Shown: in pieces, positions 1-64,000 of the stretch
How positions within the stretch are numbered: position 1 is the first letter of the stretch
Layout of the letters: every line of letters starts with the position of its first letter
IMG/VR virus record: IMGVR_UViG_3300034358_000008
Span: 1 to 64,000 of that record
Direction: 5' to 3' (one strand)
Length of the DNA stretch: 64,000 bases
Position numbers and translations under genes: made by a program
Notes under the pieces: model-generated
What the model saw: the letters and a program-made list of their open reading frames with translations, nothing else
What the model was told of the DNA's origin: nothing
The model's database searches: none

Positions 1-666
1 GATCAACTACAAGATGTAATGGATCAACTAGCTAATGGTCCAGACTCCCGCCGTATCATCGTTTGTGCATGGGACCCACGTCTGGTAGAAGATCAAGCAT
101 TACCGCCGTGCCACTGCTTCTTCCAGTTCTGGACACGTGAACTGAGCTTGGAAGATCGGATCAACGCACTGCAAGATCGCCATGATGCAGAAGACCTACT
201 GATCCCAAGTCGTGGCCAACCACCTGTTCGTACAGTCGAAGCCTTTAAGAGTCGGCTCTGTGTCTGGAATAATCCAGCTATCGTTACCGAAGAGTTCATG
301 CATAACCGTTTAGATCAGGCACAAGCTCCACGCCGCGGTCTGAGCTGCCATCTGTATCAGCGCTCGGTAGATACCTTCCTTGGTAAGCCGTTCAACATCA
401 CGTTCTATTCCCTGATGACTCATCAACTCGCTAACCAGTTCAACATGGCTGCGGAAGAGTTCATTTGGACTGGTGGCGATTGTCACATTTACAATAACCA
501 CCAAGAACAAACTGATCTTCAGTTGACTCGTGAACCGTATGATACTCCACGTATCCTGTTCCAGCCGACGTCGTATGGTAAAGATCAACGTGAGATCACA
601 CCTGATGACTTCGTTATCCTTGGGTATGAGTCCCATCCACACATTGCAGGTAAGGTAGCTGTATGA
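1..666 (+). CDS. thyA: Thymidylate synthase, C-terminal part (gene begins before the window)
   Basis: Catalytic PPCH, YQRSVD, LGKPFN and GGDCHIYNNH motifs; C-terminus ...HPHIAGKVAV; frame open from base 1. Confidence 0.95.
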   Translation, partial: DQLQDVMDQLANGPDSRRIIVCAWDPRLVEDQALPPCHCFFQFWTRELSLEDRINALQDRHDAEDLLIPSRGQPPVRTVEAFKSRLCVWNNPAIVTEEFMHNRLDQAQAPRRGLSCHLYQRSVDTFLGKPFNITFYSLMTHQLANQFNMAAEEFIWTGGDCHIYNNHQEQTDLQLTREPYDTPRILFQPTSYGKDQREITPDDFVILGYESHPHIAGKVAV

Positions 667-1148
667 CCCAACTCTATATCTTCGGTGAAGCGCATAACTC
701 ACCAGAGAACGTAGAGTACATTGCTAACCGTATCCGTGAGATCAAACCTAAGATCATCTTACACGAACTACTCTACAGTGACATTGCTATTACTGATAAG
801 GTGGTCCGTGAGCGTTTGGCACGTTGTGATGGGTCGGGTCCGTGTGATCCAACCCTCAACAAAGATATCTATGAATTGGGTCTAGAGATTAAAGCCCAGT
901 TGATTGGTATAGATACGGGAACACAAGCTAGTGATTTACGTACTCAGTTCTTGCACCGTGAACGTCATATGACCTCAATGATCGACCGGTATCGTAGCAA
1001 GTCTGGTCCAGTCGTTGTAGTTGTAGGCGATGCACATTTAAGAGAGAAGTTTAATCCTGTAATGGGTTACCCCTCTGAGATACAGCAACGTTTTGCAGGT
1101 ATAGCTGTAATTGAACGTGCTCCGGCACATTTACGAGAAGCTGAATAA
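663..1148 (+). CDS. Putative TraB/Tiki/ChaN-fold metal-dependent hydrolase
   Basis: GEAH near the N-terminus, LHELL, RERHM and VVVVVGDAHL match the superfamily pattern; ATGA overlap with thyA. Confidence 0.5.
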   Translation: MTQLYIFGEAHNSPENVEYIANRIREIKPKIILHELLYSDIAITDKVVRERLARCDGSGPCDPTLNKDIYELGLEIKAQLIGIDTGTQASDLRTQFLHRERHMTSMIDRYRSKSGPVVVVVGDAHLREKFNPVMGYPSEIQQRFAGIAVIERAPAHLREAE

Positions 1149-1381
1149 TGACACTTACCCGTCGTGAAATCATAGCTCAGAAAATTCATTACAAGGTTCC
1201 ACTGACTTTGGATGATCGGGTGTATTACCACGAGGTTAAAATTATGCCTCCGTTTGCATTGAACACTGAACCGTTCCTACAAACGGCTCAAGACGTCAAA
1301 GACTTCTTTCAGAAACGTGGTCGTACATACACTGATGAGAGTATCGCTGAATGGCTTGATGGTCAGAACGTACCTAAGTAA
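1148..1381 (+). CDS. Hypothetical protein
   Basis: 77-aa ORF coupled to the previous stop codon and followed by a terminator. Confidence 0.7.
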   Translation: MTLTRREIIAQKIHYKVPLTLDDRVYYHEVKIMPPFALNTEPFLQTAQDVKDFFQKRGRTYTDESIAEWLDGQNVPK

Positions 1382-1384
1382 CTT

Positions 1385-1408
1385 AAGGGTTCCTTCGGGG
1401 ACCCTTTT
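1385..1408 (+). terminator. Intrinsic terminator
   Basis: aagggtTCCTTCGGGGacccTTTT: hairpin with a cUUCGg loop and a U-tract. Confidence 0.85.
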
Positions 1409-1431
1409 CTATTTCGCTATTGGAGTTTACA

Positions 1432-2871
1432 ATGTCTGCTGTTAAATACCGTGCTGTTAAAGAAGACACCCGTGCATTGGTTCGAGTTGTTAAAGTTGAC
1501 TCGATCAAACCTATTAAGAAAGCTGACTTCGTTGAGTTGGCTATCATCGGTGGTTGGCAATGTGTAGTTAAGAAAGGTGAGTTCCAAGCAGGTAGTCTAG
1601 CTCTGTACGCAGAGATCGATGCCTTGTTGCCAGTGTCCAATCCGGTTTGGGCTTTCTTGGGTGAACGTAAAGAAGGTCAGAAGACTTTTGACGGTGTGCT
1701 CTACTCGCGTATCCGTACTGTGAAACTACGCGGTGAAGTATCGCAAGGCCTACTTACCCCACTCCCAGCAGAATGGGTAGGTAAGAAAGATATGGAAGGC
1801 GCCAACATGACTAACATCATGGGTGTCCGTAAGTTGGAAGAAGAGATCTTGAATACAGATGGTTTTGACGGTCGTCTGAATCGTGAAGGTCCGGTAAGCT
1901 GGTGGGAACGTCTGGTACGTATTGTAGCGGGTAAACCTGCTCCTTCGTTGTTCCGTCCATTCCCTTCGCAGATCTCCAAGTCTGAACAACAACGCGTGCA
2001 GAACATCGGTCACCATTACGCAGCAGCTGCTGAAGCTGATGAACTGTTTGAAGAAACCGTTAAGGCTGATGGTCAATCGATGACGGTCTATAGCTTCCAA
2101 GATATGGATGAAGCTGGACCAGTTAATCGTTATGGTGTTTGCTCGCGTAACTATGACATGGGTCTTGAAGATATCACCTTCACTTGGGAACAAGCCTTCC
2201 GTCGTTTCATTGCACAGAACATGCTTACCCTGAGTGGCGGGTCTTACGGTTTCTATCGCACAGCTCTGTACCTTAAGAGCCAAGTCGATCTAGGTGTAGT
2301 TAAACCACTCGATGCACTGAAAGAACTGTTCGGTAAACGTTACTACTGGTTCGTCCCGTTCATCAAGACATTGCGCGCTATGGATGACAACTGTGTTAAC
2401 TTTGCTCTGACTCGCGGTGTGTTGTCGGCTGTGGCCAAGTACAACGTTGCTAACAATGATGTCATCACGGTCCAAGGTGAGTTGTTCGGTCCAGGCATTC
2501 AAAAGAACTACGAACGCCCTGCTGACAAACGATTCGCAGTATATCAGGTTTACCGTAATGGTAAGCTGTGGGTTGCTCCAGCTGAAGCCCGTGAAATCGT
2601 CGCCGCTATGGGTCTGGAATACATCCATGTACTGTGTGCAGCAACCGTACTACCAAAGAGCCTTAAAGACGTGTTAGCTAGCGCCAAAGGTAAAGGTGTC
2701 TACGCTGAACGCGACCCAGAAACGAATGAGATTCCTGAAGTAAGACGCGAAGGTATCGTATTCAAATCCACTACTCGTGATTTCTCTTTCAAGGTAATCT
2801 CGAATGAATACCTGTTGTTGAAAGAGAAGGAAGCTGATGCTGAAGAGGCTACTGAAGTTGAGCCAAGTTGA
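1432..2871 (+). CDS. RNA ligase, DRB0094/Rnl5 family
   Basis: N-terminal GGWQCVVKKGEF...KLRGEVSQGLL domain; nucleotidyltransferase motifs KADGQS, VQGELFG, REGIVFK and FKVISNEYL; SD GGAG before ATG 1432. Confidence 0.88.
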   Translation: MSAVKYRAVKEDTRALVRVVKVDSIKPIKKADFVELAIIGGWQCVVKKGEFQAGSLALYAEIDALLPVSNPVWAFLGERKEGQKTFDGVLYSRIRTVKLRGEVSQGLLTPLPAEWVGKKDMEGANMTNIMGVRKLEEEILNTDGFDGRLNREGPVSWWERLVRIVAGKPAPSLFRPFPSQISKSEQQRVQNIGHHYAAAAEADELFEETVKADGQSMTVYSFQDMDEAGPVNRYGVCSRNYDMGLEDITFTWEQAFRRFIAQNMLTLSGGSYGFYRTALYLKSQVDLGVVKPLDALKELFGKRYYWFVPFIKTLRAMDDNCVNFALTRGVLSAVAKYNVANNDVITVQGELFGPGIQKNYERPADKRFAVYQVYRNGKLWVAPAEAREIVAAMGLEYIHVLCAATVLPKSLKDVLASAKGKGVYAERDPETNEIPEVRREGIVFKSTTRDFSFKVISNEYLLLKEKEADAEEATEVEPS

Positions 2872-3123
2872 TCCCGATAGTCACCCTAAGTTCTTCCGTA
2901 CTTCATGGGATGCGATCAATAAGGAATTACAATCGTTACTGAAGAAGCAGTTCGAATACGCTGATCCTAATACGGTCTTGATAAACCTGAAATTCGATCA
3001 GTACACTTCGAACATGCTTCACGCATTGAGCGATAAACCATTCGGCATTGGAGAGCAAATTGAGTCCATCAATGTGGATAAAGATTTCTCGTCAATCAAG
3101 GTTAAATTCAAAGGACCTGCTCC

Positions 3124-3435
3124 ATGGATAACCCGATAATCTGCATTACTGGACATGAGTCAATGCCCATTTTCATTAAAGAAGAAATATACACCCCACG
3201 AGTTATACTTGTGGGTGGTGATAGTGGCGTGTCACCCAGTCTAATGGAAACGCTCATGAAGGCAGAGATTACTGCACGGGATATCGATTACGACTGGATG
3301 GGTCCTGATCCAATACAGGATGACTTTATACCCGAATCAGATTGTAAGCTAGATCATGGCGAACGGACTAACTACAAACTCAAAGACCAACCATTCTACA
3401 TGCGCGGTCGTAATGGTAAGATGCGAGGTTACTGA
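3124..3435 (+). CDS. Hypothetical protein with C-terminal KLKDQPFY..GKMR.Y module (paralog 1)
   Basis: Last 27 aa are 21/27 identical to those of the 3919-4110 product. Confidence 0.75.
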   Translation: MDNPIICITGHESMPIFIKEEIYTPRVILVGGDSGVSPSLMETLMKAEITARDIDYDWMGPDPIQDDFIPESDCKLDHGERTNYKLKDQPFYMRGRNGKMRGY

Positions 3436-3932
3436 TGGCGCTGTTCCAGAAGGTTGAACATATTGAATACCCTGTTGTGGATGAGAATCTCACTACGTAC
3501 CTGACTGATGACGAAGCTGAGTATACTCTCAGAAGTGCTGCTTCCCTCATGGTGCAGAATAAGGTGTACGAGGCTATCCAACAAGCGGTAGACCAATACC
3601 GGAACGTAGAAGAAATCACGTATAAACAAATCGATGATCTCAAGTTCGGAAATGATTTCGTTTTCTGTGGTACGACGGAATCTATATTTCTGATGGGTGC
3701 TGGCTTAGAAGCTAATCAGATCTTCGCAAGCCGGCATTGTGGGATGGATGGTAAGATTATCGTCCTGTCACTGAAAGATCGTAGTAAGATATTGGAATAC
3801 AACATGGTTATTACTGACGCCATAGTTCCCGGTCAGATCGACCTCAATCTTAAGATGAAGTTCTTCCTTGAGTCCACTGCGGGTAAGGTTTACAAAATCG
3901 ATTATAAGGGGTTTGAAGATGAACATGTTTAA
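3435..3932 (+). CDS. Hypothetical protein
   Basis: 165-aa ORF, translationally coupled to its neighbours. Confidence 0.75.
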   Translation: MALFQKVEHIEYPVVDENLTTYLTDDEAEYTLRSAASLMVQNKVYEAIQQAVDQYRNVEEITYKQIDDLKFGNDFVFCGTTESIFLMGAGLEANQIFASRHCGMDGKIIVLSLKDRSKILEYNMVITDAIVPGQIDLNLKMKFFLESTAGKVYKIDYKGFEDEHV

Positions 3933-4110
3933 TTTCGGTATCCGGCATAAAAAATCAGGGGAAGAGAAACTCCGTGATCTTTGCGGTATTCACTGGGGTA
4001 GCGCTTATAAAGGTGAGATGAAGAATGATCACAACGAGCGTACGAACCGTAAGCTGAAAGATCAACCTTTCTACCACCGTGGTAGCAAGGGCAAAATGCG
4101 TAATTATTAA
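3919..4110 (+). CDS. Hypothetical protein with C-terminal KLKDQPFY..GKMR.Y module (paralog 2)
   Basis: Shares its C-terminus with 3124-3435; start at 3919 or 3925. Confidence 0.75.
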   Translation: MNMFNFGIRHKKSGEEKLRDLCGIHWGSAYKGEMKNDHNERTNRKLKDQPFYHRGSKGKMRNY

Positions 4111-4590
4111 GGGGGTTACAATGGGTGAGCCCCAAATAAACTTTGATCTAGAGCGAATGAAAACTTCGATTGAATCAGGAACTATTTCCTTACCTCGAGG
4201 CATGACACATCAGCAGCGCCGACAGTTCGTTCGTGACCACTTAAAGGACAACCTACCCAAAGGCCCGTCCCCTGAAGAAATCGTAAGAGGGTTAGTACAT
4301 GGCTAAGGCAGTACGACATAAAAGTGGTGTGTGGATGCAGGAGGGTACGACTGGTTGGGAAAAGCATCATCACCCACCAGTCCAGATGAAAGTACCGAAT
4401 GCTCCACAATCTCTCGACCAGTATATGGACGAACTTGATAAGAAGTGGCGTAAAGCTGAAGGGCGACTTCCCGTTAAGGATCTTGACGAACGTGGGTTAA
4501 TGCTTGAAGGTAGAATCCCATGGGACCCAGTGCGACTAAAAGAACTCACCACTCAATTGTATGAAACTCCCAACTAAAAAGGTATTGACT

Positions 4591-4692
4591 ATGAAAGATG
4601 AACATGGTGTAGGCGAAGGTATCGGTGCTGAAGAAGTCGGCTTCGGTGAAAGCATTGGTACTGGTGCAGGTGAAGAGTATGAAGGTCTCTAA
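4591..4692 (+). CDS. 33-aa Gly/Glu-rich micropeptide (not in the ORF track)
   Basis: AAGG SD, then MKDEHGVGEGIGAEEVGFGESIGTGAGEEYEGL*; codons match highly expressed phage genes (ggt, gaa). Confidence 0.65.
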   Translation: MKDEHGVGEGIGAEEVGFGESIGTGAGEEYEGL

Positions 4693-4784
4693 GTATGAAG
4701 AATACGAAGGCTTCTAGTCATGGAGATTATTTAATCATACGCTAGCCTCTCATTTCGAGGGGCGCGTCATGATAGGTAATCTGT

Positions 4785-5069
4785 ATGTCGTTCGACAAAG
4801 TAACTCGTCGTGTTAATCGTGTCCAAGCTAATCGCGTAATCCGTAATCAGACTGCTATCTGGTCTTTGTATAACGAACAACGTTGGTTGGAATCACAGAA
4901 GCCTCGTAGCTTCAGCAAAGGTAAGGCTATGAACTGTAGCTGCCGTATTTGCCGTGGTTGGGACAAAGATGGACGGCGCCACCGTTACAATTATCAGTTG
5001 GAGAAAGCCGGTATGCACAAATACGATGAGCGTCCTGATATCATCACTCAAGAAGAAGATTGGATCTAA
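4785..5069 (+). CDS. Small basic protein with a CSCRIC motif
   Basis: 94-aa ORF followed by terminator 5072-5093. Confidence 0.7.
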   Translation: MSFDKVTRRVNRVQANRVIRNQTAIWSLYNEQRWLESQKPRSFSKGKAMNCSCRICRGWDKDGRRHRYNYQLEKAGMHKYDERPDIITQEEDWI

Positions 5070-5115
5070 ATGAGTCCCTTCGGGGACTCTTTTATTTTGT
5101 CTAGAGGAAACTACA

Positions 5116-5538
5116 ATGCCACAACAGAAATATTCATGGAATACCCGCTGGTATCGTTTCAAGAATAAGTGGACTCACTTTTGGAATAACATTGGCTTCT
5201 GTGCGCTACTGATGTTCTTCTGGTTACTGCACGTCTTAATCTTAGGTTGGTTTCAGTATCTCTTCTATCCGAAGGCTTATGTTATCAAGGCTCGCTATAT
5301 CCTAGAAGACGTTGATAACGACCCACGTGAGCGTCCTAACCACGAATTCTGGTGGAACCGTCACAACTGTAATGCTGCAAAGAAAGCTGCTGCAATGAAT
5401 GAACCAGAGTCATATGTTCAATTCACCGAACGGGTTCACCCATTCTTTCTGGATAGTGAAATCTTCTACGTGCGTTCCAAAGGGTATAAGGCTCGTTGGA
5501 TTGATGACGATGAAAAAGTCTACCCACAATCCAAATGA
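5116..5538 (+). CDS. Hypothetical membrane protein
   Basis: Hydrophobic segment IGFCALLMFFWLLHVLILGWFQYLF; GAGG SD. Confidence 0.7.
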   Translation: MPQQKYSWNTRWYRFKNKWTHFWNNIGFCALLMFFWLLHVLILGWFQYLFYPKAYVIKARYILEDVDNDPRERPNHEFWWNRHNCNAAKKAAAMNEPESYVQFTERVHPFFLDSEIFYVRSKGYKARWIDDDEKVYPQSK

Positions 5539-5574
5539 TCTGCAATACCCATTCAATCGTAATAAGGTAATTCC

Positions 5575-6210
5575 ATGACTACCGATACTCCCGTTCAACG
5601 TATCAAGATTGGCCCAAACCAAGTGTTCCGTTTGGTACAGCTGTTGCCTAAAGATCTACAGGCTAAGTTTACCAAAGAAGCGTATACTGATGTAGTGCAT
5701 GACACTGCTGAGTTCGTACCTGAACCTGAACGTAAGTATGACCATCCACTGGGGCTGGAGTGGTTGACCAAACACAAGATTCCTAATACCGTAGAAGAGT
5801 TGGAAGAACAACGTCAATACGTTTTCCAAACCATGGTAAGTGGTTCTGACACCTACAACGTCGGTCAGTTCTTTGTGGTGTTCCCACGTATCGTTTACGC
5901 CAGTAACGATCTGAAGGATAACCTGTTGGTCGTAGAGGTAATGGATGAACTTGAGTTCCCTCCAATGCCTGATATGAAAGTGGCATACACTGACGAAATG
6001 CGTAAAGCTAACTGGCAAGACGAAGCTACTATCGCTCTGCGAGCTGCACTGCAATCGTACGTCGTCCAAGGCAAGATCAAGATTCATGATGCTGGCTTCC
6101 GTATGTACTCGAGTACGGACATGTATCAGTTCCAAGAACGTTACATTGATCCTGAAGCTGAAGTACTGAGTTTCAAGGATGCTGTTCGTCGTCATCGTCA
6201 GAGCAACTAA
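5575..6210 (+). CDS. Hypothetical protein
   Basis: 211-aa ORF, AAGG SD, followed by a hairpin. Confidence 0.75.
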   Translation: MTTDTPVQRIKIGPNQVFRLVQLLPKDLQAKFTKEAYTDVVHDTAEFVPEPERKYDHPLGLEWLTKHKIPNTVEELEEQRQYVFQTMVSGSDTYNVGQFFVVFPRIVYASNDLKDNLLVVEVMDELEFPPMPDMKVAYTDEMRKANWQDEATIALRAALQSYVVQGKIKIHDAGFRMYSSTDMYQFQERYIDPEAEVLSFKDAVRRHRQSN

Positions 6211-6356
6211 TAAAGGAGGGGCTTAGACCCCTCTGATTAATCGTGAGCTGAATATGAGAATCTTCACTAGCCTGATCATTGCAACTTTAATTACAGTCGG
6301 TTTCGGTATCGCTCTAAACCAAACCGTTATTACAAATCATCAATTGGAGCGAGCTA

Positions 6357-7960
6357 ATGAGTAGCCAACCAAAAATTCATACTGAACTCTTGCAACGCCA
6401 GTTGGGAGAGTTGTTTAAAGCCGTGAATGATCGCGGTATTCACCGTAGCAAGTTCAATGACTTCAAACCACTAGTCGTTAATGACGTAGAGGGTATTACT
6501 TATACCCATGACTTCGTAGACGCTAGCAAACAACGGTCACGAGCCACTATCCAAGTACTGGTAGGGCCTCGCCGTTTCCTGTTTAACCAGAACTACAACT
6601 TCGGTGTGATGCTCTCCCAAGAGACACTAATGATGTTGAAGGAAGACTCATTGGATCGCAATCCACATGTGTTGTTGGAATACCTCACTGACGAGACGGT
6701 TGACGAAGAACTACGTAAGACTACAATGATTGAATTCGAATACGCGATCAGCCTCGCAACTGAAAGCATTGCAACTAATCTCGCTAACTTGGGGTAACCA
6801 ATGGATCGCACTATCGAAAGATTGATGACTCAGGCTATCACTGGTGCACGTAATGCTACGTCGCTAGCTGATGACCTAGAAACAATGTTCGAAATGTGGA
6901 CAGGTTACATGATAGATCGATTGGGGGAGCAAGTCTTCCTCAGTCGTCTTCAGACCTTCGACGATCGAACCTTTAACTTGGATGGGTACCAACCCACCAT
7001 TATGCCGGTTGCCATGAACATGATTGATGGAATGACTTCAATTGGTCTAGACGTCATAAAGCCAAACCCTAACAGCTATGATCCAGAATCGGACGTAATG
7101 CTGTTGGAAGAAGCTAAGAATACGTTGTGGCTGCTGTTTACTGTGACTGAACAAGGGCATCCTTTTAAGGGGCTCCGTTATGTCTGCGGTTACCGTAACC
7201 AAGAGATCACCCTGACTATGGATGATCCAATGTTCTCGGCTACCTATAGCGAAGAAGAATGTCAGTTTGGATGCCGTGGTATCTACATTGATAAGAAAGA
7301 ACGTTTCCTCCGTAGCGTACGTAAGGATATCTTCGAATGAACGACCAAGAACTGATTGACCGTATCCGTAAGATCGCTTTGACTAAAGGTCATACGGCGA
7401 ACTGTCTCCCTAAACTGGGTACCATCCAAGCAGTGGCTAATATTGTTATTGGCGCTAGGGCTATCGATGCAATGGCTAACTTCGGTTATGCAGCTAACCC
7501 ATGGGATGCATCATTTGCAGTCGGTCAGATCATGGCCTTGTTCGATGATGCTCCTGCTTTGATCAGTGCGTCCATGCTGATCAAATGTGTTGAGAGTATG
7601 ACGACCACACCGCTCCAGTTCAACAACTGGATTACGATGTGCATGAAACTCGATAGCGCTATGTTACCGAAGATCATGCATAACTACTCTGAGGTGGTTA
7701 AGAAAGTCCATGGTAATGTTGGACCAGAGCTAGCCAATATCAACACGGTAATTAACATCTACGAACTCGTCCATGTATTGAACGCTTTCGAAGGCATTGG
7801 TCCAAACGAACAACCTGACCCTATCTACAATGGGGTTATCCGACGCCATAGCCAAGACCGTATGGGGTTACGTCCTAGTCATCCAGTTATGGAAAACATT
7901 CATCTTGAACTCTTGAACGAATTGCGTGATCGCAATGGAGGTGTAAAGCATGCTGCGTAG
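6357..7960 (+). other. Three consecutive hypothetical CDS (6357-6797, 6801-7340, 7337-7960)
   Basis: Tightly packed or overlapping ORFs of 146, 179 and 207 aa; no recognisable motif. Confidence 0.7.
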
Positions 7961-8291
7961 AATCTTTGCTGTCCTCGTAATCCTCGCCTTCGTAGGCTGT
8001 ACGCCTTCTTATGCAGAACCCGTAACACTTAACACATCCGCGTGTAAAGTTGTCTACAAAGCCTCACAGGCCGCCATAAAGGACTTCCGTGCAGGGAAGA
8101 CCCAGTTTGATGTGATGGGTAAGCTAAATAACCAACCGACTAGTTATTGGGACGGTAGTACGGGTGCAAAAGTCTACACTCAAGTCATCGTTATTGACTT
8201 GATGAAGAACGTACACAAAGGTTTTAAGGATGAACAGATCCTTAAGACGGTTAATGAGGCTTGTCTAGACAATATCAGTAAAGCACTTTAA
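7950..8291 (+). CDS. Putative exported protein with signal peptide and two mature-region Cys
   Basis: MLRRIFAVLVILAFVGCTPSYA signal-like N-terminus. Confidence 0.6.
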   Translation: MLRRIFAVLVILAFVGCTPSYAEPVTLNTSACKVVYKASQAAIKDFRAGKTQFDVMGKLNNQPTSYWDGSTGAKVYTQVIVIDLMKNVHKGFKDEQILKTVNEACLDNISKAL

Positions 8292-8309
8292 CACATTTTA
8301 TTTCACATT

Positions 8310-8317
8310 TATATTAC
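8310..8317 (+). promoter_or_regulatory. phiKZ-type early promoter motif TATATTAC
   Basis: Exact motif in an AT-rich intergenic gap upstream of 8333. Confidence 0.7.
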
Positions 8318-8332
8318 TCAGGTAGAATCCAA

Positions 8333-9257
8333 ATGAAAGAGAAAGCAGTTCTTCACGGTAACTGGATTTACGATCGTAATGATGGCTGGCATCTAGCAGT
8401 CTATCCAATCGTAACCATCATGCCTCGACCAGGTGAACCACCACTATACAGTTCTTTTGTATTGGTGCAGTCCGAAGTACTGAATACAATCGGTACTCCA
8501 ACTGATGCTATCGAACGGATGTTTAGTTCGACCGCTCCACCCGTATCCAACATGACACTGTATAACCTCGGGGTAGTGGAAGACGAGCATAGCTGTGAGG
8601 AACTGGATCTGTTCCTAGTTTGTCCTACAGCCGACATGTCCCATAGTCCAACGCATTCGTGTATTGTTCAGGAAGGTTACATGTACGTCGAAGATCTTGG
8701 CATCGATGATACGGATGAACAACTGGACTGGCAAATCTATCAGGCACTCCAACGTTTGGAAGCACCCCACATTCTAACCTGTAGCCCAAAGGTGTGACAT
8801 GCAAACTAACTATAAGTCGGTAATGTTCAAACGAATCGTTAACGTCAAGTGGTTAATAGAAGCGTTTAAGACTTTCCCTGCTGTACTCAAACGGAAACAA
8901 CGTAAGTACTTGCTGGACAAACCGTATTTCAAAATACCATTCGATCAACAGGGTCCAGCATTGTTGGCCAATGAAACTGGCTTATGGCAGGTACAAGTAA
9001 AGCATGGCGATACTGAGGAAATCACAGGTATGTGGTTTGTTGACGTTACCCATGACTACAGCATGCGCCCTGAGAACTGGTACGATGGTAAAATACGAAT
9101 CGTCCGAGTCAGTAAGGATAAGTTCATGTTACTGAACTTCCCACCGATCTACTATTCCAGTGAAGCACCCGCACAACTTTACCTCGTGATCAAATCGCAT
9201 ATCGAACACGAAGGCCGTAGTATTAACCTTAGACCAGAAGTGAATGGTGACTTATGA
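8333..9257 (+). other. Two hypothetical CDS (8333-8797, 8799-9257)
   Basis: Coupled ORFs downstream of the early promoter. Confidence 0.7.
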
Positions 9258-9607
9258 GTATTTATTTTGAAGGCAATGGTAATCCAAAAGCCGTTGGTAT
9301 TAGCGAAGCACGTGACCAATTCATCTATGCTCTCAAAGAGATGCGTGATGAAGCATTGAACGATCCATACCTCGATGCGTATGAGGACTCTGCTGCACGT
9401 GATACCGCTGTAGCCAATAAGATCATTGGTGGCGTGTTGGGCGTACTGGATGGTAACTCCACCCACTTCCCTGCAATGAACTTGCTCCCATACGTTTCCG
9501 AAGAGGACGTTACTGCTGCTAAAGAAGCCGGCGCTGATTACTTCGACAGCGGTAGTGGCGACATCGGTCAAGGTCTGCAAGAGTACTGGAATCTGGTGAA
9601 CTCTTAA
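9254..9607 (+). CDS. Small acidic protein, family member 1 of 8
   Basis: IIGGVLGVLD core and C-terminal LQEYWNLVNS. Confidence 0.75.
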   Translation: MSIYFEGNGNPKAVGISEARDQFIYALKEMRDEALNDPYLDAYEDSAARDTAVANKIIGGVLGVLDGNSTHFPAMNLLPYVSEEDVTAAKEAGADYFDSGSGDIGQGLQEYWNLVNS

Positions 9608-9861
9608 TGGCCAGTCTAGAACAAGACGTCTTGTTTACGATCTTCGGTGAACTAGATGACCTCCGCGATACATTGATAAAGGATAGCCCTAGACTTACGC
9701 CTACGCAACTAATCGAAGCTGCTATCATGCGTACAGCAGATGTCATTGAAGGATGCTTCGAGTTGAAGGCCATCGGGGTATGTGAATCCAATGGTGATCC
9801 ACATTGGTGTAAAGGTATCGCTGTGGAATGCAACCGTTATTGGTCTGAGGTAAGTACATGA
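9607..9861 (+). CDS. Small acidic protein, family member 2 of 8
   Basis: AAIMRTADVIE core and C-terminal RYWSEVST. Confidence 0.75.
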   Translation: MASLEQDVLFTIFGELDDLRDTLIKDSPRLTPTQLIEAAIMRTADVIEGCFELKAIGVCESNGDPHWCKGIAVECNRYWSEVST

Positions 9862-10422
9862 ATGTTCAATGGTCCATTGAAGGTACCAAGTTGCGGTTTG
9901 ATATATATTACCGCAAACAAAATGAAACCAGTGAAGGTACGAGTGGCTGTAGTACCAGCTGGTTCCAAGAGATAACAACCACGATTAAAGATGCGGCTGA
10001 AATTATCATCGCTAACGTTAAGGTCGATTGGAACTGGCGAGCAATGGAAGGTCTTAACGATTGGACCAAACTGGTAGAGGATGTATAAATGTTCAAACCG
10101 CATGAACGTTACACTGCTGTATTCCCAGTACTCGAGGCGAGTAATCTACCTGATGCTGGTACTATCGTAGAACTCACTTTTAAAGGTTGGTACGATAACC
10201 GATTGCTCTTCGTTGTTTGGCCTGCGGGTAAACCAATCCCAAAAGAGTTTGAAGGTCGTCAATTCCTCTATGTCAATCAAGAAGCCGGTACAGGTGTATT
10301 GACTTTGCGTACAGCTATTAATGGTACTGGCGAACCACCCTTCCAATCGTACGGTGTGTTGTCTATCGCCGGGACAAGTGAAGAGCTTGGTACATTGTTG
10401 ATTGAATTCCACAAGGTGTAAC

Positions 10423-10716
10423 ATGACAGATAACATAGTAGACAGTGTAAAAGGTAATGTAGCTTTCCTACTTGGTGGTATCCGCACTGGATTGCTATCG
10501 AATAGTAGTAGCATGACCCCTGAACAACTGGTGGACCAAGCTATCGCATCCACTCTGGATGTAGTAGAACAGCAGTTCGAACTACGTGATCCTACCCAAG
10601 AGCACTTGCCGGTAGTAACTGAACTCGCTAAGTGTTATTGGGATATGGTTAATGACGATGGGGAAGACCCTGTCGATCTTCGGAAGGCATTCAATGAAAA
10701 CAGCACGGGTACCTAG
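10423..10716 (+). CDS. Small acidic protein, family member 3 of 8
   Basis: QAIASTLDVVE core and LAKCYWDMVN. Confidence 0.75.
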   Translation: MTDNIVDSVKGNVAFLLGGIRTGLLSNSSSMTPEQLVDQAIASTLDVVEQQFELRDPTQEHLPVVTELAKCYWDMVNDDGEDPVDLRKAFNENSTGT

Positions 10717-11067
10717 TGGTCCAGAAATCGACGCATTGATTCATGTGTCTACTGAAGTTACTCTGGCTATGGAGTTATTGGAAGCACAAACCCGTGACTC
10801 TGTACTCCAGAGTATGAAAGATGGTGTCGAACATGGGATGGATAAGCTGATCCAAGCTTACACCGATCTAACACCACAACAAATGAAAGTTGTCAGAGCC
10901 TGTATTGGCGAAGGCGTGGACTATGCCTGTGGTTATATGGCAGCGCACATCCAATTACACGAAAGCATGTTGGGTCTATGTTCAGAGACAGCTCCGGGTC
11001 TAGTTGCCCATGCAGCTGTCCACACTTTCGGTAGCCATGTAAACACTCTTTGGGAAGAAGTAAATTC

Positions 11068-11595
11068 ATGACTTACAAGCTAGAATTGATTGAGCACACT
11101 AACACCGCTAAGCTGTCAAATTACATGCGTCTGTTCCACTACCTGAGCGTATACGAGGAGAACGGTAGCCTTCAACAAACGATTGAAGCTGAGTTGTTGA
11201 ACTTTGATCGTAAAGGTAAGTTTCAACATCAATTCAATCTGGTGTTAGCGCGTAATGACGCAGGTAGTATTGTAGGGTACGTCTTCTATTACCCGCGTGC
11301 GAAACGTGTTGAGTTCTATGTGTTACCCACTTGGCGTAATAAGGGTGTAGGTAATGAGTTGGTACTCGGTGTACGGACTTGGTCTAAATACTCTACCCTT
11401 TGTGGTTATCCGGGCTTCGGTTGCTGGAAAGAGTTCTTCGAAAAGAACTTCATCCTTAACATCGACAAGTACATGTCTATCAGTCGTGTCGACGTTGCTA
11501 AGTACGGTGGGGCAGTAGAAGCGTACAAAGCTGTAATGAAGGCTGAGAAACTTCGTCTATCCCGTGAACTACGTAAGGTACTGGATTTCATCTAA
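11068..11595 (+). CDS. GNAT-family N-acetyltransferase
   Basis: EFYVLPTWRNKGVGNEL acetyl-CoA-binding motif A; later EFFEKNF. Confidence 0.75.
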   Translation: MTYKLELIEHTNTAKLSNYMRLFHYLSVYEENGSLQQTIEAELLNFDRKGKFQHQFNLVLARNDAGSIVGYVFYYPRAKRVEFYVLPTWRNKGVGNELVLGVRTWSKYSTLCGYPGFGCWKEFFEKNFILNIDKYMSISRVDVAKYGGAVEAYKAVMKAEKLRLSRELRKVLDFI

Positions 11596-11840
11596 TGGAT
11601 ATTTTTACATTCTTCCTGTTGTTGTGCTGGACTGTAGCTGGCGTATGGTTGCTGATCGGTGAACTCCCACGATTCCAGAAACATCGGATCGAACAAATCT
11701 TCGGTGTAAAGAACCGCTGGGGTAAGATGTTCATTGGAGTCGCTCTGCTGGCCTTCTGTAGCTTTCAAGTGTACCTGTGGACCATTGACCCAATTTCGAC
11801 TTGGGAACTTACGTGGGCACCTCTGAAGCTTTCCTATTGA
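11595..11840 (+). CDS. Small membrane protein (2 TM)
   Basis: Two hydrophobic stretches. Confidence 0.65.
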   Translation: MDIFTFFLLLCWTVAGVWLLIGELPRFQKHRIEQIFGVKNRWGKMFIGVALLAFCSFQVYLWTIDPISTWELTWAPLKLSY

Positions 11841-11847
11841 GGTATTC

Positions 11848-13330
11848 ATGCAAACATTCCTTGAACAGGTTGCACTTGGCGCGTTGCTGCTGATTGAACA
11901 TGAAGCGTACGGCATTTACCTTAATCGTAGAGACTTAACTCCCGAACTAGACCCTGATGATGCTGCTCGTGCGGCAGTTCAAAGAGCTATTTTTAGAACC
12001 GTTGAAATGCTGGAACCAAACGAAAAATCTTCAGATGAAGATTGGTTATCACAACTTTACTGGCAAGAGGTAAGTACATGAATACCGATATGCAAATCCC
12101 TGAACAAGATGAAAAGCAAATTCTTGATCACGCTGTTGCAGCTACCACGATTTGTCAAATAGAAGACATATTCATTCACACGGTTCCTGCTAACATGGGC
12201 GATGCCCGTGAGATCGTGGAAAGTGTTCTGGTAATCGTACAAAATAACTTCTATCTGATCCCTAAGGTCATGGTTGAAGACGATAAGCCGGTCGAGCGTC
12301 CAGCTCCTAAAGAAGCAATTACTGAACCACTCTATGAGTTGTGGAATTCCGTTTCCAACTAACCAAACCCTTTTAATAGACAGGTGACATATGAGCGAAG
12401 TTGACAATTTTGTATCGGCAGTAAAAGAGAAACGTAACGAAGCAGTGGAGTATTTCCTATCCGAAGACTTCCATCAGGCTATGGCAAATGGTGTTGAAAG
12501 CCCAGACGTCGTGGTTAAGAAAGGTGTCGACCTATTGGTTGGTGCAGTTCTCGATGTAGTCGAAGAACGTTACGCCGATCTGGTTACCGGTAGTGCAAGT
12601 GATTCCGAAGGTGAAGAAGTCTCGGTTGAACTGAGTATCACCACTGGTCTGTCCACTCTGTACTTCGAAGAGGTAGCTTCTTAATGAGTACTCCTAAAGT
12701 TGATCTCCATCACGGTGAATGGGGTGAGATTAAAATGGGTAATGTAGATGGCTTCATCGAACGTGCGAAAGGTATGCGCGCGTGTGCCCTAGAACTGTTT
12801 GACCAGCGTGCCCTGAAGGCTGCTGCAACTGGTCAAACGATCCCATGGAGTACCTACGTAGCGGAAGCTGTAGATGCAGCTATCGCTGGTACTCTAGACA
12901 TCGTAAGCAATTGCGGTCTGGAAGCTATCACCGAGGTGGAATGCATTATTGGTGATGATGAACAACCAAAAGTAAATATCGCTTTCAGTGATCAACTGGG
13001 TAAAATGTATTTCGAAGCGGTGGGTTCCTAATGGAAGACACCTACGTACCAGAACCGACTATGGTTCAAGTCGTATTGGCTGAACTGAAGAAGATCCCTG
13101 ATAAGGTACTTGAGTTATCAGCTGGTAACTACACCCCAGAAGAACTCATGGTCCAAGCGATCGGTGAGGCTCTGGTGATCGTTGAACGTTTCATGGATAT
13201 CACTTATCAGGAATCCGATCTGCTTCCACCAGAAGGACACACGGGTCCTGAAGTCGCTTTGGTTAAGGTTGCCTATACCGAGAAAGCAGATAACCTTGCA
13301 CAACAATACTGGGATCATGTGAGTAACTAA
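11848..13330 (+). other. Five tandem small acidic paralogs, members 4-8 (11848-12081, 12078-12362, 12391-12684, 12684-13031, 13031-13330)
   Basis: Each ends in L-x(3)-[YL][WF]-x-x-V-x-[STN] and has a central amphipathic AI..TLD.VE-like helix. Confidence 0.75.
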
Positions 13331-13793
13331 AATGTCTACGGTTATCGGAACCAAAGAAATCTACAGTGGTGAGCAACGACCTACTGACAAACAACGTGTA
13401 CTGTATTACTTCGAACCATTTGAACAATGGTACGTTGGTGTATACCACGCGGAAGATGACGCTATCGTTGGGAAGGCTGGGTTCAGTACATGGCAACCCG
13501 AAGTAACTAAATGGATGGATGGAGAACAGTAAGATGCCTATTTACTTTCAGCTGTGGCCACGGTTTAATACTGTAAATCTGTGGAGATTATACCCGTGGC
13601 TAAATCCCGTCGTACTTGCTATTTCAAGAACCAAAAAGAATTCTTCGATAAAGACCGTCCTTTGAGTTGGGAAAACTCCAATAAAAAGAATAAGGTACTG
13701 TGCCATCGCATCGAAAGAGCGTGGGCTAGTCGTCGTCTGTATCAGGAACTCAATCAGCTTTAAATAAAGTGCCCTCCTTCACCGGAGGGCATT

Positions 13794-14485
13794 ATGAGGA
13801 ATTCAATGCTAACAGTAATATTCTTTGCAATCATGCAACTGAGCCTTATCGGGTTTTGTTTCATGAGCGCCATGCTAATGCTGGGTATTCTAGCATATGC
13901 GTTTGGTGCTGATCTGCCTGACTGGAAGGCTATGGTCAAATACTGGAAGTGGTGTGGTATCACTCTAGCGATATCGTGTATCGGTTTCTTTGTATGTAAG
14001 GGGTTAGTCCTATGAACTGGGGCGTTGTTGCAGGTGTAGCATTAATTCTTTACATCCTTTACGCTATCTTTGTCCCACCTAAGTGGTATCGGGATAAGCT
14101 TTACGAAGACGATGCACTTAAGGCTAAGCGTGAGGCCCGTAAGTACGTCAGGAACGTCGTTAAGGGCATGGTTATACATGCGGTCCAATTCGATCGTGGA
14201 CATACCTCTGGCATCCTTACAAAGCGTACCCCACAAGTATTCATCTTCCATGGAATCATCCGCGGTGACTTTTCAGAGACTCTTTATCTGAGAGTGGATC
14301 AAGACGGTAACGTATTCGAATACGAAACTGACATAGCAGCTAATGCAGCAATCCAACAGACAGACTTCGGTATTGTAGCTGTAACTGCATCCGATGGACA
14401 GATTCGTTTCCGTGACGTAGTTCCTACTGGTTCATCAGATCGGGACCTGTATAAGTTACGATTTAATTTCCTGACGAGTTCCTGA
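13794..14485 (+). other. Two membrane-associated hypothetical CDS (13794-14015, 14012-14485)
   Basis: Hydrophobic N-terminal segments; ATGA overlap. Confidence 0.6.
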
Positions 14486-14535
14486 TAGTATAGGTCTTGC
14501 AATACCGCTGACCATGTTAGAAGGAAATTTACGCC

Positions 14536-14874
14536 ATGGCTATTCCAAGTCTTGCCGATCTGAAAGTTGCTGTAAGCGCTTCCGAGATCGCACCTTTCGA
14601 AGCTGAAATTACCGCTTATCTCGAAACAGCTGCTACTCTGGCTTATCTCGAGAATACTGCTGGTACCGCCAAGATCGTTATCCGTACCTTCCCAGGTAAG
14701 GAACTGACTGCTCCAGGTATCGTTGCTCTCAAGGCGGCGATTACTGCTGGCGGTTGGACTAACGTTGTTGTCGAGAACCAGTACGGCCCTGCTGCTGAAG
14801 GTATTGGTATCTCTACCGGTCCTGCTGAGAAGATCGTATTCGTATCGTTCAAACCAGCTCCAGTTACACCGTAA
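14536..14874 (+). CDS. Ala-rich 112-aa protein, probably abundant or structural
   Basis: Strong codon bias (gct, ggt, gaa), AAGGA SD, own terminator at about 14884-14906. Confidence 0.6.
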   Translation: MAIPSLADLKVAVSASEIAPFEAEITAYLETAATLAYLENTAGTAKIVIRTFPGKELTAPGIVALKAAITAGGWTNVVVENQYGPAAEGIGISTGPAEKIVFVSFKPAPVTP

Positions 14875-14928
14875 TAAAAATAGGTCCTACCTTCGGGTAG
14901 GGCTTTATAACGTCTCAAGGAAAATTCA

Positions 14929-15899
14929 ATGCATAACCCTAAATTTGATATCTTTGTATGCTCCCGCAAAAATCCTAATCCATGTCTCAATCTCCCTAGC
15001 GAAGCGATTATGCTGAAGCTCTATCAACAGCTTCGTCGCCGGTTAGATAGCCAAGGCTTTGGCAATGTAGTTGTAAATACAATGCGTCATATTTCAGACA
15101 TCGAGTTGGAAGCGGGTGAACTAGAATTGCTTAGGGGTAATCGATTCTACCTATCTGAGCATTACCTGGCAAGGCACCTGGACTTTGGTCCACCAGACAA
15201 AGTGATTGGGCGTTACAGAGCACCATGGAACACCCGCCCTTCCATGGATGCCTACACGTACGCTGAACGTGGTAAGCGGCCAATGTTCCACGCGCAGGTA
15301 ATTGGTGGTACTCTTACTGGCAAGACTTATGTACTCAATGAGTTCAAGTTATTGTTGAACGAACTGGTTCCAGGTATTGAGATCATCGAGTGTGATAACG
15401 ATATCAAAATGTCTGACCACTGGGACGTGGCTTCTGACCCTGAGTACTACAAGGAATACGGTGACCGCATTAAAGCTAATGCTATTTGCTTTGGTATGGG
15501 CCCAACGTTTAATGTTGGTATCGATAACGAACTGTACCACAACACTAAAATCTAAGGATCATTATGACTTACGTAAGTCCCCGTGGCATTCCATTGTTGA
15601 CGCAACAGGTGTCTTCCTTTCCTATCGTAACTCTGGAAGACTACGTCAAGTGGTATGGCGCAGATATCCTCTGGCCGGATGGTCGAGTTGAGAATGTTAA
15701 TGTAGACTGGTACTGTGAGATCGTTCGTGAATATCCCAAGTATCCATTGATGGGTGACCATAACTACCATCCATTCTTGTTGGAGAAGATCGCTGAGCGT
15801 ATCGGTGGGCAAGTGTGCTGGAAGGCACGTGAAATGGCCACAGGCCGTTGGATTAATGAAATACGTGATGGCGAAGTAGAAAACGAATATCCTTTCTGA
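14929..15899 (+). other. Two hypothetical CDS (14929-15555, 15564-15899)
   Basis: ORFs with SD motifs, ending at a palindromic terminator. Confidence 0.65.
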
Positions 15900-15933
15900 C
15901 GACATATTGCCCCTCCGTTACGGAGGGGCTTTA

Positions 15934-16161
15934 TTATGCTTCTTTTTTGTATTTGGTTGTGATACTAGCCTTAGCATGATGTTTGGCGTCATGCTTCTTC
16001 TTGTCTTCTTCGGCTTTCTTCTTCTCTTTTTCTTTGGCTTGCTTGTCGGCTTCGACGAACTCTTTAGCTACGTCTTGTGGAATACCGACTTTCTTAGCAA
16101 ACTCTTGATCGTGAGCGGCTGCTCTCATTGTTCTTGCTTGCTTAGGTGACTTTGTAGGCAT
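15934..16161 (-). CDS. Small basic phage protein (MPTKSPKQARTMRAAAHD..FAKKVGIPQ.VAKEF)
   Basis: Lone minus-strand ORF with GAGG SD; Lys-rich tail; N-terminus resembles a widespread small phage protein family (from memory). Confidence 0.7.
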   Translation of the reverse strand: MPTKSPKQARTMRAAAHDQEFAKKVGIPQDVAKEFVEADKQAKEKEKKKAEEDKKKHDAKHHAKASITTKYKKEA

Positions 16162-16603
16162 GGCGATTACCTCGATTATTAGAAGGGGTTTTAACGCTAT
16201 ATCATACCCTTGTAATTAAATCTTAACTGGAGTAATGTATGAACACACTCGATATCTTTTTGGAGATGCCCTGGAAGTTCTATGCGTTGATGGGGACCGT
16301 GATAGTACTGGTAATCTGGGCTATCTGGTTTTCCAGCAAACGACCCACCGATTTCAACCATCTGTTCTACGATCACTGGATGAAACGGATCAACGATGAC
16401 TTTCGGGGTGTCCGTCGTCGTTATAAGCGTGCAGACCGAGCCGAAGCATATAAGGCTACGTACTATCGAATCTACCATGACCTCGCTGAAGTAACGGGTG
16501 GACCAGAGTACTTTGCTCTCCTCCCCACTGCGCAGCGAAGCGTATGGATTCATCTATTCACTCGTACCCGTGATGTACTCTATTTCAGTTGAGGTAAAGA
16601 AAG

Positions 16604-16750
16604 ATGGAAGATCATGGTGAAAGTGGTATACAGATGCGAGATGTGGTGGTAGGATTCGTCCTAACCACAGTCGCTTTCATGGGATTGACGGTCTGGCTTT
16701 TCAGCGGCAACAAAGAAAAGCCTAAATCTGAAGAACCTCCAGAAGGATAA
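16604..16750 (+). CDS. 48-aa single-TM protein (not in the ORF track)
   Basis: GAGG SD; MEDHGESGIQMRDVVVGFVLTTVAFMGLTVWLFSGNK... Confidence 0.6.
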   Translation: MEDHGESGIQMRDVVVGFVLTTVAFMGLTVWLFSGNKEKPKSEEPPEG

Positions 16751-16768
16751 TAGAAACGCTTTAAACGC

Positions 16769-16776
16769 TATATTAC
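16769..16776 (+). promoter_or_regulatory. Early promoter motif TATATTAC
   Basis: tagaaacgctttaaacgcTATATTAC upstream of 16810. Confidence 0.75.
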
Positions 16777-16809
16777 TCTTATGGATTAACTAACTTAAAG
16801 GAATTTACG

Positions 16810-18070
16810 ATGAGCTTTATTCGCGATATGATGAACATCTTCGGCTACGGTGAAGGTAATCAAACTGCAACATCCGTCGAGATGGAAATTACCGCGACGA
16901 TCGGAGAACTGCTGGACACAATGAAAGCAGAAGACGTTCCTTATCTGGATCGTATCTCCATGCTGAACAAGCATCTGGAAAACGAGATCATTCGCTTCAA
17001 CGCGATTGAAGACATCTCTGAAACAGAACGCTGGAAAGCGATCGCTGGTCTACGTGAATACGTCGGCAAACTCAACCGCCACTTCCGTGAATTACAGCTG
17101 TTGTCTAGCCGTAAATAATAGAAGTCATTTAAACGCTATATTACAAAGGTGATACTCTAACCGGTGTCACCTACTCAAATTTATCTAAAGGAAAGAATCA
17201 TGCAAACTCTGCCTACCGCTGCAACTTGGATCGCTCAAGCTAAACTGGCTACCGCCACCAAGATCGAAGAACTGATCGCTGCTCAAACCCCTTCCTACGA
17301 AGCGGATGAAGAGATGCGTGGTTTCTTCGACCAACTGTACATCGACCTGTACAAAATGGAAGGCTGCGATCGCATTCGCGCTGAAGTCATCCCGGCTATC
17401 CAGAAACTGGATACTGAAATCTGCAAGATCACCCTGCACTAATCAAACCTAATCTCAATACCGAAGGAATCGAAATCATGGCTAAGTGGACTTTTGAAGA
17501 TTATGCAAATGGCGCCATGGCAATCGTTGGTATTGCTATGATGGCTCATTCGATACTCGAAGCAAAGAAAGTGGCTGATCGTGAAGACGATAGTCGTAAA
17601 GCAAAACGTTGGGTCGCTGAAGCTACTGCTCGTCTGGAGAACATGGTTCACCACATGCAGAAACAACGTGCTTCGAAAGAATGCTACGTTGAAGCTCTGG
17701 GTGCTGCAAAGAACATACTGGCTTTTGAAGTACGTGAAACCCTGACACCGAAGAACTTCCACATGTTGGATGCACAAAAAGAGATTTTCCAAACTGTGGA
17801 CCAACTGATCGCAAAAGCTAACTAAGGAGTAGTAACGTGGTAAATGCACAGCACGTAGTAAACGTAATGATCCTGACCCCCGATGTTGTTCGTATGAACG
17901 CTCGTCGCGAGCAAATCATGCAAGACGCCATCACCTCCCCACTCGGTAAAACCTGTAATGCGTTCGGTAACCCGAATGCAGACGGGTTTACCAGTGTGGA
18001 GTTGTGGGGTGGCGATGAGATTCAGCGACAGACCTTTAAACAGGTTCTGATCAATGATCTTTATCGCTAA
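16810..18070 (+). other. Early small-gene cluster (16810-17118, 17200-17442, 17478-17825, 17837-18070)
   Basis: Helical small ORFs, each with an AAGGA SD, behind two early promoters; terminator at 18086-18107. Confidence 0.75.
17137..17144 (+). promoter_or_regulatory. Early promoter motif TATATTAC
   Basis: tttaaacgcTATATTACaaaggtgata, nearly identical to the copy at 54601. Confidence 0.75.
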
Positions 18071-18144
18071 AGGATCGGAAACCATGTGGGAGTCTTCGGA
18101 CTCCCGCTACTCAAATTTCTTTTTTGCTTAAATGGAGTATTTGC

Positions 18145-20872
18145 ATGGAAATTCAATTTGTTAAGAAGGGCGCTAATCACCTCATCCAGATGTCTGGTGG
18201 TTGGGTAACTGACAAAGTGTGTGACTATGTCCGCACTGCGTTGCAGGCTACCTGTTGGAACATTACCCCGGTGTATTCGATTGGTCCTCAGGAAGATAAT
18301 GGTAACCTGGTATCCATCGTTATTCCGATGGGTCGTGATAATGATGTACAGGAGTTCTGCGACTACCTGAACATTATCCTCCGTGACATTATCCCGACAG
18401 CGTTCACTGAGATTAACGCGAGTCCTTACCGGGTACCCGAATATGATGACCGTGGTGGCTTAGATCTGTTGTACATGATCGCCAAAGAAACGGGTTGTCC
18501 AGTAGACTTCACTGAGTGGATGAAACCGGTTATATTCAAGCCCATCTCGAACGTTCAATACGAAGGCGTAATAGCGCTACTTCGTGAGTTCAAGATGTCC
18601 TTCCACAACTACGTAACTAAGGAAGTCTTTAAATGTAGTTGTTAGATTCTCTACGGTTCAGACGTAGCCTATTGGGTTATGTAGACGACCCTGTCTGCTT
18701 TGACAGGGCTCTGAAATTCAACGGTGACTTTACTGTCACCACTTTAACTAAAATAAACTGGAGTAAAACAATGGAACAGGCTACTAACACCGACAACCTT
18801 TACGGTACCCCTAATGATTACCTGCGCTGGCTCGCTTTTTTGCAACATGGTCCGCTGGTAACCTCTTTCCCAGCCGATAACTACACCAAGGTTCCAATGG
18901 CGTGGCACGATGCAGTGTATGGCATCGAATCGAACATTGAATGTATCCCTCACCTGTTACAGTGGGGTGAAGACAAGGTCGAACATAAGGGTAAAGTGTT
19001 GGACTGGATTGTCAAGAAGACTTTGGTCCCTTACCTGTCGAACATGAATGACGATGAGTTGGCGATGGTTGATCCAATGCTGACCTTCATCTACGCTTTC
19101 GGCAAAGTTCTCCGTATTCAAAGTTATGCAGCTAGCGTAGAGCTGTGTATTGAGATCAATGGTGTGCAGCGTACTCTACTCATCAACGTAATGAATATGA
19201 TGGAGTACTCGGGCGGGACTAACAGTGATCTTGATGATTACTATGTCCGCACCACTTTGAACTAACGGGGACTCTGGTCCCCAAAGAGGGACTATGAGTG
19301 AGCTACATCTAAAGCGTACTGAGTGCGGTCAATGGATTACTAATTGGATGGGTCGTGATCATCATGTAACCCTAGGTACGGTTGATCAACTCAACTACGT
19401 GTCTCTGGGATTCATTGGTAGTGGCCCAGTCAATATCGAGATTACCCCTAAGGGCGAGATCTTGAAGATAGCCGATAACCGCACCGGCGAACATTTAACT
19501 GAATTGCGTATCCCTAACAATCATTTCCTTAAACGGGATGTTAATGTGGGGAAACCATTCTCGGAGTAAATATGGAATACTTTAGTGCGATCAAACTAAT
19601 CCTGTATTGGATCGGTAGTTGGAAGCTGGGCTCGTGGATAGCTTCCTTGCAGATCGATCGCCGCCCATGGATTACATTGAAGAAATTCGATTCGACTGGT
19701 GTTCGAGAATTCGATGATGATCTCGAACTACGGTTCCGGCGTGGCAAGCATGTTCGGTACCTCATCGTTGATACCTTAACTGGTAACGGTAAGCTGTCCG
19801 CTGATAAAAAGAAAGCAGCTACCGCACGAGCACTGGGTAAATCGGTTTACGTATTCAACTTCGATCGCTATAAAAACTTCATACAGTTCAAAAGCTGTAA
19901 TGCGAGTATGCCGGATCGTAACTATAACTTTCTGACTGATACCTTTGAAGGACCAGTTAACCAAGCGAAGGACGTCTATGTTCAATACTTCCAAACCAAA
20001 TAGCTTACCCAAGCCTGGGCCTTGCTATAACCTCAACATTCTGCATCCTTGGTTCCAACGGAACGAAGTGAATGTCATGCTCGCTAACCAAGAGTTCGAG
20101 AAGTCCGTCCATATCGTAACTGATGGGCGAACGTTCGACTTCCGTGAAGCGTATGGTACTAAAGACGAATGGCAGTACATCTACATTCGCGAACTCAGCT
20201 ACGTGGCTGAAGACGGTAGCATTCAGATCGTCAAGGTTAAACCTCGTAATCCACACCCGATCGAGAAAGGTTACGGTAACACGTACACAGGTTACGTCAC
20301 TAAGATCAATGGTAAACGTTGGGGGATCAACATCCATCTTAACTGGCAGACTGGTCGTACGCATTTGTTGGCCGATGACGGGTCACCGATTGTTGGGGCA
20401 TTGTTTCAGTTCATCGAATAATAAACGGCCTCCCCGAAGGGAGGCTTTATGTCGACTAATAATTACTACAACGGAATTCAGATTTACATCATGTCTGTGC
20501 AAGCAAAAGAAACTATAATGGCCATTAACAGTATCCTAGACCAATCTTGGAGAAAGAAGCCAACAATTACTGGACAGGGGAAATAACATGTGCTTCTTCA
20601 AGAGCTTTGGACAATTGGTAGACGGTATCTCGAAGAGTGATGTAGCGCGTGGTATGCTGTTACAAGCAACTAACGATATTTTCGTACACCGCACAGATCG
20701 TGAGAAAGGCTACACCGAAGTAAAGTTTGCAAACGAAGGCGATGACCTGACTGTACTCTGTGAAGACCTAGAGAACCCAGGTGGGGGCTTCCGAGTAATG
20801 AACCTTGACAACCATGATCAGATCGAAACTGTACAACTCACTGACATGGATACTGTATTCGGAGTGGATTGA
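18145..20872 (+). other. Run of hypothetical CDS (18145-18645, 18771-19265, 19294-19569, 19572-20003, one ending at 20421, 20588-20872)
   Basis: Co-oriented ORFs with SD motifs; 19572-20003 has a weak VRR-Nuc-like G.LS..KK....LG..V.VF segment. Confidence 0.6.
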
Positions 20873-21052
20873 TGAAAAAGGGTAAGGCTTTACAAACCAT
20901 CACTAATACCGTGTTGGATATAACGATTACACTGGCTACTGTTGGGGAGGAGTTGTATATCCTAGAAGACCTTGGTAATGCATACGAAGTTGCAACGGTT
21001 AACGAACCTATGAATACTTTCTATGCATCGAAGAATCAGGTGGAGGTAAGCA

Positions 21053-21658
21053 GTGACAGCGTACACTAAAAGCGACATTGTAAAACCAAGCCATGTATTA
21101 AAAGAAGAGATCATCGAAACCCTGTTGGATATCAATGACAAACTCGATCGACAAGAGTTTATCGTTAAGCCTTTATACGGGCAGGCTAGTGACGGAATTC
21201 CTTATGGTTTCTACACCATCGGGTTTTCTCGTTTCAACCTACCTGAGATCTACGTATCGGGTATCGCTGTAAACGACTTCAACTTCAATTTGCTCTATCC
21301 GCACATCAAAGGAATGCAACAGTTTCTTACCATGAACGGTTATGGCAATAAGTCGTCCTCTGAGGTTGCTATGGCAATGAATCGAGCGTACGCCACCACA
21401 GAGATAGGTCCGTTCTTCCAAGTCCGCCCTATCGACTCTGAGCGGTTGCTGTATGGACAGGCTCAAGTGTTGCGTTACTGGCTTGATGAACAGAATCATC
21501 GTGAGCATGCAAAAGCAGTTCAAATCGTTTGGCGTAATCCGAGCGATATGGAGTTCCCGATCGAGTCCTCTAAAAATCAATTACTACTGGACTATGTTCC
21601 TTTCGGTGTACCGGTTCCTAAATCTATTACTACGGGGGTAGTAAATGCAGCAGCGTAA
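21053..21658 (+). CDS. DUF4262-like protein
   Basis: FYTIGFSRFNLPEIYVSGI and VQIVW...FP resemble the DUF4262 motifs (from memory). Confidence 0.5.
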   Translation: MTAYTKSDIVKPSHVLKEEIIETLLDINDKLDRQEFIVKPLYGQASDGIPYGFYTIGFSRFNLPEIYVSGIAVNDFNFNLLYPHIKGMQQFLTMNGYGNKSSSEVAMAMNRAYATTEIGPFFQVRPIDSERLLYGQAQVLRYWLDEQNHREHAKAVQIVWRNPSDMEFPIESSKNQLLLDYVPFGVPVPKSITTGVVNAAA

Positions 21659-24600
21659 CTTCTTCACTGGGGAAAAGTGTTTTGCCAACGTTGACATCGC
21701 CGGTTCCAAAGGCGATGTGTTTGCTTCAGAAGGCGGTCACCTTCAGATCATGGCTTATGATCCGGGTAAAGCTGATACACCGCACAGCATTCGTGCTATC
21801 GGTGATGGCATTACTCCAGTCAGTAACATCGCCCGTGTATGGGTGAGTGAAGCCCAGCTCCGTAAAGATCCAAGTCAGATCGGTGTTCGTCTACCGGACG
21901 TTAACCCTTAATGGCAGTAAAGGATATCGACCCACTACGCCCAGCGTGGATGAGTTGGACCTTGTTTCGGGATCACCATTACGCAGTGTATGACAAAGAA
22001 GGCAATCGTTGCTTAACGCTAGTGACCCTAGTGGATTCCAAGCGATCTTTCTGGATTAAGGATACTTTTATCGACCATGGCCATCGCATTGTCTATGTGG
22101 ACGATGTTGAACAGGCAAGGTTGAATCTGGGGTTGTATGCCCTAGACAGTAAAGACCTTAGTGACACACTGCGATATGAAGGATACCGGGATAGCCAGTA
22201 TGGCGTGTCTGTTGTAGATGCATCCGGTAATAGACTGTACACATTCGACCTATTTATCTTCTGAGGTGACCTATGTCTAAAGTTCTGCTCGTAAATCAAC
22301 TCACTGGTGCTGCCCACGCTATCGATACCGAGGGTAAGCCTGCAACAGTAGCTGATGGTGTGCTTTCGTATTTCGAAGCCACCACTGCGATGAACCGTTT
22401 GGCTGAAGGTTATGTACAGATCCCTTGGGGTCATTACGCAATGCGTTTGGATGTGGTTACTCATATCGAATGCAGCGAATCGTTGGAGATCAATGGAATC
22501 ATTGTGTTGGATTCTGAGGGTAATCCAAAGACGTTGAATATCTACTCGGAAGAAGACACCCGTCACCAAGAAGAATTCGGTGATCGCTTTGGTGTACTGC
22601 TTGCTAAGATCAACGTTGAGAATGACATCGTTTCGTGGGCAAGCAATCCATTGTTGGCAGATGCTTATACGTTCAGTCTTAAGGCTGCACCTAAAGTAGA
22701 AACTCGAACCGCGATGGAGAAAATGTTGTATCTGTTCAAGCGTCAAGAAAGCTCTACCTTGGAGCCAAGTGAAGCCTTGATCATCGTACACGTTAAAGAC
22801 TGAGCCCTTCGGGGCTCCATTATTCGCTAGGAGCAAATATGTATTCAGCTTGGGCTATGGCTTTTGTATGGTTGACTATGTTCACGTGCGTTACGGGTGG
22901 TCAGGTAATACTGTGGGGGTTCCGCAGTATGTTGCCTTGCAGTGAGCGCGAACGTGAAATCCGCCTAAACCTGCTCCGTGGGACTACATTAGGGCTGGTC
23001 ATTTTTCTTTTGGGTGAAGCCGCTATGATCTTAGCGCACATCCAAGGAGTAATCTCTCTGGAAGGTGTACTATGAAAGACTTTACGCTACATGACGTATA
23101 CAAAGCACTGTACCCTGATACGCCGGATACCTGGTCTGTCGGTATTCGCATGGCATGGGCTGATCGACCTGACTATTACAGCGAACTTTCTTTCGATGGT
23201 TACACGTCATCAGATAATGCCATTGCCGCGGCAGATGTATTCAGTTCGCTAGGTGAGGACATTACATACGTGTTCCACGAGAAGGGTCAACAGATCGAAT
23301 ACAATGGTCAGAAGGTCGATGTAAGTATCAAACGTGTTCCGGGGGTACAAAATGGCGGCGTACGTTATTGAGTTATGTTTAGGTACTCTCAACGAGAAGT
23401 TCTTGTTGACGGAATCTGAGAAAGGTTTCGGTACAACTACTAAACTGCGTAGTGCACAACAATACCGCACTCGTGATATGGCTACCTCTGTCCAAGAACA
23501 GTTGATGGCTGCTTTCCCTAAGACAATGCTTGGGTTGATTCGTAAAGATACAACTCACACGGCACCAGTTAATATCTCAGTTAAGTCGGTTAAAGACCAA
23601 ACGAGTAGCCGCAGCAAACTTTACACATTTATCAATCAGGAGTAATACATGTACGTTGAATTCTACAACCTGTCTCAGGATAAGGCCTACTACGCCACAG
23701 GTAGTCTCGATGATCTCGTCGCTATGGTTGGCTCAACTGCCACCATTGAACACATGGTTGATTGTGGTGTCGATGAAGATTTGGTTATCTGGCGTATCGG
23801 CGGGTTGATGAACCAGGTGGCTGATCTTGATCCAGGTGATTCATTTCAAGTTCGTCTATTCACCATGGAACCAGATAGCCCCATTCTGACAAAGCGTATC
23901 CAAACCCGTGCTGTTTATTGGCCTAAGTGGATGGCGGCACATAAAGCCTTCGTTTTCGATAAGGTGGTAATCTAATATGACTTTAGACCGGCTGTGTATT
24001 GTCGTTAACTACGAGCGGATGCAACTGGAACTCAAAGTTTTAGTGAAAGAGTTCATCCTGAATTTCTTTTTAGATAACGATATCCGACACTTTAAGTTGG
24101 ATAAAAGTATCACCGGTAAGAACGAAATTATCGTCATCCCGAGTTTCAGCGATGGTAATCGGTTCTTGCAGTACGTGCATGATCGTAAGTTGGGTTTCCC
24201 TCGTGAAACGACCGCGTTGAATGAGACGGGTTGGATGGGACCCCCTACTTGCCACAGTGTCACCAGTTACAATGACGTCGATGGCTTGCACACTTACGTA
24301 TGCAAAGGCGATGATCTGAGTGGACTGTGTGGTCACATGGTTAAAGGGGTAACCTACCATGGGGCTTGGCTACATGATGAACCGAAGGCACGTTATCTCG
24401 GTAATCCAGCGAGACTGTGGTTCGTAGGTGACAGCACTAACGTTTATGACTGTGTTCGTCAATTGCGTTACGACCTGCGACGAGACCGTAAGGTTTCCGA
24501 TACTCCTTTGACCCTGGAGACCTGTCTGGTACCGACTATCGCTCGTTTAGGTAAACGTACTAAGTTGTGCATCATGACTCATCGTGGTGACTTCTTCACT

Positions 24601-27600
24601 ATTACCTCGAAGGGCATTATTACCGTTGGGGAATATAGTGATGAAGAGGCCACTTTGAAGGCCGCTGTGTTTGAATGGCGTAAGTTTAAACATGGTTTCA
24701 CTGAAGCTGATATTGTCGGTATTCGGCATGAACTCGATCCGCTCGAAACGGCATTCCGTCATGCAGCCCACGAGGCTATTATCGATCGTAATAAACGAGG
24801 ATGGATCTAATGTCGAGATGTGCGGTTTACTTTGTTAAGAACGATTGCCCTGCGCCTTATCTGGTTGCGATTCATGGGGCTATCGCGGAAGTCAATAAAA
24901 GTCATCACGGTAAGAAGAAAGTTGATGTGTTGCGTTACGTAGAGCTTAACACTCGTGACTCACATGGGCTTTACGAAGCGGTGATTATTGCTTCCAGTTA
25001 TGTAACGCTCAACGAGTTCGATAAAGCTGCGAAAGCACGTAACTGTGCCGAAGCTCTGGAATACAAACATCCTGATTACCCAGGTGAACGTTTCCATTTC
25101 GAAATCAAGGGTGATGGCCGTGCAGATATCTGGGTAGCTCCAGAAGATGCATGCGTCCACCTAACTGGTGAAGATGTCTGTCAGCGTCGTTGGAATATCC
25201 GGGGTTATTCTCCAGCTGGCATGTTCATCAAAGAAGTCGTGTTCGTCGGCCCTAACGTTGCTGTACGCAATGCACTGCGTCGTTATAAACATGCCGCTCG
25301 AGAAGTTCGTGAATCGTGGCGTTATAAGCTTGACGGTAAAAACACCGGTGGTATGACAGAACAACAGTGGGGTAAGATTTCAGATGCACTGGGCTGTTGG
25401 GGTGCAATGTACCTGTTTACATCTGAAGGTACTGTGATCAAGGTCACCCGTAAAGAGATGAACTGGGTTCGTCCAACCACTCCAGAAGGGCGTCAGTTCT
25501 ACACCCGCATGGTGCATAACGGTTATATCCAAATACCGTTACCTACAGTGCTCCGTGAGTACGATCGGAGTTCCTGCGCCCGGCGCACTCTGTTTGAAGA
25601 CTCAGTGGTAACCATGGCATTGACCCATGATGCTGAAGCTACCCGTCATTAACATAAATGCCTCTCCTTAGGGAGGGGCGATATGTCGTTAGGAGTACAA
25701 GGTGAACTGGGAAAAACTAAGAGAAGAGATAGAACAGTTCGGTATTAAGAATACCCGTGTAGTAGCTGTGATGCCTCTTCATCCACCAGCACGTTTGATG
25801 ACTGTGGTAACCGATGGTATCGAACCATGTCGGGATATGTATCTGGAAAGATCCGATCATCCTAAATCGAAATATTACGGAAGGAGCAAGAAATGAGTCG
25901 TGAGATGAATGGTCAAAAAGTTGAGAACGGTATCTACCAGTCCCGTAGTACCTTCGGTCCTAACCACTTCGCTGAAGCGCGTAATGTTTACATCGAAAAT
26001 GGTTCAGTGCAATTGGTAGCTGATGAGAAGCATACGTTGTTTGCTTACGATTGGTTCTTTGCAGTTAACACGTTGGGTGAACGGATCAGTGATATGCCCG
26101 AGGGTGTAAGCATTCGTAGTATCCCAATCCCTGAACCGATGAGCGCCGCTCAACTGGTATTCAATCATCATCAAAAACTCAATGCACGCTTCAACGAGGT
26201 AACCCAATGAGCTTCTATCTTGAGGTAAGTGATCGTAAACTGAAGTTCGGTGGTCTGAAATCGATTAGTGCTGATTGGGGTTATATTTCTCAATCCGCTG
26301 GTCGTACCTTTAAAGAACCTGATGGTAACATCTGCTCCCCTATCGGGATGTGGGTAATTGGTTCAGCCATGAAGACCAATTACGTACTGACCAAGCTTCG
26401 TCTGTGCAACAACTGGACTGAAGACGAGTTGTTGATGTTGGCAGGTGAGAATGACGTTATGATCGGTGTAGCCACAGATAAACGTTTCTACCTCTATCGT
26501 AACTCAGCTCGTATGTTTTACGACTACGACGAGGGTAGCTACCGCTGGCTCAAAGGTTGTTCTGAAAGCCAATTCGAAGGTGCAGTCTCCGGTCGCAATG
26601 TCCCACAGTACTGGACTACCGACGAAACCAATTACTTCTAGGAGTTGATATGCAACCTACACTAGTTGGATTGTTCTGGGTGATCACTATCGTCACCTGG
26701 ATAGGTTGGTTAGCATTGTGCTTTAAAAGCCACGCACCGGCACGTCGTGAAGTATTGACTGTAGCGCTCATCTTGCTACTTATCTCCACTTGGTCTACAT
26801 TGATCACGCACCACACTTAAGGATTTCAGATGTCTTTCATTCTTCATGTCAAACCGAATGGTGTCAGCTACGGTTATCGCGCGAACGACAACATCACGTT
26901 CGTACAAGAAATCGCTAGACCTGATCTGGCCACGTTCCGTCACCACAACTATCTTTACGAATCTGGCCGTCGGGATAAAGTACAAGCTTACTTCGCTATC
27001 GGTAACTTTGACGCCGTTCATGCCGTCGAAGATAAGCTGATGCAAAATACATGCTTGACGCTCGACAAAATTCGTACCTTCATCGGTAAGTCTAACATTA
27101 CCGTGGTTGTGATCGCCGATGGCCGTGTGTGCATGATTAATAAGAATGCGACCATGAGTCAAATCATTCCTAACACTACTCTCACCTTTACGTTCGGTGA
27201 TGTCGACACGAGTTGTAGAGAGTTCGCTGATGCAGAGTTCACGAAATTGGATTATATCCAACACACCGTCGATTTCTGGCCTGAAGCTCCATTTAACTAA
27301 TACTGGCCGAACTGATATAATGGGGACCAACTGTCCCCTAGTCCAATTAATTTATCTGAGGAAAAGTAATGTCCAATAAGTCTAACAATGTTGCCGTACG
27401 TATTGCTTACATGCAAACTGGTAACAACCGTAAAGCATTCGACCAAGAGCTTGCTCTCCTGGCCGACATCAACGGTGTATTGGAGCATCACAAAGAACTG
27501 ACTGATCACAAAGATCACGTTAAGCCAAACATCACTCACACTGATGAAGGTGCATATGGATGCACAATTACCCTGAACTTCCCTATCCGTCATAATGGGG

Positions 27601-28358
27601 TTAAGCAGTATCAGTATTCGCGCCTCCACTTCGTTCTGCAAGAACTGGGTCGAGTACTGAAAGAACACGAAGGTAACTTCACACGACTGGAATCCTATCT
27701 GGATAACAACGGCATGGTTGAACCATGGGCGTTGGTAGTTGGACCTGCTCAAGTGTTGTTGCGTGAAGGTGCTGCACAGTGGAACGCCACCGGTATCGAC
27801 ATTCCAGGTTACGACTCTAAATTCAATGCCCCTCTGAATGGCTTGACCGTAATGGGTGAGCCGACTGCGGTAGACCGCTTCCGTCGTATGTGGCAGTACT
27901 ACTCCCGTTCCCACGCTGCACGTATCGCTAAAGAGCGCGAAGGTATGATTGCAGCGGGTGCACAAACCGGTGCTAAGATGAACATCGCGCACATGATGCG
28001 TGAACATCCAAGCATCCAATGGCAACACCTGTTGATCTGGGTTCATACTCAAACCGAAGCTGGTGGTCAGTGGTTCGTTACCAATCTGGACGAACAAGAC
28101 CAATGGGTTCTGGCAGGTGTTCGCTATGTGAACATCAACATGAAGAACATGATGGAAGAGCAACTGCCTTTCACCAAGTCCATGTGGAGTATGGAATCCA
28201 ATGACATGCGTTTCTTCAAACGTATGGAGTACGCTACTTTCGAAACCAGTGAAGAAACCGTCTATGATGGTACTGCTCCAATCACGATCACTGATCCAGT
28301 AGACGTGGTCGCTGAAGCAACTACGCTGGAGTTCCGTAAAGCAGAAGTTGTAGAGTAA
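21645..28358 (+). other. Long run of about 15 co-oriented hypothetical CDS, including 23977-24810, 24801-25652 and 27369-28358, plus an unlisted 56-aa 2-TM ORF at 26650-26820
   Basis: Dense + strand ORFs with SD motifs and overlaps; no recognisable family. Confidence 0.65.
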
Positions 28359-28446
28359 ATAAACCTAAATGGGATGGCCTTCGGGTCATCTCAATTTATT
28401 TCACATCTACATTACAGTAGTGTATCTCAAGCATTAGGAGTAGGAC

Positions 28447-30268
28447 ATGAGTCGTACGAAAGACGAAGTTACATTGTGGATTCGCCGTGGTACACCTAAA
28501 TCGCCGGAGATGGCTATTGCCGGGTTGTGGTTGCAGTATCGCATTAAAGAAATCGTTGCACATTATCGTATTCTGCTGGAAGATAATCTTGGCCTCGAAC
28601 TTACCCAAGATTACCCGGCTAAGATTATCCAGAAAATCGTTTATGCCGAATGCGGTGTGGTCGATGAAGCTGGTCCTATGAAGTATTGCATCTCGGGTAA
28701 GTGTAAGGACCTCGGCTCTGAGAAGATGTGGAAAGCCATGATGTCCGATATCGGTGAGATGTTATCGATTGCGGAATCCTTTATGGAGGGTGCTTCGATG
28801 TCTACCAAGTACTCCACCAAGATTCGTCCTGAGTGGTTTACTTACGATAATGAACGTGGTCTACTGGCTAACTGTTCTAAGCCGTTGACGATCCATCCGG
28901 TGGGTAAGTCTTGCCGACTGAGTAACTCCGATGCACCTAAAATGACAATGCCTGTTTTCGGGGCTGAGTCAGTGTACTTCGATGTACGTGTGAAAAATGT
29001 TTGGGCGGTTGGTGAAGCCTGTTCGGCTGGTAAGTTGGCATCCGCTGCGCGCAAAGAGTTCAAAGAAACTCACACCTATCAGAATAACGACAACATCTTC
29101 AGTTCACTTGCATCTAAGATGGATCGGAATTCTGTTCTGGTTGTACAGTGCGAACCAGTGGTGGAGGGTGATTTGGAATGGATTACTATTCATCCTAAAC
29201 CATGGCAGTTTACGGAATCTGATATCGGTCCACAAATACGTCATTACGCTGAACGTATGGAGAAGTGGTTGGATTCAGAAGATCCATTCGAACATCTGCT
29301 GTCTGAGCGTAACCACCTCGATCCAATCGAACTGGTAAAACTCGTACGTGATGCTTATCCATCGGTCGGTTATTATACCAACCATTACGTAACCGAGGTA
29401 CTGCATCGTGGCTAAACGTGATCGTGGACATGATCGTATTAAAGTAACGATCAACTGGGAAGAACCCAGTGACTCGATAGTGGGGAAGCTTGCTCAAGAA
29501 GCAATCCTGACTCGTATCTCGGAGGCATTGCCAAACAAGAACGTAGCTGGACTTCAGAGCGATATCCGTAAGGATGTTACACTTACGACACTTGAATCGG
29601 GTGCTAAGCGCCATAAACACGTTTACCGCTTCAAGTACAAGCGTCCGTATCTAAATACGCGTCAGTGTGACATGTGGCATATCTGGTCATTCTGCATCCA
29701 ACTCAAGAAGCTTGAAGGCTACCTTGACGGGGAACTTGGTCTTAAGGTAGAAATCGATGCACAGGCAAGTCGTCTACCGTGGGTATTCGATAATGGTGAC
29801 CGTGTTCGTAAACCTGACGAACTTCGTCTGGCCGTTCGTCCTGGGAGTATGGTGTATAAGGTAGAAGACGTAGCGCCTATACGTGTTGCACGGTCATGCG
29901 CGAGTTTCGCTAAGTTGTTAGGATTACTACCTGATGCCGATCGCTTCGGTACAGACTTCATGATCGTTGGTGAACCCCGCGCGGCGTGGAAGGTCTATCG
30001 CTACTACCAACAACTGTTGCGTGGTGGTAAACTTGATCCCCAACATCAAGAAAGTAGGGTGTTACGCACAGCTCTTCCCGATCTGGTCTGTGTTCTGTAT
30101 CGGAACCGCCAACATGATAATAAGTGGCGATTGGTAGAACCGGATGGCCCTAAGATGCATGGTCAATACCAAGCACACATCCTGACAGGTGATCTACCGG
30201 ACAACTGGGTTCACGGCATACCTGACTTCGGTCTACGCTATGAACTCTTGAACGTTAACCAAGAATAA
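28447..30268 (+). other. Two hypothetical CDS (28447-29415, 29408-30268)
   Basis: 322 and 286 aa, downstream of a TACATTAC early-promoter variant at 28408. Confidence 0.7.
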
Positions 30269-30300
30269 TAATCGACTCAACTTTATCTAGAGGCCTAGGA

Positions 30301-30978
30301 ATGTACGCTATTCGCCCAGTCACAAAAACACGTTATACCGAAGCACGTCGTATCTGCCGTAAGTACATGGCAGAAGTAACACAACAGAAATCTGTACCGG
30401 GGAAGAACAAGGGTGGCTTCTTTGCCATCCTGATGTGTGACACTGGGGAAGTATGGTTGGGTGAAACACGGGATTATAGAAATATCCTCGCTACCTACCG
30501 CTATGTTACCAACAGTGCAGAATGTGTTAGAGCAGCCATCGCGCGTGGATCTAAGCTGGAACTCTATTTCCTGACCCGTCCTGATGTATTCAGTGCACAG
30601 CTGTTAGAAGACGAATTGTTCGCTGCTGATCTACTGGCTTTCCGTAAGGCGCATAATCTTACTGGGCCGGGCAATCTGTATGTGATCCGTCATGACCTCA
30701 CGATGGATTACTTCATTGTCTCTGATCGTCAAGGGTTGGCAACATCCACACTGTTGTCTAACTTCTATGGTCGGCTGTTGAATCAGTCCAGCTCAACCCG
30801 TAATATCGCATTGAATGAGTTCATCACTAATCAGGCGAATGACATCATCAAACAAGTTGGCTTCAGCATCAATCATCTTGACAAGTTCGACAGTCGAGAA
30901 GATGAATGGTTGAAGCGTCAAGTCTATATTGACGATTCTAAGTTCGGGCAAAACCTGAACTGGAAATCAGTCGAATAA
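30301..30978 (+). CDS. Protein with two degenerate GIY-YIG-like segments
   Basis: GFFAILMCDTGEVWLGET and GNLYVIRHDLTMDYFIVS. Confidence 0.35.
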   Translation: MYAIRPVTKTRYTEARRICRKYMAEVTQQKSVPGKNKGGFFAILMCDTGEVWLGETRDYRNILATYRYVTNSAECVRAAIARGSKLELYFLTRPDVFSAQLLEDELFAADLLAFRKAHNLTGPGNLYVIRHDLTMDYFIVSDRQGLATSTLLSNFYGRLLNQSSSTRNIALNEFITNQANDIIKQVGFSINHLDKFDSREDEWLKRQVYIDDSKFGQNLNWKSVE

Positions 30979-31004
30979 CTCAATCTATTTAAAGGCCTAC
31001 CACA

Positions 31005-32309
31005 ATGTCCACGCAAATCGTAACCTGTCCTAACATGACTCTCGTAATCAAGCGACTGACTGATTACACTGTCATGCACCTCTCTGGTCTCTCCAACATC
31101 CCACACCTCTGCGTTAAGGTTCGTCACAACAACGGCTTTGTGTGGTTTGGCATCAACGTAATCGGTGTTACCGACACAAGTGCATGGTCGAAGAAGACAG
31201 AAGAAACTGTCTACAGCCAGTTCATGGAAGCAATGCGACAGATCATCGACATCGTTACTCTGGAATCGGATGTACCATTGTTGATGCGTTCTTTGCAGGA
31301 TATCACTACTGGTCGTAAGCGTCCTGTGATGTTCGGTGGTAACACCAACGAGTTCGTTCAGATCTGTTCCACTAACAATGTGCAGATCGAAGTGTATCGT
31401 CATGAAGTTCGTCACGAGGCCACCACTTACGGTGGCTTCTTCGCTACGGCCCGTGCTGGCGGTAAGACATATCCAGTAATGGTCTACCATCGTGGGATCA
31501 TCCTGTACAACTACATCACTAAAGAAGCAGTTTGCGAAATGCTTCGTAATGAACTGACTGCTTTGTTCCCAGATACCTTTGGGACTGATCTCGTTATCAA
31601 GTTCAGTGATATCGAGTCTGTTCCACGCAACCGTAGCAAACGGAGCTAACCATGAACTCTCAGATCCTTATTGTAGATCTTGTCCGTAACTGGCATACGG
31701 TCGGAAACAACTCAAGGTTCGCTAGTAAGGATCTTGAGCATTTCACGTTGTCTTTGGTAAGTCAACCGGTTGAATACGATGGCACAGAAGACTTCTCTGT
31801 TATCGTGTTGTGGGGTGATGTTGAAACGAAGCCTAAAGCCGAAGGTGAGCGGAATCCAGTTCATGACCTAATCCATGAAGTGGTGAAGAAGTTCGCTATC
31901 GGTGTAGGGTGTCGTACCAGTCAAGTCAATCATGATAACCGGACTACCAAGGTCAAGCTTAAAGCTGAAGAAGCAAAGAACGTTGTTGAATTTGAATGGC
32001 TGGAGATCAACCTTGCAGATCACAAAAGACTCGAGTGAATTAAGTAGGACCAAGAAGTTAGCGCGCCGTTACGCAAACATGTTGGTGATCTGGGTAACGC
32101 TCACGTATATGCTCGTGATCGCGGTCGGCGTACCGATTAGCATTATCCCAGACATAAAGACATTACTCATTGTCCCTCGTGTGGAAGATCACACTTTGTT
32201 GAAATGGTTAATGTCGGCTTACCTTGCGACAGCATTCTGTCTGGAATGGTTCCTGTATGGAGTCATTCAACGTGCTCGTGCGCGGATCAAGTTGTACGAA
32301 GTAGATTAA
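31005..32309 (+). other. Hypothetical CDS (31005-31649, 31652-32038, and a 2-TM protein ending at 32309)
   Basis: Coupled ORFs. Confidence 0.65.
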
Positions 32310-32334
32310 AGGAATACTGTTGTGGTAATAATAT

Positions 32335-32795
32335 AGGAGTGAATGCTCCTCCCGTGATCATCATGCCTTTCATTGGCAACACCCCCTGATCGCGGGCTTC
32401 CTATTCAGAACCATTGCTACGGCAGTGGATCTAAAAGTTTAGGAGTTCTCAAGGGTCATCTCCCTATCCATGGTCCCCGTCGCCTTAGCTACAGGATAGG
32501 GCCTTGATCGAACTCCGCCTAAGCATAGCTGAACTTTCGGTATACGCGAAGCATTTCCCTCTCCGGGTTTTGTCTTGTGAAGAACATAGTGGCCATTAAC
32601 CAGTGGTCGAACCGAAGCATTGTCCCTTGACTGGTTCTCATCCTGACAATGAAGTTATCAACAACATAACACTAACTGGTTAGGTTATTAGAAGATAGCG
32701 ACTGACGATTGCGATACCTCTGAATAAGCTGGGGGTTACGCTGGCCAGCACGCAAGAGTTAGATTACAGCCCAAGCCCCCTGCCATCTGGCGGGG
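32335..32795 (+). ncRNA. Candidate large structured ncRNA (about 460 nt) of unknown family
   Basis: About 510-nt gap with no credible ORF; many helices, a pseudoknot and a terminal terminator (see findings). Confidence 0.7.
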
Positions 32796-32821
32796 GCTTT
32801 ATTTCGTCTTAAGGAGATACT

Positions 32822-33265
32822 GTGAAAAAGATCGATAACACAACATTCCTGATTGAAAGACAGGGCGAACTGGAACAGGTCGTCATTGACTATTTCAAGG
32901 GTGAAGCCGACGCCGGACTTATTCGTGGTCACGTCGCCGGAATCCCAAGTTGGTATTCTGTTTATTACTTAGAGGTGCCGACCGAGTATCCATTCGTTGC
33001 ATTACTAAATGATGACGATGAGCGTTGTAACATCGAATTCCAATATGTCAAACCTAGTGACTTCATCTGTATTGATGATGGTTCGCAACGTCTGTTCGAA
33101 TTCCAACTACGTCGGTCAATGACCTCAAGTCCTTATCGCGTGGTCGAGTCAACTTATCAAATACCCGCAAAAGATATCTTCGAGGCTCATCTCAAACTTG
33201 GTCAGACCATGCACCGAAGCGAAGAGTATGAACTGGAGGTCGTTTCCTATCAACAAGTTCGCTAA
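32822..33265 (+). CDS. Hypothetical protein (paralog of 33479-33976)
   Basis: FLIE..GEL...P..YP......D.E.......V..SDF shared between the two. Confidence 0.7.
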   Translation: MKKIDNTTFLIERQGELEQVVIDYFKGEADAGLIRGHVAGIPSWYSVYYLEVPTEYPFVALLNDDDERCNIEFQYVKPSDFICIDDGSQRLFEFQLRRSMTSSPYRVVESTYQIPAKDIFEAHLKLGQTMHRSEEYELEVVSYQQVR

Positions 33266-33478
33266 GGAGTAAGTATGACATTGCAAGATGAACTAGAAAA
33301 GCTTTACCGTACCGTGAGGAATCCACTCTTCCAAAATTACCGGCGGCATCCGGTACAGTTACGTTTGGTGGGTGTTGCCAGATTCAACATGTCCCAAAGT
33401 GAAGGTCAGGTAGGCAATGGTTTTATCACCACTGTAGACCGCTTGACTTACCGCCACTATATCGACTAAGGAGGTACT

Positions 33479-33976
33479 GTGAAAGAATTAGCGCGTAATG
33501 ATGACATAGGTTCATCTGATGCTTATCGCTTTCTTATTGAATCGGAAGGCGAGTTACAAGAAGCGATCGGTAGTGTTATCGTAAAAGATAACCTTAGTCT
33601 TCGGGCAAGTGTCCGGGGCGCAGTAGACGTACCGGGGACGTATCCGTACATTGTTTGCATCTACGGTGATGAAGAATACGATTTCGTTTCACTGGCATTC
33701 GTAACAGTCTCTGATTTCTTTGATGGTCCGAATTACTGCCAACAAATCCGTGATCAGTTGATCAATGCTGAAACCATGAAATGTCAAATGGAACGCATCA
33801 ATGATGCAATCCAAGCCAAAGAGTCTGAAGTTGAGTTCCGTGATCTCGATGATGAGCCTAATCCAGATAATCAGTACTGTCTTAATAACGCACAAGCTGA
33901 ATGGTTTCGTCTGAGTGGCTTTAAAGTTAACTGGGAAAAATATCCACGCACGTGGAAGGTCTCTGGTTGGTTCTAA
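33479..33976 (+). CDS. Hypothetical protein (paralog of 32822-33265)
   Basis: Same motif set. Confidence 0.7.
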   Translation: MKELARNDDIGSSDAYRFLIESEGELQEAIGSVIVKDNLSLRASVRGAVDVPGTYPYIVCIYGDEEYDFVSLAFVTVSDFFDGPNYCQQIRDQLINAETMKCQMERINDAIQAKESEVEFRDLDDEPNPDNQYCLNNAQAEWFRLSGFKVNWEKYPRTWKVSGWF

Positions 33977-34143
33977 GCTTTAATAAGGAGTAAAACGATG
34001 TTGGGGTTCGATGATCCAATGACCCGTGCAAAACGGGCACGCAGTAAGCGTCAACAGCAAGCTTTCTTTAATCTGACCATCGGGCTAGTACTCGGTGGGT
34101 CTATGTCGTTTCTAGTGATGGAACTAATCAAAGGAGTTTCTGT

Positions 34144-34629
34144 ATGAGCGGGTTCTGGGGATACGGCAGTGAAGGACATGAAGCGTTTCACGAAAACGCA
34201 TTCAATGAATTATTAGAGACTGTGCATGGGGATGCCAGTCACATCGATCCATTAGTGATGCCTGTTATTACACATGCCTTCGCTTACTACGGTGCAGTGA
34301 GTGTGTGGAGTTGTGAGGGTCATCCAGAGCGTGGTGACAACAAAGGTTACATCACCTGGATCTTTAAGGACGCTGTGAAGCACATGGCCTTTCTGGCGAT
34401 GATGAACCAAGCTCAAACTTGGATGCACAACATCGATCAGAAGGCACACCTGATGTTCGAGTTGGAAGCTAATCCACTGCATCACTCTACAACTGAATAC
34501 GATACCATGGCAATGCCTTCGTTAACACTGCGTACCATGTCGTTCCGTAATAACCGCATTAAAGCACGCTGGTGGGATGAGCTGTTGGAATGCATTACCA
34601 AAATTACTCAAATGACAAAAGGACTTTGA
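34144..34629 (+). CDS. TYW3/Taw3-like fold protein
   Basis: IDPLVMPVI....GAVSVWSCEGH resembles the Taw3 pattern IDE.I.P.L..IN....Y.TTSSCSGR. Confidence 0.45.
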   Translation: MSGFWGYGSEGHEAFHENAFNELLETVHGDASHIDPLVMPVITHAFAYYGAVSVWSCEGHPERGDNKGYITWIFKDAVKHMAFLAMMNQAQTWMHNIDQKAHLMFELEANPLHHSTTEYDTMAMPSLTLRTMSFRNNRIKARWWDELLECITKITQMTKGL

Positions 34630-34630
34630 A

Positions 34631-35140
34631 ATGTCACTACCTACCCTGCCGACCGTAACACTAAACTGCAAGAAAATCGACCACGAAAAACTCTACGATC
34701 ACTTCGAAAAGAAACAAGACGAAGGCCGGTGGGATAAATACAATACGGATATGTTGACATTCGTTAACTATCTGTGGAATCGTCAACTGGGTTCCGTTGT
34801 GGCTATGTCGCACAGCGGTATTGGAGAAGACGTTTCCAATGGCTTCATTCAGTTCATCTGCGACCATCCGGTAATGATGAATGATCTGATCTCAGAGTTG
34901 TCTACTGTACGTGATATTACATCACGCGCATCTCAGCCAACCATCGAGATCCGTTCCAAGTCATTGCCACGGGACATTGATATTCCGGGTATCCACTCGC
35001 ACATCACTGTGATGTTCCGTACACCTCGGTTCCGTTCTCGTAACGAAGCCAGTGCATGGTGGTCAACGCTCGCTGGTAAAGTGACCCAATCCTATGAAAC
35101 TAATATAGGAGACGGTCATGTTGAGAGCCGTGTTGCTTAA
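34631..35140 (+). CDS. Degenerate paralog of 34144-34629
   Basis: GSVVAMSHSG..G(F/Y)I and RT..FR.....A.WW..L shared. Confidence 0.5.
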   Translation: MSLPTLPTVTLNCKKIDHEKLYDHFEKKQDEGRWDKYNTDMLTFVNYLWNRQLGSVVAMSHSGIGEDVSNGFIQFICDHPVMMNDLISELSTVRDITSRASQPTIEIRSKSLPRDIDIPGIHSHITVMFRTPRFRSRNEASAWWSTLAGKVTQSYETNIGDGHVESRVA

Positions 35141-35537
35141 AGGTAATCCAAGGTTCGTCAAGACTGACCTAGCCTTAGAATACTACAACGATATCACCCA
35201 GTTCGTTGAAGAACTCGGTGTAAGCGTTACAGACGATCCAGAAGCTTTGGATAGTGCAGACATCATCATTGCCCATGGCAAAGCTGTAACTCGTCTAGGT
35301 GACACTGGCGTGGTTCCAGTTGTTCGTCTGGGACATCCTGATGGCGTATGTCATCCTAAAGATTACGACTGGCAATGTAATGGACAAAAGGGTATACCGC
35401 CTGATGAACATTTGATCCTGACTGCTGACCAGAAATTGGCGATGCAAGAAAAGATCGAGTTTCTCAAACGGGCAACAACCCCAGCGGTAGCTGTAGAGTC
35501 ACGTCAGGCCTCCTCACGGCGCCCTGGAGTGCGTTAA
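35118..35537 (+). CDS. Possible virion protein
   Basis: C-terminal AVES fits a phiKZ head-protease S/A/G-x-E site. Confidence 0.4.
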   Translation: MLRAVLLKGNPRFVKTDLALEYYNDITQFVEELGVSVTDDPEALDSADIIIAHGKAVTRLGDTGVVPVVRLGHPDGVCHPKDYDWQCNGQKGIPPDEHLILTADQKLAMQEKIEFLKRATTPAVAVESRQASSRRPGVR

Positions 35538-35539
35538 GG

Positions 35540-35881
35540 ATGTCACTGGTAAACGTCATGCAGTTCTGCAAAACGATCTCTCAGGAGTCTCATGGGAGCT
35601 ATACGGTAGATGAGCTAATAGAGTACGCTAAAGGTAAACCTGTAACTTCGGTTGATCTTGAAGAACTCCGTTGGCAGTATCCACATGATCGTATCAGCAA
35701 GAAGCGTCTTGACCGAATAGTCATAGACGGTTTCCCTATCATCGTTATGCGAGATGCTGATGGTACACTTAAGACACTCGATGGGTTCCATCGCGCTTAC
35801 AAGGCTATAAAGGAAGGTCGTAAGACTATCCAAGCTGTACTGATTACAGAAGCTGATCTAAGAAAGCTACGATCACGCTAA
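35540..35881 (+). CDS. ParB/Srx-like N-terminal domain protein
   Basis: PIIV......TLDGFHRAYKA signature. Confidence 0.75.
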   Translation: MSLVNVMQFCKTISQESHGSYTVDELIEYAKGKPVTSVDLEELRWQYPHDRISKKRLDRIVIDGFPIIVMRDADGTLKTLDGFHRAYKAIKEGRKTIQAVLITEADLRKLRSR

Positions 35882-35931
35882 CACGTCATAAAGCCCCTAC
35901 CTTCGGGTAGGGGTATTATGCTGTTTCTTTT

Positions 35932-36309
35932 TTATTTCATTGTACGCTGAGTACGGAGCAGTTCGCGTGCACGAACCCACATCTTCTGGAACAGGTCTTT
36001 ACGTTGACGGATGACCTGATTGCCGCCACGGACAATATCAGTTGTTTCAATTTCAGGGTTATTCCGTGCTTCGTCCATCAAGTCATGCATGTGCTTTAGT
36101 GTAATGACTTGGTTCTCTTCGGTTAGCTGCGGATACAATCGATCGTATTCATCTGCGTAATCGAAGTCACGCGTAATACGGTAACCTACTGTACCGATGT
36201 CGATACGAAAGAAGCCACGGTAAGCATGGAAGCCTCCACCGATACGCCACATTTCATCACCGGGTTTGTTTACAAGCTTCTCTATTTTGAACTGAGGTAG
36301 TTTCATGTT
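35932..36309 (-). CDS. Hypothetical protein
   Basis: Probable start MKLPQFK behind an AGGTG SD. Confidence 0.6.
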   Translation of the reverse strand, partial: NMKLPQFKIEKLVNKPGDEMWRIGGGFHAYRGFFRIDIGTVGYRITRDFDYADEYDRLYPQLTEENQVITLKHMHDLMDEARNNPEIETTDIVRGGNQVIRQRKDLFQKMWVRARELLRTQRTMK

Positions 36310-36313
36310 ACAC

Positions 36314-37198
36314 CTATTTGAGGAAAGTCCCACAGGAAGCCTGTACATCTGTACCGACACGCGGGATTAGTTTGACACGGCCTTCAGGCAAGCGTCGTTT
36401 GATATAGCGGTAAAGGTAATCGATCTGACCGAATACAGGTTCACGTGACAGGTGTCCCTCTGGTGGATTGTAGCGAACGATATTCCAGTTAACGTCTAGT
36501 TGATAACCATCGATCTCATCTAGAATACACTTGACGTCATGGAGTGTGTCATTCTCGTGTTCAATGAAAGCGTAATGGATCTTTGGAACTTTACCGGTGT
36601 GGAGCTGCCATTCTTTAAGTGCACTAAACGCATTACGTGGGTATTGGGCTTTAGGTAACCAACGCCGACGGAATCGTTCGTTAAGCGAATATACAGAGTA
36701 GTACAACTCAGGGTAAACCGTTGGATCTTGGAATACGTTTACTAGACCCCTGTTACCGAACTCCTCAGGGAAGATAGTCGAGATCAGGAATTTAGCTTCC
36801 AATCCGTATGCAGCTGCACGTTCTTTCAACCCACGCAGAATCAAGTCAGCATTAGCTAAGAAGATCCTGTTGGCCAATGGTTCGCCACGCGCCATGAAAT
36901 TAAAGTGAACACGTTCAGCCGGATGTTTGGTAGCATAGTATGCCAATACTTCGTCCGCCTGCTGGAAATATTCCTCCACAGTGACGTCACGCAGATCAGT
37001 CTGTCCAGTGGCCGTCAACCAGCACATCCTACAAGCTTGCTTACAGCCCGTCTGAGAGCTTAAGTAAACAATGAAGTACTCGTCTGTCCTTCTTACATAA
37101 CGTGCCTCCAATCGTCCCCTGTGATCTTCAAAGACATGTTCGAAGTTAACGGATTGGTCTAATTGCGAATGGTGTTCTTTAAAGATCAGCTGGGTCAT
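36314..37198 (-). CDS. RlmN/Cfr-like radical SAM protein lacking the N-terminal domain
   Basis: SSQTGCKQACRMC (CxxxCxxC), FMARGEPLAN (cf. MGMGEP), ENDT, RYNP and C-terminal ASCG (cf. AACG). Confidence 0.85.
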   Translation of the reverse strand: MTQLIFKEHHSQLDQSVNFEHVFEDHRGRLEARYVRRTDEYFIVYLSSQTGCKQACRMCWLTATGQTDLRDVTVEEYFQQADEVLAYYATKHPAERVHFNFMARGEPLANRIFLANADLILRGLKERAAAYGLEAKFLISTIFPEEFGNRGLVNVFQDPTVYPELYYSVYSLNERFRRRWLPKAQYPRNAFSALKEWQLHTGKVPKIHYAFIEHENDTLHDVKCILDEIDGYQLDVNWNIVRYNPPEGHLSREPVFGQIDYLYRYIKRRLPEGRVKLIPRVGTDVQASCGTFLK

Positions 37199-37208
37199 GG
37201 TAGGTCCT

Positions 37209-37853
37209 TTAGTATTTATAAGGTGCTTGGGTTGAAAGCTCTTCTAGAGTTTGGTAAGTAGCCAACCAATCGGTAGGCCAGCCTTGAGCGAGTTCGTATA
37301 ACCGATCTAACAGAGCTTCCCAATCGTAACTTCGACCAGGGAGATATTCTACGAATAGCTGTGCCATACCGCCTGTCCGTAAAGTTACTTCCTTACTGAT
37401 CTCATCCATTCGTTCCCAATGAGCGTTAAGGTCTTTACTCTTCCAAGCAACGAATACATCGAAGTCATTGTAACTACATTCGTAGAAGTCTTGCGACAGG
37501 TCACCAATCAAACAACCGATGTCATAACGGGCTTTCTCTTTAATAGCCTCGTCAGTACGGAGAGATGGTACTTCTATCTTAATCTTGAATTTACCAATGT
37601 TGTACAACGTGATGATAACATTGACGTGACGTTCGCCTTTGGTGTTAACCCACAGGGAATAAACGACGTCGTGTGCATTGAGCATCTTATCCAGTTCACG
37701 TCGGACTATGTTTCGGAACGGTACTTGGTTAAGGTACTGGTGACGCTTAGCTATTAAAGATAGTTCTTTAGAGAAAGTTGTAACCCATTCATCAACGCTT
37801 GGATTGAAGCGACTCTTAACATGAACATGCGCGATAAAATCATGTAGGTACAT
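37209..37853 (-). CDS. Hypothetical protein
   Basis: 214-aa ORF with GAGG SD, upstream of the radical SAM gene. Confidence 0.7.
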   Translation of the reverse strand: MYLHDFIAHVHVKSRFNPSVDEWVTTFSKELSLIAKRHQYLNQVPFRNIVRRELDKMLNAHDVVYSLWVNTKGERHVNVIITLYNIGKFKIKIEVPSLRTDEAIKEKARYDIGCLIGDLSQDFYECSYNDFDVFVAWKSKDLNAHWERMDEISKEVTLRTGGMAQLFVEYLPGRSYDWEALLDRLYELAQGWPTDWLATYQTLEELSTQAPYKY

Positions 37854-37921
37854 AGGAACCTCGGATAGTAGTGGTCTACACTATCTACCATACAAGTATT
37901 TATTGGAACCTATTATAGCCC

Positions 37922-37929
37922 TATATTAC
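37922..37929 (+). promoter_or_regulatory. Early promoter motif TATATTAC
   Basis: Exact motif in a divergent gap. Confidence 0.7.
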
Positions 37930-37961
37930 TCTTGTGAATATCAACCCAAAAGGACTTTGAC

Positions 37962-38486
37962 ATGTCTAAAAGTAATTCGAAAGTAAACTGTGTGTTCTAT
38001 GGTTTCATCGGTGTGTTGTTAGCATTTGCTGCTGTCTGTCTCGTTATGGCTATTGCTGGCGTTCTAACTCGCCCAGTGTATGCCTCTGAAATGAAAACTG
38101 AACAGTATGAGGTGCTCTATAAGCTTCCCAAAGAGGAAGTCAAGATCACCAAAGAAGTATGTGACACTGTGACTCAATCGGCTGCCTGGATTAAAGGCAT
38201 GATCAATAAAGGTTACGATGATGATGCGATTAGTGAGAAACTGTCTGAAGCAGCTCTGGCTAATCTGGGTGATCGTAACGGTTGGATTGCCTACTACATG
38301 CTGGTTGATCCAAAGGCTTTGGCTAACATGCGTGAATGGCCTACAGAAGCCTCTTACCAGTGGATGCAACAGAAGTACCCTACCATGAATGGTGGTGAGT
38401 ACTATCAGGTATACGCCGGTGGTAAATGCGATCAATTGATCGGTAAGATTGTGAAGGTGCATCAGGTAAAGAAGCTTGATGATTAA
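37962..38486 (+). CDS. Putative exported or membrane-anchored protein
   Basis: N-terminal hydrophobic segment; two Cys in the mature region. Confidence 0.65.
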   Translation: MSKSNSKVNCVFYGFIGVLLAFAAVCLVMAIAGVLTRPVYASEMKTEQYEVLYKLPKEEVKITKEVCDTVTQSAAWIKGMINKGYDDDAISEKLSEAALANLGDRNGWIAYYMLVDPKALANMREWPTEASYQWMQQKYPTMNGGEYYQVYAGGKCDQLIGKIVKVHQVKKLDD

Positions 38487-38538
38487 CGTCATATTGCCCT
38501 CACCTTCGGGTGGGGGCAATATGTTCTATTTTTTTTGC

Positions 38539-38934
38539 TTAGCTCAGCGAGCCAATCAATTTATCCCCTAGGAATAACTGTAACATGTAACCGTTCCAAG
38601 TCCTGACAGATGGTTTCCAGTATGATCGGTGATTAGAACCACCCATTGCGTCACTTGCACTATGTACTCGCCATTTACCCATCAATGTGTCTTCAAGCAT
38701 TACCCGCATTTGTTCACGGGTACGCGTGCAATCTCCCAGAAGGTTTTCACGAGTATATACTTCGGCTTCCATTAGGTACAGGTTAATGAGATCTTGCGGT
38801 GGTTGCATAACCTGGTCAGCTATGGATAGACTCCGAGCCGTTACCTTTTGCACATTCTTCAGTGCGCTCTCAGCAGCTTTACGTTCACCGTGCATACGAG
38901 CAATGTTGTTCTTAAGTGTTTCTAGTTTACGCAT
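38539..38934 (-). CDS. Hypothetical coiled-coil protein (true start probably 38934)
   Basis: GAGGA SD before MRKLETLK; the longer listed ORF runs through a terminator. Confidence 0.65.
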   Translation of the reverse strand: MRKLETLKNNIARMHGERKAAESALKNVQKVTARSLSIADQVMQPPQDLINLYLMEAEVYTRENLLGDCTRTREQMRVMLEDTLMGKWRVHSASDAMGGSNHRSYWKPSVRTWNGYMLQLFLGDKLIGSLS

Positions 38935-38960
38935 TGTATTTTCCTCTAAGACGGAATAGA

Positions 38961-39246
38961 ACCCTACCCGAAGGTAGGGTCTAAGGACGAGTTTACTGTT
39001 TCGCTTCAGCCCATGATACCTTGGGGAAGGGTGCTCTAATATCATCGAGTAGATGGACCTAGTGCCTGAGTCGTCAGGTGTTCAGTCTATTCGGGGTACG
39101 GGCCTTCGACTTTCCTGATACTCTCTTATTCCGACTTGTCAGAGAGCGTCACGGGACATTATTTAATCTCAACTACCTACAGTCTGTGGCCCTAGTCTGA
39201 GGGGATTGGGGGCAAGTAGTTGGAAGAGCAGGACTGTTAGTCTTAC
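38961..39246 (-). ncRNA. Candidate structured ncRNA (about 270-285 nt including the terminator)
   Basis: Starts at the ATAGTATGTA motif, has several stems, and ends at a cUUCGg terminator (38961-38980). Confidence 0.65.
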
Positions 39247-39249
39247 ATA

Positions 39250-41160
39250 CTATCGTGACCAGAGTATTTCTTTCCACTCGTCCGGTAGTTTGTTCATCAG
39301 GTCCTCTACAGTTTGACTCTGGATAAACTGTTTCTGGAGTTGATGATACCTCCAACCCTGAACGGTTTCATATCGAATATCATCGGCGTTATTAGAAGCG
39401 ATATAACCCTTGATCACGTGTAAATCATCACGTGTTTCTTTGTCCCATATCGGTACTATAATTACCGTACCCTTGTACTCTTGATAGAAAGCTAGATCTT
39501 TCAGCAAGTAAACTTTCACCTTACAGTCCGTGTGATAATCTACTACCGAATTGTAGTGCTTAATGAGTTCCAATGCCGCGGGGAACAGCATAGCTAATTC
39601 CTTGGACTGCCTTTGTTCAAGTTCCCATTGCATTACAGTTGTAACAGTTTCGTCAGACAACTCAAGTTTGACTGGGTACGATTGACCACATGAGCAATAA
39701 GTGTAAATAAGCTTATTACCTGTTACCCAGATATCGCCCGATTGTTGGGCATGTAACTGGAGACTACCGTCCGCATCTTCAACGAAGTATTCCTTTTCGG
39801 GATTAAATGCAATTACAGGTGACGCTGGATTAGCGTGGATATAACGTGAAAGAATGCTTTGATCTAATACCATGATGTTTGCCTATGTGAAGTTGTCGTA
39901 GTGTGTCTCACCCGACTTCATTAGATTATCAATGTGAGTACTATTTATCCAAAGACCGCTCTAGCAGCCGCTTCGCTTGATTGCAGTTCACCGCAGTAGT
40001 TACTATACCTGCCAGTAGCAGGATCAAAGCGGAGTTGATCTGTTTTCTTAGGACCGATTGTGATTACCAGTTTCTCGCAGGCTTCGCGGAAACTGAGTGC
40101 TGTTTCTCGACCTATTAGACTAGGTGGTTCATGGTTACCATTATCACGCCAACCAACGGACCAGATCTCAAACTCCCGTGGACGAAGGATATGGTCACGG
40201 CACTCTTTAAGGACGGACATGATCTGATCAAAGTCTTCATAGCCTAAAGCTGTAGCATCACGAACAAATGCACGTTGTGAATGGCCATCAGTCACTAGTT
40301 CGTCCAGAGCTTCTGACTTCTCAATCAAGACGCCTTTGTTATAAAGGATAGCGAGGTCGTTCCACTTCATCCATTCACCCTGTGGGTCCTCTGTGAGCTT
40401 CCCAGTGGGTGGTGGAGCATGTCGGTCAACGATGATACCGATTGGTTTAGATGTATAACGTTTAATAAGAGTTAGGGCTGACATTAGTCTACCTGTATGC
40501 TGATGTAGATCTTGGTTGATCCGGCGTAGATGATATCGTCATTGGTGTACTGTCCAGCCGATACTGGTTTAGATCCAATCACTACGTGATAGTTATCATT
40601 CTTGAAGTTCTTTATAAATCGACAAACCTTGTGTCGTATGTATACGCGACATTTAGTCGATAGCCTAGGGAATTCCTTAGCTATGATCCGATCCATTGTA
40701 CGGTGGTAATCTTGCATGGTCACCTCACAACGTGCACCGCTTGGCTAAAATTTCAGGGGTCATCTTTTGAGCTTCATGTTCGCGAGCGGCACGTTCATTG
40801 AATAGTCGACTACGTTCAGCATGTTGGGCTAAACGTTCTTCTCGGGTAGGGGCAATACGTTGAAGGATCTTTTCCAATAGGTTTTCTGAAAGCATGGTAA
40901 CCTCAATGGCACATGTTAGAACCGACTGTATGGCATTCGCACATACAGATCTTTCTTTTGGCTGTACCGACTTCAACATGATGGTAGATAGGGTATCGTT
41001 GTTCCCGACTATAGATCCACTTACCTAGTTCAGAAGTAGTATCTTCTACAGCAACCAACTTAGCGGACTCGCCATAGTTCTGCTGAAGAAATGTTTCCTT
41101 TACCGTACCATCAGTATTGATGTATTTCTGGTAAGTGTTATCACAGCATGGCTGGCACAT
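39250..41160 (-). other. Minus-strand hypothetical CDS (39250-39873, 39945-40484, 40484-40723, 40725-40895, 40903-41160)
   Basis: Coupled ORFs with GAGG SD motifs. Confidence 0.65.
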
Positions 41161-41223
41161 GGATTAATCCTCAATTAGTTAACTATAGGTCTAGACTAGT
41201 GGGTAATCTTTGAGACGGCATAA

Positions 41224-41554
41224 AGCCAGCCCGAAGGCTAGCTCGTACCAATCGACTACTTTTTGTAAGGCGCGGTCTTATTAGCGCTCCCTTGTACATG
41301 AGACCATCATCGCTTCAGTAGATGGAGGGATCTCAAGTAAACAGTTCGGTTGCGCGACGCAACCTATTTCTAACAGCAGCCGGTCCTCCCGGTCATGGGG
41401 TTTGAACCCTTCCGTGTTAGCTGTATTGTACAATGTTCTCTCCGGTGGCTACGGGTCTTTTCCCTCATTCCTGAGGTCTAGGGTCTTCTCACGCTTACGA
41501 GGCGCTGTCACTATCGCAATCCACATGAACATTGTATTCCCGTGCACGGGAATT
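41224..41554 (-). ncRNA. Candidate structured ncRNA (about 310 nt) downstream of tRNA-Trp
   Basis: Several perfect stems, a T-loop-like arm, and a terminator at 41224-41243. Confidence 0.6.
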
Positions 41555-41630
41555 TGGCACGCACCCCAAGAGTCGAACTCGGAACCAACTGCTTTGGAGG
41601 CAGCTGCTCTGCCAGTTGAGCTAGGCACGT
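41555..41630 (-). tRNA. trnW: tRNA-Trp (CCA)
   Basis: 76-nt cloverleaf; anticodon loop CTCCAAA; T-loop TTCGACT; encoded CCA. Confidence 0.93.
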
Positions 41631-41641
41631 ATTAATTCTTT

Positions 41642-41651
41642 TACATACTAT
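41642..41651 (-). promoter_or_regulatory. ATAGTATGTA late-type (TATG) promoter motif
   Basis: Lies 11 nt upstream of tRNA-Trp; same 10-mer at 39244, 42878 and 51187. Confidence 0.65.
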
Positions 41652-41959
41652 TACTTAGCGAGTAAACTTTTCACGTAAGCTTCCCATTCAAACACTGTAA
41701 AGATAGTCCTGAGTAGGTCACACGTTGATACACCATTTACATAGTTGATATGTAAAGTCTTTAACGAGTGAGCTGGTGTGATGTATGTTAAATTGGAATC
41801 GTATATATCATGCTTCACCAACAACCCATTGCATACATTACCTCCTTCGCTACAGAGGTATGTGATATGATGCCGTCTCTCAACGCCGGTCTCTTCGCAA
41901 TCTGCAACTGCATGATTTGATATTGTAATCATGTCTCTTTTACAACATGGACACTTCAT
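41651..41959 (-). CDS. Small Cys-rich putative zinc-binding protein
   Basis: MKCPCCK...C...C....C pattern. Confidence 0.6.
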   Translation of the reverse strand: MKCPCCKRDMITISNHAVADCEETGVERRHHITYLCSEGGNVCNGLLVKHDIYDSNLTYITPAHSLKTLHINYVNGVSTCDLLRTIFTVFEWEAYVKSLLAK

Positions 41960-41971
41960 AGTAGGTAACCT

Positions 41972-42142
41972 TTAGATAGTACATCTGCGGTTAAGCATTT
42001 CTTCCGTAGGACGTTGCTGCTTAGCCATCAGTGACAGTTGACGAGTCATCAATACCGTACGCATACGGGAACGCCTTAGCCGTGTGGCTTCATCAGGACC
42101 CATAGCCAACCTAGCTTTTTCATACAGTGCTTCTACTGACAT
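41972..42142 (-). CDS. 56-aa basic protein, paralog of 40725-40895
   Basis: Same length; shared L.EK, P, RL and T.E.L..RCT motif. Confidence 0.65.
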   Translation of the reverse strand: MSVEALYEKARLAMGPDEATRLRRSRMRTVLMTRQLSLMAKQQRPTEEMLNRRCTI

Positions 42143-42199
42143 TTGAATAACCTTTAGGGAAAGACGGAATAAGAGAACCCCGAAGGGCTCTCTTAGAAT

Positions 42200-42275
42200 T
42201 GGCTCCATGACCTGGACTCGAACCAGGGACCACACCGTTAACAGCGGTGGGCTCTACCAACTGAGCTATCATGGA
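42200..42275 (-). tRNA. trnN: tRNA-Asn (GTT)
   Basis: 76-nt cloverleaf TCCATGA...TCATGGA-G-CCA; anticodon loop CTGTTAA. Confidence 0.95.
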
Positions 42276-42359
42276 ATGTAACTGGGTGATTCTCCTAACG
42301 CCGTAACGTTAAGTTAAGACAGCATTTACTCAGGCGCAGCCGCTGCAAGAATCATGTAA

Positions 42360-42524
42360 CTATGCTTGCTGTTCACGTTTGTCAAGTATGTACTCGGCAT
42401 CGTTCACAGCTTCTTTTAGAACTTGTTTATCTAGCTTCAGATTTTTCCAGCTAAGTCGAGAGCAACACTGACAGTCAGCTGGTCCGAAGTTATCCAATGG
42501 ACGTGGTTTGATTTTTACTTTCAT
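42360..42524 (-). CDS. 54-aa protein with a CxCC motif, inside the tRNA operon
   Basis: GAGGTG SD before MKVKIK. Confidence 0.6.
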   Translation of the reverse strand: MKVKIKPRPLDNFGPADCQCCSRLSWKNLKLDKQVLKEAVNDAEYILDKREQQA

Positions 42525-42717
42525 CAGACACCTCTTTGAATAGGTAGAATGTAATGTCACTTTAACCAGCGTAAGCTAATAGCCCTGTTAGATAGGCGGG
42601 CCGTCCGAATCAAGGGAGTTGAACCCAAGTTCTACATTACATTCATACAACTGGCGACGGGCACTGTTTAGACTCAGTGCACGGTCAAGCACGCTTGGGA
42701 GGCGACCGTCATTAAAA

Positions 42718-42802
42718 TGGTGGAGAGACAAGGATTCGAACCTTGGAAGAATTAACGCCGGATTTACAGTCCGGTCCCTTTGAGCCGCTCGGGAATCTCT
42801 CC
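42718..42802 (-). tRNA. trnY: tRNA-Tyr (GTA)
   Basis: 85-nt class II cloverleaf; anticodon loop CTGTAAA; GGTTCGAATCC; encoded CCA. Confidence 0.95.
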
Positions 42803-42877
42803 AGTAATAAGCGGGCACTTTCGATCACACTTAAGCAACCTAGTTATGCCCTAAATCTGGCGGACTTTGTATAGTCC

Positions 42878-42887
42878 TACATACTAT
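42878..42887 (-). promoter_or_regulatory. ATAGTATGTA late-type promoter motif of the tRNA-Tyr operon
   Basis: Same 10-mer; about 78-nt leader to tRNA-Tyr. Confidence 0.65.
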
Positions 42888-42920
42888 TGCAACAATTGTA
42901 TTCTTTTACAACGACTTACA

Positions 42921-44030
42921 TCACTTGTCCCAAAGATCACCAAGTTTCACTTGACTGGTTCGTTTAGTGGCACCAGTGTAGTAATTGCTACCATAAGGAT
43001 CGGCAGCTACACACGGTACGTAAGGAATACCCTTCTCTTCACAGATACGTTTGTATTCTTCAGTTGAACGGATCGCCGCTTTGAGTAGTTCGCTAGCCTG
43101 TTGTTGATTCCGTCTCCGTACTTCGGGTGACTGGCTATCAATAGCTGCACGAATTTTCTTTAGATCAAATACTGGGATCATGGATTAACCTACGAAGAAG
43201 AGACGGGTGTTGGTACGGCCAAGTTTAGCCATCAAGCGGTAAAGCTTGTTCAGATTGATCTCACCTGAAAGGATATAACGCATTGCTCCGAAGATAACCA
43301 GCTTATTAAAGTTCTGCTGGAAGCCTGGAATCTTGATCAGTTCTTCTGCAAGGAACTTACCTTCAATCATCCATTTAGTTTCAGCCAAGTCGCCCTCAGC
43401 ATAAACTTCATCGGACTCGTATATCGAATCGGTTTGATAGGCATTGATGAAATTCAACACGGCTTTGCCGTTAGTTGGCCAGCGCTTACAAATGCCCTCG
43501 TCGATAACTTCTTTGGTTCGACCAGCCAAGTTCAACAACTGTTCAAACGCTGATTGCTCTTTACCGACAGCGTATTCTTCCGAGTAGCCTGTCGCATCGA
43601 GATAGACTGTGTCACGAAAATGCTTGTAGCACCAACGACGAATCTGTGGGGTGTGTCCACGGGTTAGGTCACCACCAATAAAGGACGCACCGTCTCTGAA
43701 TTGAGTAAAGCCCACTTCGGTCTTATAGGTGCATGAATCCACGATGCGAGCAGAGTCTTCAATGAAATGATCAGCCATTAGTTTAGCGATCGCTTCCGGG
43801 TGAACAAGTCTAGGATCTTCACCTTCGCTGTCTTCATGGTCAGTTTTACAATCGCTATTTGGTTCTGGAACAAAGAAGTGGTACAGTGCGTCAAGAGCGT
43901 GGTAGGTGAATTGACGTTCACGTTTTGAATCCGATGGGGTTTCGAATTCAGCTGCATCCCCTTCAATCAGGTGTCTTGGGCGATAATGTATATTTTGGTC
44001 TTCTGGACCAATCGTTTTCATGTTAGTCAT
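42921..44030 (-). other. Two hypothetical CDS (42921-43181, 43185-44030)
   Basis: 86 and 281 aa; gctatattaac early-like motif upstream at about 44068-44078. Confidence 0.7.
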
Positions 44031-44151
44031 TTTCTGTATCCTATTCCCCGAGGGGATCTGGTATCAGTTAATATAGCGGGATTGCTACGTACGATACTTC
44101 CACCCAGTAGACTTTAACGACATAAAGCCTCCCCGAAGGGAGGCACTATGA

Positions 44152-46392
44152 TTAGGAGTCTTTAACAGACTTCTCGATCAGCTGGAATACAGCCATGATG
44201 TACGGCTGTAGTTGATGAAACTCAACCCCTACACGATGCATGTTGTACACATGTTCCATAGCCTTCTGATACAACTCTGTAAACTTAGGATCTTTAACTT
44301 GATCATACAACTCCCCATAGTTGGACTTACCTACATATTTCCAGTCCATCCAAGCGTGGGTGTTAATGAAGGTAGAGTTCCACCGCTTAACGAAAGTTAG
44401 GTCTGCCCCTAGTACATTGAACAACTCATAGAGCTTCTTAGCTTCCTCCACAATCTGTTCGGGAGTTAGCGTGTTCACTTCACCAGATTCAACTTTAACC
44501 TTAGGTACTTCTACCTTAGGTTCCTTTAACTGACGAGTAGCCTTCATGATCGTGATGGCTTTCTCAACGTTAGCTGAGTTGTCCAACGATTTACGTTGGA
44601 TCATGTTCATGACTGCTTCCATGTTGTTAAACGCTTGTTCTGCAACTTTGTGATGCTCAACCCGATTAGCTTGACAAGCCTTAATAAACTCAGGCACTAC
44701 TTTATCGTACTCTGCGATTAGGTTAGCGCCTTGTATGGATACTTTCTTGACATCAGACTGGCCATGCGTTTTAACCCAGTTGATGTCAGTGTACTTTTTT
44801 ACTTCATGTACCAGGTTGTGTAAGAAACCTTTGCCTACCGTGTCATAGATTTCGGTATCCTTACCTTTCGTAAAAAACTTCTTGATCGCACCCAACAGAT
44901 CTTCAGTGGATGGGACCAGTTCTGATTCTCCGAAGGTTTCAATAGCTACGCTCTCTATTGGAGTAATAGCTTCGAGACCAACGGTCATAAACTGACGAGC
45001 AACTGGATCGAGGCCATCTATGCCAGCCTGCTCAATCTGAGATCTGTACGTGGTAAGGGTTTTATCATTCATATTGGTTCTTCCAGAGAAATAGTTTTCT
45101 TTAGCTATCAGCATATCGCCTTTGATGGATCTATCCATCCAGACAGCCGCAGCTATGATCATGTCAAAGTATTCTTCACGGGCTTTGTTATACTCTGCAT
45201 TATTTAAGAGTATTTTCCATGGGATAACGTTAGACGATTGAAAAAGCTTCATCCATTTTTCGTTATTATGGAACGCACTTGGTACGTTATAACCCTTAAA
45301 AGATTTCCATTTGATGTTAACACCGTCCCTTAGATAAAACTCCTTGAGCACCTTCAATTGGTGAAAGAGTTCTTTCCCACCTGCTTTAACTTCAGCTTCA
45401 CTAAGAGCGTTGATCTCTTTTACCGTACCACCACCGTACTTAGCTGTATTTAGAAATACAGGTTTTGTCAGCTTAGCCAGATTTTCAGAGAAAGTAGCTA
45501 ATGCCTCATCCGTTGGACCAGCTTTGAATACAGTTTGCATTATAGGCGTTACTTCCGCCAGATATGCATCTACTGTGTTAACCCAGTTAGCGAAGTCTTT
45601 AAGATACGCGCCACCTTGCCCCAGCAATCTCAATATGTCCGGGTTACCCGGTGGTAGCATCTCGATAATGTCAGTCCCATTAATAGGGCCTTTGAGATAT
45701 GTCTGCTTGGCCAACCAACTAGGTGATGCAAGGCTATCTCTTACCTGAGCAAACGCGTATGCGTTGTTATTAAGATTACTTTTACGGAACCCGTGGTCGT
45801 TACCTTTGTTGGAGAAACCGAATGCTTTACGCATCGTATCCATTAATGATTCATTACTAATTTGAGCGACCATGGTATTCCGGTATGCCTCTAATAGTTC
45901 AATTCGTTTAACGGCATGGCGAGAGTAATGTTCCATCCCCGGTTTGATAAAGATCTCACCTTTGACATTCCGGCCAGCGTAATTAGTTTTCTGTACGCGC
46001 ATGATGTAAGAGTTCAATCCTTTACCATCATTGGCATAGCGTTTCATTTCATCAAGCTGTTCACGTGTAGTAGACTTGATCGTGTAGAGGTAACGGGAAC
46101 CTGTAGTGAACTTCACTAGAATCCAGTCGTCTCCAAGATCGTAACTATCCACACCTGAGTTACCGCCAGTGTTAGCATAACTGTGGGCCTGTCTGTGGTC
46201 GTCTAAGAGCTGTGTAATAGAAGCCGGGGGAACGCCCGTTTCTTCTACGATCGCTTCGTCAACGTCACCCCAGTAGCCCTTAACTGTATCTACGGCTTCA
46301 TCCCAGTACTGCTTTACTACATCGACTGCATCCTCATTGGAAACAGTCATCCGATCTTTAATACGACGGATTAAAAGGTCTAGAGAGTTCAT
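44152..46392 (-). CDS. phiKZ-type internal head (virion) protein, modular, with a KTSC-like domain
   Basis: Multiple S/A/G-x-E sites (SNE x2, GLE, AIE, STE), each followed by a related domain; NSGVDSYDLG..ILVKF..GSRYLY segment. Confidence 0.65.
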   Translation of the reverse strand: MNSLDLLIRRIKDRMTVSNEDAVDVVKQYWDEAVDTVKGYWGDVDEAIVEETGVPPASITQLLDDHRQAHSYANTGGNSGVDSYDLGDDWILVKFTTGSRYLYTIKSTTREQLDEMKRYANDGKGLNSYIMRVQKTNYAGRNVKGEIFIKPGMEHYSRHAVKRIELLEAYRNTMVAQISNESLMDTMRKAFGFSNKGNDHGFRKSNLNNNAYAFAQVRDSLASPSWLAKQTYLKGPINGTDIIEMLPPGNPDILRLLGQGGAYLKDFANWVNTVDAYLAEVTPIMQTVFKAGPTDEALATFSENLAKLTKPVFLNTAKYGGGTVKEINALSEAEVKAGGKELFHQLKVLKEFYLRDGVNIKWKSFKGYNVPSAFHNNEKWMKLFQSSNVIPWKILLNNAEYNKAREEYFDMIIAAAVWMDRSIKGDMLIAKENYFSGRTNMNDKTLTTYRSQIEQAGIDGLDPVARQFMTVGLEAITPIESVAIETFGESELVPSTEDLLGAIKKFFTKGKDTEIYDTVGKGFLHNLVHEVKKYTDINWVKTHGQSDVKKVSIQGANLIAEYDKVVPEFIKACQANRVEHHKVAEQAFNNMEAVMNMIQRKSLDNSANVEKAITIMKATRQLKEPKVEVPKVKVESGEVNTLTPEQIVEEAKKLYELFNVLGADLTFVKRWNSTFINTHAWMDWKYVGKSNYGELYDQVKDPKFTELYQKAMEHVYNMHRVGVEFHQLQPYIMAVFQLIEKSVKDS

Positions 46393-46477
46393 ACTAACCT
46401 CGAATGATTAATCATAAGATAGTCTTGTAGGTAAAGCACCAATTCTATGACATTGCGTGCTACTATGAGAACAAACT

Positions 46478-47719
46478 ATGATCGAACAATTACTGATTAT
46501 TTCAGGTTTTGAGTCTGATGTCAATGACGACCATGATTTACCCTTCCCGACAGGGACACCTTTTAAAGGGGTAGTGCGAGCTAAAAACTTCATTACAGGT
46601 GATGCACTAGCTGATGAAATAGGATTGGTTCAAGGCATCTCTATTAACAGCAACGCGGGGTGGTTACACTTCGTGGAAGAAAATGGTTACAACATCTACC
46701 TGGCTAAGAAACCACTACGTTTTAATCTAGGTTGGCCGAGTATAAATAACGCCCAGTTAGATAAAGAAATCGTTTTGGATGGTAAGACATTCAACGTTGA
46801 ATTTATAACGGGTATGAGACGAGACGGTCTACCAGCTTTGAAGGGTAACGCTGGCGGCGCTTGGAACAGATACATCTATAACGTGTATGGTGGTGAGCGT
46901 GCAGATGAGCTACCTAATACCCGATTGAACTGGGGCTCGTACACTGAGGCTATGTTGGGTATTCCTCTTGACTCAGCTGGTGCTACACCGTTAGCCTCAT
47001 TCTGTTGGGTTAAGGAACTTGATAGTACTGGTGGTCATGCGACACGCGGTGTAAGTTATAGTGACGCTAATGTTCCTAACGTAATGGGTGTATGGTACGG
47101 TGGGCAAGATGATATAGCCATCCACTATGCGTGGAGACCCATGCTTGTAGAGAAAGGTACATTCCCTCCTGTTCCAGTAACCCCATTTAAGGGCGAAGTT
47201 GCACAAGCTGATTTCATTACTTTTAGTGATCTGGCTACAGCGGTTGGTGTTACCGAGGGTACACCACTCAACACTGACGCCCCATGGCTGAAGATTGAAC
47301 TGGGTGAGACTACCTATTACTGGCCTAAGGCCTCTATCCGGGGTAGCGTTCTACGTGAAACACTTAATACCCTGAATCTCGTAACAGGTGACACCACGGT
47401 TATTATTGGTGGACTTACGTATAAAGTACGTTTGATCAAAGGTCGGGATGCAGCACAATCTGACGTCATCGGTGAGGAATGGTTAGAATGGCTAACCCAT
47501 TTAACCAACGGTGATTGGGCGGAATACTCAACCGCACAACTGGTAACTGGTACTGGTGGTACAGGTAATGGTGAGCTAGTGCTGACTCAAGAACTTGCAG
47601 CTAACGGTTTCTGGGCAGCTAACGGTTACCCTACGTTACTGGGTTCTGGCTGGTATCAATCGACTGGCGCAACTCATGATGGCTATGGTTGGAGACCTGT
47701 TCTCGAGCTAGTGCCGTAA
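46478..47719 (+). CDS. Virion structural protein, two-domain paralog 1 of 3
   Basis: PFKGVV..NFITG, GWLHF.E.NG...Y.AKKPLR; both halves end in WRP. Confidence 0.75.
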   Translation: MIEQLLIISGFESDVNDDHDLPFPTGTPFKGVVRAKNFITGDALADEIGLVQGISINSNAGWLHFVEENGYNIYLAKKPLRFNLGWPSINNAQLDKEIVLDGKTFNVEFITGMRRDGLPALKGNAGGAWNRYIYNVYGGERADELPNTRLNWGSYTEAMLGIPLDSAGATPLASFCWVKELDSTGGHATRGVSYSDANVPNVMGVWYGGQDDIAIHYAWRPMLVEKGTFPPVPVTPFKGEVAQADFITFSDLATAVGVTEGTPLNTDAPWLKIELGETTYYWPKASIRGSVLRETLNTLNLVTGDTTVIIGGLTYKVRLIKGRDAAQSDVIGEEWLEWLTHLTNGDWAEYSTAQLVTGTGGTGNGELVLTQELAANGFWAANGYPTLLGSGWYQSTGATHDGYGWRPVLELVP

Positions 47720-47815
47720 CATTATAAAGCCCCTCCCGTTAAAGGAGGGGTCTTATGCCGGTCAAGCATTATCTTAATTGTATGATTACTACTATTACGC
47801 TTGGGGAATCCTATT

Positions 47816-49054
47816 ATGTTTGAACAACTCCTGGTGGCTGCTCCTAAAGCCCCCATAACGGACGACAGCGATTTGCCCTTTCCGGCTGGGACGCCATTTA
47901 AAGGAGTAGTGCACGCTAGTAATTTTATTAACGGCGCTCAGCTGGCTACTCAGATTGGATTGGTGAATGGAGTTCCCATCAATAGCGATGCAGGCTGGTT
48001 GCACTTTATAGAAGACAATGGATACAACGTCTACATCGCTAAGAAACCTTTACGTGCTGGAGTCACTTGGCAACAAATTGACACGGCGCAAACCGGTAAA
48101 GAAATCATCATTGGCGGTAAGACATTCTTGGTTACCTTTATCACCGGGTTGAAAACTGCTGGTATGCCTGCGGTTATCGGAAACTCTGGTGGGCAATGGA
48201 ACCGATATATTTACAACGTTTACGGTGGGGAATTTGCTTCAGCTCTACCAGCGGACCGCTTGAACTGGGGTTCTTATACCGAGAAGATGTTGGGGATACC
48301 ATTGCTCACTGAGGGTATTAGTGTCATGGCTTCTTTTAACTATGTTAAAGAAACTAGTTCTAGTGCTTCAGGGGCGCACATCACCCGTGGTATGACCTAC
48401 CCAACAGCGGCAGGTAAACCAAACGTACTCGGTGTGTGGTACGGTGCTCCAAGTAACGGTGAGATGAACTATGGTTGGCGCCCTCTGCTATATGAGAAAG
48501 GCACTACTCCACCAGTACCAATAACACCGTTTAAAGGTGAAGTTGCGCAAGCTGATTTAATTACGTTGGCTGCACTGAGAACTGCAACTGGTTATGCTGG
48601 TGGTACATCTCTGAATCCGACTGCTCCATGGATGATGATTGTAGAGAATGGTAAAACATTCTATTTCCCTAAAGCACCATTGTTGATGACGATGAGTCGT
48701 GAACAACTTAACGCAGCTGGTCTGGTAGATGGTAGTAAAGTAATTACCATTGCCGGTAAGCAGTATAAAGTTCGTTTGATGACTGGTCGAGATACTGCGG
48801 TGAACAGTACATCAGGTGGCGAATGGTTACGATGGATGACCAATCTGACTGATGGTACATGGGCAACATACCCAACAGCTGATCTTGGTGGACCATACCC
48901 AATGAACGGTGGCATGACACACGTCTGGGATAGACATGGTGATAACAACTGGGCACTAAGTGGTTATCCAGGTTTCCTTGGCGCTTGGTATCAAATCCTA
49001 GGATCAGCAGCCGATCCAGCTTATGGGTGGCGCCCAGTATTAGAATTGATTTAG
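47816..49054 (+). CDS. Virion structural protein, two-domain paralog 2 of 3
   Basis: Same motifs. Confidence 0.75.
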   Translation: MFEQLLVAAPKAPITDDSDLPFPAGTPFKGVVHASNFINGAQLATQIGLVNGVPINSDAGWLHFIEDNGYNVYIAKKPLRAGVTWQQIDTAQTGKEIIIGGKTFLVTFITGLKTAGMPAVIGNSGGQWNRYIYNVYGGEFASALPADRLNWGSYTEKMLGIPLLTEGISVMASFNYVKETSSSASGAHITRGMTYPTAAGKPNVLGVWYGAPSNGEMNYGWRPLLYEKGTTPPVPITPFKGEVAQADLITLAALRTATGYAGGTSLNPTAPWMMIVENGKTFYFPKAPLLMTMSREQLNAAGLVDGSKVITIAGKQYKVRLMTGRDTAVNSTSGGEWLRWMTNLTDGTWATYPTADLGGPYPMNGGMTHVWDRHGDNNWALSGYPGFLGAWYQILGSAADPAYGWRPVLELI

Positions 49055-49063
49055 GGGAATATC

Positions 49064-50275
49064 ATGTTTGAAATGATGCTAACTACGGCATTTAAGCTAG
49101 GGTTACCAGATAACTCAGATTTACCGTTCCCATCGGGTACTCCTTTCCAAGGTGTAGTGAGTGCAAGTAACTTTATTACAGGTACCGCTTTAGCGTCAGC
49201 AATAAGTTTAACCCAAGGTACTGGGATGAATAGCGACGCGGGCTGGTTGCACTTTATAGAAGACAATGGATTAGAACTGTACATTGCGAAGAAACCACTA
49301 CGTTACAATGTCACGTGGGAAGAAATTAACGTTCGTCAGAAAGCCACTGAAGTTACTATCGGTGGTGAGGTTTACGTGGTTAAATTCTTAACCGGTATGA
49401 CTGCTCCTAATCTGATGGCTGCCCCTGCTAACCGGGGTGGCCAATGGAATAGATACATCTATAACGTGTATGGTGGACCATATAAATCGTCACTACCTGC
49501 TGGTACATTGAACTGGGGACCTTATTCCGAAAGTATGCTCGGTATTTACACGGCTGGGCAATCTCAAGAAAATGGTGGGTTATGTCTAATGGCAGAGCCC
49601 GTAACTCAAGGTGGTCATGCGACACGAGGGGTCTCATGGACTGATTCCAGCGATCCTAACATCATGGGGTTATGGTACATCACCCCTAATACCCCACGTA
49701 CGTGGTATGGTTGGCGCCCGGTATTGTTCAAGAAATCGACCTTACCACCAACACCTTATAAAGGTCTGGTAGCTGGTGCTAGTCTGATTACTCCGTCGGC
49801 TTTATCTACCTTGGCGGGTTACACTAGTGGTACGCTTATGGATGATGCTACCCCATGGATGCACTTCATTGAAGACAACGGTAAGGAAGTTTACGTTGCG
49901 CAGAGGTCATTTCGTGATAAGTGTACTAGAGCTAGTTTGAACACTGCCGGGATTGGTAATACGGCTAATGGTAAAACTCTCACGATTGGAGGCAAACAGT
50001 ATAAGTGTCGTTTGTTGACAGAGGCTGAGTGGAACCGTTACATGTACGGTGTGTATGGTGATACGTACACAACGGTAAACACGTTGGAATGGGCATCCTT
50101 TAATGATGCTCAGTTGGGTGTTTGTGCAGGCGGTGTAATCGCTGGTGGTCTTAGTCATACCTTCGATGGTACTACCCGTGGATTCACATCCATTGCTGGG
50201 GCTTGGCAAACCAACGACGGTTCACCCGGTACGTCAGGTTATGCATGGCGTCCAATTCTGGAACTCATTCCGTAA
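49064..50275 (+). CDS. Virion structural protein, two-domain paralog 3 of 3
   Basis: Same motifs. Confidence 0.75.
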   Translation: MFEMMLTTAFKLGLPDNSDLPFPSGTPFQGVVSASNFITGTALASAISLTQGTGMNSDAGWLHFIEDNGLELYIAKKPLRYNVTWEEINVRQKATEVTIGGEVYVVKFLTGMTAPNLMAAPANRGGQWNRYIYNVYGGPYKSSLPAGTLNWGPYSESMLGIYTAGQSQENGGLCLMAEPVTQGGHATRGVSWTDSSDPNIMGLWYITPNTPRTWYGWRPVLFKKSTLPPTPYKGLVAGASLITPSALSTLAGYTSGTLMDDATPWMHFIEDNGKEVYVAQRSFRDKCTRASLNTAGIGNTANGKTLTIGGKQYKCRLLTEAEWNRYMYGVYGDTYTTVNTLEWASFNDAQLGVCAGGVIAGGLSHTFDGTTRGFTSIAGAWQTNDGSPGTSGYAWRPILELIP

Positions 50276-50316
50276 CGTCATAAAGCCCCTCCTTTACGGA
50301 GGGGTCTTATTTCGTC

Positions 50317-51058
50317 TTACATCGAGATAGGGATAGACCAGCTCGATGGAGGTTCAATCGTTTCACGGGTGAAGTTACATGTAATCAGAGTACGGTCGTT
50401 ACACTTGACTGAGATTGACGTGATACCCATACCTTGGTCTTTGATACCGTACACATGCTTAACGTCTGGGTGGCTGTTGTGGAGGTTTACCAGTAGTTGT
50501 TGCCATGTAATACCAGCGTCACCCAATAACAAACGGATGCTATCTACGATCTTTTCATTGCGAGTCATTTTTGTAATCCTTCTATTGTAAATGTGTGACG
50601 TACTTGAATTTCATTGTTAGTACCTTTGAATATCCATGTAAACTCAGTCTCACTCGGTGTAAGCTTTCGCTTAACCACTATGATCCGAGCAACACCGGTG
50701 CACTTAGCTTTCACTACCGGTAAGATATCTGCCAAGCAGTCGTCGTAGATGCCTTGTTGTAAGGCTAATCGATCTTCTTCTATAACTAGCATACGGTACG
50801 GTCCGAATGCCACTGACAGTATGCTTGCAGTACCGCGCGTTCACCGTTATGTCCTTTGAACAACCATGTGAGTAGTTCACCAAACTGCGGTAGTCCAGCT
50901 GCGTCTTCACCGATAAAGGTTTTATTACGATGTACCATGGTCAAGGTCTTAACACCTGAACATTCTTGTAGGATGTCCCGATTAACATCTGGATATGAAT
51001 TTGTTGCATGTTCGTATCCCCAGATTTGTAGCAGTCTGTCTTCTGTTATGATTTTCAT
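50317..51058 (-). other. Three small hypothetical CDS (50317-50568, 50565-50813, 50786-51058)
   Basis: Overlapping minus-strand ORFs. Confidence 0.6.
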
Positions 51059-51085
51059 TTTGTACGCCTTTTTAGTTAAAAGCAA

Positions 51086-51189
51086 AATAAAGTCCTCCCC
51101 GAAGGGAGGAGCTTTACCAACCCACAAACCAACACTAAAGGAGAACCATCATGCAATCCACAATGGAGTAACGTTATCGCTTCCGTTAC
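51086..51189 (-). ncRNA. Candidate ~105-nt sRNA with an anti-SD segment
   Basis: ATAGTATGTA motif at 51187-51196, 5' hairpin, UUCUCCUUUA, and a cUUCGg terminator with U-tract. Confidence 0.6.
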
Positions 51190-51210
51190 ATACTATTACA
51201 ACAAAGTATG

Positions 51211-52374
51211 TTAATCTAGGAAGTCGACTTCGAATTCTGCTTGTTCATTGGAGGTGTCCAAAGCGTTAACCATGTACTGGTTGTTATCCACTTCTTGAGG
51301 ACTGGTTTGGTTTGCAGCAAGATCGAGATATTCGGTCATGTAAGGGAGTGGGTTCTTCTCAGGCCATTCCAGTTCAAAACCAGTAACTTCCAAGAACTCA
51401 GCGTAGTGAGCTTCAGTCAGTTGACCTTTATGGCCAGTGAAGATACCAGCAGCATTACCATTGAACAGGACCCATTGGATCATCTTCTTCAGTGTCACAC
51501 CCGGCAGTTCACGACCTTCAGAGAACAGGTACATCAACCAACGAACTTCCGACATCAGAACTTCCCAATACAACTTGGTGCATTCTTCTTTGGTTTGTTC
51601 GTATGCAAGACGTCCACGTTCCGTTTTAAGCAGGGCTTTGATTACTTCCTGACCGAACTGTGCATGGATCTCGAACTCGTCGATAGCGATCTTCTGGACA
51701 CCCATAACGATAGGTTGGAAGCGACCCATCTTACCGAAGGCGAAGGTCACAGCAAACGAAGCCATGAACTGAACACGTTCTAGGTAGTACAGAGCCATGA
51801 AGAACTTGAAGATCTTGTTGTACAAGTCTTGATCGTTCGGGATAGTACCACAAGCGTAAGCATGGGAAGCATCATGTGCCTCACCCATTACTTTAGCTAC
51901 TGTCACCAGACGCTCTTGGGCTTCTTGTACTTTCAGAATCTCATCCAGAATAACCTGTGGATTCTTAAACGAGTTACGCACGATCTCTGAGTAGGTCAGA
52001 GCGTGCAGGTTCTCGTTGGAGTTGATCAGTACGTAGCCTGCCCACACACGGGAGTCAGTCATTACTGGACCAAGGATGTTTACGATAGCACGGGATGCAG
52101 TAGCGTCAGCTTCCCATTGCCATGCCAGAGTCTTGATCATCATCTCGTAAGAAGTACGGTCACACGTTTCAAACTCGTGGAGACAGTCAGCATACGGGAA
52201 TTCATTCTCATCCCAATCCATCATCTTCAAACGTTTGTACAGGTTGAAGAGGATCGGGTGATGGTTGTTGATAGAATCGAACAGGCCCGGCTCCTGACCC
52301 AGAATGATCTCGTTGGAATCGTAGTCGGACTTGTTAGCGTTAAAGATTTTAATCGGGAGATCTACGTTGGACAT
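51211..52374 (-). CDS. nrdB: Ribonucleotide reductase class Ia beta subunit
   Basis: Diiron and radical residues: EAD, ENLHALTY, LERVQF and DEFEIH. Confidence 0.93.
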   Translation of the reverse strand: MSNVDLPIKIFNANKSDYDSNEIILGQEPGLFDSINNHHPILFNLYKRLKMMDWDENEFPYADCLHEFETCDRTSYEMMIKTLAWQWEADATASRAIVNILGPVMTDSRVWAGYVLINSNENLHALTYSEIVRNSFKNPQVILDEILKVQEAQERLVTVAKVMGEAHDASHAYACGTIPNDQDLYNKIFKFFMALYYLERVQFMASFAVTFAFGKMGRFQPIVMGVQKIAIDEFEIHAQFGQEVIKALLKTERGRLAYEQTKEECTKLYWEVLMSEVRWLMYLFSEGRELPGVTLKKMIQWVLFNGNAAGIFTGHKGQLTEAHYAEFLEVTGFELEWPEKNPLPYMTEYLDLAANQTSPQEVDNNQYMVNALDTSNEQAEFEVDFLD

Positions 52375-52454
52375 GATGGACCTTTAAGTGAGTTGTGTTG
52401 TCTACAATAAATACGTCAACGAAGTAATCTTTGTATTAGAACCTATTTAAAGAG

Positions 52455-52462
52455 TATATTAC
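52455..52462 (+). promoter_or_regulatory. Early promoter motif TATATTAC
   Basis: Exact motif, divergent from nrdB. Confidence 0.7.
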
Positions 52463-52497
52463 TGTTGGGAGATACTTACCTTAAAGGAGTTTTGAAA

Positions 52498-54054
52498 ATG
52501 AGTTTTCGTAAGGGTAGTGGTGCGATCATATTCTTAAGTATGGATCGCATGCTGGACAACTGCTTCTTCAGTCGTCCGGTACGTTCGTTCTATTACACCC
52601 ATGTGATGTTGTCGAACATCAAAAATGATTCTAAGGTACAAGACGCAGAGAAGCGTCTGCGCCGTAACTCGACTATCCAACAAATGACTGTACGTGGTCA
52701 CATGGTTGATCGCGATGGTTACTTCAAGTGGGTGAAGAAGACTTCCCCAATGGACTACGCCTTTAAACCAACCCAAGAACAACGTCAGTCATTTGAAGCA
52801 ATCGGCCTACCATTAGTGAGTTTTACATGAAGAAAATACACCCTGCGAAAGTAACCCGCAAGTCGTTCCATAATCAACGTAGCCATGAAGCTGCTCTTTA
52901 TGCCGTTGAGATCATTAACCACATGATCCATCGGGCGAGTCAAGGTGACATCATTTTCGAATACGAGAATCTGGTTAAACCTAACTTCGAAGCGGAGTTC
53001 TTCGGCAACGGGACGTTCGCTGGTCTGTTTCTGCGTGACGGTGAGAACTGTCGTGTCCAGATCATCGGCGATGAAACCGATCCTGACAGTGGTTTGATCT
53101 ACTGTACCAAACGCAATATCCGCGAATACTTCAAACTGTGGCGTGTGGCTAAAATCGTCAACGTCAACAAAGTAACTGATCTTACCAAATAAAGGAGTAA
53201 CCCCATGAACAATACTTGCCAAGTGTCTAAGATGATGGATATTCATCGTGACGTAGTTCCAGTTCATCCATCGACCCTTTCTATGGCTGGACACATTGAA
53301 AACATCCAGCAGACGCTTAAAGGCGTTACCTGCGAAGTGATCAATGATGAAGACATCATCCCTGATGATACCCCAGTTAAAGCAGAGATCGTCATCGATC
53401 CTCTTGATCTGGGTGCACATCGCCAACACATCCTCGATCTGTTGCAACGTCGTTCTGCGATGTTGAGAAGCACTCAACAGTTCGTGTGGTTCACCTTCCG
53501 TAAAGAAGCCGATGGTGGTGTGTACTTAAGCTGGCCTGTTGCTGGTTATCAGCATCTGCCTTCACGCATCATTGCTCGGGATTCTCGCGTTGTCCAGGCT
53601 AGTCGTCGACTTAGCAACCGGGTGCACATCAAAGCCGTTACTGTGATCGGGGCTATCCGTACCTTCGATAGCTACTTCCCATGGATCAAAGCCAAGTACG
53701 AGGTTTAAGATGTCGATGTGTCCTAAAGCTGATCAGATGGAAAACGGTCTTAAGGCTATTATCAATGAACTCATGGGTTTAGTCTGGGTAGATGCTGGTG
53801 TTAATATACCGGCAATGAAGATCTGGGAAGAGGATAAAGAAATCGAAGTTATCCCAATCGATCGTGCAGCGGGGAACTACCAGATTGACATGCGCGTCGG
53901 TCAGAAACACCTCAGTTTCGGATGGGATACTATCCGTGATATATCTGGTACCTGTGGGGTATATAAGTACGACTGGGGTGACTGTAATGTCAGCGAGTTG
54001 GCTATTGCAGCCGGCTTGGTCCTGACGTACTATGGTCACGCAATGGCTGAGTAA
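52498..54054 (+). other. Four hypothetical CDS (52498-52830, 52827-53192, 53205-53708, 53710-54054)
   Basis: Coupled ORFs inserted between nrdB and nrdA. Confidence 0.7.
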
Positions 54055-54116
54055 CATTAGAAACTGTTTTATCGCTACATCACTATTTTGAATTAACTCC
54101 AGTAAAGGAAAGCTTC

Positions 54117-55613
54117 ATGTCCGTACAACGTATTAATGAAATCAACATGGCTGCTGGTACTCTCGTCGGTAAGACCATGCAAGCATTGATGGGTACCGAT
54201 AAAGAACGTGTGTTCTTGCGTGCAGCTATGGCCCGTGGTGTCGATGTCACTGAACGATTGTTGAAGCTGGTAACCGATGGTATCACTTTTGATACCTGGG
54301 CTGAATACTTCATGAGTGTTAACAGTGGTATCGGTAGTGATGGTGAGTGGGATGCAGCTGATCTCGAAGAGCTGAAAAAGCTCAATGATGAACTAGCTAC
54401 CATTGACCTGCACGAGTACTACGAAACTATCGTCACGCCTTACCTCAATGTCGAACGGTTGAGCTTCGATCTCTCGGAGATGAAAGAGTACCGTGACGTG
54501 ATGGAATCCATCTGGAAAGAAGAAGATGTAGAAGAAGGTGTTGCACCTTCGGAAGAAGTGGCGTAGACTACGCTTGCAACATTAGAAACGCTTTAAAGGC
54601 TATATTACAAAGGTGATAATCAATCATGAATATCACCATCAATGTTACCTACAGGAGTTACAACATGTTTGAATTCTTCGCTCAGCCAGTTAAGACCCTT
54701 GCTGAAGTTCGTAACTACAACGATCTCAATTCGTTCGTTCTTATGCGCGGTTTGCAGTTGGGTCTGAACGCCATTGAAAGCAATGATCTGGTTTACATGG
54801 AAGCGGCTCGGGCTGACATCGTGGCCATTCGTGATGCTTTTATCGAGATCATGAATGCACGTTACGATTACCTGACTTGGTACAGCTTCATTCTGTACCT
54901 GAACCGCAAGTCCAAAATCATGGCATTGGATGCATCCGGCGATCTGCTGGCTGCACTTGACATGTTCACCACGTTCGACGCTCAACAGTACTACGCTGAG
55001 TATGTCAAACCTCTGTTCGGTACCATGACTGAAGGTCAGATCATGGCTCACTACGCTACTCAATTGGCTAACGTCGATAAAACTATCGAAGACATGCGAG
55101 TAGCACTCGGTCGTTGATTTAACCGTAATAAGGTGGTATTCTCTCTGAGTACCACCCCTCAACTATATCTACAGGAGTTCCACCATGTCCCATGCATTCA
55201 CCGAAGTGAACATTAAAGCTGCTGCCATTGGCGAAGCTCTGTTGCAAAAGGCTATCATCGATGGTGACATCGAAACCCTCAAAGCCTTCCGTCAATGTGC
55301 AGCTGACCTGTACGAAAACCTCATTCAGGTGGTTGATACCAAACCTGATTTCGCCACTTGGCATGCTCTGTTCCTCAAACTGAACAAAGAAACAACGATG
55401 AACCAACTCGATACCACTGGCGAGTTCACTCGTCTGGTTAACCTGTTGGATGACATCGATGCTGGCGCGCACTATCGGACTGAAGTAGTTCCGCTGTTCG
55501 CCATGGGTAAAGCCCCGTTCGAAGCTGAACGTGATATGTGCCTCGGTAACCTGGATGAGCTGATCGCCATCGTTATTCGTCGCAGTGCTGAAGATAAAGC
55601 TTCTGACGTATAA
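54117..55613 (+). other. Three paralogous helical proteins (54117-54566, 54626-55117, 55185-55613)
   Basis: Shared TW-x(7)-N and D-x(3-4)-Y-x(3)-V-x-P motifs. Confidence 0.7.
54601..54608 (+). promoter_or_regulatory. Early promoter motif TATATTAC
   Basis: tagaaacgctttaaaggcTATATTACaaaggtgata. Confidence 0.75.
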
Positions 55614-55622
55614 CTGAAACGG

Positions 55623-55656
55623 CATAAAGCCCCTACCTTCGGGTAGGGGTCTTATG
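55623..55656. repeat. Palindromic bidirectional terminator element, near-identical to 35887-35920
   Basis: cataaagcccctaccttcgggtaggggt(c/a)ttatg; 1 mismatch in 34 nt between the copies. Confidence 0.85.
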
Positions 55657-55671
55657 TTATTTCTTTTTTGT

Positions 55672-57978
55672 TTACATCTTGCAAGCACCACTACCGCAGT
55701 CAGCATTATCTTCCGCAGAGATATTACCGTGCGCAGATTCCATAGCTTCCAACGAGAGGTTAGCTGTGGTTTCAGTATTGTAGTAGTAACGGGATTTCAT
55801 ACCCATCTTAACCATGTAGAAATACTCTTTGAGCAGTTCGTTGATATCGATCTGTTCACGGCCTACGATACGACGGAACAAGTCAGCCGAGATTGCTTGG
55901 TCAGTAAACTTCTGGAAGATCGCGTAGCAGTCGATCATGTCCTTGGTAGGGATATCCCAAGCGAACTGATACTTGATAGTCGGATCATCACCAAACGGAG
56001 CAGCCCAGTACAGGTGATTGTTCTGATCATTCTTCGATAGAGTCAGACGACGGATCGGATAGATGCCGTTAGCACCGCCCAGAGCTTTCGAACTGGATTC
56101 ACCCGGCATGTATGCAGCCAACACAGAGTGACCAATACCGCCATTCGCGATGATCTGAGCACGCAGCTCTTCCCACTTGAACAGGTTAGAGAACTCAGTA
56201 CCGTCAGACTTGATGGTATCCACCGATTTACGGTAGGTGTCGATTGGCAACCAACCTTCAGGCCACTTGGTCTTATGCATCCATGGAGCCAGACCACGTT
56301 CTTTCGAGATCTGCAAGGAAGCTTCGATCAAGCAGTACATGTGACGTTCGGCAATGAAGTGCATCTCATCTTTACCGGCGTCAGAGGTGTACGTCAGACC
56401 GTTCTGTGCCATATGGGTAGCAAGACCCATGATACCAACACCAGCGCTCATACGCTGCTTAGCGGTGAACTCCAAGTGCGGGAACACATAGGACGAGTTC
56501 AGGATGCAGTAGTCGATCATCTTCAGAGCGTAGTAGCAAACCTTCTTATAGGTTGCCAGATCTGGGATGTTCTCAACCGACACAGCAGCAAGCGAACAAG
56601 TAGCGATTTCACCACGGCCATGATCTTCACTGGAGAACAGGTCAGGCATTTCATAGTACGGAGCGGTAGGCTCAGCAATTTCCATGCACAGGTTAGAACT
56701 ATGGATCGGATCAAGGAACGGGGTATGACGATTGATCTCGTCAATCTGTGCCACGTAAGCTACACCGGTCTCCTGAGCTTCTTTCAACAGAGTCTTCAGT
56801 ACGTCACGAGCCGATGCATAATGCTTGACAAACGTAGGATCTGCTTCATACTTAGCGTACAGGGTTTCAAAGAGTTCGATGTCTTTACCGTAGAAAGCTT
56901 CATGTAGATCTGGAGCAGTGTACGGGTTGAATGCAAAGATCTGATCTTGCCCAGTTTTAGCAGCTGCTTTCTTAGCGAAGAAGCGGTTAGCCAGCATGGC
57001 GAAGTGCATGTCACGGTTACGACGGTCTTCGGTCGAACGTGGGTTACGCAGAGCTTGGATCATGTCAGCTTCTTGGTCGAATGCTTCAAAGAAGCAAGTA
57101 ACCGCACCACCACGACCAGCTTGGATGTTTGCTACAATGGATTTACCCATCGCATCGTAATACTTCTTCTTGCCATGGTGCAGGAACAGACCGTTACGTA
57201 CAGCATCACCCACAGAGCGGGTCATGATGTTAACGCCAATGCCCGCAGACATTTGGGTCATCTTGTCGCCGATGAAGTTACCAATAGCCAGCGAAGTACC
57301 GTTATCGCCAGAAGCGAACAAGCAGCAGCTAGCAAAGCCCCGATGTACAGTACCAAGGTTAATGTAGTTAGGGGTAGGTGCTGAAAGCATCTTGTGTGCA
57401 AAGAGTTCGTAGTAGTCACGAACCACTTGGATACGCGTCGCCTTAGGTTCATTCTCGGCAAGCGCCATAGCCATGCGCATATAAGTAAATTGAGGTGACT
57501 CATATTCTTTACCTGTAACTCGGTTACCCAGTGCGTACTTCTTACGGATCTGGTGCAGAGCGAAGTGAGGTTGATCAAAGTCCAGGTCATGGTTGATGAA
57601 CTTCTGGATCTTCATGTAATCTTGGGTAGTGTACTTCAACTTGATCATCAGTTGATCTTGTTGCAGTCGGGTATGTAGTGCTTTAACGGTCGGGATGCCG
57701 TCAGAACCGTACAGGTGTTTATGAATCCATGCAGCGTACAGTTTACCAGCCAGCATGTAGTGAGACCATGTACGACCAGCGAGTGTACGTTCGATCAAAG
57801 ACATCTGGAATTCTTGCGAAGATGTTTTCTTAGGTGAGGCCCCCGCTACCTCCATTACGATGGAAGTCCAATCCACCTTATCCTTAAGTTTCTCAGCGCC
57901 CCACTCCATCCAGCGGTTAGGCTTAGAGGCATTGAAGGCTTCTTCGGTTCCATCCAGTTTAATAATGGTTTCGATCAT
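55672..57978 (-). CDS. nrdA: Ribonucleotide reductase class Ia alpha subunit
   Basis: ATP cone, ASCCL, SNLCMEI, ATCSL, RYYY and C-terminal CGSGAC. Confidence 0.95.
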   Translation of the reverse strand: MIETIIKLDGTEEAFNASKPNRWMEWGAEKLKDKVDWTSIVMEVAGASPKKTSSQEFQMSLIERTLAGRTWSHYMLAGKLYAAWIHKHLYGSDGIPTVKALHTRLQQDQLMIKLKYTTQDYMKIQKFINHDLDFDQPHFALHQIRKKYALGNRVTGKEYESPQFTYMRMAMALAENEPKATRIQVVRDYYELFAHKMLSAPTPNYINLGTVHRGFASCCLFASGDNGTSLAIGNFIGDKMTQMSAGIGVNIMTRSVGDAVRNGLFLHHGKKKYYDAMGKSIVANIQAGRGGAVTCFFEAFDQEADMIQALRNPRSTEDRRNRDMHFAMLANRFFAKKAAAKTGQDQIFAFNPYTAPDLHEAFYGKDIELFETLYAKYEADPTFVKHYASARDVLKTLLKEAQETGVAYVAQIDEINRHTPFLDPIHSSNLCMEIAEPTAPYYEMPDLFSSEDHGRGEIATCSLAAVSVENIPDLATYKKVCYYALKMIDYCILNSSYVFPHLEFTAKQRMSAGVGIMGLATHMAQNGLTYTSDAGKDEMHFIAERHMYCLIEASLQISKERGLAPWMHKTKWPEGWLPIDTYRKSVDTIKSDGTEFSNLFKWEELRAQIIANGGIGHSVLAAYMPGESSSKALGGANGIYPIRRLTLSKNDQNNHLYWAAPFGDDPTIKYQFAWDIPTKDMIDCYAIFQKFTDQAISADLFRRIVGREQIDINELLKEYFYMVKMGMKSRYYYNTETTANLSLEAMESAHGNISAEDNADCGSGACKM

Positions 57979-58080
57979 TTCTTACTTCCAGTTCGAGTGT
58001 GTTGGTTTTGATTGAAATAGATTCTAACATAGTCTTTGAACGACGAGTATATTTTAGAATCCTTTCCTCTTGCATAAGGT

Positions 58081-58110
58081 TTGACAGAATTTATTTGAGG
58101 TTTATATTAC
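58081..58110 (+). promoter_or_regulatory. TTGACA-16 nt-TATATT(AC): sigma70-like -35 joined to the phage early motif
   Basis: ttgacagaatttatttgaggttTATATTAC. Confidence 0.55.
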
Positions 58111-58147
58111 AGTGGTGTACTTCCCTAACTATGGCTTTGGAGTTATT

Positions 58148-58714
58148 ATGCATAACAAACGTCCTGTACTGAATGCCGGTGCTTTGTTTGATATCCCTAC
58201 CGGTAAGTTTATCGATGGTCTTCGTAGTGAGATCGACGTGGATATGTTGACCGGAGGTAAGGTTACTCAATTGCCAGTGTGGACAGGTAATTACAACCGT
58301 AATACTGGTTTATCCATGATGGCTTTTAACATCATCAACGAACGTCTGCGTAATACCCCACCTAGTACACCAGAGCGTTATGAACTCGCAATCAAGCTCT
58401 TCAATCTGATGGGTTATGGCGTTAAGCAGAAAGACCCTACTAAAGAACCTGAAGTATTCTGGACTGACTTCGATGGTGATGGTAAGGATACAGCTGAGAT
58501 GATTCGTAATGTCCTGCATAAGGACTATGCGGTAGAGATAGCTGAACGAGCTAGGAGTGCAGAGGCAATCACTGAATCCATGAAACGATTGGTTACTGAT
58601 ACGATCCAGTCTAAGTTGGTAGAGCGTGTCACTGAACAAGTCTTTGGTGAAGGTACTTTCATCGTAGCTGATAGCTACTCTCCACTGCGTGAACAGAATA
58701 CCCAGCTGTCCTAA
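58148..58714 (+). CDS. Hypothetical protein with an N-terminal RPVLNAGALFDIPTG motif
   Basis: Motif recalls the N-terminus of phiKZ-like UvsX/RecA; no Walker A follows. Confidence 0.55.
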   Translation: MHNKRPVLNAGALFDIPTGKFIDGLRSEIDVDMLTGGKVTQLPVWTGNYNRNTGLSMMAFNIINERLRNTPPSTPERYELAIKLFNLMGYGVKQKDPTKEPEVFWTDFDGDGKDTAEMIRNVLHKDYAVEIAERARSAEAITESMKRLVTDTIQSKLVERVTEQVFGEGTFIVADSYSPLREQNTQLS

Positions 58715-58746
58715 GATTATGTATTACTATTTTGGAGTATCGCTAG

Positions 58747-59109
58747 GTGGCTCTTTATTCCGCTTTACTTCCAGTAATGGAAGCTAACCAATGGTTCCGT
58801 AATGGAGACCATCCAGAAGACCGTACAATCAACCGTATCAACACTGGACGTATAATCCAGAGACATGACCTCTACAGACCTCATGTAGATCAAAACTCAC
58901 TATGTCCAACCTGTAGTAAGCCTATGGGTGAGCATGGTAAACTGAATCCACAAATACATCTCTGGATCGAGAACGAAGATACAGAGGTATGTCCAGGTGA
59001 TTACATTATCACCTATCGTGACAAGAATGGACGCGTACGCGGGTATACTGTGTATAAGCGTCAACTCTTCGAATTCTTTTATGGACCGTACAAGGAACCC
59101 ACTGAATGA
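58747..59109 (+). CDS. Conserved phage protein (EANQWF.NGDHP, CxxC, PGDYII)
   Basis: GTG start after a weak GGAG-like SD; motif pattern. Confidence 0.6.
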   Translation: MALYSALLPVMEANQWFRNGDHPEDRTINRINTGRIIQRHDLYRPHVDQNSLCPTCSKPMGEHGKLNPQIHLWIENEDTEVCPGDYIITYRDKNGRVRGYTVYKRQLFEFFYGPYKEPTE

Positions 59110-59663
59110 CTTACATCGCTAAACCCGTAGTAGCTGATTCCGCTATCCTGAACCACGTTGCTCGTGACCTCTTGGTCCCTACTGATGACCCGATGGTGAT
59201 CAACCTACGTCGTTCGTTAAAAGTGGTCACTGAAGATGGTGTTATCCATGACCTCACCTTTGAACAGGTCGATGGTCTGGTTAATATTCTGGACCTGAGT
59301 CGTGAAACTCCTCTCATCACTCCACTGCAATATCTCGTTACTGCTTATAACCTCGAAGACCTCGTACAAATGGGTCGTGATGGTTGGGCTGTTACCGAGT
59401 ACAGCATTCAAGTGCTCCACCTAGCCCGTACAGTACGTCTAGACGGCGTTCTACACAAAGAGGGTAGCGTGGATAAGGAGTTCACCTTTGCGCTTGGTGA
59501 GTTCGATTTCGTTCAACAGTTCAGTCTGAGTCGAGTTATCTCTGCACAGCGTGAAGAACTCAAAGTCGTAGCAGGTACTTTCGATATGTCGTATACCTTT
59601 GCTTACGATCCGCAGGGTTTCACTCTGCAACCACATGAAGAGGCAACACCTAATGAAGCTTAG
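59106..59663 (+). CDS. Hypothetical (possibly virion) protein
   Basis: 185-aa ORF coupled to its neighbours. Confidence 0.65.
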   Translation: MTYIAKPVVADSAILNHVARDLLVPTDDPMVINLRRSLKVVTEDGVIHDLTFEQVDGLVNILDLSRETPLITPLQYLVTAYNLEDLVQMGRDGWAVTEYSIQVLHLARTVRLDGVLHKEGSVDKEFTFALGEFDFVQQFSLSRVISAQREELKVVAGTFDMSYTFAYDPQGFTLQPHEEATPNEA

Positions 59664-60207
59664 TATGATTGTAGCTCGGTCTATGGATAACGTCATTGGC
59701 ATTAACAATGACATTCCATGGAAGTGCCCAGCTGATATGCGAAACTTCAAAGATCTCACGACCGGTAAAGCGGTTGTAATGGGACGCAAGACATGGGACT
59801 CACTTCCTAAGAAGCCTCTCCCTAATCGAATGAACATCGTCGTCACCAGTGACCCTAAAAATGTAACTGAATACCATGACAATGTTTTTGTTGTTACGGA
59901 TATATCTACTGCGGTAGCACTTGCGCGGATGAGTGGTTTAGTCGAAGAGTTGGTCTTCATTGGTGGTAAGGCTATCTACGAGGAAGCAGTTAAGATCGTA
60001 GATGAGGTTTACCTCACCGAGATGGAATGGAACACTCTGAGTGATAACACTACTGGGCCAGACGATACGAAGGTTTACTTCGATCATCACTTTGATTACT
60101 CGCCTTCAAATCCTGATCAGGCGTGGACTCTGGTTGAGAGTTACCCAGTACTTGAAAGTCATACTGGGAACACATTGTTTGAATTCTACCACCTTAAGCG
60201 GAAATGA
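59653..60207 (+). CDS. folA: Dihydrofolate reductase
   Basis: MIVARSMDNVIGINNDIPW, DMRNFK, VVMGRKTWDS, KPLPNRMNIVVT and IGGKAIY. Confidence 0.95.
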   Translation: MKLSMIVARSMDNVIGINNDIPWKCPADMRNFKDLTTGKAVVMGRKTWDSLPKKPLPNRMNIVVTSDPKNVTEYHDNVFVVTDISTAVALARMSGLVEELVFIGGKAIYEEAVKIVDEVYLTEMEWNTLSDNTTGPDDTKVYFDHHFDYSPSNPDQAWTLVESYPVLESHTGNTLFEFYHLKRK

Positions 60208-60257
60208 TATGTAGGGAGCTTAGACTCCCTCGTATCTAACCAAATAAGGAAAGCAGC

Positions 60258-60716
60258 ATGTCTTCATTCACGCGGTTCTCAGGCGAACTTCATACCCACT
60301 ATGCAGAAGAAGCCTCTAAGATTCTAGGTGGTAAGTATAAGTGGATTGACCCAGGTTTTGAATATTATCTCAGTGACGATAATCAAGACGAACGGGTTGT
60401 CATTGAACGTGGTTATCTTTCGGACGGAGCTAGTGTACCTAAGCTACTGCAATGGTTAATTCCAGTCTGGGGTAAGTATGGTCAGTGTGCCGTAGTCCAT
60501 GATAAACTCTGTGAGACTTGGACCACTAACAAACGCAAGTTGAATCGTCAACAAGTTGATGAGATCTTCTTTGCCTCTATGAAAGTGGCCAAGGTTAATA
60601 TCTTCCGTCGTAAGGCTATTGAGTTCGGTGTTACTGTGTACCGTATTGTTAAAAGGCCTTCTGGTCCATCACCAGCTGCGATCAAAGATCTGTTGACCCG
60701 AGACTACGTCCTTTAA
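60258..60716 (+). CDS. DUF1353-family protein
   Basis: GYLSDGASVPK and AVVHDKL motifs. Confidence 0.75.
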   Translation: MSSFTRFSGELHTHYAEEASKILGGKYKWIDPGFEYYLSDDNQDERVVIERGYLSDGASVPKLLQWLIPVWGKYGQCAVVHDKLCETWTTNKRKLNRQQVDEIFFASMKVAKVNIFRRKAIEFGVTVYRIVKRPSGPSPAAIKDLLTRDYVL

Positions 60717-60764
60717 CGTCATATCGCCCCTACCACACGGTAGGGGCTTTATGCTGTTTCTTTT

Positions 60765-62960
60765 TTACATCATCACACGGTTACCACGGAAGCGTTCACC
60801 TTGTGCTTTCACAACATCACCGAAACGATGCGAACGTACTTTACGAATACGGTCATCATGTACCTGCTTAATCATGGCATCAATACCAACACCACCTGCA
60901 TCAGATACATCGATCCATCTCGAGATTGCACGGATACGCATTTCGAGTTTAGTGATAACCATTTTATTGGCTTCACCTTTAAGCTTCTCGACCAACATAT
61001 CAAACTCTTCTTTATACTTCTTAGACTGAGAGTCACGGTAGACTTCAACATTAGTCAATTCAACATCACGAGTCTTAGCTCGAGAGAAGATCGTCTTAGA
61101 GTTGATACCATAGAAGTCCAAGTTCTCACCACGGATACATGTCCAGTGAGCCAGCAACATCGATACACACAAGTCATCGTGCGCGTCGTTGGAGTGGTCA
61201 ATACGACCGTTCTTAATAGTGAGACCGAGCATCTCTGTGATAAGCTGTTTGTCATTCATGGTACGACCACCCAGATCCACGGAACTACCCAAGGAATCTT
61301 TGTAGAGAGCATTACGAGAGTAACGACCACTACCAGCAGTGTTGAACCCGAAGTGACGTTTGAATCGATCGTAGAACTGAGGAGTACGTTGAGTAACCGG
61401 AGTAGACCGGATGACTTCATATTCCGTTTCCATGATGATGTGCTCATCGACTACACGGTTGAAGATACGACGGAATGGATCGATACCTTTAGAGTGCAAT
61501 ACCAGAATCACGATGTCGATCAAACTGATACCGGTAGACTTACGTTCAGGTACCCATGTAACACCCGGATACTTGATCAGGATGTCAGCGATGTAGTTAG
61601 CAAGCGTTGCCACGTTGGTTTCATTGTAACGACCAGCGAACAACACATCGTGCGTTTCTGTATCGATACCCACAATACCGGTGGCATCGTTATCTTCACC
61701 CAAGAGTTCACTAGGGTCACAACCCATTACCACACGACAGTTAGCCATACGGGAGGCGATTTCATGCTCTGGGATGTACCATCGCATCATGTAACCGTCA
61801 GAGTTCTGTTCCATGTACAGAGGTTCACGTTGTGCTTCTTTAAGGATCTTCTTGTGTTCGAGTGTCAGAGGAGAACCTTCACCACCCACAGTCCAGATGT
61901 TAAAGAAGTCTCGGTCAGCAATCTCACCGAAGGAACTAGATTCCCGCAACGTACGATACAGCCATAGATCGTCACGACCTAATTGACGGTGGTTGAATGC
62001 ACCATAGATCAAAGGTGTCTTACCTGTAGTACCTTTCTCTACGATCAGTTCTACCGATGCTTGGTTAGGTAGGTCAAAGTAAGCCTCGGACCAGATAGCC
62101 CCACCTGTCATGAACGTGTGTGCATACTTACCATCACGGGTAGTAATGTCACCAGCAGTTGTAGTGAAGATGTTACCGAAGAACTGTTTAGCTTTACGGG
62201 CGTTATCACGTGCAGCAGATCCAGCAGCTAGTGCTACCGGAAGCGATGTTTCAATACGACTGATGTATGCAAATTCGTCGAACTGCATAATAGGTACGGT
62301 CAGACCACGACCGAGTTTATCCGCAGCGATCTTATCGTTACGTGCAACAGACGTCTTGTAACGGTTACCCAAACGTACACAGGTCATCATCTCGGAGTTG
62401 TCCGCATCGTTACGGTCAACCATGTCAATGTAATCAGGTAAGAGGTCTCTCATCTCCTTGAGTCGCTCAATGTTGGCGTCCCGGAGTTTGGAGTCTTTAG
62501 TGATCAAGTTGATGGTAGTCTTAAAGCCCCAGATAAACATCAGGCCAACCATCAGTACGTCCGTTGATACAGACTTACCTGTCTGACGTGGTTGCAGTAG
62601 TCCGAAGTTAATGTGGTTAAAGAAACTCCAGTACAGTGCGATGTTACCACGGTTAGCCAAGAAGATAGAAGGGACCGAACCTACTTGGGGAATACGGGAA
62701 ACCTCACGGAAGTAATACCATGGGTTCCATTTACATTCGAAAGCAATCTTAGCTTTCGTAGTGATGTCTAAGCGTTCATCATAAGGATCGACACCTGACA
62801 ACTCAGGTTGCATCAAAGCCAAATGAAACTTCCAATTCTTAACTTTGAGTTCGTCACGATACAAGTGTGCAAGTTTTAGGAAGGTTGTATTTTTGGTATT
62901 AAAGTCTGCCCGAGCGGTATGGAACCGATCCCAGTCAGAAGCAAAAAGCAGCATATCCAT
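60765..62960 (-). CDS. terL: Terminase large subunit (phiKZ gp25-like)
   Basis: Walker A PRQTGKS, Walker B MQFDEFAY, motif III TTTAG, nuclease GCDPS and HDD. Confidence 0.92.
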   Translation of the reverse strand: MDMLLFASDWDRFHTARADFNTKNTTFLKLAHLYRDELKVKNWKFHLALMQPELSGVDPYDERLDITTKAKIAFECKWNPWYYFREVSRIPQVGSVPSIFLANRGNIALYWSFFNHINFGLLQPRQTGKSVSTDVLMVGLMFIWGFKTTINLITKDSKLRDANIERLKEMRDLLPDYIDMVDRNDADNSEMMTCVRLGNRYKTSVARNDKIAADKLGRGLTVPIMQFDEFAYISRIETSLPVALAAGSAARDNARKAKQFFGNIFTTTAGDITTRDGKYAHTFMTGGAIWSEAYFDLPNQASVELIVEKGTTGKTPLIYGAFNHRQLGRDDLWLYRTLRESSSFGEIADRDFFNIWTVGGEGSPLTLEHKKILKEAQREPLYMEQNSDGYMMRWYIPEHEIASRMANCRVVMGCDPSELLGEDNDATGIVGIDTETHDVLFAGRYNETNVATLANYIADILIKYPGVTWVPERKSTGISLIDIVILVLHSKGIDPFRRIFNRVVDEHIIMETEYEVIRSTPVTQRTPQFYDRFKRHFGFNTAGSGRYSRNALYKDSLGSSVDLGGRTMNDKQLITEMLGLTIKNGRIDHSNDAHDDLCVSMLLAHWTCIRGENLDFYGINSKTIFSRAKTRDVELTNVEVYRDSQSKKYKEEFDMLVEKLKGEANKMVITKLEMRIRAISRWIDVSDAGGVGIDAMIKQVHDDRIRKVRSHRFGDVVKAQGERFRGNRVMM

Positions 62961-63025
62961 TGAAAATTACCTATGGTTATTGAAGTATAGTCTCATAGTG
63001 TTAGCAATAGAAGCCATTATAAGCC

Positions 63026-63033
63026 TATATTAC
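63026..63033 (+). promoter_or_regulatory. Early promoter motif TATATTAC
   Basis: Exact motif, divergent from terL. Confidence 0.7.
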
Positions 63034-63070
63034 TTACGTGAATCAATACCTAAAATCGATAGGAAATCGC

Positions 63071-63478
63071 ATGAAAGTTTATCGTTTTGTTAATCCGCAA
63101 GGTAATGGGATTTATCAAGATGACTTCTTTACCCAAATAGGTTTGACCTATATCGGTGAAGACATCCCGTTCTATCAACCTCCTTTATACGAGGACGTTC
63201 GTGGCTTCAAATGGCACGACCTCAACAAATACTGTTGTGCCTTTGAATCACCGTATCAGATTGTGTCCTGGTTCCGGGATATCAATCCACTTGATATTTT
63301 TATCGAGGGTGGTCAGCTATATGAATTTGATGTAGATATCGATACCGTTTTGCGTGGTCGGTGTCAATGCATTTTCATGAAGGCTAACTTCAATGAAAAA
63401 CGATTAGTTTCGGTAGATGAGTTTATTGACTTAATCGACCAAGTCAGTCAGAAAATGGATTCACTCATTAGTTGGTAA
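63071..63478 (+). CDS. Hypothetical protein, possible ADP-ribosyltransferase fold
   Basis: YRF...G.G.Y, CAFES..Q...WF and LYEFDV spacing. Confidence 0.35.
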   Translation: MKVYRFVNPQGNGIYQDDFFTQIGLTYIGEDIPFYQPPLYEDVRGFKWHDLNKYCCAFESPYQIVSWFRDINPLDIFIEGGQLYEFDVDIDTVLRGRCQCIFMKANFNEKRLVSVDEFIDLIDQVSQKMDSLISW

Positions 63479-63502
63479 CTCAAATTTAGTAGGAGGCCTG
63501 TT

Positions 63503-64000
63503 GTGGCTTTGAGTAATATTGCACCAGCGTTGGAAACAAAAGCTAAATGGGACGAACGTCTTAGCTGTTTGCATTTGGTTGGGCCTGGAGGTCAGCGTCG
63601 GAAACACATCGACGATCATGCGTGGTGTATCTTGACGGAAGAAACCGCTAAACGAATTGGTCGCTACCTGCAACAGTTCAATAGCGTTATTGAAGTATTC
63701 GCAGGAACAGGTTATATTGCTTCTCATCTCCGTGAGCATTCCGGGTTGGGGCGTAAGTATCGGGCGTATGATCCATGTCGCTCTCATTGGAGGCGTACCG
63801 AACGACCTAACTACGGGTTTACACGTAAAGGTTGCTTTAACGTCAACCTGAAGAAAGCTGATTGCATCGTAATGACTTGGCCTAACTACAACGATAATCT
63901 CGGTTACCGAGTAGCTCGTAAAATGGTGTCAGGCCAACGGATGATTTATCAGGGTGAGGGTACTGGCGGGTGCACTGGATGTGACAAGTTCCATGAATAC
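63503..64000 (+). CDS. SAM-dependent methyltransferase-like protein, 3' partial (not in the ORF track)
   Basis: AGGAGG SD + GTG; frame open to the window end; VIEVFAGTGY (motif I), MTWPNY and IYQGEGTGGCTG. Confidence 0.75.
   Translation, partial: MALSNIAPALETKAKWDERLSCLHLVGPGGQRRKHIDDHAWCILTEETAKRIGRYLQQFNSVIEVFAGTGYIASHLREHSGLGRKYRAYDPCRSHWRRTERPNYGFTRKGCFNVNLKKADCIVMTWPNYNDNLGYRVARKMVSGQRMIYQGEGTGGCTGCDKFHEY

What the first reader, a model, noticed from the sequence alone, without database searches (positions are those of the whole stretch)
36314..37198. RlmN-like radical SAM enzyme missing the resolving cysteine and the N-terminal domain
It aligns with E. coli RlmN: RLEARY/RVETVY, SSQ.GCxxxCxxC, MARGEP/MGMGEP and ASCG/AACG, so the Cys355 equivalent is kept. 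The Cys118 position (LCVSSQ) reads VYLSSQ, i.e. Tyr. In RlmN/Cfr, Cys118 resolves the covalent protein-RNA adduct, and its loss traps the crosslink. This enzyme may therefore use different chemistry or substrate, or crosslink to and inactivate tRNA/rRNA. About 85 N-terminal residues are also absent.
Basis: partly seen in the sequence, partly recalled or inferred. Interest (0 to 1): 0.72.

Follow-up and report, generated by a model that had tools for sequence, protein, structure and literature searches.

The report
Phage RlmN-like enzyme with tyrosine swap
A jumbo phage carries a shortened relative of the RNA-methylating radical-SAM enzymes RlmN/Cfr in which one of the two catalytic cysteines is always a tyrosine; this is the hallmark of a large, mostly phage-borne, apparently undescribed enzyme family, and what it modifies is unknown.

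Summary
Window 36314-37198 (-) encodes an intact 294-aa radical-SAM protein. Its fold and profile alignments are closest to RlmN and Cfr. Tyr45 lies exactly under RlmN Cys118 / Cfr Cys105. Cys289 lies under the methyl-carrier Cys355/Cys338. The roughly 75-85-residue N-terminal HhH2 RNA-binding domain is absent.

This is not a degenerate copy. It belongs to a sharply separated family: 280-690 bits against its own profile, versus 27-45 bits for true RlmNs. The family has at least 150, probably about 400, clusters at 50% identity. Tyr is present in 232 of 233 diverse members, and the only invariant cysteines are the three cluster ligands and Cys289. The family is mostly viral, especially jumbo phages. 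One bacterial subclade is tied to an AbiEii-type nucleotidyltransferase, an LRR protein and a P-loop protein. Bacteria that carry it also keep a normal RlmN.

Gene neighbours are nucleic-acid related but mixed: tRNA arrays, RtcB and a CCA-adding enzyme in some lineages, and SbcCD, DNA ligase or RecA in others.

My best reading is a working class-A methyl-synthase-type enzyme. Tyr45 would replace the proton-abstracting cysteine, and the target would be differently recognised, probably RNA. A deliberate covalent cross-linker is not excluded but is unlikely. I found no literature on the family. I rate it a new variant of a known kind.

The parts
36314..37198 (-). CDS (stop included) of the 294-aa RlmN/Cfr-like radical-SAM protein (P0001). 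It is the only radical-SAM gene in the 324,912-bp phage record.
37064..37066 (-). Codon TAC for Tyr45, at the position of RlmN Cys118 / Cfr Cys105 (the proton-abstracting Cys). It is one A-to-G transition away from a Cys codon.
37022..37045 (-). CX3CX2C motif (Cys52, Cys56, Cys59), the ligands of the radical-SAM [4Fe-4S] cluster. Invariant in the family.
36332..36334 (-). Codon for Cys289 in the invariant 'ASCG(T/M)F' C-terminal loop. It is the equivalent of the methyl-carrier Cys355 (RlmN) / Cys338 (Cfr). The loop has low pLDDT, as expected for a mobile loop.
36878..36886 (-). G105-E106-P107 of 'FMARGEP', which aligns with the RlmN/Cfr 'MGMGEP/A' SAM-binding motif. Family-invariant Arg104 replaces a Gly/Met.
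37061..37198 (-). Residues 1-46: four beta strands that correspond to the beta-prime sheet extension plus beta1 of RlmN/Cfr. The protein starts here, with no HhH2 domain ahead of it.
37205..37210 (-). Shine-Dalgarno-like 'aaagga' overlapping the stop (TAA, 37211-37209) of the upstream gene, which implies co-transcription and coupled translation.
37209..37853 (-). Upstream 214-aa gene of unknown function in the same operon. It has no Pfam or PHROG hit and is not conserved next to the enzyme in related phages.
41555..42802 (-). Context: the phage's only three tRNA genes (Trp-CCA, Asn-GTT, Tyr-GTA). They are on the same strand, 4.4-5.6 kb upstream. All have A37, A38 and an encoded CCA end.

Best explanation
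The gene encodes a functional member of a large, mostly phage-borne sister family of the class-A radical-SAM methylases RlmN and Cfr.

**Shown**
- It keeps the [4Fe-4S]/SAM core, the beta-prime extension and the C-terminal loop cysteine (Cys289) that carries the methyl group in RlmN/Cfr.
- It has an essentially invariant tyrosine (Tyr45) where RlmN/Cfr have the second cysteine, which abstracts the C2/C8 proton to break the enzyme-RNA cross-link.
- It lacks the HhH2 RNA-binding domain.

**Inferred mechanism**
1. One SAM methylates Cys289.
2. A second SAM is cleaved to the 5'-deoxyadenosyl radical, which abstracts H from the S-methyl group.
3. The methylene radical adds to an sp2 carbon of a nucleobase, giving a covalent adduct.
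4. Tyr45 performs the resolving step, either as tyrosinate base or by proton-coupled electron/H-atom transfer. The enzyme therefore turns over and leaves a C-methylated base.

**Inferred target**
The target is probably a conserved RNA, with tRNA first and rRNA second. It would be recognised differently from A37/A2503, because the adenine-contacting positions are replaced by other, family-invariant residues. In this phage lineage the enzyme would belong to the tRNA / RNA-repair (RtcB) gene set that maintains translation during infection.
For: **Homology and fold**
- Sequence and fold matches to RlmN/Cfr.
- Exact alignment of Tyr45 with Cys118/Cys105 and of Cys289 with Cys355/Cys338.

**Family-wide selection**
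- Tyr is present in 232 of 233 members and in 71 of 71 full-length viral copies.
- The only invariant Cys residues are C52, C56, C59 and C289.
- At least 150 clusters at 50% identity score 280 bits or more, and 423 clusters reach E<=1e-30.
- The family is monophyletic with support 100 (FastTree local SH-like) when rooted on RlmN.
- There is a score gap of 280-690 bits versus 27-45 bits.
- The single Cys-bearing member (P0264) is nested among Tyr members, so Tyr and Cys are interchangeable by one transition. That is at least compatible with equivalent roles.

**Mechanistic background**
- The second Cys acts as a proton abstractor (PMC13001441). A tyrosine can in principle do this (inference).

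**Not a replacement for RlmN**
- 5 of 5 bacterial genomes with a family member also have a canonical RlmN above cut-off.
- Cfr residues within 5 A of A2503 map to family-invariant but different residues: V35, R37, Y41, Y45, N100.

**RNA-leaning context**
- The window's only 3 tRNAs lie 4.4 kb upstream on the same strand.
- In Psa21, D6 and RVTF4 the gene sits 60-1200 nt after the tRNA array and 1-2 kb before RtcB.
- tRNAs lie within 10 kb in 10 of 28 viral lineages. In L139 the gene is inside a 23-tRNA array.
- A CCA-adding enzyme lies 1.7 kb downstream in CcrColossus.
- AbiEii-family or GrpB neighbours, which belong to the nucleotidyltransferase fold, occur in bacteria.
Against: - No biochemical data exist for any member, so neither substrate nor product is known.
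- No coordinates of the model were available. I could not measure whether the Tyr45 hydroxyl reaches the Cys289/SAM site.
- Gene context is mixed. In three other viral lineages of about 9 loci each, the gene directly follows SbcD/SbcC-like, NAD-dependent DNA ligase or RecA-like genes. That fits DNA as well as RNA.
- 52 of 76 viral loci have no tRNA within 10 km... within 10 kb, and no control for chance tRNA proximity was run.
- In this phage RtcB is about 43 kb away.
- A tyrosine is a poorer base than a thiolate, and no Tyr variant of RlmN/Cfr has been reported in the papers I could search.
Confidence: 0.5

Rival explanations
1. **Different substrate class or different chemistry.** The enzyme acts on DNA or on a nucleotide. 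Examples are C-methylation of a DNA base at a few sites, or a repair-type reaction in which Cys289 and Tyr45 form a hydrogen-atom relay as Cys and Tyr do in spore photoproduct lyase. It would not be an RNA methylase.
For: - In three independent viral lineages the gene is the immediate downstream neighbour of SbcD/SbcC-like, NAD-dependent DNA ligase or RecA-like genes.
- The distant phage homologue in Tunturi_5 sits beside SbcD-like and DnaB-like genes.
- The HhH2 domain that recognises RNA tertiary structure is missing.
- Adenine-contacting positions differ from Cfr.
- A Cys/Tyr pair is a known radical relay in another radical-SAM DNA-repair enzyme (my own knowledge, not tested here).
Against: - The fold and sequence are much closer to RlmN/Cfr (TM 0.72-0.79, E 1e-14) than to spore photoproduct lyase (TM about 0.5, E about 7e-6).
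- The methyl-carrier loop 'ASCG' and the Glu31 equivalent of the conserved RlmN Glu are retained.
- No conserved companion genes (dNTP-exclusion enzymes, kinases) of the kind seen with nucleotide-level DNA hypermodification were found.
- Slow, oxygen-sensitive radical-SAM chemistry suits a few RNA sites better than genome-wide DNA modification (inference).
- DNA-metabolism, tRNA and RNA-repair genes commonly share the same early/middle regions of large phages, so adjacency is weak evidence.
Confidence: 0.2
2. **Deliberate covalent cross-linker.** Without the resolving cysteine, the enzyme stays covalently attached to its RNA target after one turnover. It would act as a suicide inactivator of a tRNA or rRNA. 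In phages this would hit a host RNA. In the bacterial AbiEii-linked clade it would serve as an abortive-infection effector.
For: - RlmN C118A/S and Cfr C105A/S trap the cross-link (PMC13001441; PDB 5hr6/5hr7 titles).
- The family has no second conserved Cys.
- One bacterial clade is tightly paired with an AbiEii-family toxin-type nucleotidyltransferase. In L003 it lies beside a retron-type reverse transcriptase, which suggests a defence-island setting.
Against: - The replacement is not a neutral small residue. It is an invariant, chemically competent Tyr.
- A one-shot protein reagent is an inefficient way to deplete abundant RNAs.
- Most family members stand alone in phage genomes among housekeeping-type nucleic-acid genes, with no immunity partner.
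- No PADLOC defence model matches the protein or its partners other than AbiEii.
Confidence: 0.08
3. **Ordinary RlmN/Cfr orthologue.** It makes m2A or m8A at the usual sites, and another cysteine takes over structurally for Cys118. The Tyr would be incidental.
For: - Databases name some members 'RlmN' or 'Cfr family'.
- 40 of 233 members have a Cys at the neighbouring position -1.
Against: - Scores lie far below the curated cut-offs (54 versus 290 bits for RlmN; 39-44 versus 468-550 for the Cfr models).
- The family is a separate clade.
- No additional Cys is conserved. The -1 Cys is absent from this protein (Val44) and from 83% of members, and on a beta strand it would point away from the site.
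- The N-terminal RNA-binding domain is missing.
- Host genomes keep their own RlmN.
Confidence: 0.05
4. **Catalytically dead relic or pseudo-enzyme.** It would be retained for binding only.
For: - Loss of a catalytic Cys and of a domain.
- Only a weak Pfam Radical_SAM score (18 bits).
Against: - Cluster ligands, SAM-binding motifs, the carrier Cys and about 70 other positions are invariant across phages and bacteria.
- The model is confident.
- The ORF is intact, with a ribosome-binding site.
Confidence: 0.03

Closest known systems
RlmN (dual-specificity 23S rRNA A2503 / tRNA A37 C2-methylase; TIGR00048; PDB 3RFA, 5HR7)
   Same: - Radical-SAM partial TIM barrel with beta-prime extension.
- CX3CX2C immediately after an 'SSQxGC' strand.
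- GEP SAM-binding motif.
- C-terminal mobile loop with the methyl-carrier Cys in an 'A(A/S)CG' motif.
- Conserved Glu (Glu31 / Glu105).
- Best PDB fold match, TM 0.72-0.73.
   Different: - Tyr instead of Cys118.
- No HhH2 N-terminal domain.
- About 19% identity and 54 bits versus the 290-bit cut-off.
- Different invariant residues at substrate-facing positions.
- Coexists with a true RlmN in bacteria.
Cfr (23S rRNA A2503 C8-methylase; PDB 9P0P and the cryo-EM cross-linked complex, PMC13001441)
   Same: - Same class-A architecture and two-SAM ping-pong scaffold.
- It is the best sequence hit for the family profile in the PDB (6e-17).
- Mobile-element borne.
   Different: - Cys105 is replaced by Tyr.
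- The N-terminal domain is absent.
- Cfr model scores are 39-44 bits versus cut-offs of 468-550.
- Residues within 5 A of A2503 are not conserved.
- There is no evidence that it modifies A2503 or affects antibiotic susceptibility.
PHROG 27142 ('Fe-S-cluster redox domain-containing'): 201phi2-1 gp434, Psa21 gp398, CcrColossus gp283
   Same: Full-length match, E 2e-145. Identity is 65-71% to the Pseudomonas jumbo-phage proteins and 44% to the Caulobacter phage proteins.
   Different: Nothing differs; this is the protein's own family. The family carries only automatic names and no described function.
Other short phage RlmN-like proteins (Tunturiibacter phage Tunturi_5 gp170; Klebsiella phage 05F01 gene_104)
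   Same: They also lack the N-terminal domain and keep the 'SCG/ACG' C-terminal Cys. Identity is about 25%.
   Different: Tunturi_5 keeps a Cys at the Cys118 position. 05F01 has Val there, with a Cys three residues later, and sits next to anaerobic ribonucleotide reductase genes. So the Tyr is specific to the family studied here.
Bacterial Pnkp/Hen1 RNA repair (functional analogy only, from my own knowledge)
   Same: A methylase encoded beside RNA end-healing and end-sealing enzymes. Here these are RtcB, a CCA-adding enzyme, nucleotidyltransferase-fold proteins and P-loop kinase-like proteins.
   Different: There is no homology. Hen1 is a conventional 2'-O-methyltransferase. The analogy is a hypothesis about biological role, not a test.

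Membership tests
Radical-SAM superfamily | CX3CX2C cluster-binding motif in a partial TIM-barrel fold with SAM-binding motifs | tested here: met
   C52/C56/C59 are invariant and the GEP motif is present. Fold matches to many radical-SAM structures. The Pfam PF04055 score is only 18.4 bits, below the 29.5 cut-off, so membership rests on fold and motifs.
Class-A radical-SAM methylases (RlmN/Cfr) | C-terminal loop cysteine that is S-methylated and carries the methyl group (Cys355 / Cys338) | tested here: met
   Cys289 aligns with it in both single-sequence and profile alignments and is invariant in 'ASCG'. Methylation itself is not testable here.
Class-A radical-SAM methylases (RlmN/Cfr) | Second conserved cysteine (Cys118 / Cys105) that abstracts the C2/C8 proton and resolves the cross-link | tested here: not met
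   Tyr45 occupies the position. Tyr is found in 232 of 233 family members, and no other conserved Cys exists.
Class-A radical-SAM methylases (RlmN/Cfr) | N-terminal HhH2 RNA-binding domain (Pfam RlmN_N) | tested here: not met
   The alignment starts at RlmN residue 86. Family members are about 290-300 aa, and the upstream ORF has no Pfam hit.
RlmN equivalog (TIGR00048) / Cfr equivalogs (TIGR04432, NF000424, NF011024) | Score above the curated cut-off | tested here: not met
   54.1 versus 290 bits for TIGR00048, and 39-44 versus 468-550 bits for the Cfr models. True RlmNs from the same bacterial genomes score 315-479 bits.
RlmN/Cfr | Closest structural neighbours are RlmN/Cfr | tested here: met
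   Foldseek against PDB gives RlmN, 6fz6 and Cfr at E 1e-14 to 1e-10 and TM 0.62-0.79, with the next families at 5e-7. AFDB clusters and ESM Atlas agree.
RlmN/Cfr | Produces m2A or m8A at A2503 of 23S rRNA and/or A37 of tRNA | not testable with these tools
   No biochemical or mass-spectrometry data exist. Needs reconstitution.
PHROG 27142 | Full-length profile match | tested here: met
   E 2e-145, residues 1-294 on profile positions 1-300.
Known anti-phage defence proteins (PADLOC 2.0) | Match to any defence-system model | tested here: not met
   No hit for P0001 or for the bacterial homologue P0080. Only the neighbouring AbiEii and retron RT genes match.

The most novel reading that the evidence does not exclude
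The family consists of programmed radical-SAM cross-linkers. With tyrosine in place of the resolving cysteine, the methylene bridge from Cys289 to a nucleobase is not broken, so each protein molecule becomes permanently attached to, and inactivates, one molecule of a specific RNA or DNA. Phages would use this to disable a host RNA. Myxococcota and Planctomycetota would use it, together with an AbiEii-type nucleotidyltransferase, as an infection-triggered effector.
Probability: 0.08. Interest if true: 0.9.

Novelty: new variant of a known kind. Interest (0 to 1): 0.62.

Why it matters
**Enzymology.** Class-A radical-SAM methylation is defined by two cysteines, a methyl carrier and a proton abstractor. 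A large natural family keeps the first and has replaced the second with an invariant tyrosine. This is a ready-made test of how essential the thiol is, and of whether tyrosine can resolve the protein-nucleic acid radical adduct. It may also lead to a different product or substrate.

**Phage biology.** The family is mostly viral and recurs in jumbo phages of unrelated hosts. It often lies beside tRNA arrays, RtcB and a CCA-adding enzyme. It could therefore be an unrecognised phage function for modifying, protecting or repairing translation RNAs.

**Annotation.** Current names such as 'RlmN', 'Cfr family' or 'Fe-S-cluster redox domain' are misleading.

**A direct route to the substrate.** If Tyr45 is the resolving residue, a Tyr45 variant should trap the target covalently, as C118A does for RlmN.

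**Bacterial module.** The bacterial subclade defines a conserved four-gene module with an AbiEii-family enzyme. This module has not been described.

Tried and rejected
- **Near-identity DNA search of phage records.** A 2.1-kb query found nothing. Relatives appeared only at protein level.
- **Literature.** Eight full-text searches and a term search inside the 2021 jumbo-phage comparative review found no paper describing this family or a Tyr-for-Cys118 class-A enzyme. The library lacks most subscription journals, so this is not proof of absence.
- **PADLOC.** No defence model matches the protein, its bacterial homologue, or the LRR and P-loop partners.
- **Window neighbours.** No informative Pfam or PHROG hits, and the immediate neighbours are not conserved in related phages.
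- **AbiEii in the phage.** No AbiEii-like gene in the phage genome.
- **Complex prediction.** I tested the bacterial homologue P0080 against its AbiEii-type neighbour. Result: no verdict (0.29, below the 0.34 mark). This is not evidence either way.
- **Conserved neighbours outside the Myxococcota/Planctomycetota clade.** None is shared widely.
- **A substitute cysteine.** No invariant Cys other than the four. Cys224 of this protein is not conserved. A Cys at position -1 occurs in only 17% of members and not in this protein.
- **Model geometry.** I could not measure distances around Tyr45 because model coordinates are not exposed.
- **Chance control for tRNA proximity.** I did not compute a control from whole viral contigs, so that association is only suggestive.
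Full report
**The gene and the observation**

Window 36314-37198 on the minus strand is an intact ORF of 294 codons. It has a ribosome-binding-like 'aaagga', and its ATG lies 10 nt after the stop of an upstream 214-aa gene of unknown function.

Several searches tie it to RlmN and Cfr:
- The curated RlmN model matches at E 1.2e-14. The score is only 54 bits against a cut-off of 290, and the alignment covers model positions 79-341 of 355. Cfr models match at about 1e-10.
- Pfam's general Radical_SAM model scores below threshold.
- Against PDB sequences, the single protein finds Cfr (2e-9). A profile of the family finds Cfr (6e-17), an RlmN-like protein from Sphaerobacter (6fz6) and E. coli RlmN (1e-7).

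In these alignments 'IVYLSSQTGC' lies under RlmN 'TLCVSSQVGC' and Cfr 'SFCISSQCGC'. Tyr45 therefore occupies the position of Cys118/Cys105. 'DVQASCG' lies under 'DIDAACG', so Cys289 is the Cys355/Cys338 equivalent. Query residue 12 pairs with RlmN residue 86, so the HhH2 N-terminal domain is missing.

An AlphaFold2 model built on 24 family sequences is confident (pLDDT 89.8), apart from the C-terminal loop, which is also mobile in RlmN. Its best structural matches are RlmN (TM 0.72-0.73), 6fz6 (0.79) and Cfr. Other radical-SAM families are far behind. AFDB and ESM Atlas agree.

**It is a family trait, not an accident of this copy**

The 90%-identity protein search returned 2416 hits. All 118 full-length sequences among the top 120 read 'YLSSQ' and 'ASCG(T/M)F'.

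A profile search of 1.84 billion 50%-identity representatives found 423 clusters at E<=1e-30. The best 150 all score 280 bits or more.

Over 233 diverse members the position is Tyr 232 times and Cys once. That single exception, P0264, is nested deep among Tyr-bearing sequences on a long branch. It is therefore a secondary TAY-to-TGY change.

In a 24-sequence alignment spanning phages and bacteria, about 70 positions are invariant. The only invariant cysteines are the three cluster ligands and Cys289. Cys224 of this protein is not conserved. A Cys at position -1 occurs in 17% of members but not here. So no other conserved cysteine can stand in for Cys118.

With the family HMM, members score 280-690 bits and genuine RlmNs 27-45 bits. 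A 242-sequence FastTree rooted on RlmN and RlmN-like proteins recovers the family as one clade with support 100, a local SH-like value. All canonical and intermediate RlmN-like proteins taken from the same bacterial genomes keep the Cys.

**Who has it**

The window is the first 64 kb of a 324,912-bp viral record. The nearest named relatives of the protein are:
- Pseudomonas jumbo phages Psa21 (71%), D6, 201phi2-1 gp434 (67%), Phabio and RVTF4.
- Caulobacter phages CcrColossus and CcrPW (44%).
- Brevundimonas jumbo phages (about 40%).

An IMG/VR scan gave 76 loci, many on 200-460-kb contigs. ESM Atlas clusters of the family are 75-89% viral.

A scan of one genome per prokaryotic species gave 74 loci. 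They include Planctomycetota, Myxococcota, about 1-Mb Pseudomonas megaplasmids, a few isolates (Nocardia, Wenjunlia, Achromobacter, Acetobacter, rhizobia) and several MAG contigs that look viral.

Five of five bacterial genomes tested also encode a canonical RlmN above cut-off. The family is therefore an extra paralogue, not a replacement.

In the tree, the window's protein sits in a Pseudomonas-phage clade (support 99). That clade joins the megaplasmid copies, and together they are sister to the Myxococcota/Planctomycetota clade (support 98).

**Context**

In this phage the gene is the only radical-SAM gene. It lies 4.4 kb downstream, on the same strand, of the genome's only three tRNA genes (Trp, Asn, Tyr). 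All three have A37 and an encoded CCA end.

*RNA-related neighbours in other phages:*
- In Psa21, D6 and RVTF4 the gene follows the tRNA array by 60-1200 nt. It precedes RtcB by 1-2 kb.
- In this phage RtcB is elsewhere, at 317.6 kb.
- tRNA genes lie within 10 kb in 24 of 76 viral loci, which is 10 of 28 lineages at 60% identity. They are always on the same strand. In L139 the gene is embedded in a 23-tRNA array.
- CcrColossus has a CCA-adding enzyme 1.7 kb downstream.

*DNA-related neighbours in other phages:*
- Three other lineages of about 9 loci each place the gene directly after SbcD/SbcC-like genes, an NAD-dependent DNA ligase, or a RecA-like gene.

*Bacterial neighbours:*
- 39 of 74 loci, all in the Myxococcota/Planctomycetota clade, have an AbiEii-family nucleotidyltransferase gene immediately upstream. 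It is divergent, with roughly 20-40 bp between the starts. It is followed by an LRR protein of about 500 aa (37 loci) and a 270-297-aa P-loop protein with weak sulfotransferase similarity (22 loci).
- Two actinomycetes have HTH regulator - enzyme - small ORF - GrpB. In one of them GrpB is fused to a CoaE-like kinase.

The common denominator is nucleic-acid end-processing and nucleotidyl-transfer enzymes. The balance leans to RNA/tRNA but does not exclude DNA. I ran no chance control for tRNA proximity.

**How it most likely works**

According to the recent Cfr cryo-EM study (PMC13001441), class-A enzymes work in these steps:
1. They methylate the C-terminal Cys by SN2 transfer.
2. They generate a methylene radical on that methyl group with a second SAM.
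3. The radical adds to C2 or C8 of the adenine, giving a cross-linked radical.
4. The second Cys abstracts the C2/C8 proton, which triggers C-S fragmentation.

In the same study, the HhH2 domain grips the RNA backbone and tertiary structure.

Everything needed for the first three steps is conserved here. This includes the cluster ligands, SAM motifs, the beta-prime strands and the carrier Cys. The residue for the fourth step is a Tyr under very strong selection. The simplest reading is that Tyr45 does that job, either as tyrosinate base or by proton-coupled electron/H-atom transfer. On that reading the enzyme turns over. This is inference, and no variant data exist.

Cfr residues within 5 A of A2503 map onto positions that are invariant within the family but different from Cfr:
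- M95 to V35
- Y97 to R37
- W101 to Y41
- C105 to Y45
- S153 to N100

. Together with the missing HhH2 domain, this points to one conserved target that is bound differently from A37/A2503. Because the family spans phages of very different hosts, that target should be universal. The order of likelihood is tRNA, then rRNA, then DNA.

My estimates are:
- About 0.95 that this is a distinct RlmN/Cfr-like family with a functional Tyr.
- About 0.65 that it uses methyl-Cys chemistry catalytically.
- About 0.55 that the substrate is RNA.
- About 0.5 for the combined statement.

**Rivals**
- A different substrate or chemistry, including a DNA or nucleotide target or a Cys/Tyr hydrogen-atom relay (0.2). 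It is favoured by the SbcCD, ligase and RecA neighbours. It is disfavoured by the much closer fold to RlmN than to spore photoproduct lyase and by the retained carrier loop.
It is compatible with the mutant precedent and with the AbiEii/retron neighbourhood in L003. It is hard to square with an invariant, reactive Tyr and with stand-alone genes in phage housekeeping regions.
- An ordinary RlmN/Cfr with a substitute Cys (0.05). The data contradict it.
- A dead relic (0.03). The data also contradict it.

**Comparison with the known, and novelty**

The protein works like, and folds like, a class-A radical-SAM methylase. It still fails three membership criteria of RlmN/Cfr: the second Cys, the N-terminal domain and the curated score. 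It should be filed as a separate sister family, equal to PHROG 27142, and not as RlmN or Cfr.

Other short phage RlmN-like proteins exist with Cys (Tunturi_5 gp170) or Val (Klebsiella 05F01) at the site. The Tyr is therefore specific to this family.

Eight literature searches and a term search in the jumbo-phage comparative review found no description of it. I rate it a new variant of a known kind, with interest 0.62. It offers a concrete and testable mechanistic question for radical-SAM enzymology, and a widespread unstudied phage function. There is as yet no evidence of what it modifies.

Noticed in passing
L003:4877-8891 (same place as L006); also L011, L012 and 36 further loci: A conserved bacterial module in Myxococcota and Planctomycetota. 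The Tyr-type radical-SAM gene is divergently adjacent (roughly 20-40 bp between starts) to an AbiEii-family nucleotidyltransferase gene. That gene is followed by an LRR protein of about 500 aa and a 270-297-aa P-loop protein with weak sulfotransferase similarity. None of the partners except AbiEii matches PADLOC. In L003 a retron-type reverse transcriptase and a Band_7 protein lie on the other side.
   Followed up: partly
L054:6748-10125 and L070:9345-10439: In two actinomycetes (Nocardia, Wenjunlia) the homologue sits in an apparent operon: HTH regulator, enzyme, small ORF, GrpB. GrpB is fused to a CoaE-like kinase in Wenjunlia. This is a second, independent pairing with a nucleotidyltransferase-fold protein and a P-loop kinase.
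   Followed up: partly
window 41555-42802 (-): The phage's only three tRNA genes (Trp-CCA, Asn-GTT, Tyr-GTA) are clustered here. Close relatives carry 8-18 tRNAs at the equivalent place, so this phage has a reduced array.
   Followed up: partly
G000:C1:317628-318782 (+) (locus L094), outside the window: An RtcB RNA ligase gene (406 bits) lies about 43 kb from the radical-SAM gene if the genome is circularly permuted. In Psa21, D6 and RVTF4 RtcB is only 1-2 kb downstream of the homologue, so the synteny is broken in this phage.
   Followed up: partly
L095:3863-4789 (Klebsiella phage 05F01) and L096:3977-4972 (Tunturiibacter phage Tunturi_5): Two more short, N-terminal-domain-less RlmN-like phage proteins outside the Tyr family. 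One has Val at the Cys118 position, with a Cys three residues later, and lies next to anaerobic ribonucleotide reductase genes. The other keeps the Cys and lies next to SbcD-like and DnaB-like genes.
   Followed up: partly
window 38490-38523: A strong 15-bp GC-rich hairpin followed by a T-run lies between the convergent genes 37962-38486 (+) and 38539-39045 (-). It is probably a bidirectional terminator that ends the + strand gene and insulates the minus-strand operon.
   Followed up: no
window 32822-33265 and 33479-33976 (+): Two neighbouring small proteins of unknown function are weak paralogues (29% identity over 77 residues, pairwise E 4e-6). The next pair (34144-34629, 34631-35140) shares only a marginal C-terminal similarity.
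   Followed up: partly
L139:10001-10831 and L055:19-873: On one viral contig the homologue is embedded in a 23-tRNA array, 4 nt from the next tRNA. On a 3-kb contig binned as an archaeal MAG, a tRNA-Val starts 3 nt after its stop. These are the tightest tRNA linkages seen.
   Followed up: no

What the first reader, a model, noticed from the sequence alone, without database searches (positions are those of the whole stretch)
39244..51196. One 10-mer, ATAGTATGTA, heads four minus-strand RNA units
Exact copies (TACATACTAT on +) are at 39244, 41642, 42878 and 51187. Two precede tRNA units and two precede ORF-less structured segments, which supports the latter being real RNA genes. It contains the phiKZ late TATG core, but the extended identity suggests a dedicated stable-RNA promoter class. 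The 39246 and 42880 transcripts also begin with a shared hairpin, GTA(A/G)GACT-loop-AGTCC.
Basis: partly seen in the sequence, partly recalled or inferred. Interest (0 to 1): 0.78.

Follow-up and report, generated by a model that had tools for sequence, protein, structure and literature searches.

The report
Jumbo-phage middle promoter heading RNA genes
The repeated 10-mer is the start-site half of the already known phiKZ-type "middle" promoter of a giant Pseudomonas-type phage, and in this phage it sits mainly in front of tRNA genes and several conserved, structured, previously unnamed non-coding RNAs.

Summary
ATAGTATGTA occurs four times in the window, all on the minus strand (0.14 expected), and five times in the 325-kb genome.

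It is not a stand-alone motif. It covers positions -7 to +3 of a two-part promoter: A-rich box ending in TAC (-27 to -18), N10, ATAnTAT, then G or A at +1. The same architecture sits at orthologous sites in 201phi2-1, Viktualia and three uncultured relatives. In phiKZ it precedes the tRNA genes, and one copy coincides with the published 5' end of an ncRNA (270595).

This matches the published phiKZ/201phi2-1 middle promoter (TACT about -22, A-rich upstream). That class also drives protein genes, here chimallin and others. So "dedicated stable-RNA promoter class" is only partly right. The best-matching copies, however, are strongly biased to non-coding units.

The ORF-less segments are real structured RNAs:
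- A, about 300 nt.
- B core, 126 nt, directly after tRNA-Trp, with 19 compensatory pairs and an invariant centre.
- D, about 105 nt.
- E (window 32335-32810), F and G, found with the motif.

None matches Rfam. The promoter is a new member of a known kind. The RNA families look new, and their functions are unknown.

The parts
42878..42907 (-). Promoter of the tRNA-Tyr unit. Box AAAAGAATAC at 42907-42898, N10, 10-mer at 42887-42878, predicted start G at 42880.
   Evidence: Scores 36.3 with a weight matrix trained only on relatives' promoters. Orthologous promoters are in G003/L007, Viktualia and L008.
42161..42880 (-). tRNA-Tyr transcription unit. It holds a 5' hairpin (42880-42862), tRNA-Tyr (42802-42718), module C with a T-arm-like hairpin (about 42650-42545), a 54-aa ORF (42524-42360), tRNA-Asn (42275-42200), and a terminator hairpin plus TATTCCGTCTT tail (42193-42161).
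   Evidence: ARAGORN and Rfam and the sequence itself. A module C homologue lies between tRNA-Trp and the B core in L007.
41642..41671 (-). Promoter of the tRNA-Trp + B unit. Box AAAAGTTTAC at 41671-41662, 10-mer at 41651-41642, start G at 41644. It overlaps the TAA stop of the upstream ORF.
   Evidence: Weight-matrix score 26.5.
41555..41630 (-). tRNA-Trp (CCA), 14 nt downstream of the predicted start.
41429..41554 (-). B core: a 126-nt structured RNA directly after tRNA-Trp. It has a P0 hairpin and nested helices P1 and P2 around a sequence-invariant centre of about 60 nt.
   Evidence: Nine homologues, all in jumbo-phage tRNA clusters. 19 of 39 pairs show compensatory changes, 0 of 500 shuffles reach that, and slid controls give 1-4. 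No Rfam match.
41212..41428 (-). 3' part of the B unit. It has a lineage-specific insert with a T-arm-like hairpin, a conserved single-stranded CU-rich stretch (ACUUGAGAUCCCUCCAUC..CUGAAGC), and a terminator (41243-41212).
   Evidence: A 51-nt piece matches an inter-tRNA spacer of phage D6.
39244..39273 (-). Promoter of RNA A. Box AAAGAAATAC at 39273-39264, 10-mer at 39253-39244, start G at 39246. Its TAG is the stop codon of the upstream ORF.
   Evidence: Weight-matrix score 24.4. Orthologues are at L007 3262 and Viktualia L001 8219.
38948..39246 (-). RNA A: about 300 nt without an ORF, a 5' hairpin and a terminator (38982-38948). In Viktualia the homologue runs straight into tRNA-Leu.
   Evidence: 15 compensatory pairs against 0-3 in slid controls. 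No Rfam match.
51187..51216 (-). Promoter of RNA D. 10-mer at 51196-51187, start G at 51189. The upstream half is degenerate (ATTAACATAC, with TAC at the correct spacing).
   Evidence: The initiator AT(A/G)nTATGTA is conserved before D in G003, Viktualia and 201phi2-1. Weight-matrix score below 6.
51083..51189 (-). RNA D: about 105 nt. Two 5' hairpins, a conserved single-stranded UUCUCCUUUAGUGUUGGUU, and an intrinsic terminator (51110-51093 plus a T tract). It lies downstream of the nrdB-like gene, as in the relatives.
32308..32810 (+). Promoter (AAAGGAATAC, N10, ATAATAT, start A at 32335) plus RNA E, about 475 nt without an ORF, ending in a terminator (32775-32810).
   Evidence: Weight-matrix score 24.5. 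Sequence and ORF list. Homologues in 201phi2-1, Viktualia and G003. 27-28 compensatory pairs against 2-6 in slid controls. No Rfam match.

Best explanation
What it is. ATAGTATGTA is the initiator (positions -7 to +3) of the two-part middle-class promoter of a phiKZ-like (Serwervirus-like, nucleus-forming) jumbo phage. The full promoter is an A-rich stretch ending in (A/T)TAC at -27 to -18, ten variable bases, ATA-N-TAT, then the start nucleotide (G here, A in some relatives), then TA.

Inferred mechanism. The phage's own multisubunit RNA polymerase starts at the G of TATG. In phiKZ the beta-like subunit binds TATG on the non-template strand. The -22 box is read by an unknown determinant specific to middle promoters.

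What it drives here. In this phage the copies with the best consensus drive stable-RNA units on the minus strand:
- tRNA-Tyr, module C, a small ORF and tRNA-Asn.
- tRNA-Trp and RNA B.
- RNA A.
- RNA D.
- On the plus strand, RNA E.

Most transcripts open with a 5'-terminal hairpin. I infer that this protects them from decay that starts at the 5' end. They end at the phage-type terminator (hairpin plus TTAT(G/T)CCGTCT).

Inferred fate of the RNAs. Host RNase P and the 3' tRNA-processing enzymes release the tRNAs, and so also release the adjoining structured RNAs as separate stable molecules. This would resemble T4 species 1 and 2 RNAs. B, with its invariant internal loops, most likely binds a protein. 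D and the B tail have the build of base-pairing sRNAs: hairpins, a single-stranded CU-rich stretch, then a terminator.

Shown versus inferred. Shown: motif statistics, conservation at orthologous sites, covariation, tRNA identity. Inferred: the start site, the timing, the polymerase, the processing and the RNA functions.
For: Motif excess:
- The 10-mer occurs 4 times against 0.14 expected.
- The strict two-part pattern WWTAC-N10-ATRNTATR gives 9 hits in this genome. The reversed control gives 0 and shuffles about 1.
- The same pattern gives 26 hits against 1 control hit across five relatives' genomes.

Independent scan. A weight matrix trained only on 12 relatives' promoters ranks 42880, 41644, 32335 and 39246 as the four best sites in 650 kb. 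Their scores are 24-36. The best score in each of five shuffled genomes was 8.6-13.2.

Orthologous promoters. They occur before the same RNA units in Viktualia, 201phi2-1, G001, G003 and L008. The box and the initiator are kept even where they overlap diverged coding sequence.

phiKZ. The strict pattern precedes tRNA-Leu, tRNA-Asp/Asn and tRNA-Asn. At 270596 it precedes the ncRNA whose mapped 5' end is 270595 (PMC10914365).

Published descriptions:
- Middle motif: TACT at -22 with an A-rich stretch upstream, a secondary TSS at PHIKZ054 and TSSs at tRNAs (PMC8244752).
- AAanTTACc at -24, some with TATG at the start (PMC4666361).
- The 201phi2-1 tRNA-Leu is transcribed from a middle promoter (PMC11512511). 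Its site at 300440-300462 matches the pattern.

Other support:
- The chimallin gene carries the same promoter here.
- Covariation supports RNAs A, B, E, F and G.
- The 5' ends are unusually structured.
Against: - No transcript data exist for this phage. It comes from a peat metagenome, and no RNA run holds it.
- The supplementary TSS tables of the two cappable-seq papers could not be read. Of the start sites predicted at the motif copies, only one, in phiKZ, could be set against a published coordinate.
- Purified phiKZ nvRNAP does not transcribe middle promoters efficiently in vitro. The enzyme or factor that reads the -22 box is unknown.
- The D promoter and the fifth copy at 190436 lack a good upstream box.
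- The covariation structures were derived from the same small alignments (3-9 sequences) on which they were counted.
Confidence: 0.8

Rival explanations
1. The extended 10-mer defines a separate promoter class reserved for stable RNAs, distinct from the promoters of protein genes. It might, for example, be read by a dedicated factor.
For: - In this genome 4 of 5 exact 10-mers head non-coding units. So do 6 of the 8 credible strict two-part matches.
- Counting ATA(G/C)TATGTA in the relatives: G003 has 3 of 3 before RNA units, Viktualia 3 of 3, and G001 1 of 1 before a mini hairpin RNA.
- Most two-part sites in the relatives are followed by 200-580 nt without an ORF.
- Protein-operon promoters with the same box have weaker initiators.
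Against: - The same architecture heads chimallin (168-nt leader) and a 647-aa protein gene.
- The only exact 10-mer in 201phi2-1 and the fifth copy here precede protein genes.
- Published middle promoters of phiKZ and 201phi2-1 drive many protein genes.
- The match quality runs in a continuum, not in two separate motifs.
Confidence: 0.12
2. The 10-mer marks an RNA processing site, or is a leftover of duplicated tRNA cassettes. It is not a site of transcription initiation. The RNA units would then be made by read-through from upstream genes.
For: - Three of the four copies abut or overlap the stop codon of an upstream ORF on the same strand, with no terminator in between.
- The modules (tRNAs, RNAs, small ORFs) are shuffled between phages. 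That fits cassette duplication.
Against: - The conserved part extends 27 nt upstream, into diverged coding sequence, at a fixed spacing. That fits a DNA signal.
- Outside the box and the initiator, the flanks of the copies share no similarity.
- In phiKZ the equivalent site is a cap-enriched (primary) 5' end (PMC10914365).
- Unit F is antisense to its neighbours, so it cannot be made by read-through.
Confidence: 0.05
3. The ORF-less segments are only long 5' leaders or attenuators of the downstream protein genes, not free-standing RNA genes.
For: - A, D, E and G each end in a terminator just before a same-strand ORF.
- The phiKZ and 201phi2-1 papers describe many '5'UTR-derived sRNAs' made by premature termination with partial read-through.
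Against: - B lies between tRNAs (L048) or directly after one.
- In Viktualia A is followed by tRNA-Leu, not by a protein gene.
- F is antisense to its neighbours.
- The structured cores are better conserved than the adjoining genes.
Confidence: 0.2

Closest known systems
phiKZ / 201phi2-1 middle promoters (Ceyssens 2014, cited through Yakunina 2015, PMC4666361; Wicke 2021, PMC8244752; Putzeys 2024, PMC10914365; the 201phi2-1 ONT-cappable-seq study, PMC11512511)
   Same: An A-rich stretch plus a TAC(T/C) box about 20-24 nt upstream of the start. TATG or TATA at the start. Used for the tRNAs, for the chimallin secondary TSS and for the nrd genes. Found on the lagging-strand tRNA island next to nrdA/nrdB.
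   Different: Here the initiator is extended and nearly invariant (ATAGTATGTA), and the best copies are concentrated on non-coding units. I could not see the published logos, so I cannot say whether the ATA at -7 to -5 and the TA at +2/+3 are already part of them.
phiKZ late promoter (TATG, with G as +1; read by the nvRNAP beta-like subunit gp123; PMC4666361, PMC12809450)
   Same: TATG with the start at G. AT-rich surroundings. No -10/-35 elements.
   Different: Late promoters have no -22 box. In vitro, adding the box to a late promoter lowers transcription by nvRNAP alone.
Phage T4 species 1 and 2 RNAs (rnaC, rnaD)
   Same: Structured stable RNAs of 119-139 nt lying directly after a tRNA inside the phage tRNA cluster. 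Their function is still unknown. B core is 126 nt and starts right after tRNA-Trp or tRNA-Cys.
   Different: The B covariance model finds no sequence or structure similarity to them. The phage families and the polymerases are different.
phiKZ and 201phi2-1 '5'UTR-derived' and intergenic sRNAs (phiKZ 270595-270485 and the 141-nt RNA upstream of PHIKZ302; the 201phi2-1 sRNA upstream of tRNA-Leu)
   Same: The same genomic island and the same promoter type. Each starts with a 5' hairpin and ends at a phage terminator. The 201phi2-1 tRNA-Leu leader aligns with the 3' part of RNA A.
   Different: The B core model does not match phiKZ. A, B, E, F and G are longer than 250 nt, or lie outside a 5'UTR, or both. 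The <250-nt filter used for 201phi2-1 would therefore miss them.

Membership tests
phiKZ-type middle promoter | A-rich stretch followed by a TAC(T/C) box centred about 22-24 nt upstream of the start | tested here: met
   Met at 42880, 41644, 39246 and 32335, where the box lies at -27 to -18. Degenerate at 51189. Absent at 190436.
phiKZ-type middle promoter | A primary (5'-triphosphate) transcript end at the predicted +1 | not testable with these tools
   No RNA data exist for this phage. There is only indirect support: the phiKZ motif copy has its G at 270596, and the published ncRNA 5' end is at 270595 (PMC10914365).
phiKZ-type middle promoter | Middle timing of expression and dependence on the phage-encoded RNA polymerase | not testable with these tools
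   Inferred from the published classing of the 201phi2-1 tRNA-Leu promoter as middle. Its sequence matches the pattern.
phiKZ late promoter | TATG with G as the start, and no -22 middle box | tested here: not met
   TATG is present, but the middle box is present too at three of the four copies.
tRNA genes | Cloverleaf scored by ARAGORN and by Rfam RF00005 | tested here: met
   tRNA-Trp, tRNA-Asn and tRNA-Tyr score 53-66 bits against a threshold of 29.
Any Rfam 15 family, for RNAs A, B, C, E, F and G | Covariance-model match at the gathering score, or at least a suggestive E-value | tested here: not met
   The whole window at gathering score gives only the three tRNAs. Permissive E-value scans of 38.8-43 kb and of the E, F, G and H loci give nothing credible. 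The D region was covered only by the gathering-score scan.
T4 rnaC/rnaD-like stable RNAs | Position directly after a tRNA in the phage tRNA cluster | tested here: met
   B core starts right after tRNA-Trp: 0 nt in this window, 7 nt in L005. It starts 3 nt after tRNA-Cys in L048.
T4 rnaC/rnaD-like stable RNAs | Sequence or structure homology | tested here: not met
   Model R1 run with filters off on the T4 tRNA region gives a best E-value of 2.7, not at rnaC or rnaD.
Base-pairing sRNA with an intrinsic terminator (RNA D) | 5' hairpins, a conserved single-stranded seed, a Rho-independent terminator, and an identifiable target | tested here: inconclusive
   The architecture and seed conservation are met. 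The target search against the phage's translation-initiation regions is no better than with shuffled seeds. The host is unknown.

The most novel reading that the evidence does not exclude
In Serwervirus-like nucleus-forming jumbo phages, the full-consensus form of the middle promoter marks a small regulon. That regulon consists almost entirely of non-coding RNAs: the tRNAs plus at least seven conserved structured RNA families (A to G, 105-475 nt) that no database lists. One of them is B, a 126-nt RNA with a roughly 60-nt invariant core, embedded in tRNA clusters and released by tRNA processing. If these RNAs have dedicated roles, they would be a new layer of jumbo-phage biology. Possible roles are decoys against host tRNA-targeting defences, partners of phage proteins, or regulators of translation outside the phage nucleus.
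Probability: 0.3. Interest if true: 0.75.

Novelty: new member of a known kind. Interest (0 to 1): 0.5.

Why it matters
The promoter is ordinary for this phage group. Recognising that prevents a false claim of a new promoter class.

The useful result is practical. The two-part motif is specific enough (about 9 sites per 325 kb, about 1 by chance) to work as a finder of non-coding RNA genes in phiKZ-like phages. Here and in the relatives it located seven structured RNA families supported by covariation. Genome annotations either leave these blank or fill them with short "hypothetical proteins".

These are concrete candidates for the largely unexplored RNA biology of nucleus-forming phages. They also offer a modern parallel to the still unexplained T4 species 1 and 2 RNAs.

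Tried and rejected
- K-mer enrichment in intergenic regions. It recovered terminators, ribosome-binding sites and AT-rich motifs, but not the 10-mer, which has too few copies.
- A plain list of intergenic TATG sites. Too noisy to define a class.
- Sigma-70-type promoters. There is no excess around the units, so host-type promoters are rejected.
- The generic terminator scan. It misses the phage-type terminators because their T tract is interrupted.
- Rfam. Nothing for any ORF-less unit. An RNase P-like reading of short matches in A and E (AGGAAAGUC, GAACnCCGCCUAAGC) was dropped for that reason.
- The B core model against phiKZ, D6 and T4 rnaC/rnaD. No match.
- The B pattern in 185,579 prokaryote genomes. 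Zero hits. Three of the five metagenome pattern hits were chance matches.
- Target prediction for RNA D. Not better than shuffled seeds.
- Supplementary TSS tables of both cappable-seq papers. Not held.
- RNA runs. None for this phage or for 201phi2-1. One plant metatranscriptome gave a single 185-nt contig over a relative's B core. This is only a weak hint of expression.
- An H-family RNA seen in Viktualia and 201phi2-1. Not found in this genome.

Full report
**Source.** The window is the first 64 kb of a 324,912-bp, 46% G+C virus record assembled from a peat metagenome. Its nearest named relatives are Pseudomonas phages Viktualia and 201phi2-1. It encodes a chimallin (PF25677, E = 4e-254), so it is a phiKZ-like, nucleus-forming jumbo phage.

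**The observation.**
- TACATACTAT occurs at 39244, 41642, 42878 and 51187. Chance expectation is 0.14, and no shuffle out of 100 reaches four.
- The genome holds five copies, all on the minus strand.
- Reading the minus strand: the 42887 copy lies 78 nt before tRNA-Tyr and the 41651 copy 14 nt before tRNA-Trp.
- The 39253 copy opens about 300 nt with no credible ORF, closed by a hairpin terminator.
- The 51196 copy opens about 105 nt closed by an intrinsic terminator.
- The fifth copy (190436) follows a terminator and precedes a protein ORF. That locus is not conserved in the closest relative.

**The motif is half of a larger signal.**
- Aligning the copies shows a second conserved block at fixed spacing: AAA(R)nn(A/T)TAC at -27 to -18, ten variable bases, ATAGTAT, then G(+1)TA.
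- The 51189 copy has only TAC at the right place. The 190436 copy has no box.
- The same two-part element with slightly different initiators heads five further units:
  - The chimallin gene, after a 168-nt leader (113611).
  - A 647-aa protein gene, after a 91-nt leader (90304).
  - An ORF-less unit of about 475 nt in the window (E, 32335-32810, plus strand).
  - An ORF-less unit of about 175 nt that is antisense to its neighbours (F, 187623).
  - An ORF-less unit of about 190 nt (G, 293732).
- The strict pattern WWTAC-N10-ATRNTATR has 9 matches in the genome. The reversed pattern has 0 and shuffles give about 1.
- To avoid circularity I trained a weight matrix only on 12 promoters from the relatives. 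Its four best sites in 650 kb are 42880, 41644, 32335 and 39246, scoring 24-36. The best score in each of five shuffled genomes was 8.6-13.2.

**Conservation.**
- Orthologous promoters precede the same RNA units in Viktualia (before tRNA-Tyr, before tRNA-Ser + B, before A + tRNA-Leu, before D), in 201phi2-1 (B, E, tRNA-Leu, D), and in the uncultured relatives G001, G003 and L008.
- The box and the initiator are kept even where they overlap the diverged 3' ends of upstream ORFs.
- Across the five relatives' whole genomes the pattern gives 26 hits against 1 for the control. Most hits are followed by 200-580 nt without an ORF.
- ATA(G/C)TATGTA occurs 3 times in G003 and 3 times in Viktualia, always at RNA units.

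**Link to experiment.**
- In the phiKZ tRNA island the strict pattern precedes tRNA-Leu, tRNA-Asp/Asn and tRNA-Asn.
- It also sits with its G at 270596, at the head of the ncRNA re-annotated as 270595-270485 from cappable-seq and northern data (PMC10914365).
- Wicke et al. describe the phiKZ middle motif as TACT centred 22 nt upstream of the TSS, preceded by an A-rich repeat. They found it at 28 TSSs, including PHIKZ301, 305 and 306 and a secondary TSS of PHIKZ054. They also report TSSs at tRNAs.
- Yakunina et al. give AAanTTACc at about -24, with TATG at the start of some middle promoters. They show that nvRNAP alone transcribes such promoters poorly.
- The 201phi2-1 study classes the tRNA-Leu promoter as middle. 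Its site matches my pattern.
- Conclusion: the 10-mer is the initiator of the known middle class. It is not a late promoter and it is not a new class.

**Is it specific to stable RNA?** Not as a class.
- Chimallin and another protein gene carry it.
- Protein operons directly after terminators, and nrdB, carry the same box with weaker initiators.
- As a matter of degree the bias is striking. Six of the eight credible strict matches here, and nearly all exact 10-mers in the relatives, head non-coding units. The genome has roughly 480 protein genes.
- The simplest reading is that stable-RNA units use the consensus, presumably strongest, version of the promoter.

**The RNAs are real.**
- B core (41554-41429) has nine homologues, all in jumbo-phage tRNA clusters. 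In L048 it lies between tRNA-Cys and tRNA-Trp.
- Nineteen of its 39 predicted pairs show compensatory changes, 97% of cells are paired, 0 of 500 shuffles reach that, and slid controls give 1-4.
- Its central 60 nt or so are identical in all but one of the nine sequences. That points to a constraint beyond pairing. The inner fold is therefore unverified.
- Compensatory pairs for the other families, against slid controls: A 15 against 0-3, E 28 against 2-6, F 11 against 0-4, G 16 against 3-4. These structures were predicted on the same small alignments.
- D is conserved in four phages: two 5' hairpins, a single-stranded CU-rich stretch and a terminator. The 3' tail of the B unit has a similar layout.
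- None matches Rfam.
- B is absent from phiKZ, D6, T4 rnaC/rnaD and, by pattern, from 185,579 prokaryote genomes.
- A plant metatranscriptome holds one 185-nt contig over a relative's B core. This is weak support only.

**5' hairpin.** The first 36 nt of the nine transcripts are more structured than random 36-mers (-8.5 against -4.7 kcal/mol, p = 0.0012). In most of them the helix starts within four bases of +1.

**Mechanism, with status.**
- Shown: the motif excess, its two-part form, its conservation at orthologous sites, tRNA identity, RNA covariation, and terminators at the unit ends.
- Inferred: initiation at the G of TATG by the phage RNA polymerase. This rests on homology with phiKZ, where the beta-like subunit binds TATG (PMC12809450).
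- Inferred: middle timing, a factor that reads the box, and stabilisation by the 5' hairpin.
- Inferred: release of B and the other modules by tRNA processing, as for T4 species 1 and 2 RNAs.
- Functions of A to G are unknown. My best guesses are protein binding for B and base-pairing regulation for D and the B tail. A target search for D was negative.

**Verdict.**
- The promoter is a new member of a known kind.
- The RNA families it points to appear undescribed and are the part worth following up.

Noticed in passing
window 32308-32810 (+): A fifth unit in the window with the same promoter type: RNA E, about 475 nt, no ORF and no Rfam match. It is conserved and covarying in 201phi2-1 (between gp424 and gp425), Viktualia and G003. 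In Viktualia the homologous stretch is annotated as three short hypothetical proteins; in 201phi2-1 it overlaps the start of gp425.
   Followed up: yes
G000 187623-187450 (-), G000 293732-293925 (+); loci L058, L059: Two more ORF-less units outside the window, F (about 175 nt) and G (about 190 nt). Each has the two-part promoter, a terminator, homologues in the relatives and covariation. A further family, H (Viktualia 85717, 201phi2-1 310902), has no counterpart in this genome.
   Followed up: partly
genome-wide, e.g. window 38960-38948, 41223-41212, 42171-42161, 32798-32810: Terminator hairpins, often with a CTTCGG loop, are followed by a conserved tail TTAT(G/T)CCGTCT(T/C) instead of a plain T tract. 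It contains a TATG that is not a promoter, and generic terminator scans miss it. It is probably the published 201phi2-1 terminator 'motif A'.
   Followed up: partly
window 41185-41160 (-); L007 about 1050-1100; L008 about 3530-3480: Directly after the B terminator lies AAAGATTAC-N14-TATA|G, then the leader TTAACTAA, then a ribosome-binding site and ATG. This is a protein-operon promoter with the same box but a weaker initiator. It accounts for the intergenic enrichment of TTAACTAA.
   Followed up: partly
window 42545-42650 (-): Module C is an element of about 105 nt closed by an 11-bp stem (GAATGTAATGT/ACATTACATTC), with a T-arm-like hairpin (GGGTTCAACTCCC). It follows tRNA-Tyr here but lies between tRNA-Trp and the B core in G003. 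The RNA modules are shuffled between phages.
   Followed up: partly
window 41330-41428 (-); L003 5001-5051: Between B core and the B tail there is a lineage-specific insert with another T-arm-like hairpin. A 51-nt piece is 86% identical to a spacer between tRNA-Tyr and tRNA-Pro in Pseudomonas phage D6.
   Followed up: no
L001 about 4822-4910; L002 about 5775-5865: Viktualia and 201phi2-1 carry an unannotated tRNA-like gene right after the promoter. It has acceptor, D and T arms and an encoded CCA, but a 9-bp anticodon-like stem with loop UGAAAGA. This window has no counterpart.
   Followed up: no
window 41429-41520, run X5: A plant metatranscriptome holds a 185-nt contig about 89% identical to the B core, with 201phi2-1-like flanks. 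No neighbouring protein-coding sequence was laid at 80% likeness or more; the only other contigs fell on tRNA-Asn.
   Followed up: partly
G000 190436-190400 (-); 201phi2-1 4200-4150 (-), locus L051: The fifth 10-mer here and the only one in 201phi2-1 both precede protein genes. They share GATAGTATGTA..ACCTTTT, which suggests a related short-leader promoter of another kind.
   Followed up: no
window 51211-52374 (-) and 52406: By position this gene corresponds to nrdB of phiKZ (gp305) and 201phi2-1 (gp457); I did not run a family search on it. Its upstream region has the box AAAGATTAC with a degenerate initiator (TATTTAT|TGT). This fits the published middle TSS of PHIKZ305.
   Followed up: partly

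Follow-up and report, generated by a model that had tools for sequence, protein, structure and literature searches.

Large structured RNAs encoded beside phage tRNA genes are a long-standing puzzle, as no function has been assigned to them. Among these are GOLLD and ROOL, large ornate RNAs of phages and prophages often located next to tRNA islands, which combine a conserved core with variable accessory parts and whose covariation-predicted "tertiary" kissing loops proved to be contacts between molecules in RNA-only cages (PMC12286853). The tRNA operon of the lytic phage T4 encodes small stable non-tRNA RNAs of about 120-140 nt (species 1 and 2, also called bands C and D), which are co-expressed with the tRNAs and the function of which is still unknown. 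In Pseudomonas phage 201phi2-1, an ONT-cappable-seq study reported an sRNA immediately upstream of the tRNA and assigned the tRNA-Leu promoter to the middle class (PMC11512511). According to the same study, 201phi2-1 makes eight sRNAs by premature termination in 5'UTRs, one of them just upstream of its tRNA, and antitermination is suspected there.

Here we analyzed a non-coding element in a 64,000-nucleotide stretch (the window), which comprises the first 64 kb of a 324,912-bp jumbo phage record assembled from a peat metagenome (IMGVR_UViG_3300034358_000008). Like GOLLD and ROOL, the element is phage-encoded and lies beside tRNA genes, being 2.3 kb from the three tRNA genes of the phage, on the same strand and with the same promoter motif as two of them. 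It is highly structured, with a loop-loop contact supported by covariation. At the same time, no sequence or structure similarity to GOLLD or ROOL was detected, as the Rfam models of these families did not match at any threshold tried, and the hosts are Pseudomonas jumbo phages of the 201phi2-1/Psa21 group rather than Firmicutes, Actinobacteria or rumen phages. As to size, the form in the window is only about 290 nt, while the forms in Psa21, D6 and several other relatives reach 0.7-0.9 kb, so that a length criterion of over 500 nt with ornate multi-domain structure gives no single answer for the family; oligomerization was not measured. The resemblance is an analogy, not membership. In 201phi2-1 the homologous locus occupies the same position, between the same upstream gene and tRNA-Leu(UAA), with a homologous promoter region, and its last hairpin plus terminator hairpin is homologous to the 3' end of the element; however, 201phi2-1 keeps only about 100 nt and lacks the M0-M5 fold (see below), and the window has no tRNA-Leu. 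Identity of this remnant with the published sRNA is inferred from the description of the latter (one tRNA, with the sRNA just upstream). The T4 RNAs come from an unrelated phage family; their sequences were not compared with the element, and no homology is claimed.

Boundaries and non-coding character of the element

The preliminary description placed on the minus strand a structured RNA of about 270 nt with its own promoter and terminator, without a credible ORF, and regarded it as a standalone late ncRNA gene. The observation itself was confirmed, its coordinates and anatomy included (Table 1). The stop codon of the upstream gene lies inside the promoter-like motif, and the downstream gene starts behind its own GAGG, eight bases upstream of the ATG. 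The bipartite motif (A)ATAC-N9-10-(A)TAGTATGTA occurs only a handful of times in the 325-kb genome: upstream of the element, of tRNA-Trp, of tRNA-Tyr, of a second short non-coding unit at about 51200, and at 104072. The 3' hairpin belongs to a class of about 40 near-identical UUCG-loop terminator hairpins scattered at gene ends in this genome; it was missed by a generic terminator scan, because its tail has only 4 T in 8 bases. These data are motif-level evidence only. Both motifs that bound the element recur elsewhere in the genome in the expected places. No transcript of this phage has been observed: two contigs from metagenomic RNA libraries (162 and 174 nt) lie wholly inside the element, but these libraries may contain DNA, and together with the sRNA reported at the homologous locus of 201phi2-1 they leave the existence of a discrete transcript undecided.

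Table 1. Coordinates (window positions) of the element, its parts and the surrounding features
Position	Strand	Feature	Supporting observations
39246 to about 38955	-	Whole element, about 290 nt	
39250-39873	-	Upstream gene; stop codon TAG at 39252-39250	
39244-39269	-	Promoter-like motif AAATAC-N10-GATAGTATGTA (GATAGTATGTA at 39254-39244); predicted start at or near G39246	Conserved in L007 and Viktualia; a variant at the same place in 201phi2-1
39232-39242	-	M0: 5' hairpin GACU-AAC-AGUC	Hairpin at this position in every homologue, but with unrelated sequence, e.g., GUGUA-GAAA-UACAC in Viktualia and CCCUCGC...GCGUGGG in L030
39170-39222	-	M1: long stem (39222-39212 with 39180-39170) enclosing a C-rich internal loop and the hairpin CCCU-CAGACU-AGGG (39203-39190)	Helix 1: 11 pairs, 9 with changes on both sides; inner hairpin nearly invariant
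39114-39155	-	M2: hairpin, stem 39147-39141/39126-39120, 14-nt loop; loop bases AGUCG (39136-39132) form the 5' half of the kissing loop, followed by the conserved GAAUA	Helix 3: 12 pairs, 8 with changes on both sides
39009-39103	-	M3: multi-branch domain closed by GCCC (39103-39100) with GGGC (39012-39009); contains M4, a short helix GAC/GUC (39087-39085 with 39058-39056) and the hairpin CCUU-CCCC-AAGG (39030-39019), the latter found only in the short-form clade	Helices 5-8; block 39040-39008 identical in the window, L007 and Viktualia
39065-39078	-	M4: hairpin CCUGA-CGAC-UCAGG; loop bases CGACU (39073-39069) form the 3' half of the kissing loop	All 5 kissing pairs covary; 3 of 5 stem pairs with double changes
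38987-39003	-	M6: 3' hairpin GCGA...UCGU, preceded by GGCUGAAG	Helix 9; the most widely conserved element; the only part retained in 201phi2-1, directly upstream of tRNA-Leu
38953-38981	-	Terminator: nine-pair GC-rich stem, UUCG loop (hairpin 38981-38960), tail CUAUUCC	Genome-wide class of UUCG hairpins with the tail UUUAU(G/U)(C/U)CGU, four copies near-identical in one comparison; a different but compensated hairpin at the same place in Viktualia and 201phi2-1
38946-38943		Ribosome-binding site (GAGG) of the downstream gene	
38539-38934	-	Downstream gene, 131 aa, start ATG 38934; not part of the RNA	No homologue at this position in Viktualia
38539-39045		168-aa extension of the downstream gene, from ATG 39045	ATG absent and out of frame in L007
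36314-37198		RlmN-like radical-SAM gene, 1.8 kb downstream of the element	
41664-41644		Same bipartite motif, directly upstream of tRNA-Trp	
42900-42880		Same bipartite motif, directly upstream of tRNA-Tyr	
51085-51208		Second promoter-terminator-gene unit of the same layout; bipartite motif at 51208	
104072		Bipartite motif (record position)	

A blastn search of the region against GenBank phages returned a single hit, Pseudomonas phage Viktualia (322 kb), which covers only the non-coding element (39217-38995) at 75% identity. By contrast, the protein encoded just upstream is only 34% identical between the two phages, and the downstream genes are unrelated. A DNA contig of another relative (sequencing run X6) matches up to 39254 and then diverges completely. 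The element is therefore a conserved module, the 5' edge of which coincides with the promoter-like motif.

Translation as the extended ORF had been named in advance as an outcome that would overturn the proposal, and the comparison of homologues spoke against it. No frame is open in all of them, and substitutions are spread evenly over the three codon phases (8/7/7 against L007, the closest relative; 28/27/31 against Viktualia). Indels are of 1, 2, 5 and 17 bases, and the ATG of the extended ORF is missing in L007. (Numbers preceded by L denote related loci and genomes retrieved in this work.)

Homologues and covariation

Thirty-four related loci were fetched using the RlmN-like radical-SAM gene, and searches with nhmmer and then with a covariance model (240 positions, 45 pairs) found the element in thirteen distinct phages or contigs, all relatives of 201phi2-1 and Psa21. 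Every copy is 1-3 kb upstream of that gene and on the strand of the tRNA genes. The named isolates are Viktualia, Psa21 (L025), D6 and RVTF4; 201phi2-1 (L028) gives only a 21-bit match, and phiKZ-like and phiPA3-like genomes give none. In pattern searches, the exact pattern TCGGAATA...TAGRCTGAAC and the 16-mer CCCCAAGGTATCATGG gave only chance hits apart from L007, the 15-mer of the 3' block gave more than 119 hits, nearly all of them coding-sequence coincidences with three real ones (L172, L083 and L122), the M6 pattern gave 70 hits with one new homologue (L219), and a metagenome scan added only two contigs; genome contigs were not scanned. The conserved block is present in many plant, leaf and rhizosphere metagenomes according to the Logan index.

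Folding of the single sequence is only marginal (z = -1.95), and it is the comparative evidence that puts the structure beyond chance. RNAalifold and the model alignment gave six helical elements, M0 to M6 (Table 1), to which we added a loop-loop contact noticed by eye between the 14-nt loop of M2 and the 4-6-nt loop of M4. Covariation, proposed at the outset as a test of the RNA, was evaluated on ten sequences: 92.1% of cells form standard pairs, against 27-44% when the 3' partners are slid by 1-3 columns, 29 of 50 pairs carry changes on both sides, and no shuffle out of 500 reached the observed covariation score. The kissing loop exists in four different complementary versions: AGUCG/CGACU (window, L007), CAUCG/CGAUG (Viktualia), GACUA/UAGUC (L027 and others) and GAUCA/UGAUC (L030, L122, RVTF4). 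Several of the sequences are close relatives, so the counts of compensatory cells overstate the number of independent events, the number of pairs with double changes and the slid controls being the more robust figures. Frequent G-U pairs fix the strand as minus, and compensated changes also separate the window from Viktualia, so the fold is maintained within the short-form clade.

Of the stems put forward in the preliminary description, GACT/AGTC, CAACTAC/GTAGTTG, CCCT/AGGG and CCTGA/TCAGG are supported by covariation, as is the outer part of CTCT.../...AGAG, whereas ACAG/CTGT is not conserved. The inner CTGAC/GTCGG is not a stem: its GUCG takes part in the covarying kissing loop with the loop of the CCTGA/TCAGG hairpin.

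Comparison with Rfam had likewise been suggested beforehand, and Rfam 15 was searched at gathering thresholds with the window and at E up to 10 with the element and five large relatives. Only tRNAs and chance-level hits came back; in particular, no RNase P, tmRNA, group I/II intron, small ribozyme, 6S, SRP or riboswitch aptamer model matched the element. The only non-trivial hit was a 16-bit match (E 0.43) to a group II intron D1-D4 model, on an accessory domain of the large form in L027 that the window lacks. ARAGORN found no tmRNA. Resemblances considered by eye, namely to RNase P (the P4 and CR-I-like GGAAAGUC), group I introns (the R/S-like CAGACUA and UAGUC), group II domain V, the hammerhead three-way junction, the cobalamin riboswitch, and 16S and 23S fragments, either did not survive the alignment of divergent homologues or had no model support; the GUCG first thought to form a P4-like helix turned out to be the kissing-loop partner. 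Literature searches found no description of this RNA.

The larger RNA of the tRNA islands

In Psa21, D6, L023, L027, L030, L033 and L177, conservation extends far beyond this domain, which there forms the middle part of a 0.7-0.9 kb RNA. About 140 nt lie upstream, while a variable accessory region and a 3' block of about 200 nt lie downstream, ending a few bases before tRNA-Leu(UAA). The 5' and 3' blocks are conserved and structured; the 3' block folds into a hairpin with an invariant CUCCAUC-containing loop plus a three-way junction, and shows some covariation. In several phages the whole RNA fills the space between two tRNA genes. The RNA lies just upstream of tRNA-Leu(UAA) in Viktualia, L172, L177 and D6, and in 201phi2-1 as a remnant; L172 is a divergent version with the same ends and a promoter-like motif upstream.

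Viktualia has only the middle domain, followed by a hairpin and tRNA-Leu, whereas the window and L007 have the middle domain, a terminator and an unrelated gene. The genome of the window has only three tRNAs and no tRNA-Leu, and a search of it for the 5' and 3' blocks of the large form found nothing. 201phi2-1 retains just M6 and the hairpin before tRNA-Leu, while L219 carries a 3' end almost identical to the 201phi2-1 remnant, yet still has the complete middle domain and the 5' block. The family therefore forms a reduction series, in which the window shows that the middle domain can stand alone and does not need tRNA-Leu in cis.

Possible role and alternative readings

Taken together, these results allow the element to be regarded as a genuine non-coding RNA gene, and the interpretation in the preliminary description is only partly supported. 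It was right in substance as to a structured, untranslated RNA bounded by a promoter-like motif and a terminator, but the label "late" is not supported, considering that the same motif precedes tRNA-Trp and tRNA-Tyr here and that the homologous promoter in 201phi2-1 was classed as middle (PMC11512511); it also missed that the element is one domain of a larger family, and nothing was found for or against self-cleavage. What our analysis demonstrates directly is the absence of coding, a conservation far above that of the protein neighbours, the conserved fold with its five-pair kissing contact, and, by comparison, the occurrence of this fold as the central domain of the larger RNA. It is from the motifs that we infer transcription, together with the tRNAs, by the phage's own non-virion RNA polymerase, with arrest at its standard terminator, and from context alone that we infer a function. 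With moderate confidence, we assume that the domain is an autonomous module acting in trans as a stable folded RNA, i.e., a scaffold, decoy or self-assembling particle connected with the tRNA and translation programme of the phage, as is suspected for GOLLD and ROOL, and not a message or a cis-acting leader. The covariation does not distinguish a kissing loop within one molecule from one between molecules, and no molecular partner was identified. The persistence of the domain in a genome devoid of tRNA-Leu and of both flanking blocks separates its function from the tRNA in cis. On the other hand, the family is small and confined to one clade of Pseudomonas jumbo phages, the second unit at 51085-51208 makes the layout itself generic in this genome, and 201phi2-1 does well with only the last hairpin, so the RNA is dispensable in at least one lineage.

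The main alternative, which we consider unlikely, is a cis-acting 5' leader, either riboswitch-like or a protein- or antitermination-controlled attenuator, in which the folded domain would decide whether the polymerase stops at the terminator hairpin or reads on into the 131-aa gene here, or into tRNA-Leu in relatives. In its favor, a promoter, a structured leader and a terminator are followed by a gene with no promoter of its own between the terminator and the start codon, which must therefore be read through from upstream; in addition, the 201phi2-1 sRNAs arise by premature termination (PMC11512511), M6 plus the terminator hairpin is the part retained in that phage, and the layout recurs in the second unit. 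However, what lies downstream is not conserved (an unrelated ORF here, tRNA-Leu in Viktualia, a further 400 nt of conserved RNA in the large forms), the terminator is a generic module, and we found no conserved alternative pairing of it with the domain, i.e., no antiterminator. In several relatives the RNA sits between tRNAs with no terminator after this domain.

It is still less likely that the element is a decaying remnant of the larger tRNA-Leu-associated RNA, no longer functional. The loss of the flanking blocks and tRNA-Leu, as well as the further reduction tolerated in 201phi2-1, would agree with this view, but the short form is shared by three diverged phages (window, L007, Viktualia), in which the RNA keeps 75% identity with compensated stem and kissing-loop changes and an invariant 33-nt block, while the neighbouring protein has drifted to 34% identity, and it has acquired or kept its own promoter and terminator. 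A catalytic or intron-derived RNA (a self-cleaving or self-processing ribozyme, a fragment of a group I or II intron, or an RNase P-like RNA serving the tRNA island) is improbable: the complex pseudoknotted fold with many invariant unpaired bases, the tRNA context and the weak group II hit in L027 are compatible with it, but no model supports it for the part present in the window, and no domain V-like hairpin or hammerhead core was found by inspection. Translation of a part of the element, as the 168-aa extension or a small peptide, is very improbable despite the open frame from ATG 39045 and the stretch reading ILEHPSPRYHGL identical in the three short forms, since this identity reflects an invariant nucleotide block that is deleted in all large forms, there is no codon periodicity, the frame is shifted in L007, and the downstream gene has its own ribosome-binding site placed after a terminator.

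A more far-reaching possibility, which we put forward only tentatively, is that the element is the minimal, naturally excised core of a previously undescribed class of large ornate RNAs specific to the tRNA islands of Pseudomonas jumbo phages of the 201phi2-1/Psa21 lineage, presumably nucleus-forming ones. In this view, the kissing loop would act between molecules, so the RNA would build RNA-only assemblies like GOLLD and ROOL, or would trap a host or phage factor of the tRNA and translation machinery. As a 250-nt domain is enough in three phages, it would then be an unusually tractable entry point into what such tRNA-island RNAs do.

While the niche beside phage tRNA genes is already known from GOLLD, ROOL and the T4 stable RNAs, the RNA analyzed here is new, being an unrelated third family in it. 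It is found in cultivable, well-studied jumbo phages of plant-associated Pseudomonas (Viktualia, Psa21, D6, RVTF4, and as a remnant in the model phage 201phi2-1). The natural deletion series, i.e., the full form of 0.7-0.9 kb with tRNA-Leu, the 290-nt stand-alone core without the tRNA and the 100-nt remnant, identifies which module is self-sufficient and provides small constructs for structure determination and genetics. In the GenBank records of Psa21, D6 and RVTF4, which were hit by the search with the large form, the region carries no annotated feature, while in Viktualia a part of it is mis-annotated as a 33-aa antisense "hypothetical protein".

Promoter motifs and terminators of the phage genome

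A second unit with the same layout as the structured RNA gene was found on the same strand of the window (see the table below). Its promoter motif overlaps the stop codon of the preceding gene and is followed by about 100 nt of non-coding sequence, a UUCG terminator, and then a ribosome-binding site with an ATG. The unit is a possible small RNA or attenuated leader. The genes of tRNA-Trp and tRNA-Tyr are each preceded by the same bipartite motif (TAC-N-TAGTATGTA) as the RNA, thus suggesting a dedicated promoter subclass for stable RNAs. About 40 GC-rich hairpins with a UUCG loop and the tail UUUAU(G/U)(C/U)CGU are present in the whole genome of the phage, and these evidently comprise its terminator class, like the conserved terminator motif reported for 201phi2-1 and phiKZ.

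Coordinates of the additional features in the window and in related loci (L numbers)
Sequence	Position	Strand	Feature
Window	51085-51208	minus	Second promoter-terminator unit (preceding gene 51211-52374; terminator centre 51103; ATG 51057)
Window	41644-41664	minus	Bipartite motif preceding a tRNA gene (tRNA-Trp)
Window	42880-42900	minus	Bipartite motif preceding a tRNA gene (tRNA-Tyr)
Window	14892, 35902, 38505, 41235, 42184, 44137, 55638		Examples of UUCG-loop hairpins
Window	36314-37198	minus	Radical-SAM protein
Window	37962-38486	plus	174-aa ORF
Window	39200-39211		C-rich internal loop of M1
L027	8973-8990		Invariant loop of the 3'-block hairpin (equivalent positions in other large forms)
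L027; also L023, L122, L177, L172	8757-8875 (L027)		Accessory domain of the large RNA
L177	9711-9787		tRNA-SeC (anticodon UCA)
L001 (Viktualia)	4156-4257		33-aa 'hypothetical protein'

Sequence elements of the short and large RNA forms

The C-rich internal loop of the long-stem element M1 in the short forms (CCCCCAAUCCCC) resembles the invariant loop CCCUCCAUC of the 3'-block hairpin in the large forms, a loop that contains the anti-Shine-Dalgarno-like CCUCC; this may be either a coincidence or a transplanted functional site. The accessory domain of the large RNA, found in L027 and four further related loci, carries GAAGGUGA(A/U)AGUCC and gave a weak Rfam hit to a group II intron D1-D4 model (16 bits, E 0.43), whereas the window lacks this domain. 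The 'hypothetical protein' annotated in the GenBank record of Viktualia lies antisense over the 3' part of the RNA and is almost certainly a spurious call.

In many plant, leaf and rhizosphere metagenomes (runs X8-X20), about 5% of the sampled 31-mers of the 801-base stretch were present. The part of the stretch from which these words come was not examined, but if they originate from the invariant block of the RNA, short-form relatives would be common on plants. In the tRNA island of a relative (locus L177), ARAGORN called a tRNA-SeC, a possible opal suppressor.

Neighbouring protein-coding genes

The ORF on the plus strand of the window, opposite to its neighbours, encodes a product with an N-terminal hydrophobic segment and a sub-threshold Pfam hit to the group II intron maturase domain (E 0.005), which is probably due to chance. 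The radical-SAM protein is distantly related to the RNA methyltransferases RlmN and Cfr (TIGR00048, E 1e-14, far below the cut-off) and lacks the N-terminal part of the profile. Its gene is conserved downstream of the tRNA/RNA island in all 34 related loci, so that the protein is a candidate modifier of the phage tRNAs or of this RNA.

What the first reader, a model, noticed from the sequence alone, without database searches (positions are those of the whole stretch)
41224..41554. About 310-nt multi-domain RNA co-transcribed behind tRNA-Trp
On the minus strand after CCA come a perfect palindrome (ATTCCCGTGCACGGGAAT) and a 10-bp stem TACAATGTTC/GAACATTGTA (41527-36/41429-38) enclosing CCTCA/TGAGG and repeated AAGACCC. 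Next is a CTAACA/TGTTAG-closed junction (41415-20/41370-75) with a T-loop-like GGG-TTCAAA-CCC arm and a CCGG/CCGG arm. Then GGTTGCG/CGCAACC (41348-64), GAGA..CCATC/GATGG..TCTC, and the terminator. RNase P/E processing of the tRNA would release it as a separate RNA.
Basis: partly seen in the sequence, partly recalled or inferred. Interest (0 to 1): 0.7.

Follow-up and report, generated by a model that had tools for sequence, protein, structure and literature searches.

The report
Conserved structured RNAs behind phage tRNA
The 340 bases behind tRNA-Trp in this 325-kb Pseudomonas-type jumbo phage are a string of separate small structured RNA modules, and the first (about 125 nt) is an undescribed, strongly covarying RNA shared by 201phi2-1-like phages, with unknown function.

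Summary
The window is a 324,912-bp jumbo phage from a peat metagenome, related to Pseudomonas phage 201phi2-1.

The region is real non-coding RNA, but it is a mosaic and not one integrated 310-nt RNA.

- **Module A (41429-41553, minus strand).** It has a 5' hairpin, a 10-bp closing stem, a second stem and a three-way junction that is almost invariant. It occurs once per genome in nine related phages or phage contigs. 98% of pair cells are paired, and 19 of 34 pairs show compensatory changes. It matches no Rfam family. Its neighbours vary: tRNA-Trp, Ser or Cys, or a small ORF upstream, and unrelated genes downstream.
- **Module B (41370-41420).** This is the T-loop-like junction. It is an independent mini tRNA-like element also found in the tRNA clusters of other jumbo phages. 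Here it lies in an 89-nt insertion that close relatives lack.
- **Module C.** This is a conserved sequence block placed ahead of a canonical phiKZ-type terminator (hairpin plus TTATGCCGT).

The nearest precedent is phage T4, where tRNA-Arg is followed directly by the stable RNAs rnaD and rnaC. Function is unknown. I favour release by tRNA-processing enzymes as stable, trans-acting, protein-binding small RNAs.

The parts
41555..41630 (-). tRNA-Trp (anticodon CCA, encoded CCA end). One of only three tRNA genes in the genome.
   Evidence: ARAGORN; Rfam tRNA, 54.7 bits.
41429..41553 (-). Module A: an autonomous conserved structured RNA of about 125 nt. It consists of hairpin P0, closing stem P1, stem P2 and a three-way junction core.
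   Evidence: Nine homologues aligned (A4). 98% of pair cells are paired and 19 of 34 pairs are compensatory. Model R1 finds exactly one copy per genome at 143-153 bits. No Rfam match.
41537..41552 (-). P0: a 6-bp hairpin with loop U(G/A)CA, one or two bases after the tRNA's CCA.
   Evidence: 5 of 6 pairs have compensatory changes. It is missing in one variant from a plant metatranscriptome.
41527..41536 (-). P1, 5' strand (TACAATGTTC).
   Evidence: All 10 pairs show compensatory changes across the homologues.
41429..41438 (-). P1, 3' strand (GAACATTGTA).
41515..41524 (-). P2, 5' strand (GTGG, bulged A, TTGCG). It pairs with 41445-41453.
   Evidence: GTGG/CCAC becomes GCAA/TTGC, GCGA/TCGC, TCGG/CCGA and CCGG/CCGG in relatives.
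41439..41444 (-). Near-invariant internal-loop strand C(G/A)GAGA, between P2 and P1.
   Evidence: Invariant columns in A4.
41454..41514 (-). Three-way-junction core. Hairpin Pa is 41491-41505, with the 7-nt loop CUCGUAA. Hairpin Pb is 41463-41476, with a GGA loop in 8 of 9 copies. The joining strands are invariant and carry AAGACCC twice (41481-41487 and 41453-41459).
   Evidence: Only 14 of 62 core columns vary, while 43 of 68 stem columns vary. The few changes fit the local hairpins better than the RNAalifold alternative.
41340..41428 (-). A lineage-specific 89-nt insertion that carries module B and the GGTTGCG hairpin.
   Evidence: Contigs of close relatives in three public runs join 41339 to 41429 with 6-7 other bases between (TTAACGT in X6 and X10).
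41370..41420 (-). Module B: a 51-nt three-way junction. It has an open 6-bp stem, a T-arm-like hairpin (GGG, loop UUCAAAC, CCC) and the hairpin CCGG-GAGGA-CCGG.
   Evidence: Homologues lie in the tRNA clusters of phage D6 and two IMG/VR jumbo phages. 100% of pair cells are paired, with 4 compensatory pairs.
41348..41364 (-). A 7-bp hairpin, GGTTGCG / CGCAACC, inside the insertion.
   Evidence: Sequence and scan. No homologue was found, so there is no comparative support.
41295..41339 (-). Module C: a conserved block (core TCCATC..CTGAAGC at 41312-41326).
   Evidence: The core is present in 7 of 9 A-bearing loci, downstream of A on the way to the next terminator, which lies about 45 nt beyond it in five of them. 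A shared structure was not established.
41244..41294 (-). A window-specific filler between module C and the terminator.
   Evidence: It aligns to nothing in the relatives.
41215..41243 (-). phiKZ-type intrinsic terminator: an 8-bp hairpin with a TTCG loop, then TTATGCCGT.
   Evidence: The same hairpin-plus-TTATKYYGT motif recurs in the window and 38 times in the genome. It matches the phiKZ terminator consensus in PMC10914365.

Best explanation
The stretch is the non-coding 3' part of the transcription unit that carries tRNA-Trp. It ends at a standard phiKZ-type terminator. It is a mosaic of independent RNA modules, not one RNA machine.

**Module A** (41429-41553) is an autonomous small RNA gene of a new family, confined to 201phi2-1-like jumbo phages. 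A 5' hairpin and a 10-bp closing stem hold an almost invariant three-way junction.

**Module B** (41370-41420) is a miniature tRNA-like element, an open stem plus a T-arm-like hairpin plus a closed hairpin. It also sits in the tRNA clusters of other jumbo phages and was inserted here.

**Module C** is a conserved block ahead of the terminator.

**How it most likely works (inferred).** The precursor is cut by the host tRNA-maturation enzymes. An endonuclease of RNase E type would cut in the A/U-rich 1-9-nt linker after CCA, and RNase P would cut wherever a tRNA follows. This frees the modules as discrete RNAs. Their closed ends protect them from exonucleases, as happens with phage T4 rnaD and rnaC behind tRNA-Arg.

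Module A then acts in trans. Its invariant junction strands, with AAGACCC twice, a 7-nt loop and a GGA loop, would form a specific surface for a protein. The partner is unknown.

**Shown:** the structures, their conservation, their modularity, their strand, the terminator, and the absence of a coding frame.

**Inferred:** co-transcription, processing, stability, and action in trans.
For: **Phage identity**
- blastn hits to 201phi2-1 and Viktualia. The record is 324,912 bp.

**Module A**
- Nine homologues.
- Covariation is 98% paired, 19 of 34 pairs compensatory, slid controls 32-46%.
- G-U pairs occur on this strand only.
- Stems vary in 43 of 68 columns, while the core varies in only 14 of 62. 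Selection therefore acts on the junction sequence itself.
- One copy per genome. Present in six complete genomes, one genome fragment and two metagenome contigs. Absent from D6, two other IMG/VR jumbo phages, phiKZ, PhiPA3, Psa21 and Phabio.
- A pattern scan of one genome from each of 185,579 bacterial and archaeal species found none.

**Autonomy of A**
- The upstream neighbour is tRNA-Trp (three times), tRNA-Ser, tRNA-Cys, or a small ORF (four times). Downstream genes are unrelated.
- In L022, A lies between tRNA-Cys and tRNA-Trp.

**Modularity**
- The 89-nt piece 41340-41428 is absent in relatives.
- B sits in other phages' tRNA clusters, directly 5' of a tRNA in D6 and G005, and covaries.

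**Terminator**
-.

**Precedent**
- In T4, tRNA-Arg, rnaD (1-nt gap) and rnaC lie in one precursor that terminates after species I RNA.

**Hint of accumulation**
- In a plant metatranscriptome, the only contig matching 5.4 kb of 201phi2-1 is a 185-nt contig. 124 nt of it are identical to 201phi2-1 module A without P0, plus the first bases of C.
Against: - There is no RNA-seq for this phage. The single low-depth contig (depth 2.8) could come from DNA carry-over.
I cannot say whether module A is among them.
- The fold of the junction core is unresolved, because it hardly varies.
- No partner protein or target was identified. No antisense target of 11 nt or more exists in the phage genome.
- In one genome (G001) A is followed within 30 nt by a ribosome-binding site and ATG with no terminator, which would also fit a leader.
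- phiKZ-type phages are reported, from my own memory, to inhibit the host degradosome. That would complicate processing by RNase E.
Confidence: 0.5

Rival explanations
1. One reading: the whole 41224-41554 stretch is one integrated multi-domain RNA of about 310-340 nt, and its domains work together.
For: All domains lie between the tRNA and the first terminator on one strand. A and C are adjacent in 201phi2-1, G003 and G006, and would give an RNA of about 215 nt there.
Against: - Close relatives lack 41340-41428.
- The A-to-C distance varies from about 18 to 436 nt and can include a tRNA gene.
- G001 and G002 have A without C.
- B occurs without A.
- Each domain is closed by its own stem.
Confidence: 0.12
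2. A cis-acting element. Module A, with C and the terminator, would be a leader, attenuator or riboswitch-like aptamer that controls read-through into the next gene. Alternatively it would be a 3' structure that only protects or helps to process the upstream tRNA or mRNA.
For: - In 8 of 9 loci a terminator follows (within about 270 nt in seven of them, about 650 nt in L022), then an ORF.
- The 201phi2-1 study found 8 sRNAs made by premature termination in 5' UTRs.
- G001 has A directly before a ribosome-binding site and ATG.
Against: - Downstream genes are unrelated from genome to genome, and upstream partners also differ. A gene-specific regulator is therefore unlikely.
- The terminator is the generic genome-wide type.
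- A mere exonuclease block would not need 48 invariant core positions.
Confidence: 0.15
3. Module A is a self-cleaving ribozyme that trims the 3' trailer of the tRNA. This would be functionally like the theta (HDV-like) ribozymes of gut phages.
For: - In 4 of 9 loci it starts 1-9 nt after the tRNA 3' end.
- It has a highly conserved junction.
- Theta ribozymes set a precedent for ribozymes at phage tRNA 3' ends.
Against: - The covariation-supported fold is a hairpin plus a three-way junction, not a nested double pseudoknot.
- No ribozyme family of Rfam matches, even at E up to 10.
- Four copies follow a small ORF and one lies about 100 nt from its tRNA.
- A variant lacks the 5' hairpin.
Confidence: 0.05
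4. Module A is a sponge for a host RNA-binding regulator of the CsrA/Rsm type. Binding would go through GGA motifs presented in a hairpin loop and an internal loop.
For: - Pb presents GGA in its loop in 8 of 9 copies, as (U)CA(N)GGAUGA. From memory, this resembles the Rsm/CsrA site.
- A second GGA lies in the CGGAGA internal loop in 8 of 9 copies.
Against: - Each GGA is lost in one homologue, L008 and L017 respectively.
- Known sponges carry many such sites.
- The idea does not explain the most conserved parts: the AAGACCC repeats, CGAUAGUG and the Pa loop.
Confidence: 0.06
5. The conserved feature is a protein-coding frame (the + strand 77-aa ORF 41402-41635 or a minus-strand small ORF), or a DNA-level site.
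For: An antisense frame is open across the module in several homologues. Viktualia has an annotated 38-aa CDS over it.
Against: - The + strand ORF runs through the antisense of tRNA-Trp.
- The homologues have different flanks.
- Length differences of 1-3 nt inside the Pb loop break any common frame.
- Substitutions are compensatory in stems.
- G-U pairs on one strand only argue against a DNA hairpin.
Confidence: 0.02

Closest known systems
Phage T4 small stable RNAs rnaD (species 2) and rnaC (species 1) in the tRNA gene cluster
   Same: - The layout is the same. In T4, rnaD starts one base after tRNA-Arg, rnaC follows six bases later, and the transcription unit ends after it.
- One precursor yields eight tRNAs and both RNAs (PMC2330249).
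- They are of similar size (119 and 139 nt) and their function is unknown.
- T4 rnaC carries a T-arm next to an acceptor-like end. Modules B and E here are likewise tRNA-like.
   Different: - There is no sequence or structure homology. Model R1 gives only noise on the T4 locus.
- The phage lineage and transcription machinery differ.
- Module A also occurs away from tRNAs, behind small ORFs.
Small RNAs mapped by ONT-cappable-seq in 201phi2-1 and phiKZ (PMC11512511, PMC10914365)
   Same: It is the same phage group. Eleven sRNAs were reported in 201phi2-1, three of them intergenic, and one sRNA is conserved across genera. Module A lies in an unannotated intergenic gap of 201phi2-1, between gp451 and gp450.
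   Different: The sRNA described in that text (sRNA005, upstream of the tail gene gp277) is a different locus. Module A is absent from phiKZ and PhiPA3.
Bacterial Y RNA-like YrlA tRNA-like domain (PMC4201824), for modules B and E
   Same: Both have a T-arm-like hairpin followed by a closed acceptor-like stem-loop, on an open basal stem. Module E also has a D-arm, in the YrlA order T, acceptor stem, D.
   Different: - The phage has no Ro60/TROVE gene.
- There is no GNCGAA motif.
- There is no Rfam match.
- Module B has no D-arm and only a 3-bp T stem.
Theta (minimal HDV-like) ribozymes at phage tRNA 3' ends (PMC10879173)
   Same: Both are structured RNAs abutting the 3' end of a phage tRNA gene, and both could make the phage less dependent on host 3' processing.
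   Different: The fold is different (no nested double pseudoknot). There is no Rfam hit. The element is not always tRNA-linked. The hosts and phage groups differ.
phiKZ-type intrinsic terminator
   Same: A GC-rich hairpin followed by TTATKYYGT. Here it is TTATGCCGT.
   Different: None found. This part is ordinary.

Membership tests
Any curated Rfam 15 family | A covariance-model score at or above the family's gathering threshold. | tested here: not met
   Only the three tRNAs pass. At E up to 10 on 2.4 kb and on 366 nt, nothing credible overlaps 41215-41554.
T4-type stable RNAs of phage tRNA clusters | The gene lies directly behind a tRNA gene, on the same strand, before the terminator of the same unit. 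| tested here: met
   Window: 1-2 nt after the CCA, with the first terminator at 41215-41243. T4 layout.
T4-type stable RNAs of phage tRNA clusters | It accumulates as a discrete, processed, stable RNA. | not testable with these tools
   There is only one low-depth metatranscriptome contig from a relative.
T4-type stable RNAs of phage tRNA clusters | Homology to T4 rnaC or rnaD. | tested here: not met
   Model R1 with filters off on the T4 locus gives a best hit of 9.9 bits outside rnaC/rnaD, on the tRNA strand.
Theta / HDV-like ribozyme | A nested double-pseudoknot fold. | tested here: not met
   The covariation supports a local 5' hairpin plus an enclosing stem and a three-way junction. No HDV-type Rfam hit.
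Theta / HDV-like ribozyme | The cleavage site lies within about 5 nt of a tRNA 3' end. | tested here: inconclusive
   The gap is 1-9 nt in 4 of 9 loci. It is about 100 nt in one locus, and four loci have no adjacent tRNA.
Theta / HDV-like ribozyme | Self-cleavage that depends on a catalytic cytosine. | not testable with these tools
   This needs an in-vitro transcription assay.
YrlA / bacterial Y RNA (modules B and E) | A T-arm-like hairpin with a UUCRANY-type 7-nt loop, next to a closed acceptor-like stem-loop. | tested here: met
   B has loop UUCAAAC and the hairpin CCGG-GAGGA-CCGG. E has loop UUCAACU and the GGCCC/GGGCU stem-loop.
YrlA / bacterial Y RNA (modules B and E) | A Ro60 (TROVE) gene nearby, and a GNCGAA Ro-binding motif near the 5' end. 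| tested here: not met
   PF05731 was not found in the genome, while the control genomes were positive. The motif is absent from the four E copies and from B.
tRNA-like RNA signature of the 2026 preprint (tLRNA) | An acceptor-like helix of 5-8 bp joined without spacer to a 5-bp T stem with a 7-nt loop. | tested here: not met
   In B the T stem has 3 bp and is separated by 4-5 nt from both neighbouring helices.
phiKZ-type intrinsic terminator | A GC-rich hairpin followed by TTATKYYGT. | tested here: met
   41224-41243 plus TTATGCCGT. Consensus quoted.
Riboswitch or gene-specific leader | A constant association with one downstream gene family. | tested here: not met
   The downstream ORFs differ among the nine loci. 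Pfam finds nothing in the window's neighbours.
CsrA/Rsm sponge RNA | Several GGA motifs presented in hairpin loops, conserved across homologues. | tested here: not met
   There is one loop GGA (8 of 9 copies) and one internal-loop GGA (8 of 9 copies). Neither is invariant.

The most novel reading that the evidence does not exclude
Module A is a new functional RNA fold of nucleus-forming jumbo phages. It would be a ribozyme, an aptamer, or a decoy that captures a host RNA-targeting defence or a translation or RNA-processing factor. The mini tRNA-like modules around it (B and E) would be decoys for tRNA-recognising enzymes. The phage tRNA locus would then be an 'RNA island' of counter-defence or host-takeover RNAs.
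Probability: 0.2. Interest if true: 0.8.

Novelty: new variant of a known kind. Interest (0 to 1): 0.55.

Why it matters
Non-coding RNAs of nucleus-forming jumbo phages are almost unexplored. Module A shows nucleotide-level conservation of a junction while its stems have turned over completely. That is the signature of a specific molecular function, and no curated family matches it.

It is present in 201phi2-1, a laboratory phage with a published long-read transcriptome, so the prediction of a discrete stable RNA can be checked quickly.

The T4 tRNA-cluster RNAs rnaC and rnaD have, as far as I know, had no known function for about fifty years. A second, unrelated phage group with the same arrangement, including tRNA-like mimics, suggests a general use of tRNA operons as launch pads for small RNAs. 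It also offers a new system in which to find out what they do.

Tried and rejected
- **Rfam.** Searched at gathering and at permissive thresholds on three nested ranges. Only tRNAs were found. The weak snoRNA and plastid hits are noise.
- **Pattern scans in metagenome and genome collections**. 2 of 12 metagenome hits were true homologues (L017, L022). All 11 genome hits were chance matches in coding DNA.
- **A third pattern scan** gave one chance hit, L048, in GC-rich coding DNA.
- **The search for related loci with the neighbouring 281-aa protein** found only one relative, already known.
- **RNA evidence.** No run of this phage is RNA. Two 'RNA' wastewater runs look like DNA.
- **23S rRNA mimicry.** AAGACCC resembles the peptidyl-transferase-loop segment GAAAGACCC. 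The literature string search hit only mitochondrial LSU primers. A shared 8-mer between a 125-nt RNA and a 2.9-kb rRNA is expected by chance about five times (my estimate). I dropped this lead.
- **Antisense targets of the conserved loops in the phage genome.** Only the locus itself matches at 11 nt or more.
- **A promoter-like AT-rich box after the terminator** is not repeated in the window.
- **Sigma-70 scan** is uninformative for this phage.
- **Consensus structure of module C.** RNAalifold found none on the MAFFT alignment.
- **Pseudoknots in the core.** There is too little variation to test them.
- **Supplementary tables of PMC11512511** are not held.
- **phi29 pRNA-like loop-loop pairing, a kink-turn, and a tRNA anticodon-arm mimic (Pa loop CUCGUAA).** I considered these by eye only. 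None is supported.

Full report
**What the window is.** The window is the first 64 kb of a 324,912-bp virus record rated complete. A peat-metagenome run holds it in full. The only DNA-level matches among 50,697 phage records are to the jumbo Pseudomonas phages 201phi2-1, Viktualia and D6. The genome has just three tRNA genes (Tyr, Asn and Trp), all on the minus strand at 41.5-42.8 kb.

**Checking the observation.** The details are in the observation check.
- The first 130 nt fold better than shuffles (z = -3.6). The whole 355 nt give z = -2.3.
- Rfam 15 recognises nothing here except the tRNAs, even at E up to 10 on a 366-nt slice.

**Module A.** blastn showed that only 41429-41554 is conserved in 201phi2-1 and Viktualia, at 87% identity. 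Short conserved strings then retrieved further copies.
- Five IMG/VR loci carry it: four new ones plus 201phi2-1's own record.
- Two large metagenome contigs (211 kb and 290 kb) carry it.
- No copy turned up in one genome from each of 185,579 bacterial and archaeal species.

The nine distinct sequences align over 127-130 nt (A4). I tested the following structure:
- hairpin P0;
- 10-bp stem P1;
- stem P2, of 4 plus 5 bp;
- two local hairpins, Pa and Pb, in a three-way junction.

The result was clear.
- 98% of pair cells are paired, against 32-46% when the 3' partners are slid.
- 19 of 34 pairs have compensatory changes.
- 0 of 500 shuffles reach the observed value on four of the five measures.
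- All ten P1 pairs, five of six P0 pairs and the four outer P2 pairs have changed on both sides.
- G-U pairs appear on this strand only, so the structure belongs to an RNA with the polarity of the tRNA.

The junction behaves in the opposite way. Only 14 of its 62 columns vary, while 43 of 68 stem columns vary. It carries AAGACCC twice, a 7-nt loop CUCGUAA, and a GGA loop in 8 of 9 copies.

The few core changes fit the local hairpins better than the long-range alternative from RNAalifold. Examples are the G-to-A change that turns a G-U pair into A-U in Pa, and the loop changes in L007 and 201phi2-1.

A covariance model (R1) finds exactly one copy, at 143-153 bits, in each of these:
- the window's genome;
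- three other complete IMG/VR genomes;
- 201phi2-1 and Viktualia;
- one genome fragment;
- the two metagenome contigs.

It finds none in D6, two further IMG/VR jumbo phages, phiKZ, PhiPA3, Psa21 or Phabio.

**Context of module A.** The upstream neighbour differs from locus to locus.

| Upstream neighbour | Loci |
|---|---|
| tRNA-Trp, 1-9 nt away | window, G001 |
| tRNA-Trp, with a 100-nt element between | G003 |
| tRNA-Ser | Viktualia |
| tRNA-Cys | L022 |
| Small ORF whose stop codon abuts the hairpin | 201phi2-1, G002, G006, L017 |

In L022, module A lies between two tRNA genes. The downstream ORFs are unrelated from genome to genome, and the window's neighbours have no Pfam family. Module A is therefore an autonomous unit. 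It is neither a trailer of one tRNA nor the leader of one gene.

**No coding frame.** No coding frame can be the conserved feature.
- The copies differ by 1-3 nt inside the Pb loop.
- The 77-aa + strand ORF runs antisense through the tRNA.

**Module B and the insertion.** The CTAACA/TGTTAG junction has homologues in the tRNA clusters of phage D6 and of two IMG/VR jumbo phages that lack module A.
- Its closing stem changes from CTAACA/TGTTAG to CTAGCA/TGCTAG and to ATCAGCA/TGCTGAT.
- One pair of the small hairpin also covaries.
- All pair cells are paired.
- In D6 and G005 it ends directly in front of a tRNA gene.
- Its first hairpin has a 7-nt loop, UUCAAAC, that fits the T-loop pattern. The stem has only 3 bp and there is no D-arm.

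In this phage, B lies in an insertion. Contigs of close relatives in three public runs join 41339 to 41429 with 6-7 other bases between, so they lack B and the GGTTGCG hairpin.

**Module C and the terminator.** A block with the core TCCATC..CTGAAGC is present in 7 of 9 A-bearing loci, downstream of A on the way to the next terminator.
- The terminator lies about 45 nt beyond the core in five of those loci.
- The block lies 18 to 436 nt after A.
- Each copy folds as a hairpin, but no common structure came out of the alignment.

The final hairpin plus TTATGCCGT is ordinary.
- The same hairpin-plus-TTAT motif recurs across the window and 38 times in the genome.
- It matches the phiKZ intrinsic-terminator consensus ending TTATKYYGT (PMC10914365).
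- 201phi2-1 terminators share that motif (PMC11512511).
- No such motif lies between the terminator behind tRNA-Asn (about 42164) and 41215. The tRNA and the modules are therefore most simply one transcription unit. This is an inference.

**Expression evidence is thin.** No RNA run of this phage exists.
- One plant metatranscriptome holds a single 185-nt contig, at depth 2.8.
- 124 nt of it are identical to 201phi2-1 module A without P0, plus the first bases of C.
- Upstream of that it diverges, and nothing else from 5.4 kb of 201phi2-1 is present.
- This fits a stable abundant RNA and shows that P0 is dispensable, but DNA carry-over cannot be excluded.
- The 201phi2-1 long-read transcriptome paper reports 11 sRNAs, three of them intergenic.

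**Comparison with what is known.** The best precedent is phage T4.
- In the annotated T4 record, rnaD (119 nt) starts one base after tRNA-Arg, and rnaC (139 nt) follows six bases later.
- Both come from the same precursor as the eight tRNAs, which terminates after species I RNA (PMC2330249).
- There is no homology: R1 gives only noise on T4.
- T4 rnaC ends in a T-arm next to an acceptor-like stem. This parallels the tRNA-like modules here.

Theta (HDV-like) ribozymes also sit at phage tRNA 3' ends. The fold supported here is not a double pseudoknot, and A is not always tRNA-linked.

The tRNA-like modules have the topology of YrlA (T-arm, closed acceptor stem, D-arm on an open stem). The phage has no Ro60/TROVE gene, no GNCGAA motif and no Rfam hit.

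**Mechanism and verdict.** I favour, at about 0.5, this reading. The precursor is punctuated by the tRNA and cut by host tRNA-maturation nucleases. The modules are released as closed-end, exonuclease-resistant small RNAs. Module A acts in trans, through its invariant junction, on an unknown protein partner.

| Rival reading | Probability |
|---|---|
| One integrated 310-nt RNA | 0.12 |
| A cis leader, attenuator or stabiliser | 0.15 |
| A self-cleaving ribozyme | 0.05 |
| An Rsm/CsrA sponge | 0.06 |
| A coding or DNA-level feature | 0.02 |

The finding is real. It is a new RNA family in a known kind of setting.

Noticed in passing
window 42545-42646 (minus strand), just 3' of tRNA-Tyr; also L007:731-828, L011:1431-1529 (minus), L047:5350-5447: Module E is a structured RNA of about 100 nt with a circularly permuted tRNA-like core. 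The order is variable loop, T-arm with loop UUCAACU, acceptor-like stem closed by a loop that begins GCC, then a canonical-looking D-arm. All of this sits on an 11-bp basal stem in which all 11 pairs have compensatory changes across four phages. The topology is that of YrlA Y RNAs. The genome has no Ro60/TROVE gene and Rfam gives no match. In G003 this element sits between tRNA-Trp and module A.
   Followed up: partly
window 42360-42560 (minus strand): The listed 66-aa ORF starts with GTG inside the 3' strand of module E's basal stem. The real start, if the ORF is real, is probably the internal ATG (MKVKIKP...).
   Followed up: no
window 40725-40979 and 41972-42140 (minus strand); 201phi2-1 gp449-gp451; G003, G006: The tRNA/RNA region is interleaved with arrays of tiny paralogous ORFs. 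Their C-terminal halves share a helix-like motif ending ...(V/M)TPE(M/I/L)L(A/N)(K/R)RCT(L/I). They have no Pfam family.
   Followed up: no
window 40903-41160 (minus strand): An 85-aa cysteine-rich protein (it starts MCQPCC and ends C.C.CH......C.) lies just after the terminator. Homologues occupy a similar position in G006 and further downstream in 201phi2-1. It has no family match.
   Followed up: no
L002 about 2700-2765 (Viktualia) and L022, between module A and tRNA-Trp: A further shared non-coding block (module D, with the core GAGGATAGCGGTTAGCTCAC) lies between modules A and C. In L022 it is directly upstream of tRNA-Trp. It is not present in the window's genome.
   Followed up: no
L002:2532-2648 (Viktualia, PV037725): The annotated 38-aa 'hypothetical protein' CDS lies wholly inside module A and is probably a mis-call.
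   Followed up: partly
L049:2409-2547 (phage T4 rnaC): T4 species 1 RNA folds far better than shuffles (z = -4.6). It ends in a canonical T-arm (CCGGG, loop UUCGAAU, CCCGG) next to an acceptor-like stem. It is therefore itself tRNA-like.
   Followed up: no
window 42164-42195 (minus strand): tRNA-Asn has its own phiKZ-type terminator (hairpin plus TTATTCCGT) a few bases after its 3' end. The three tRNAs are therefore probably not one operon.
   Followed up: no
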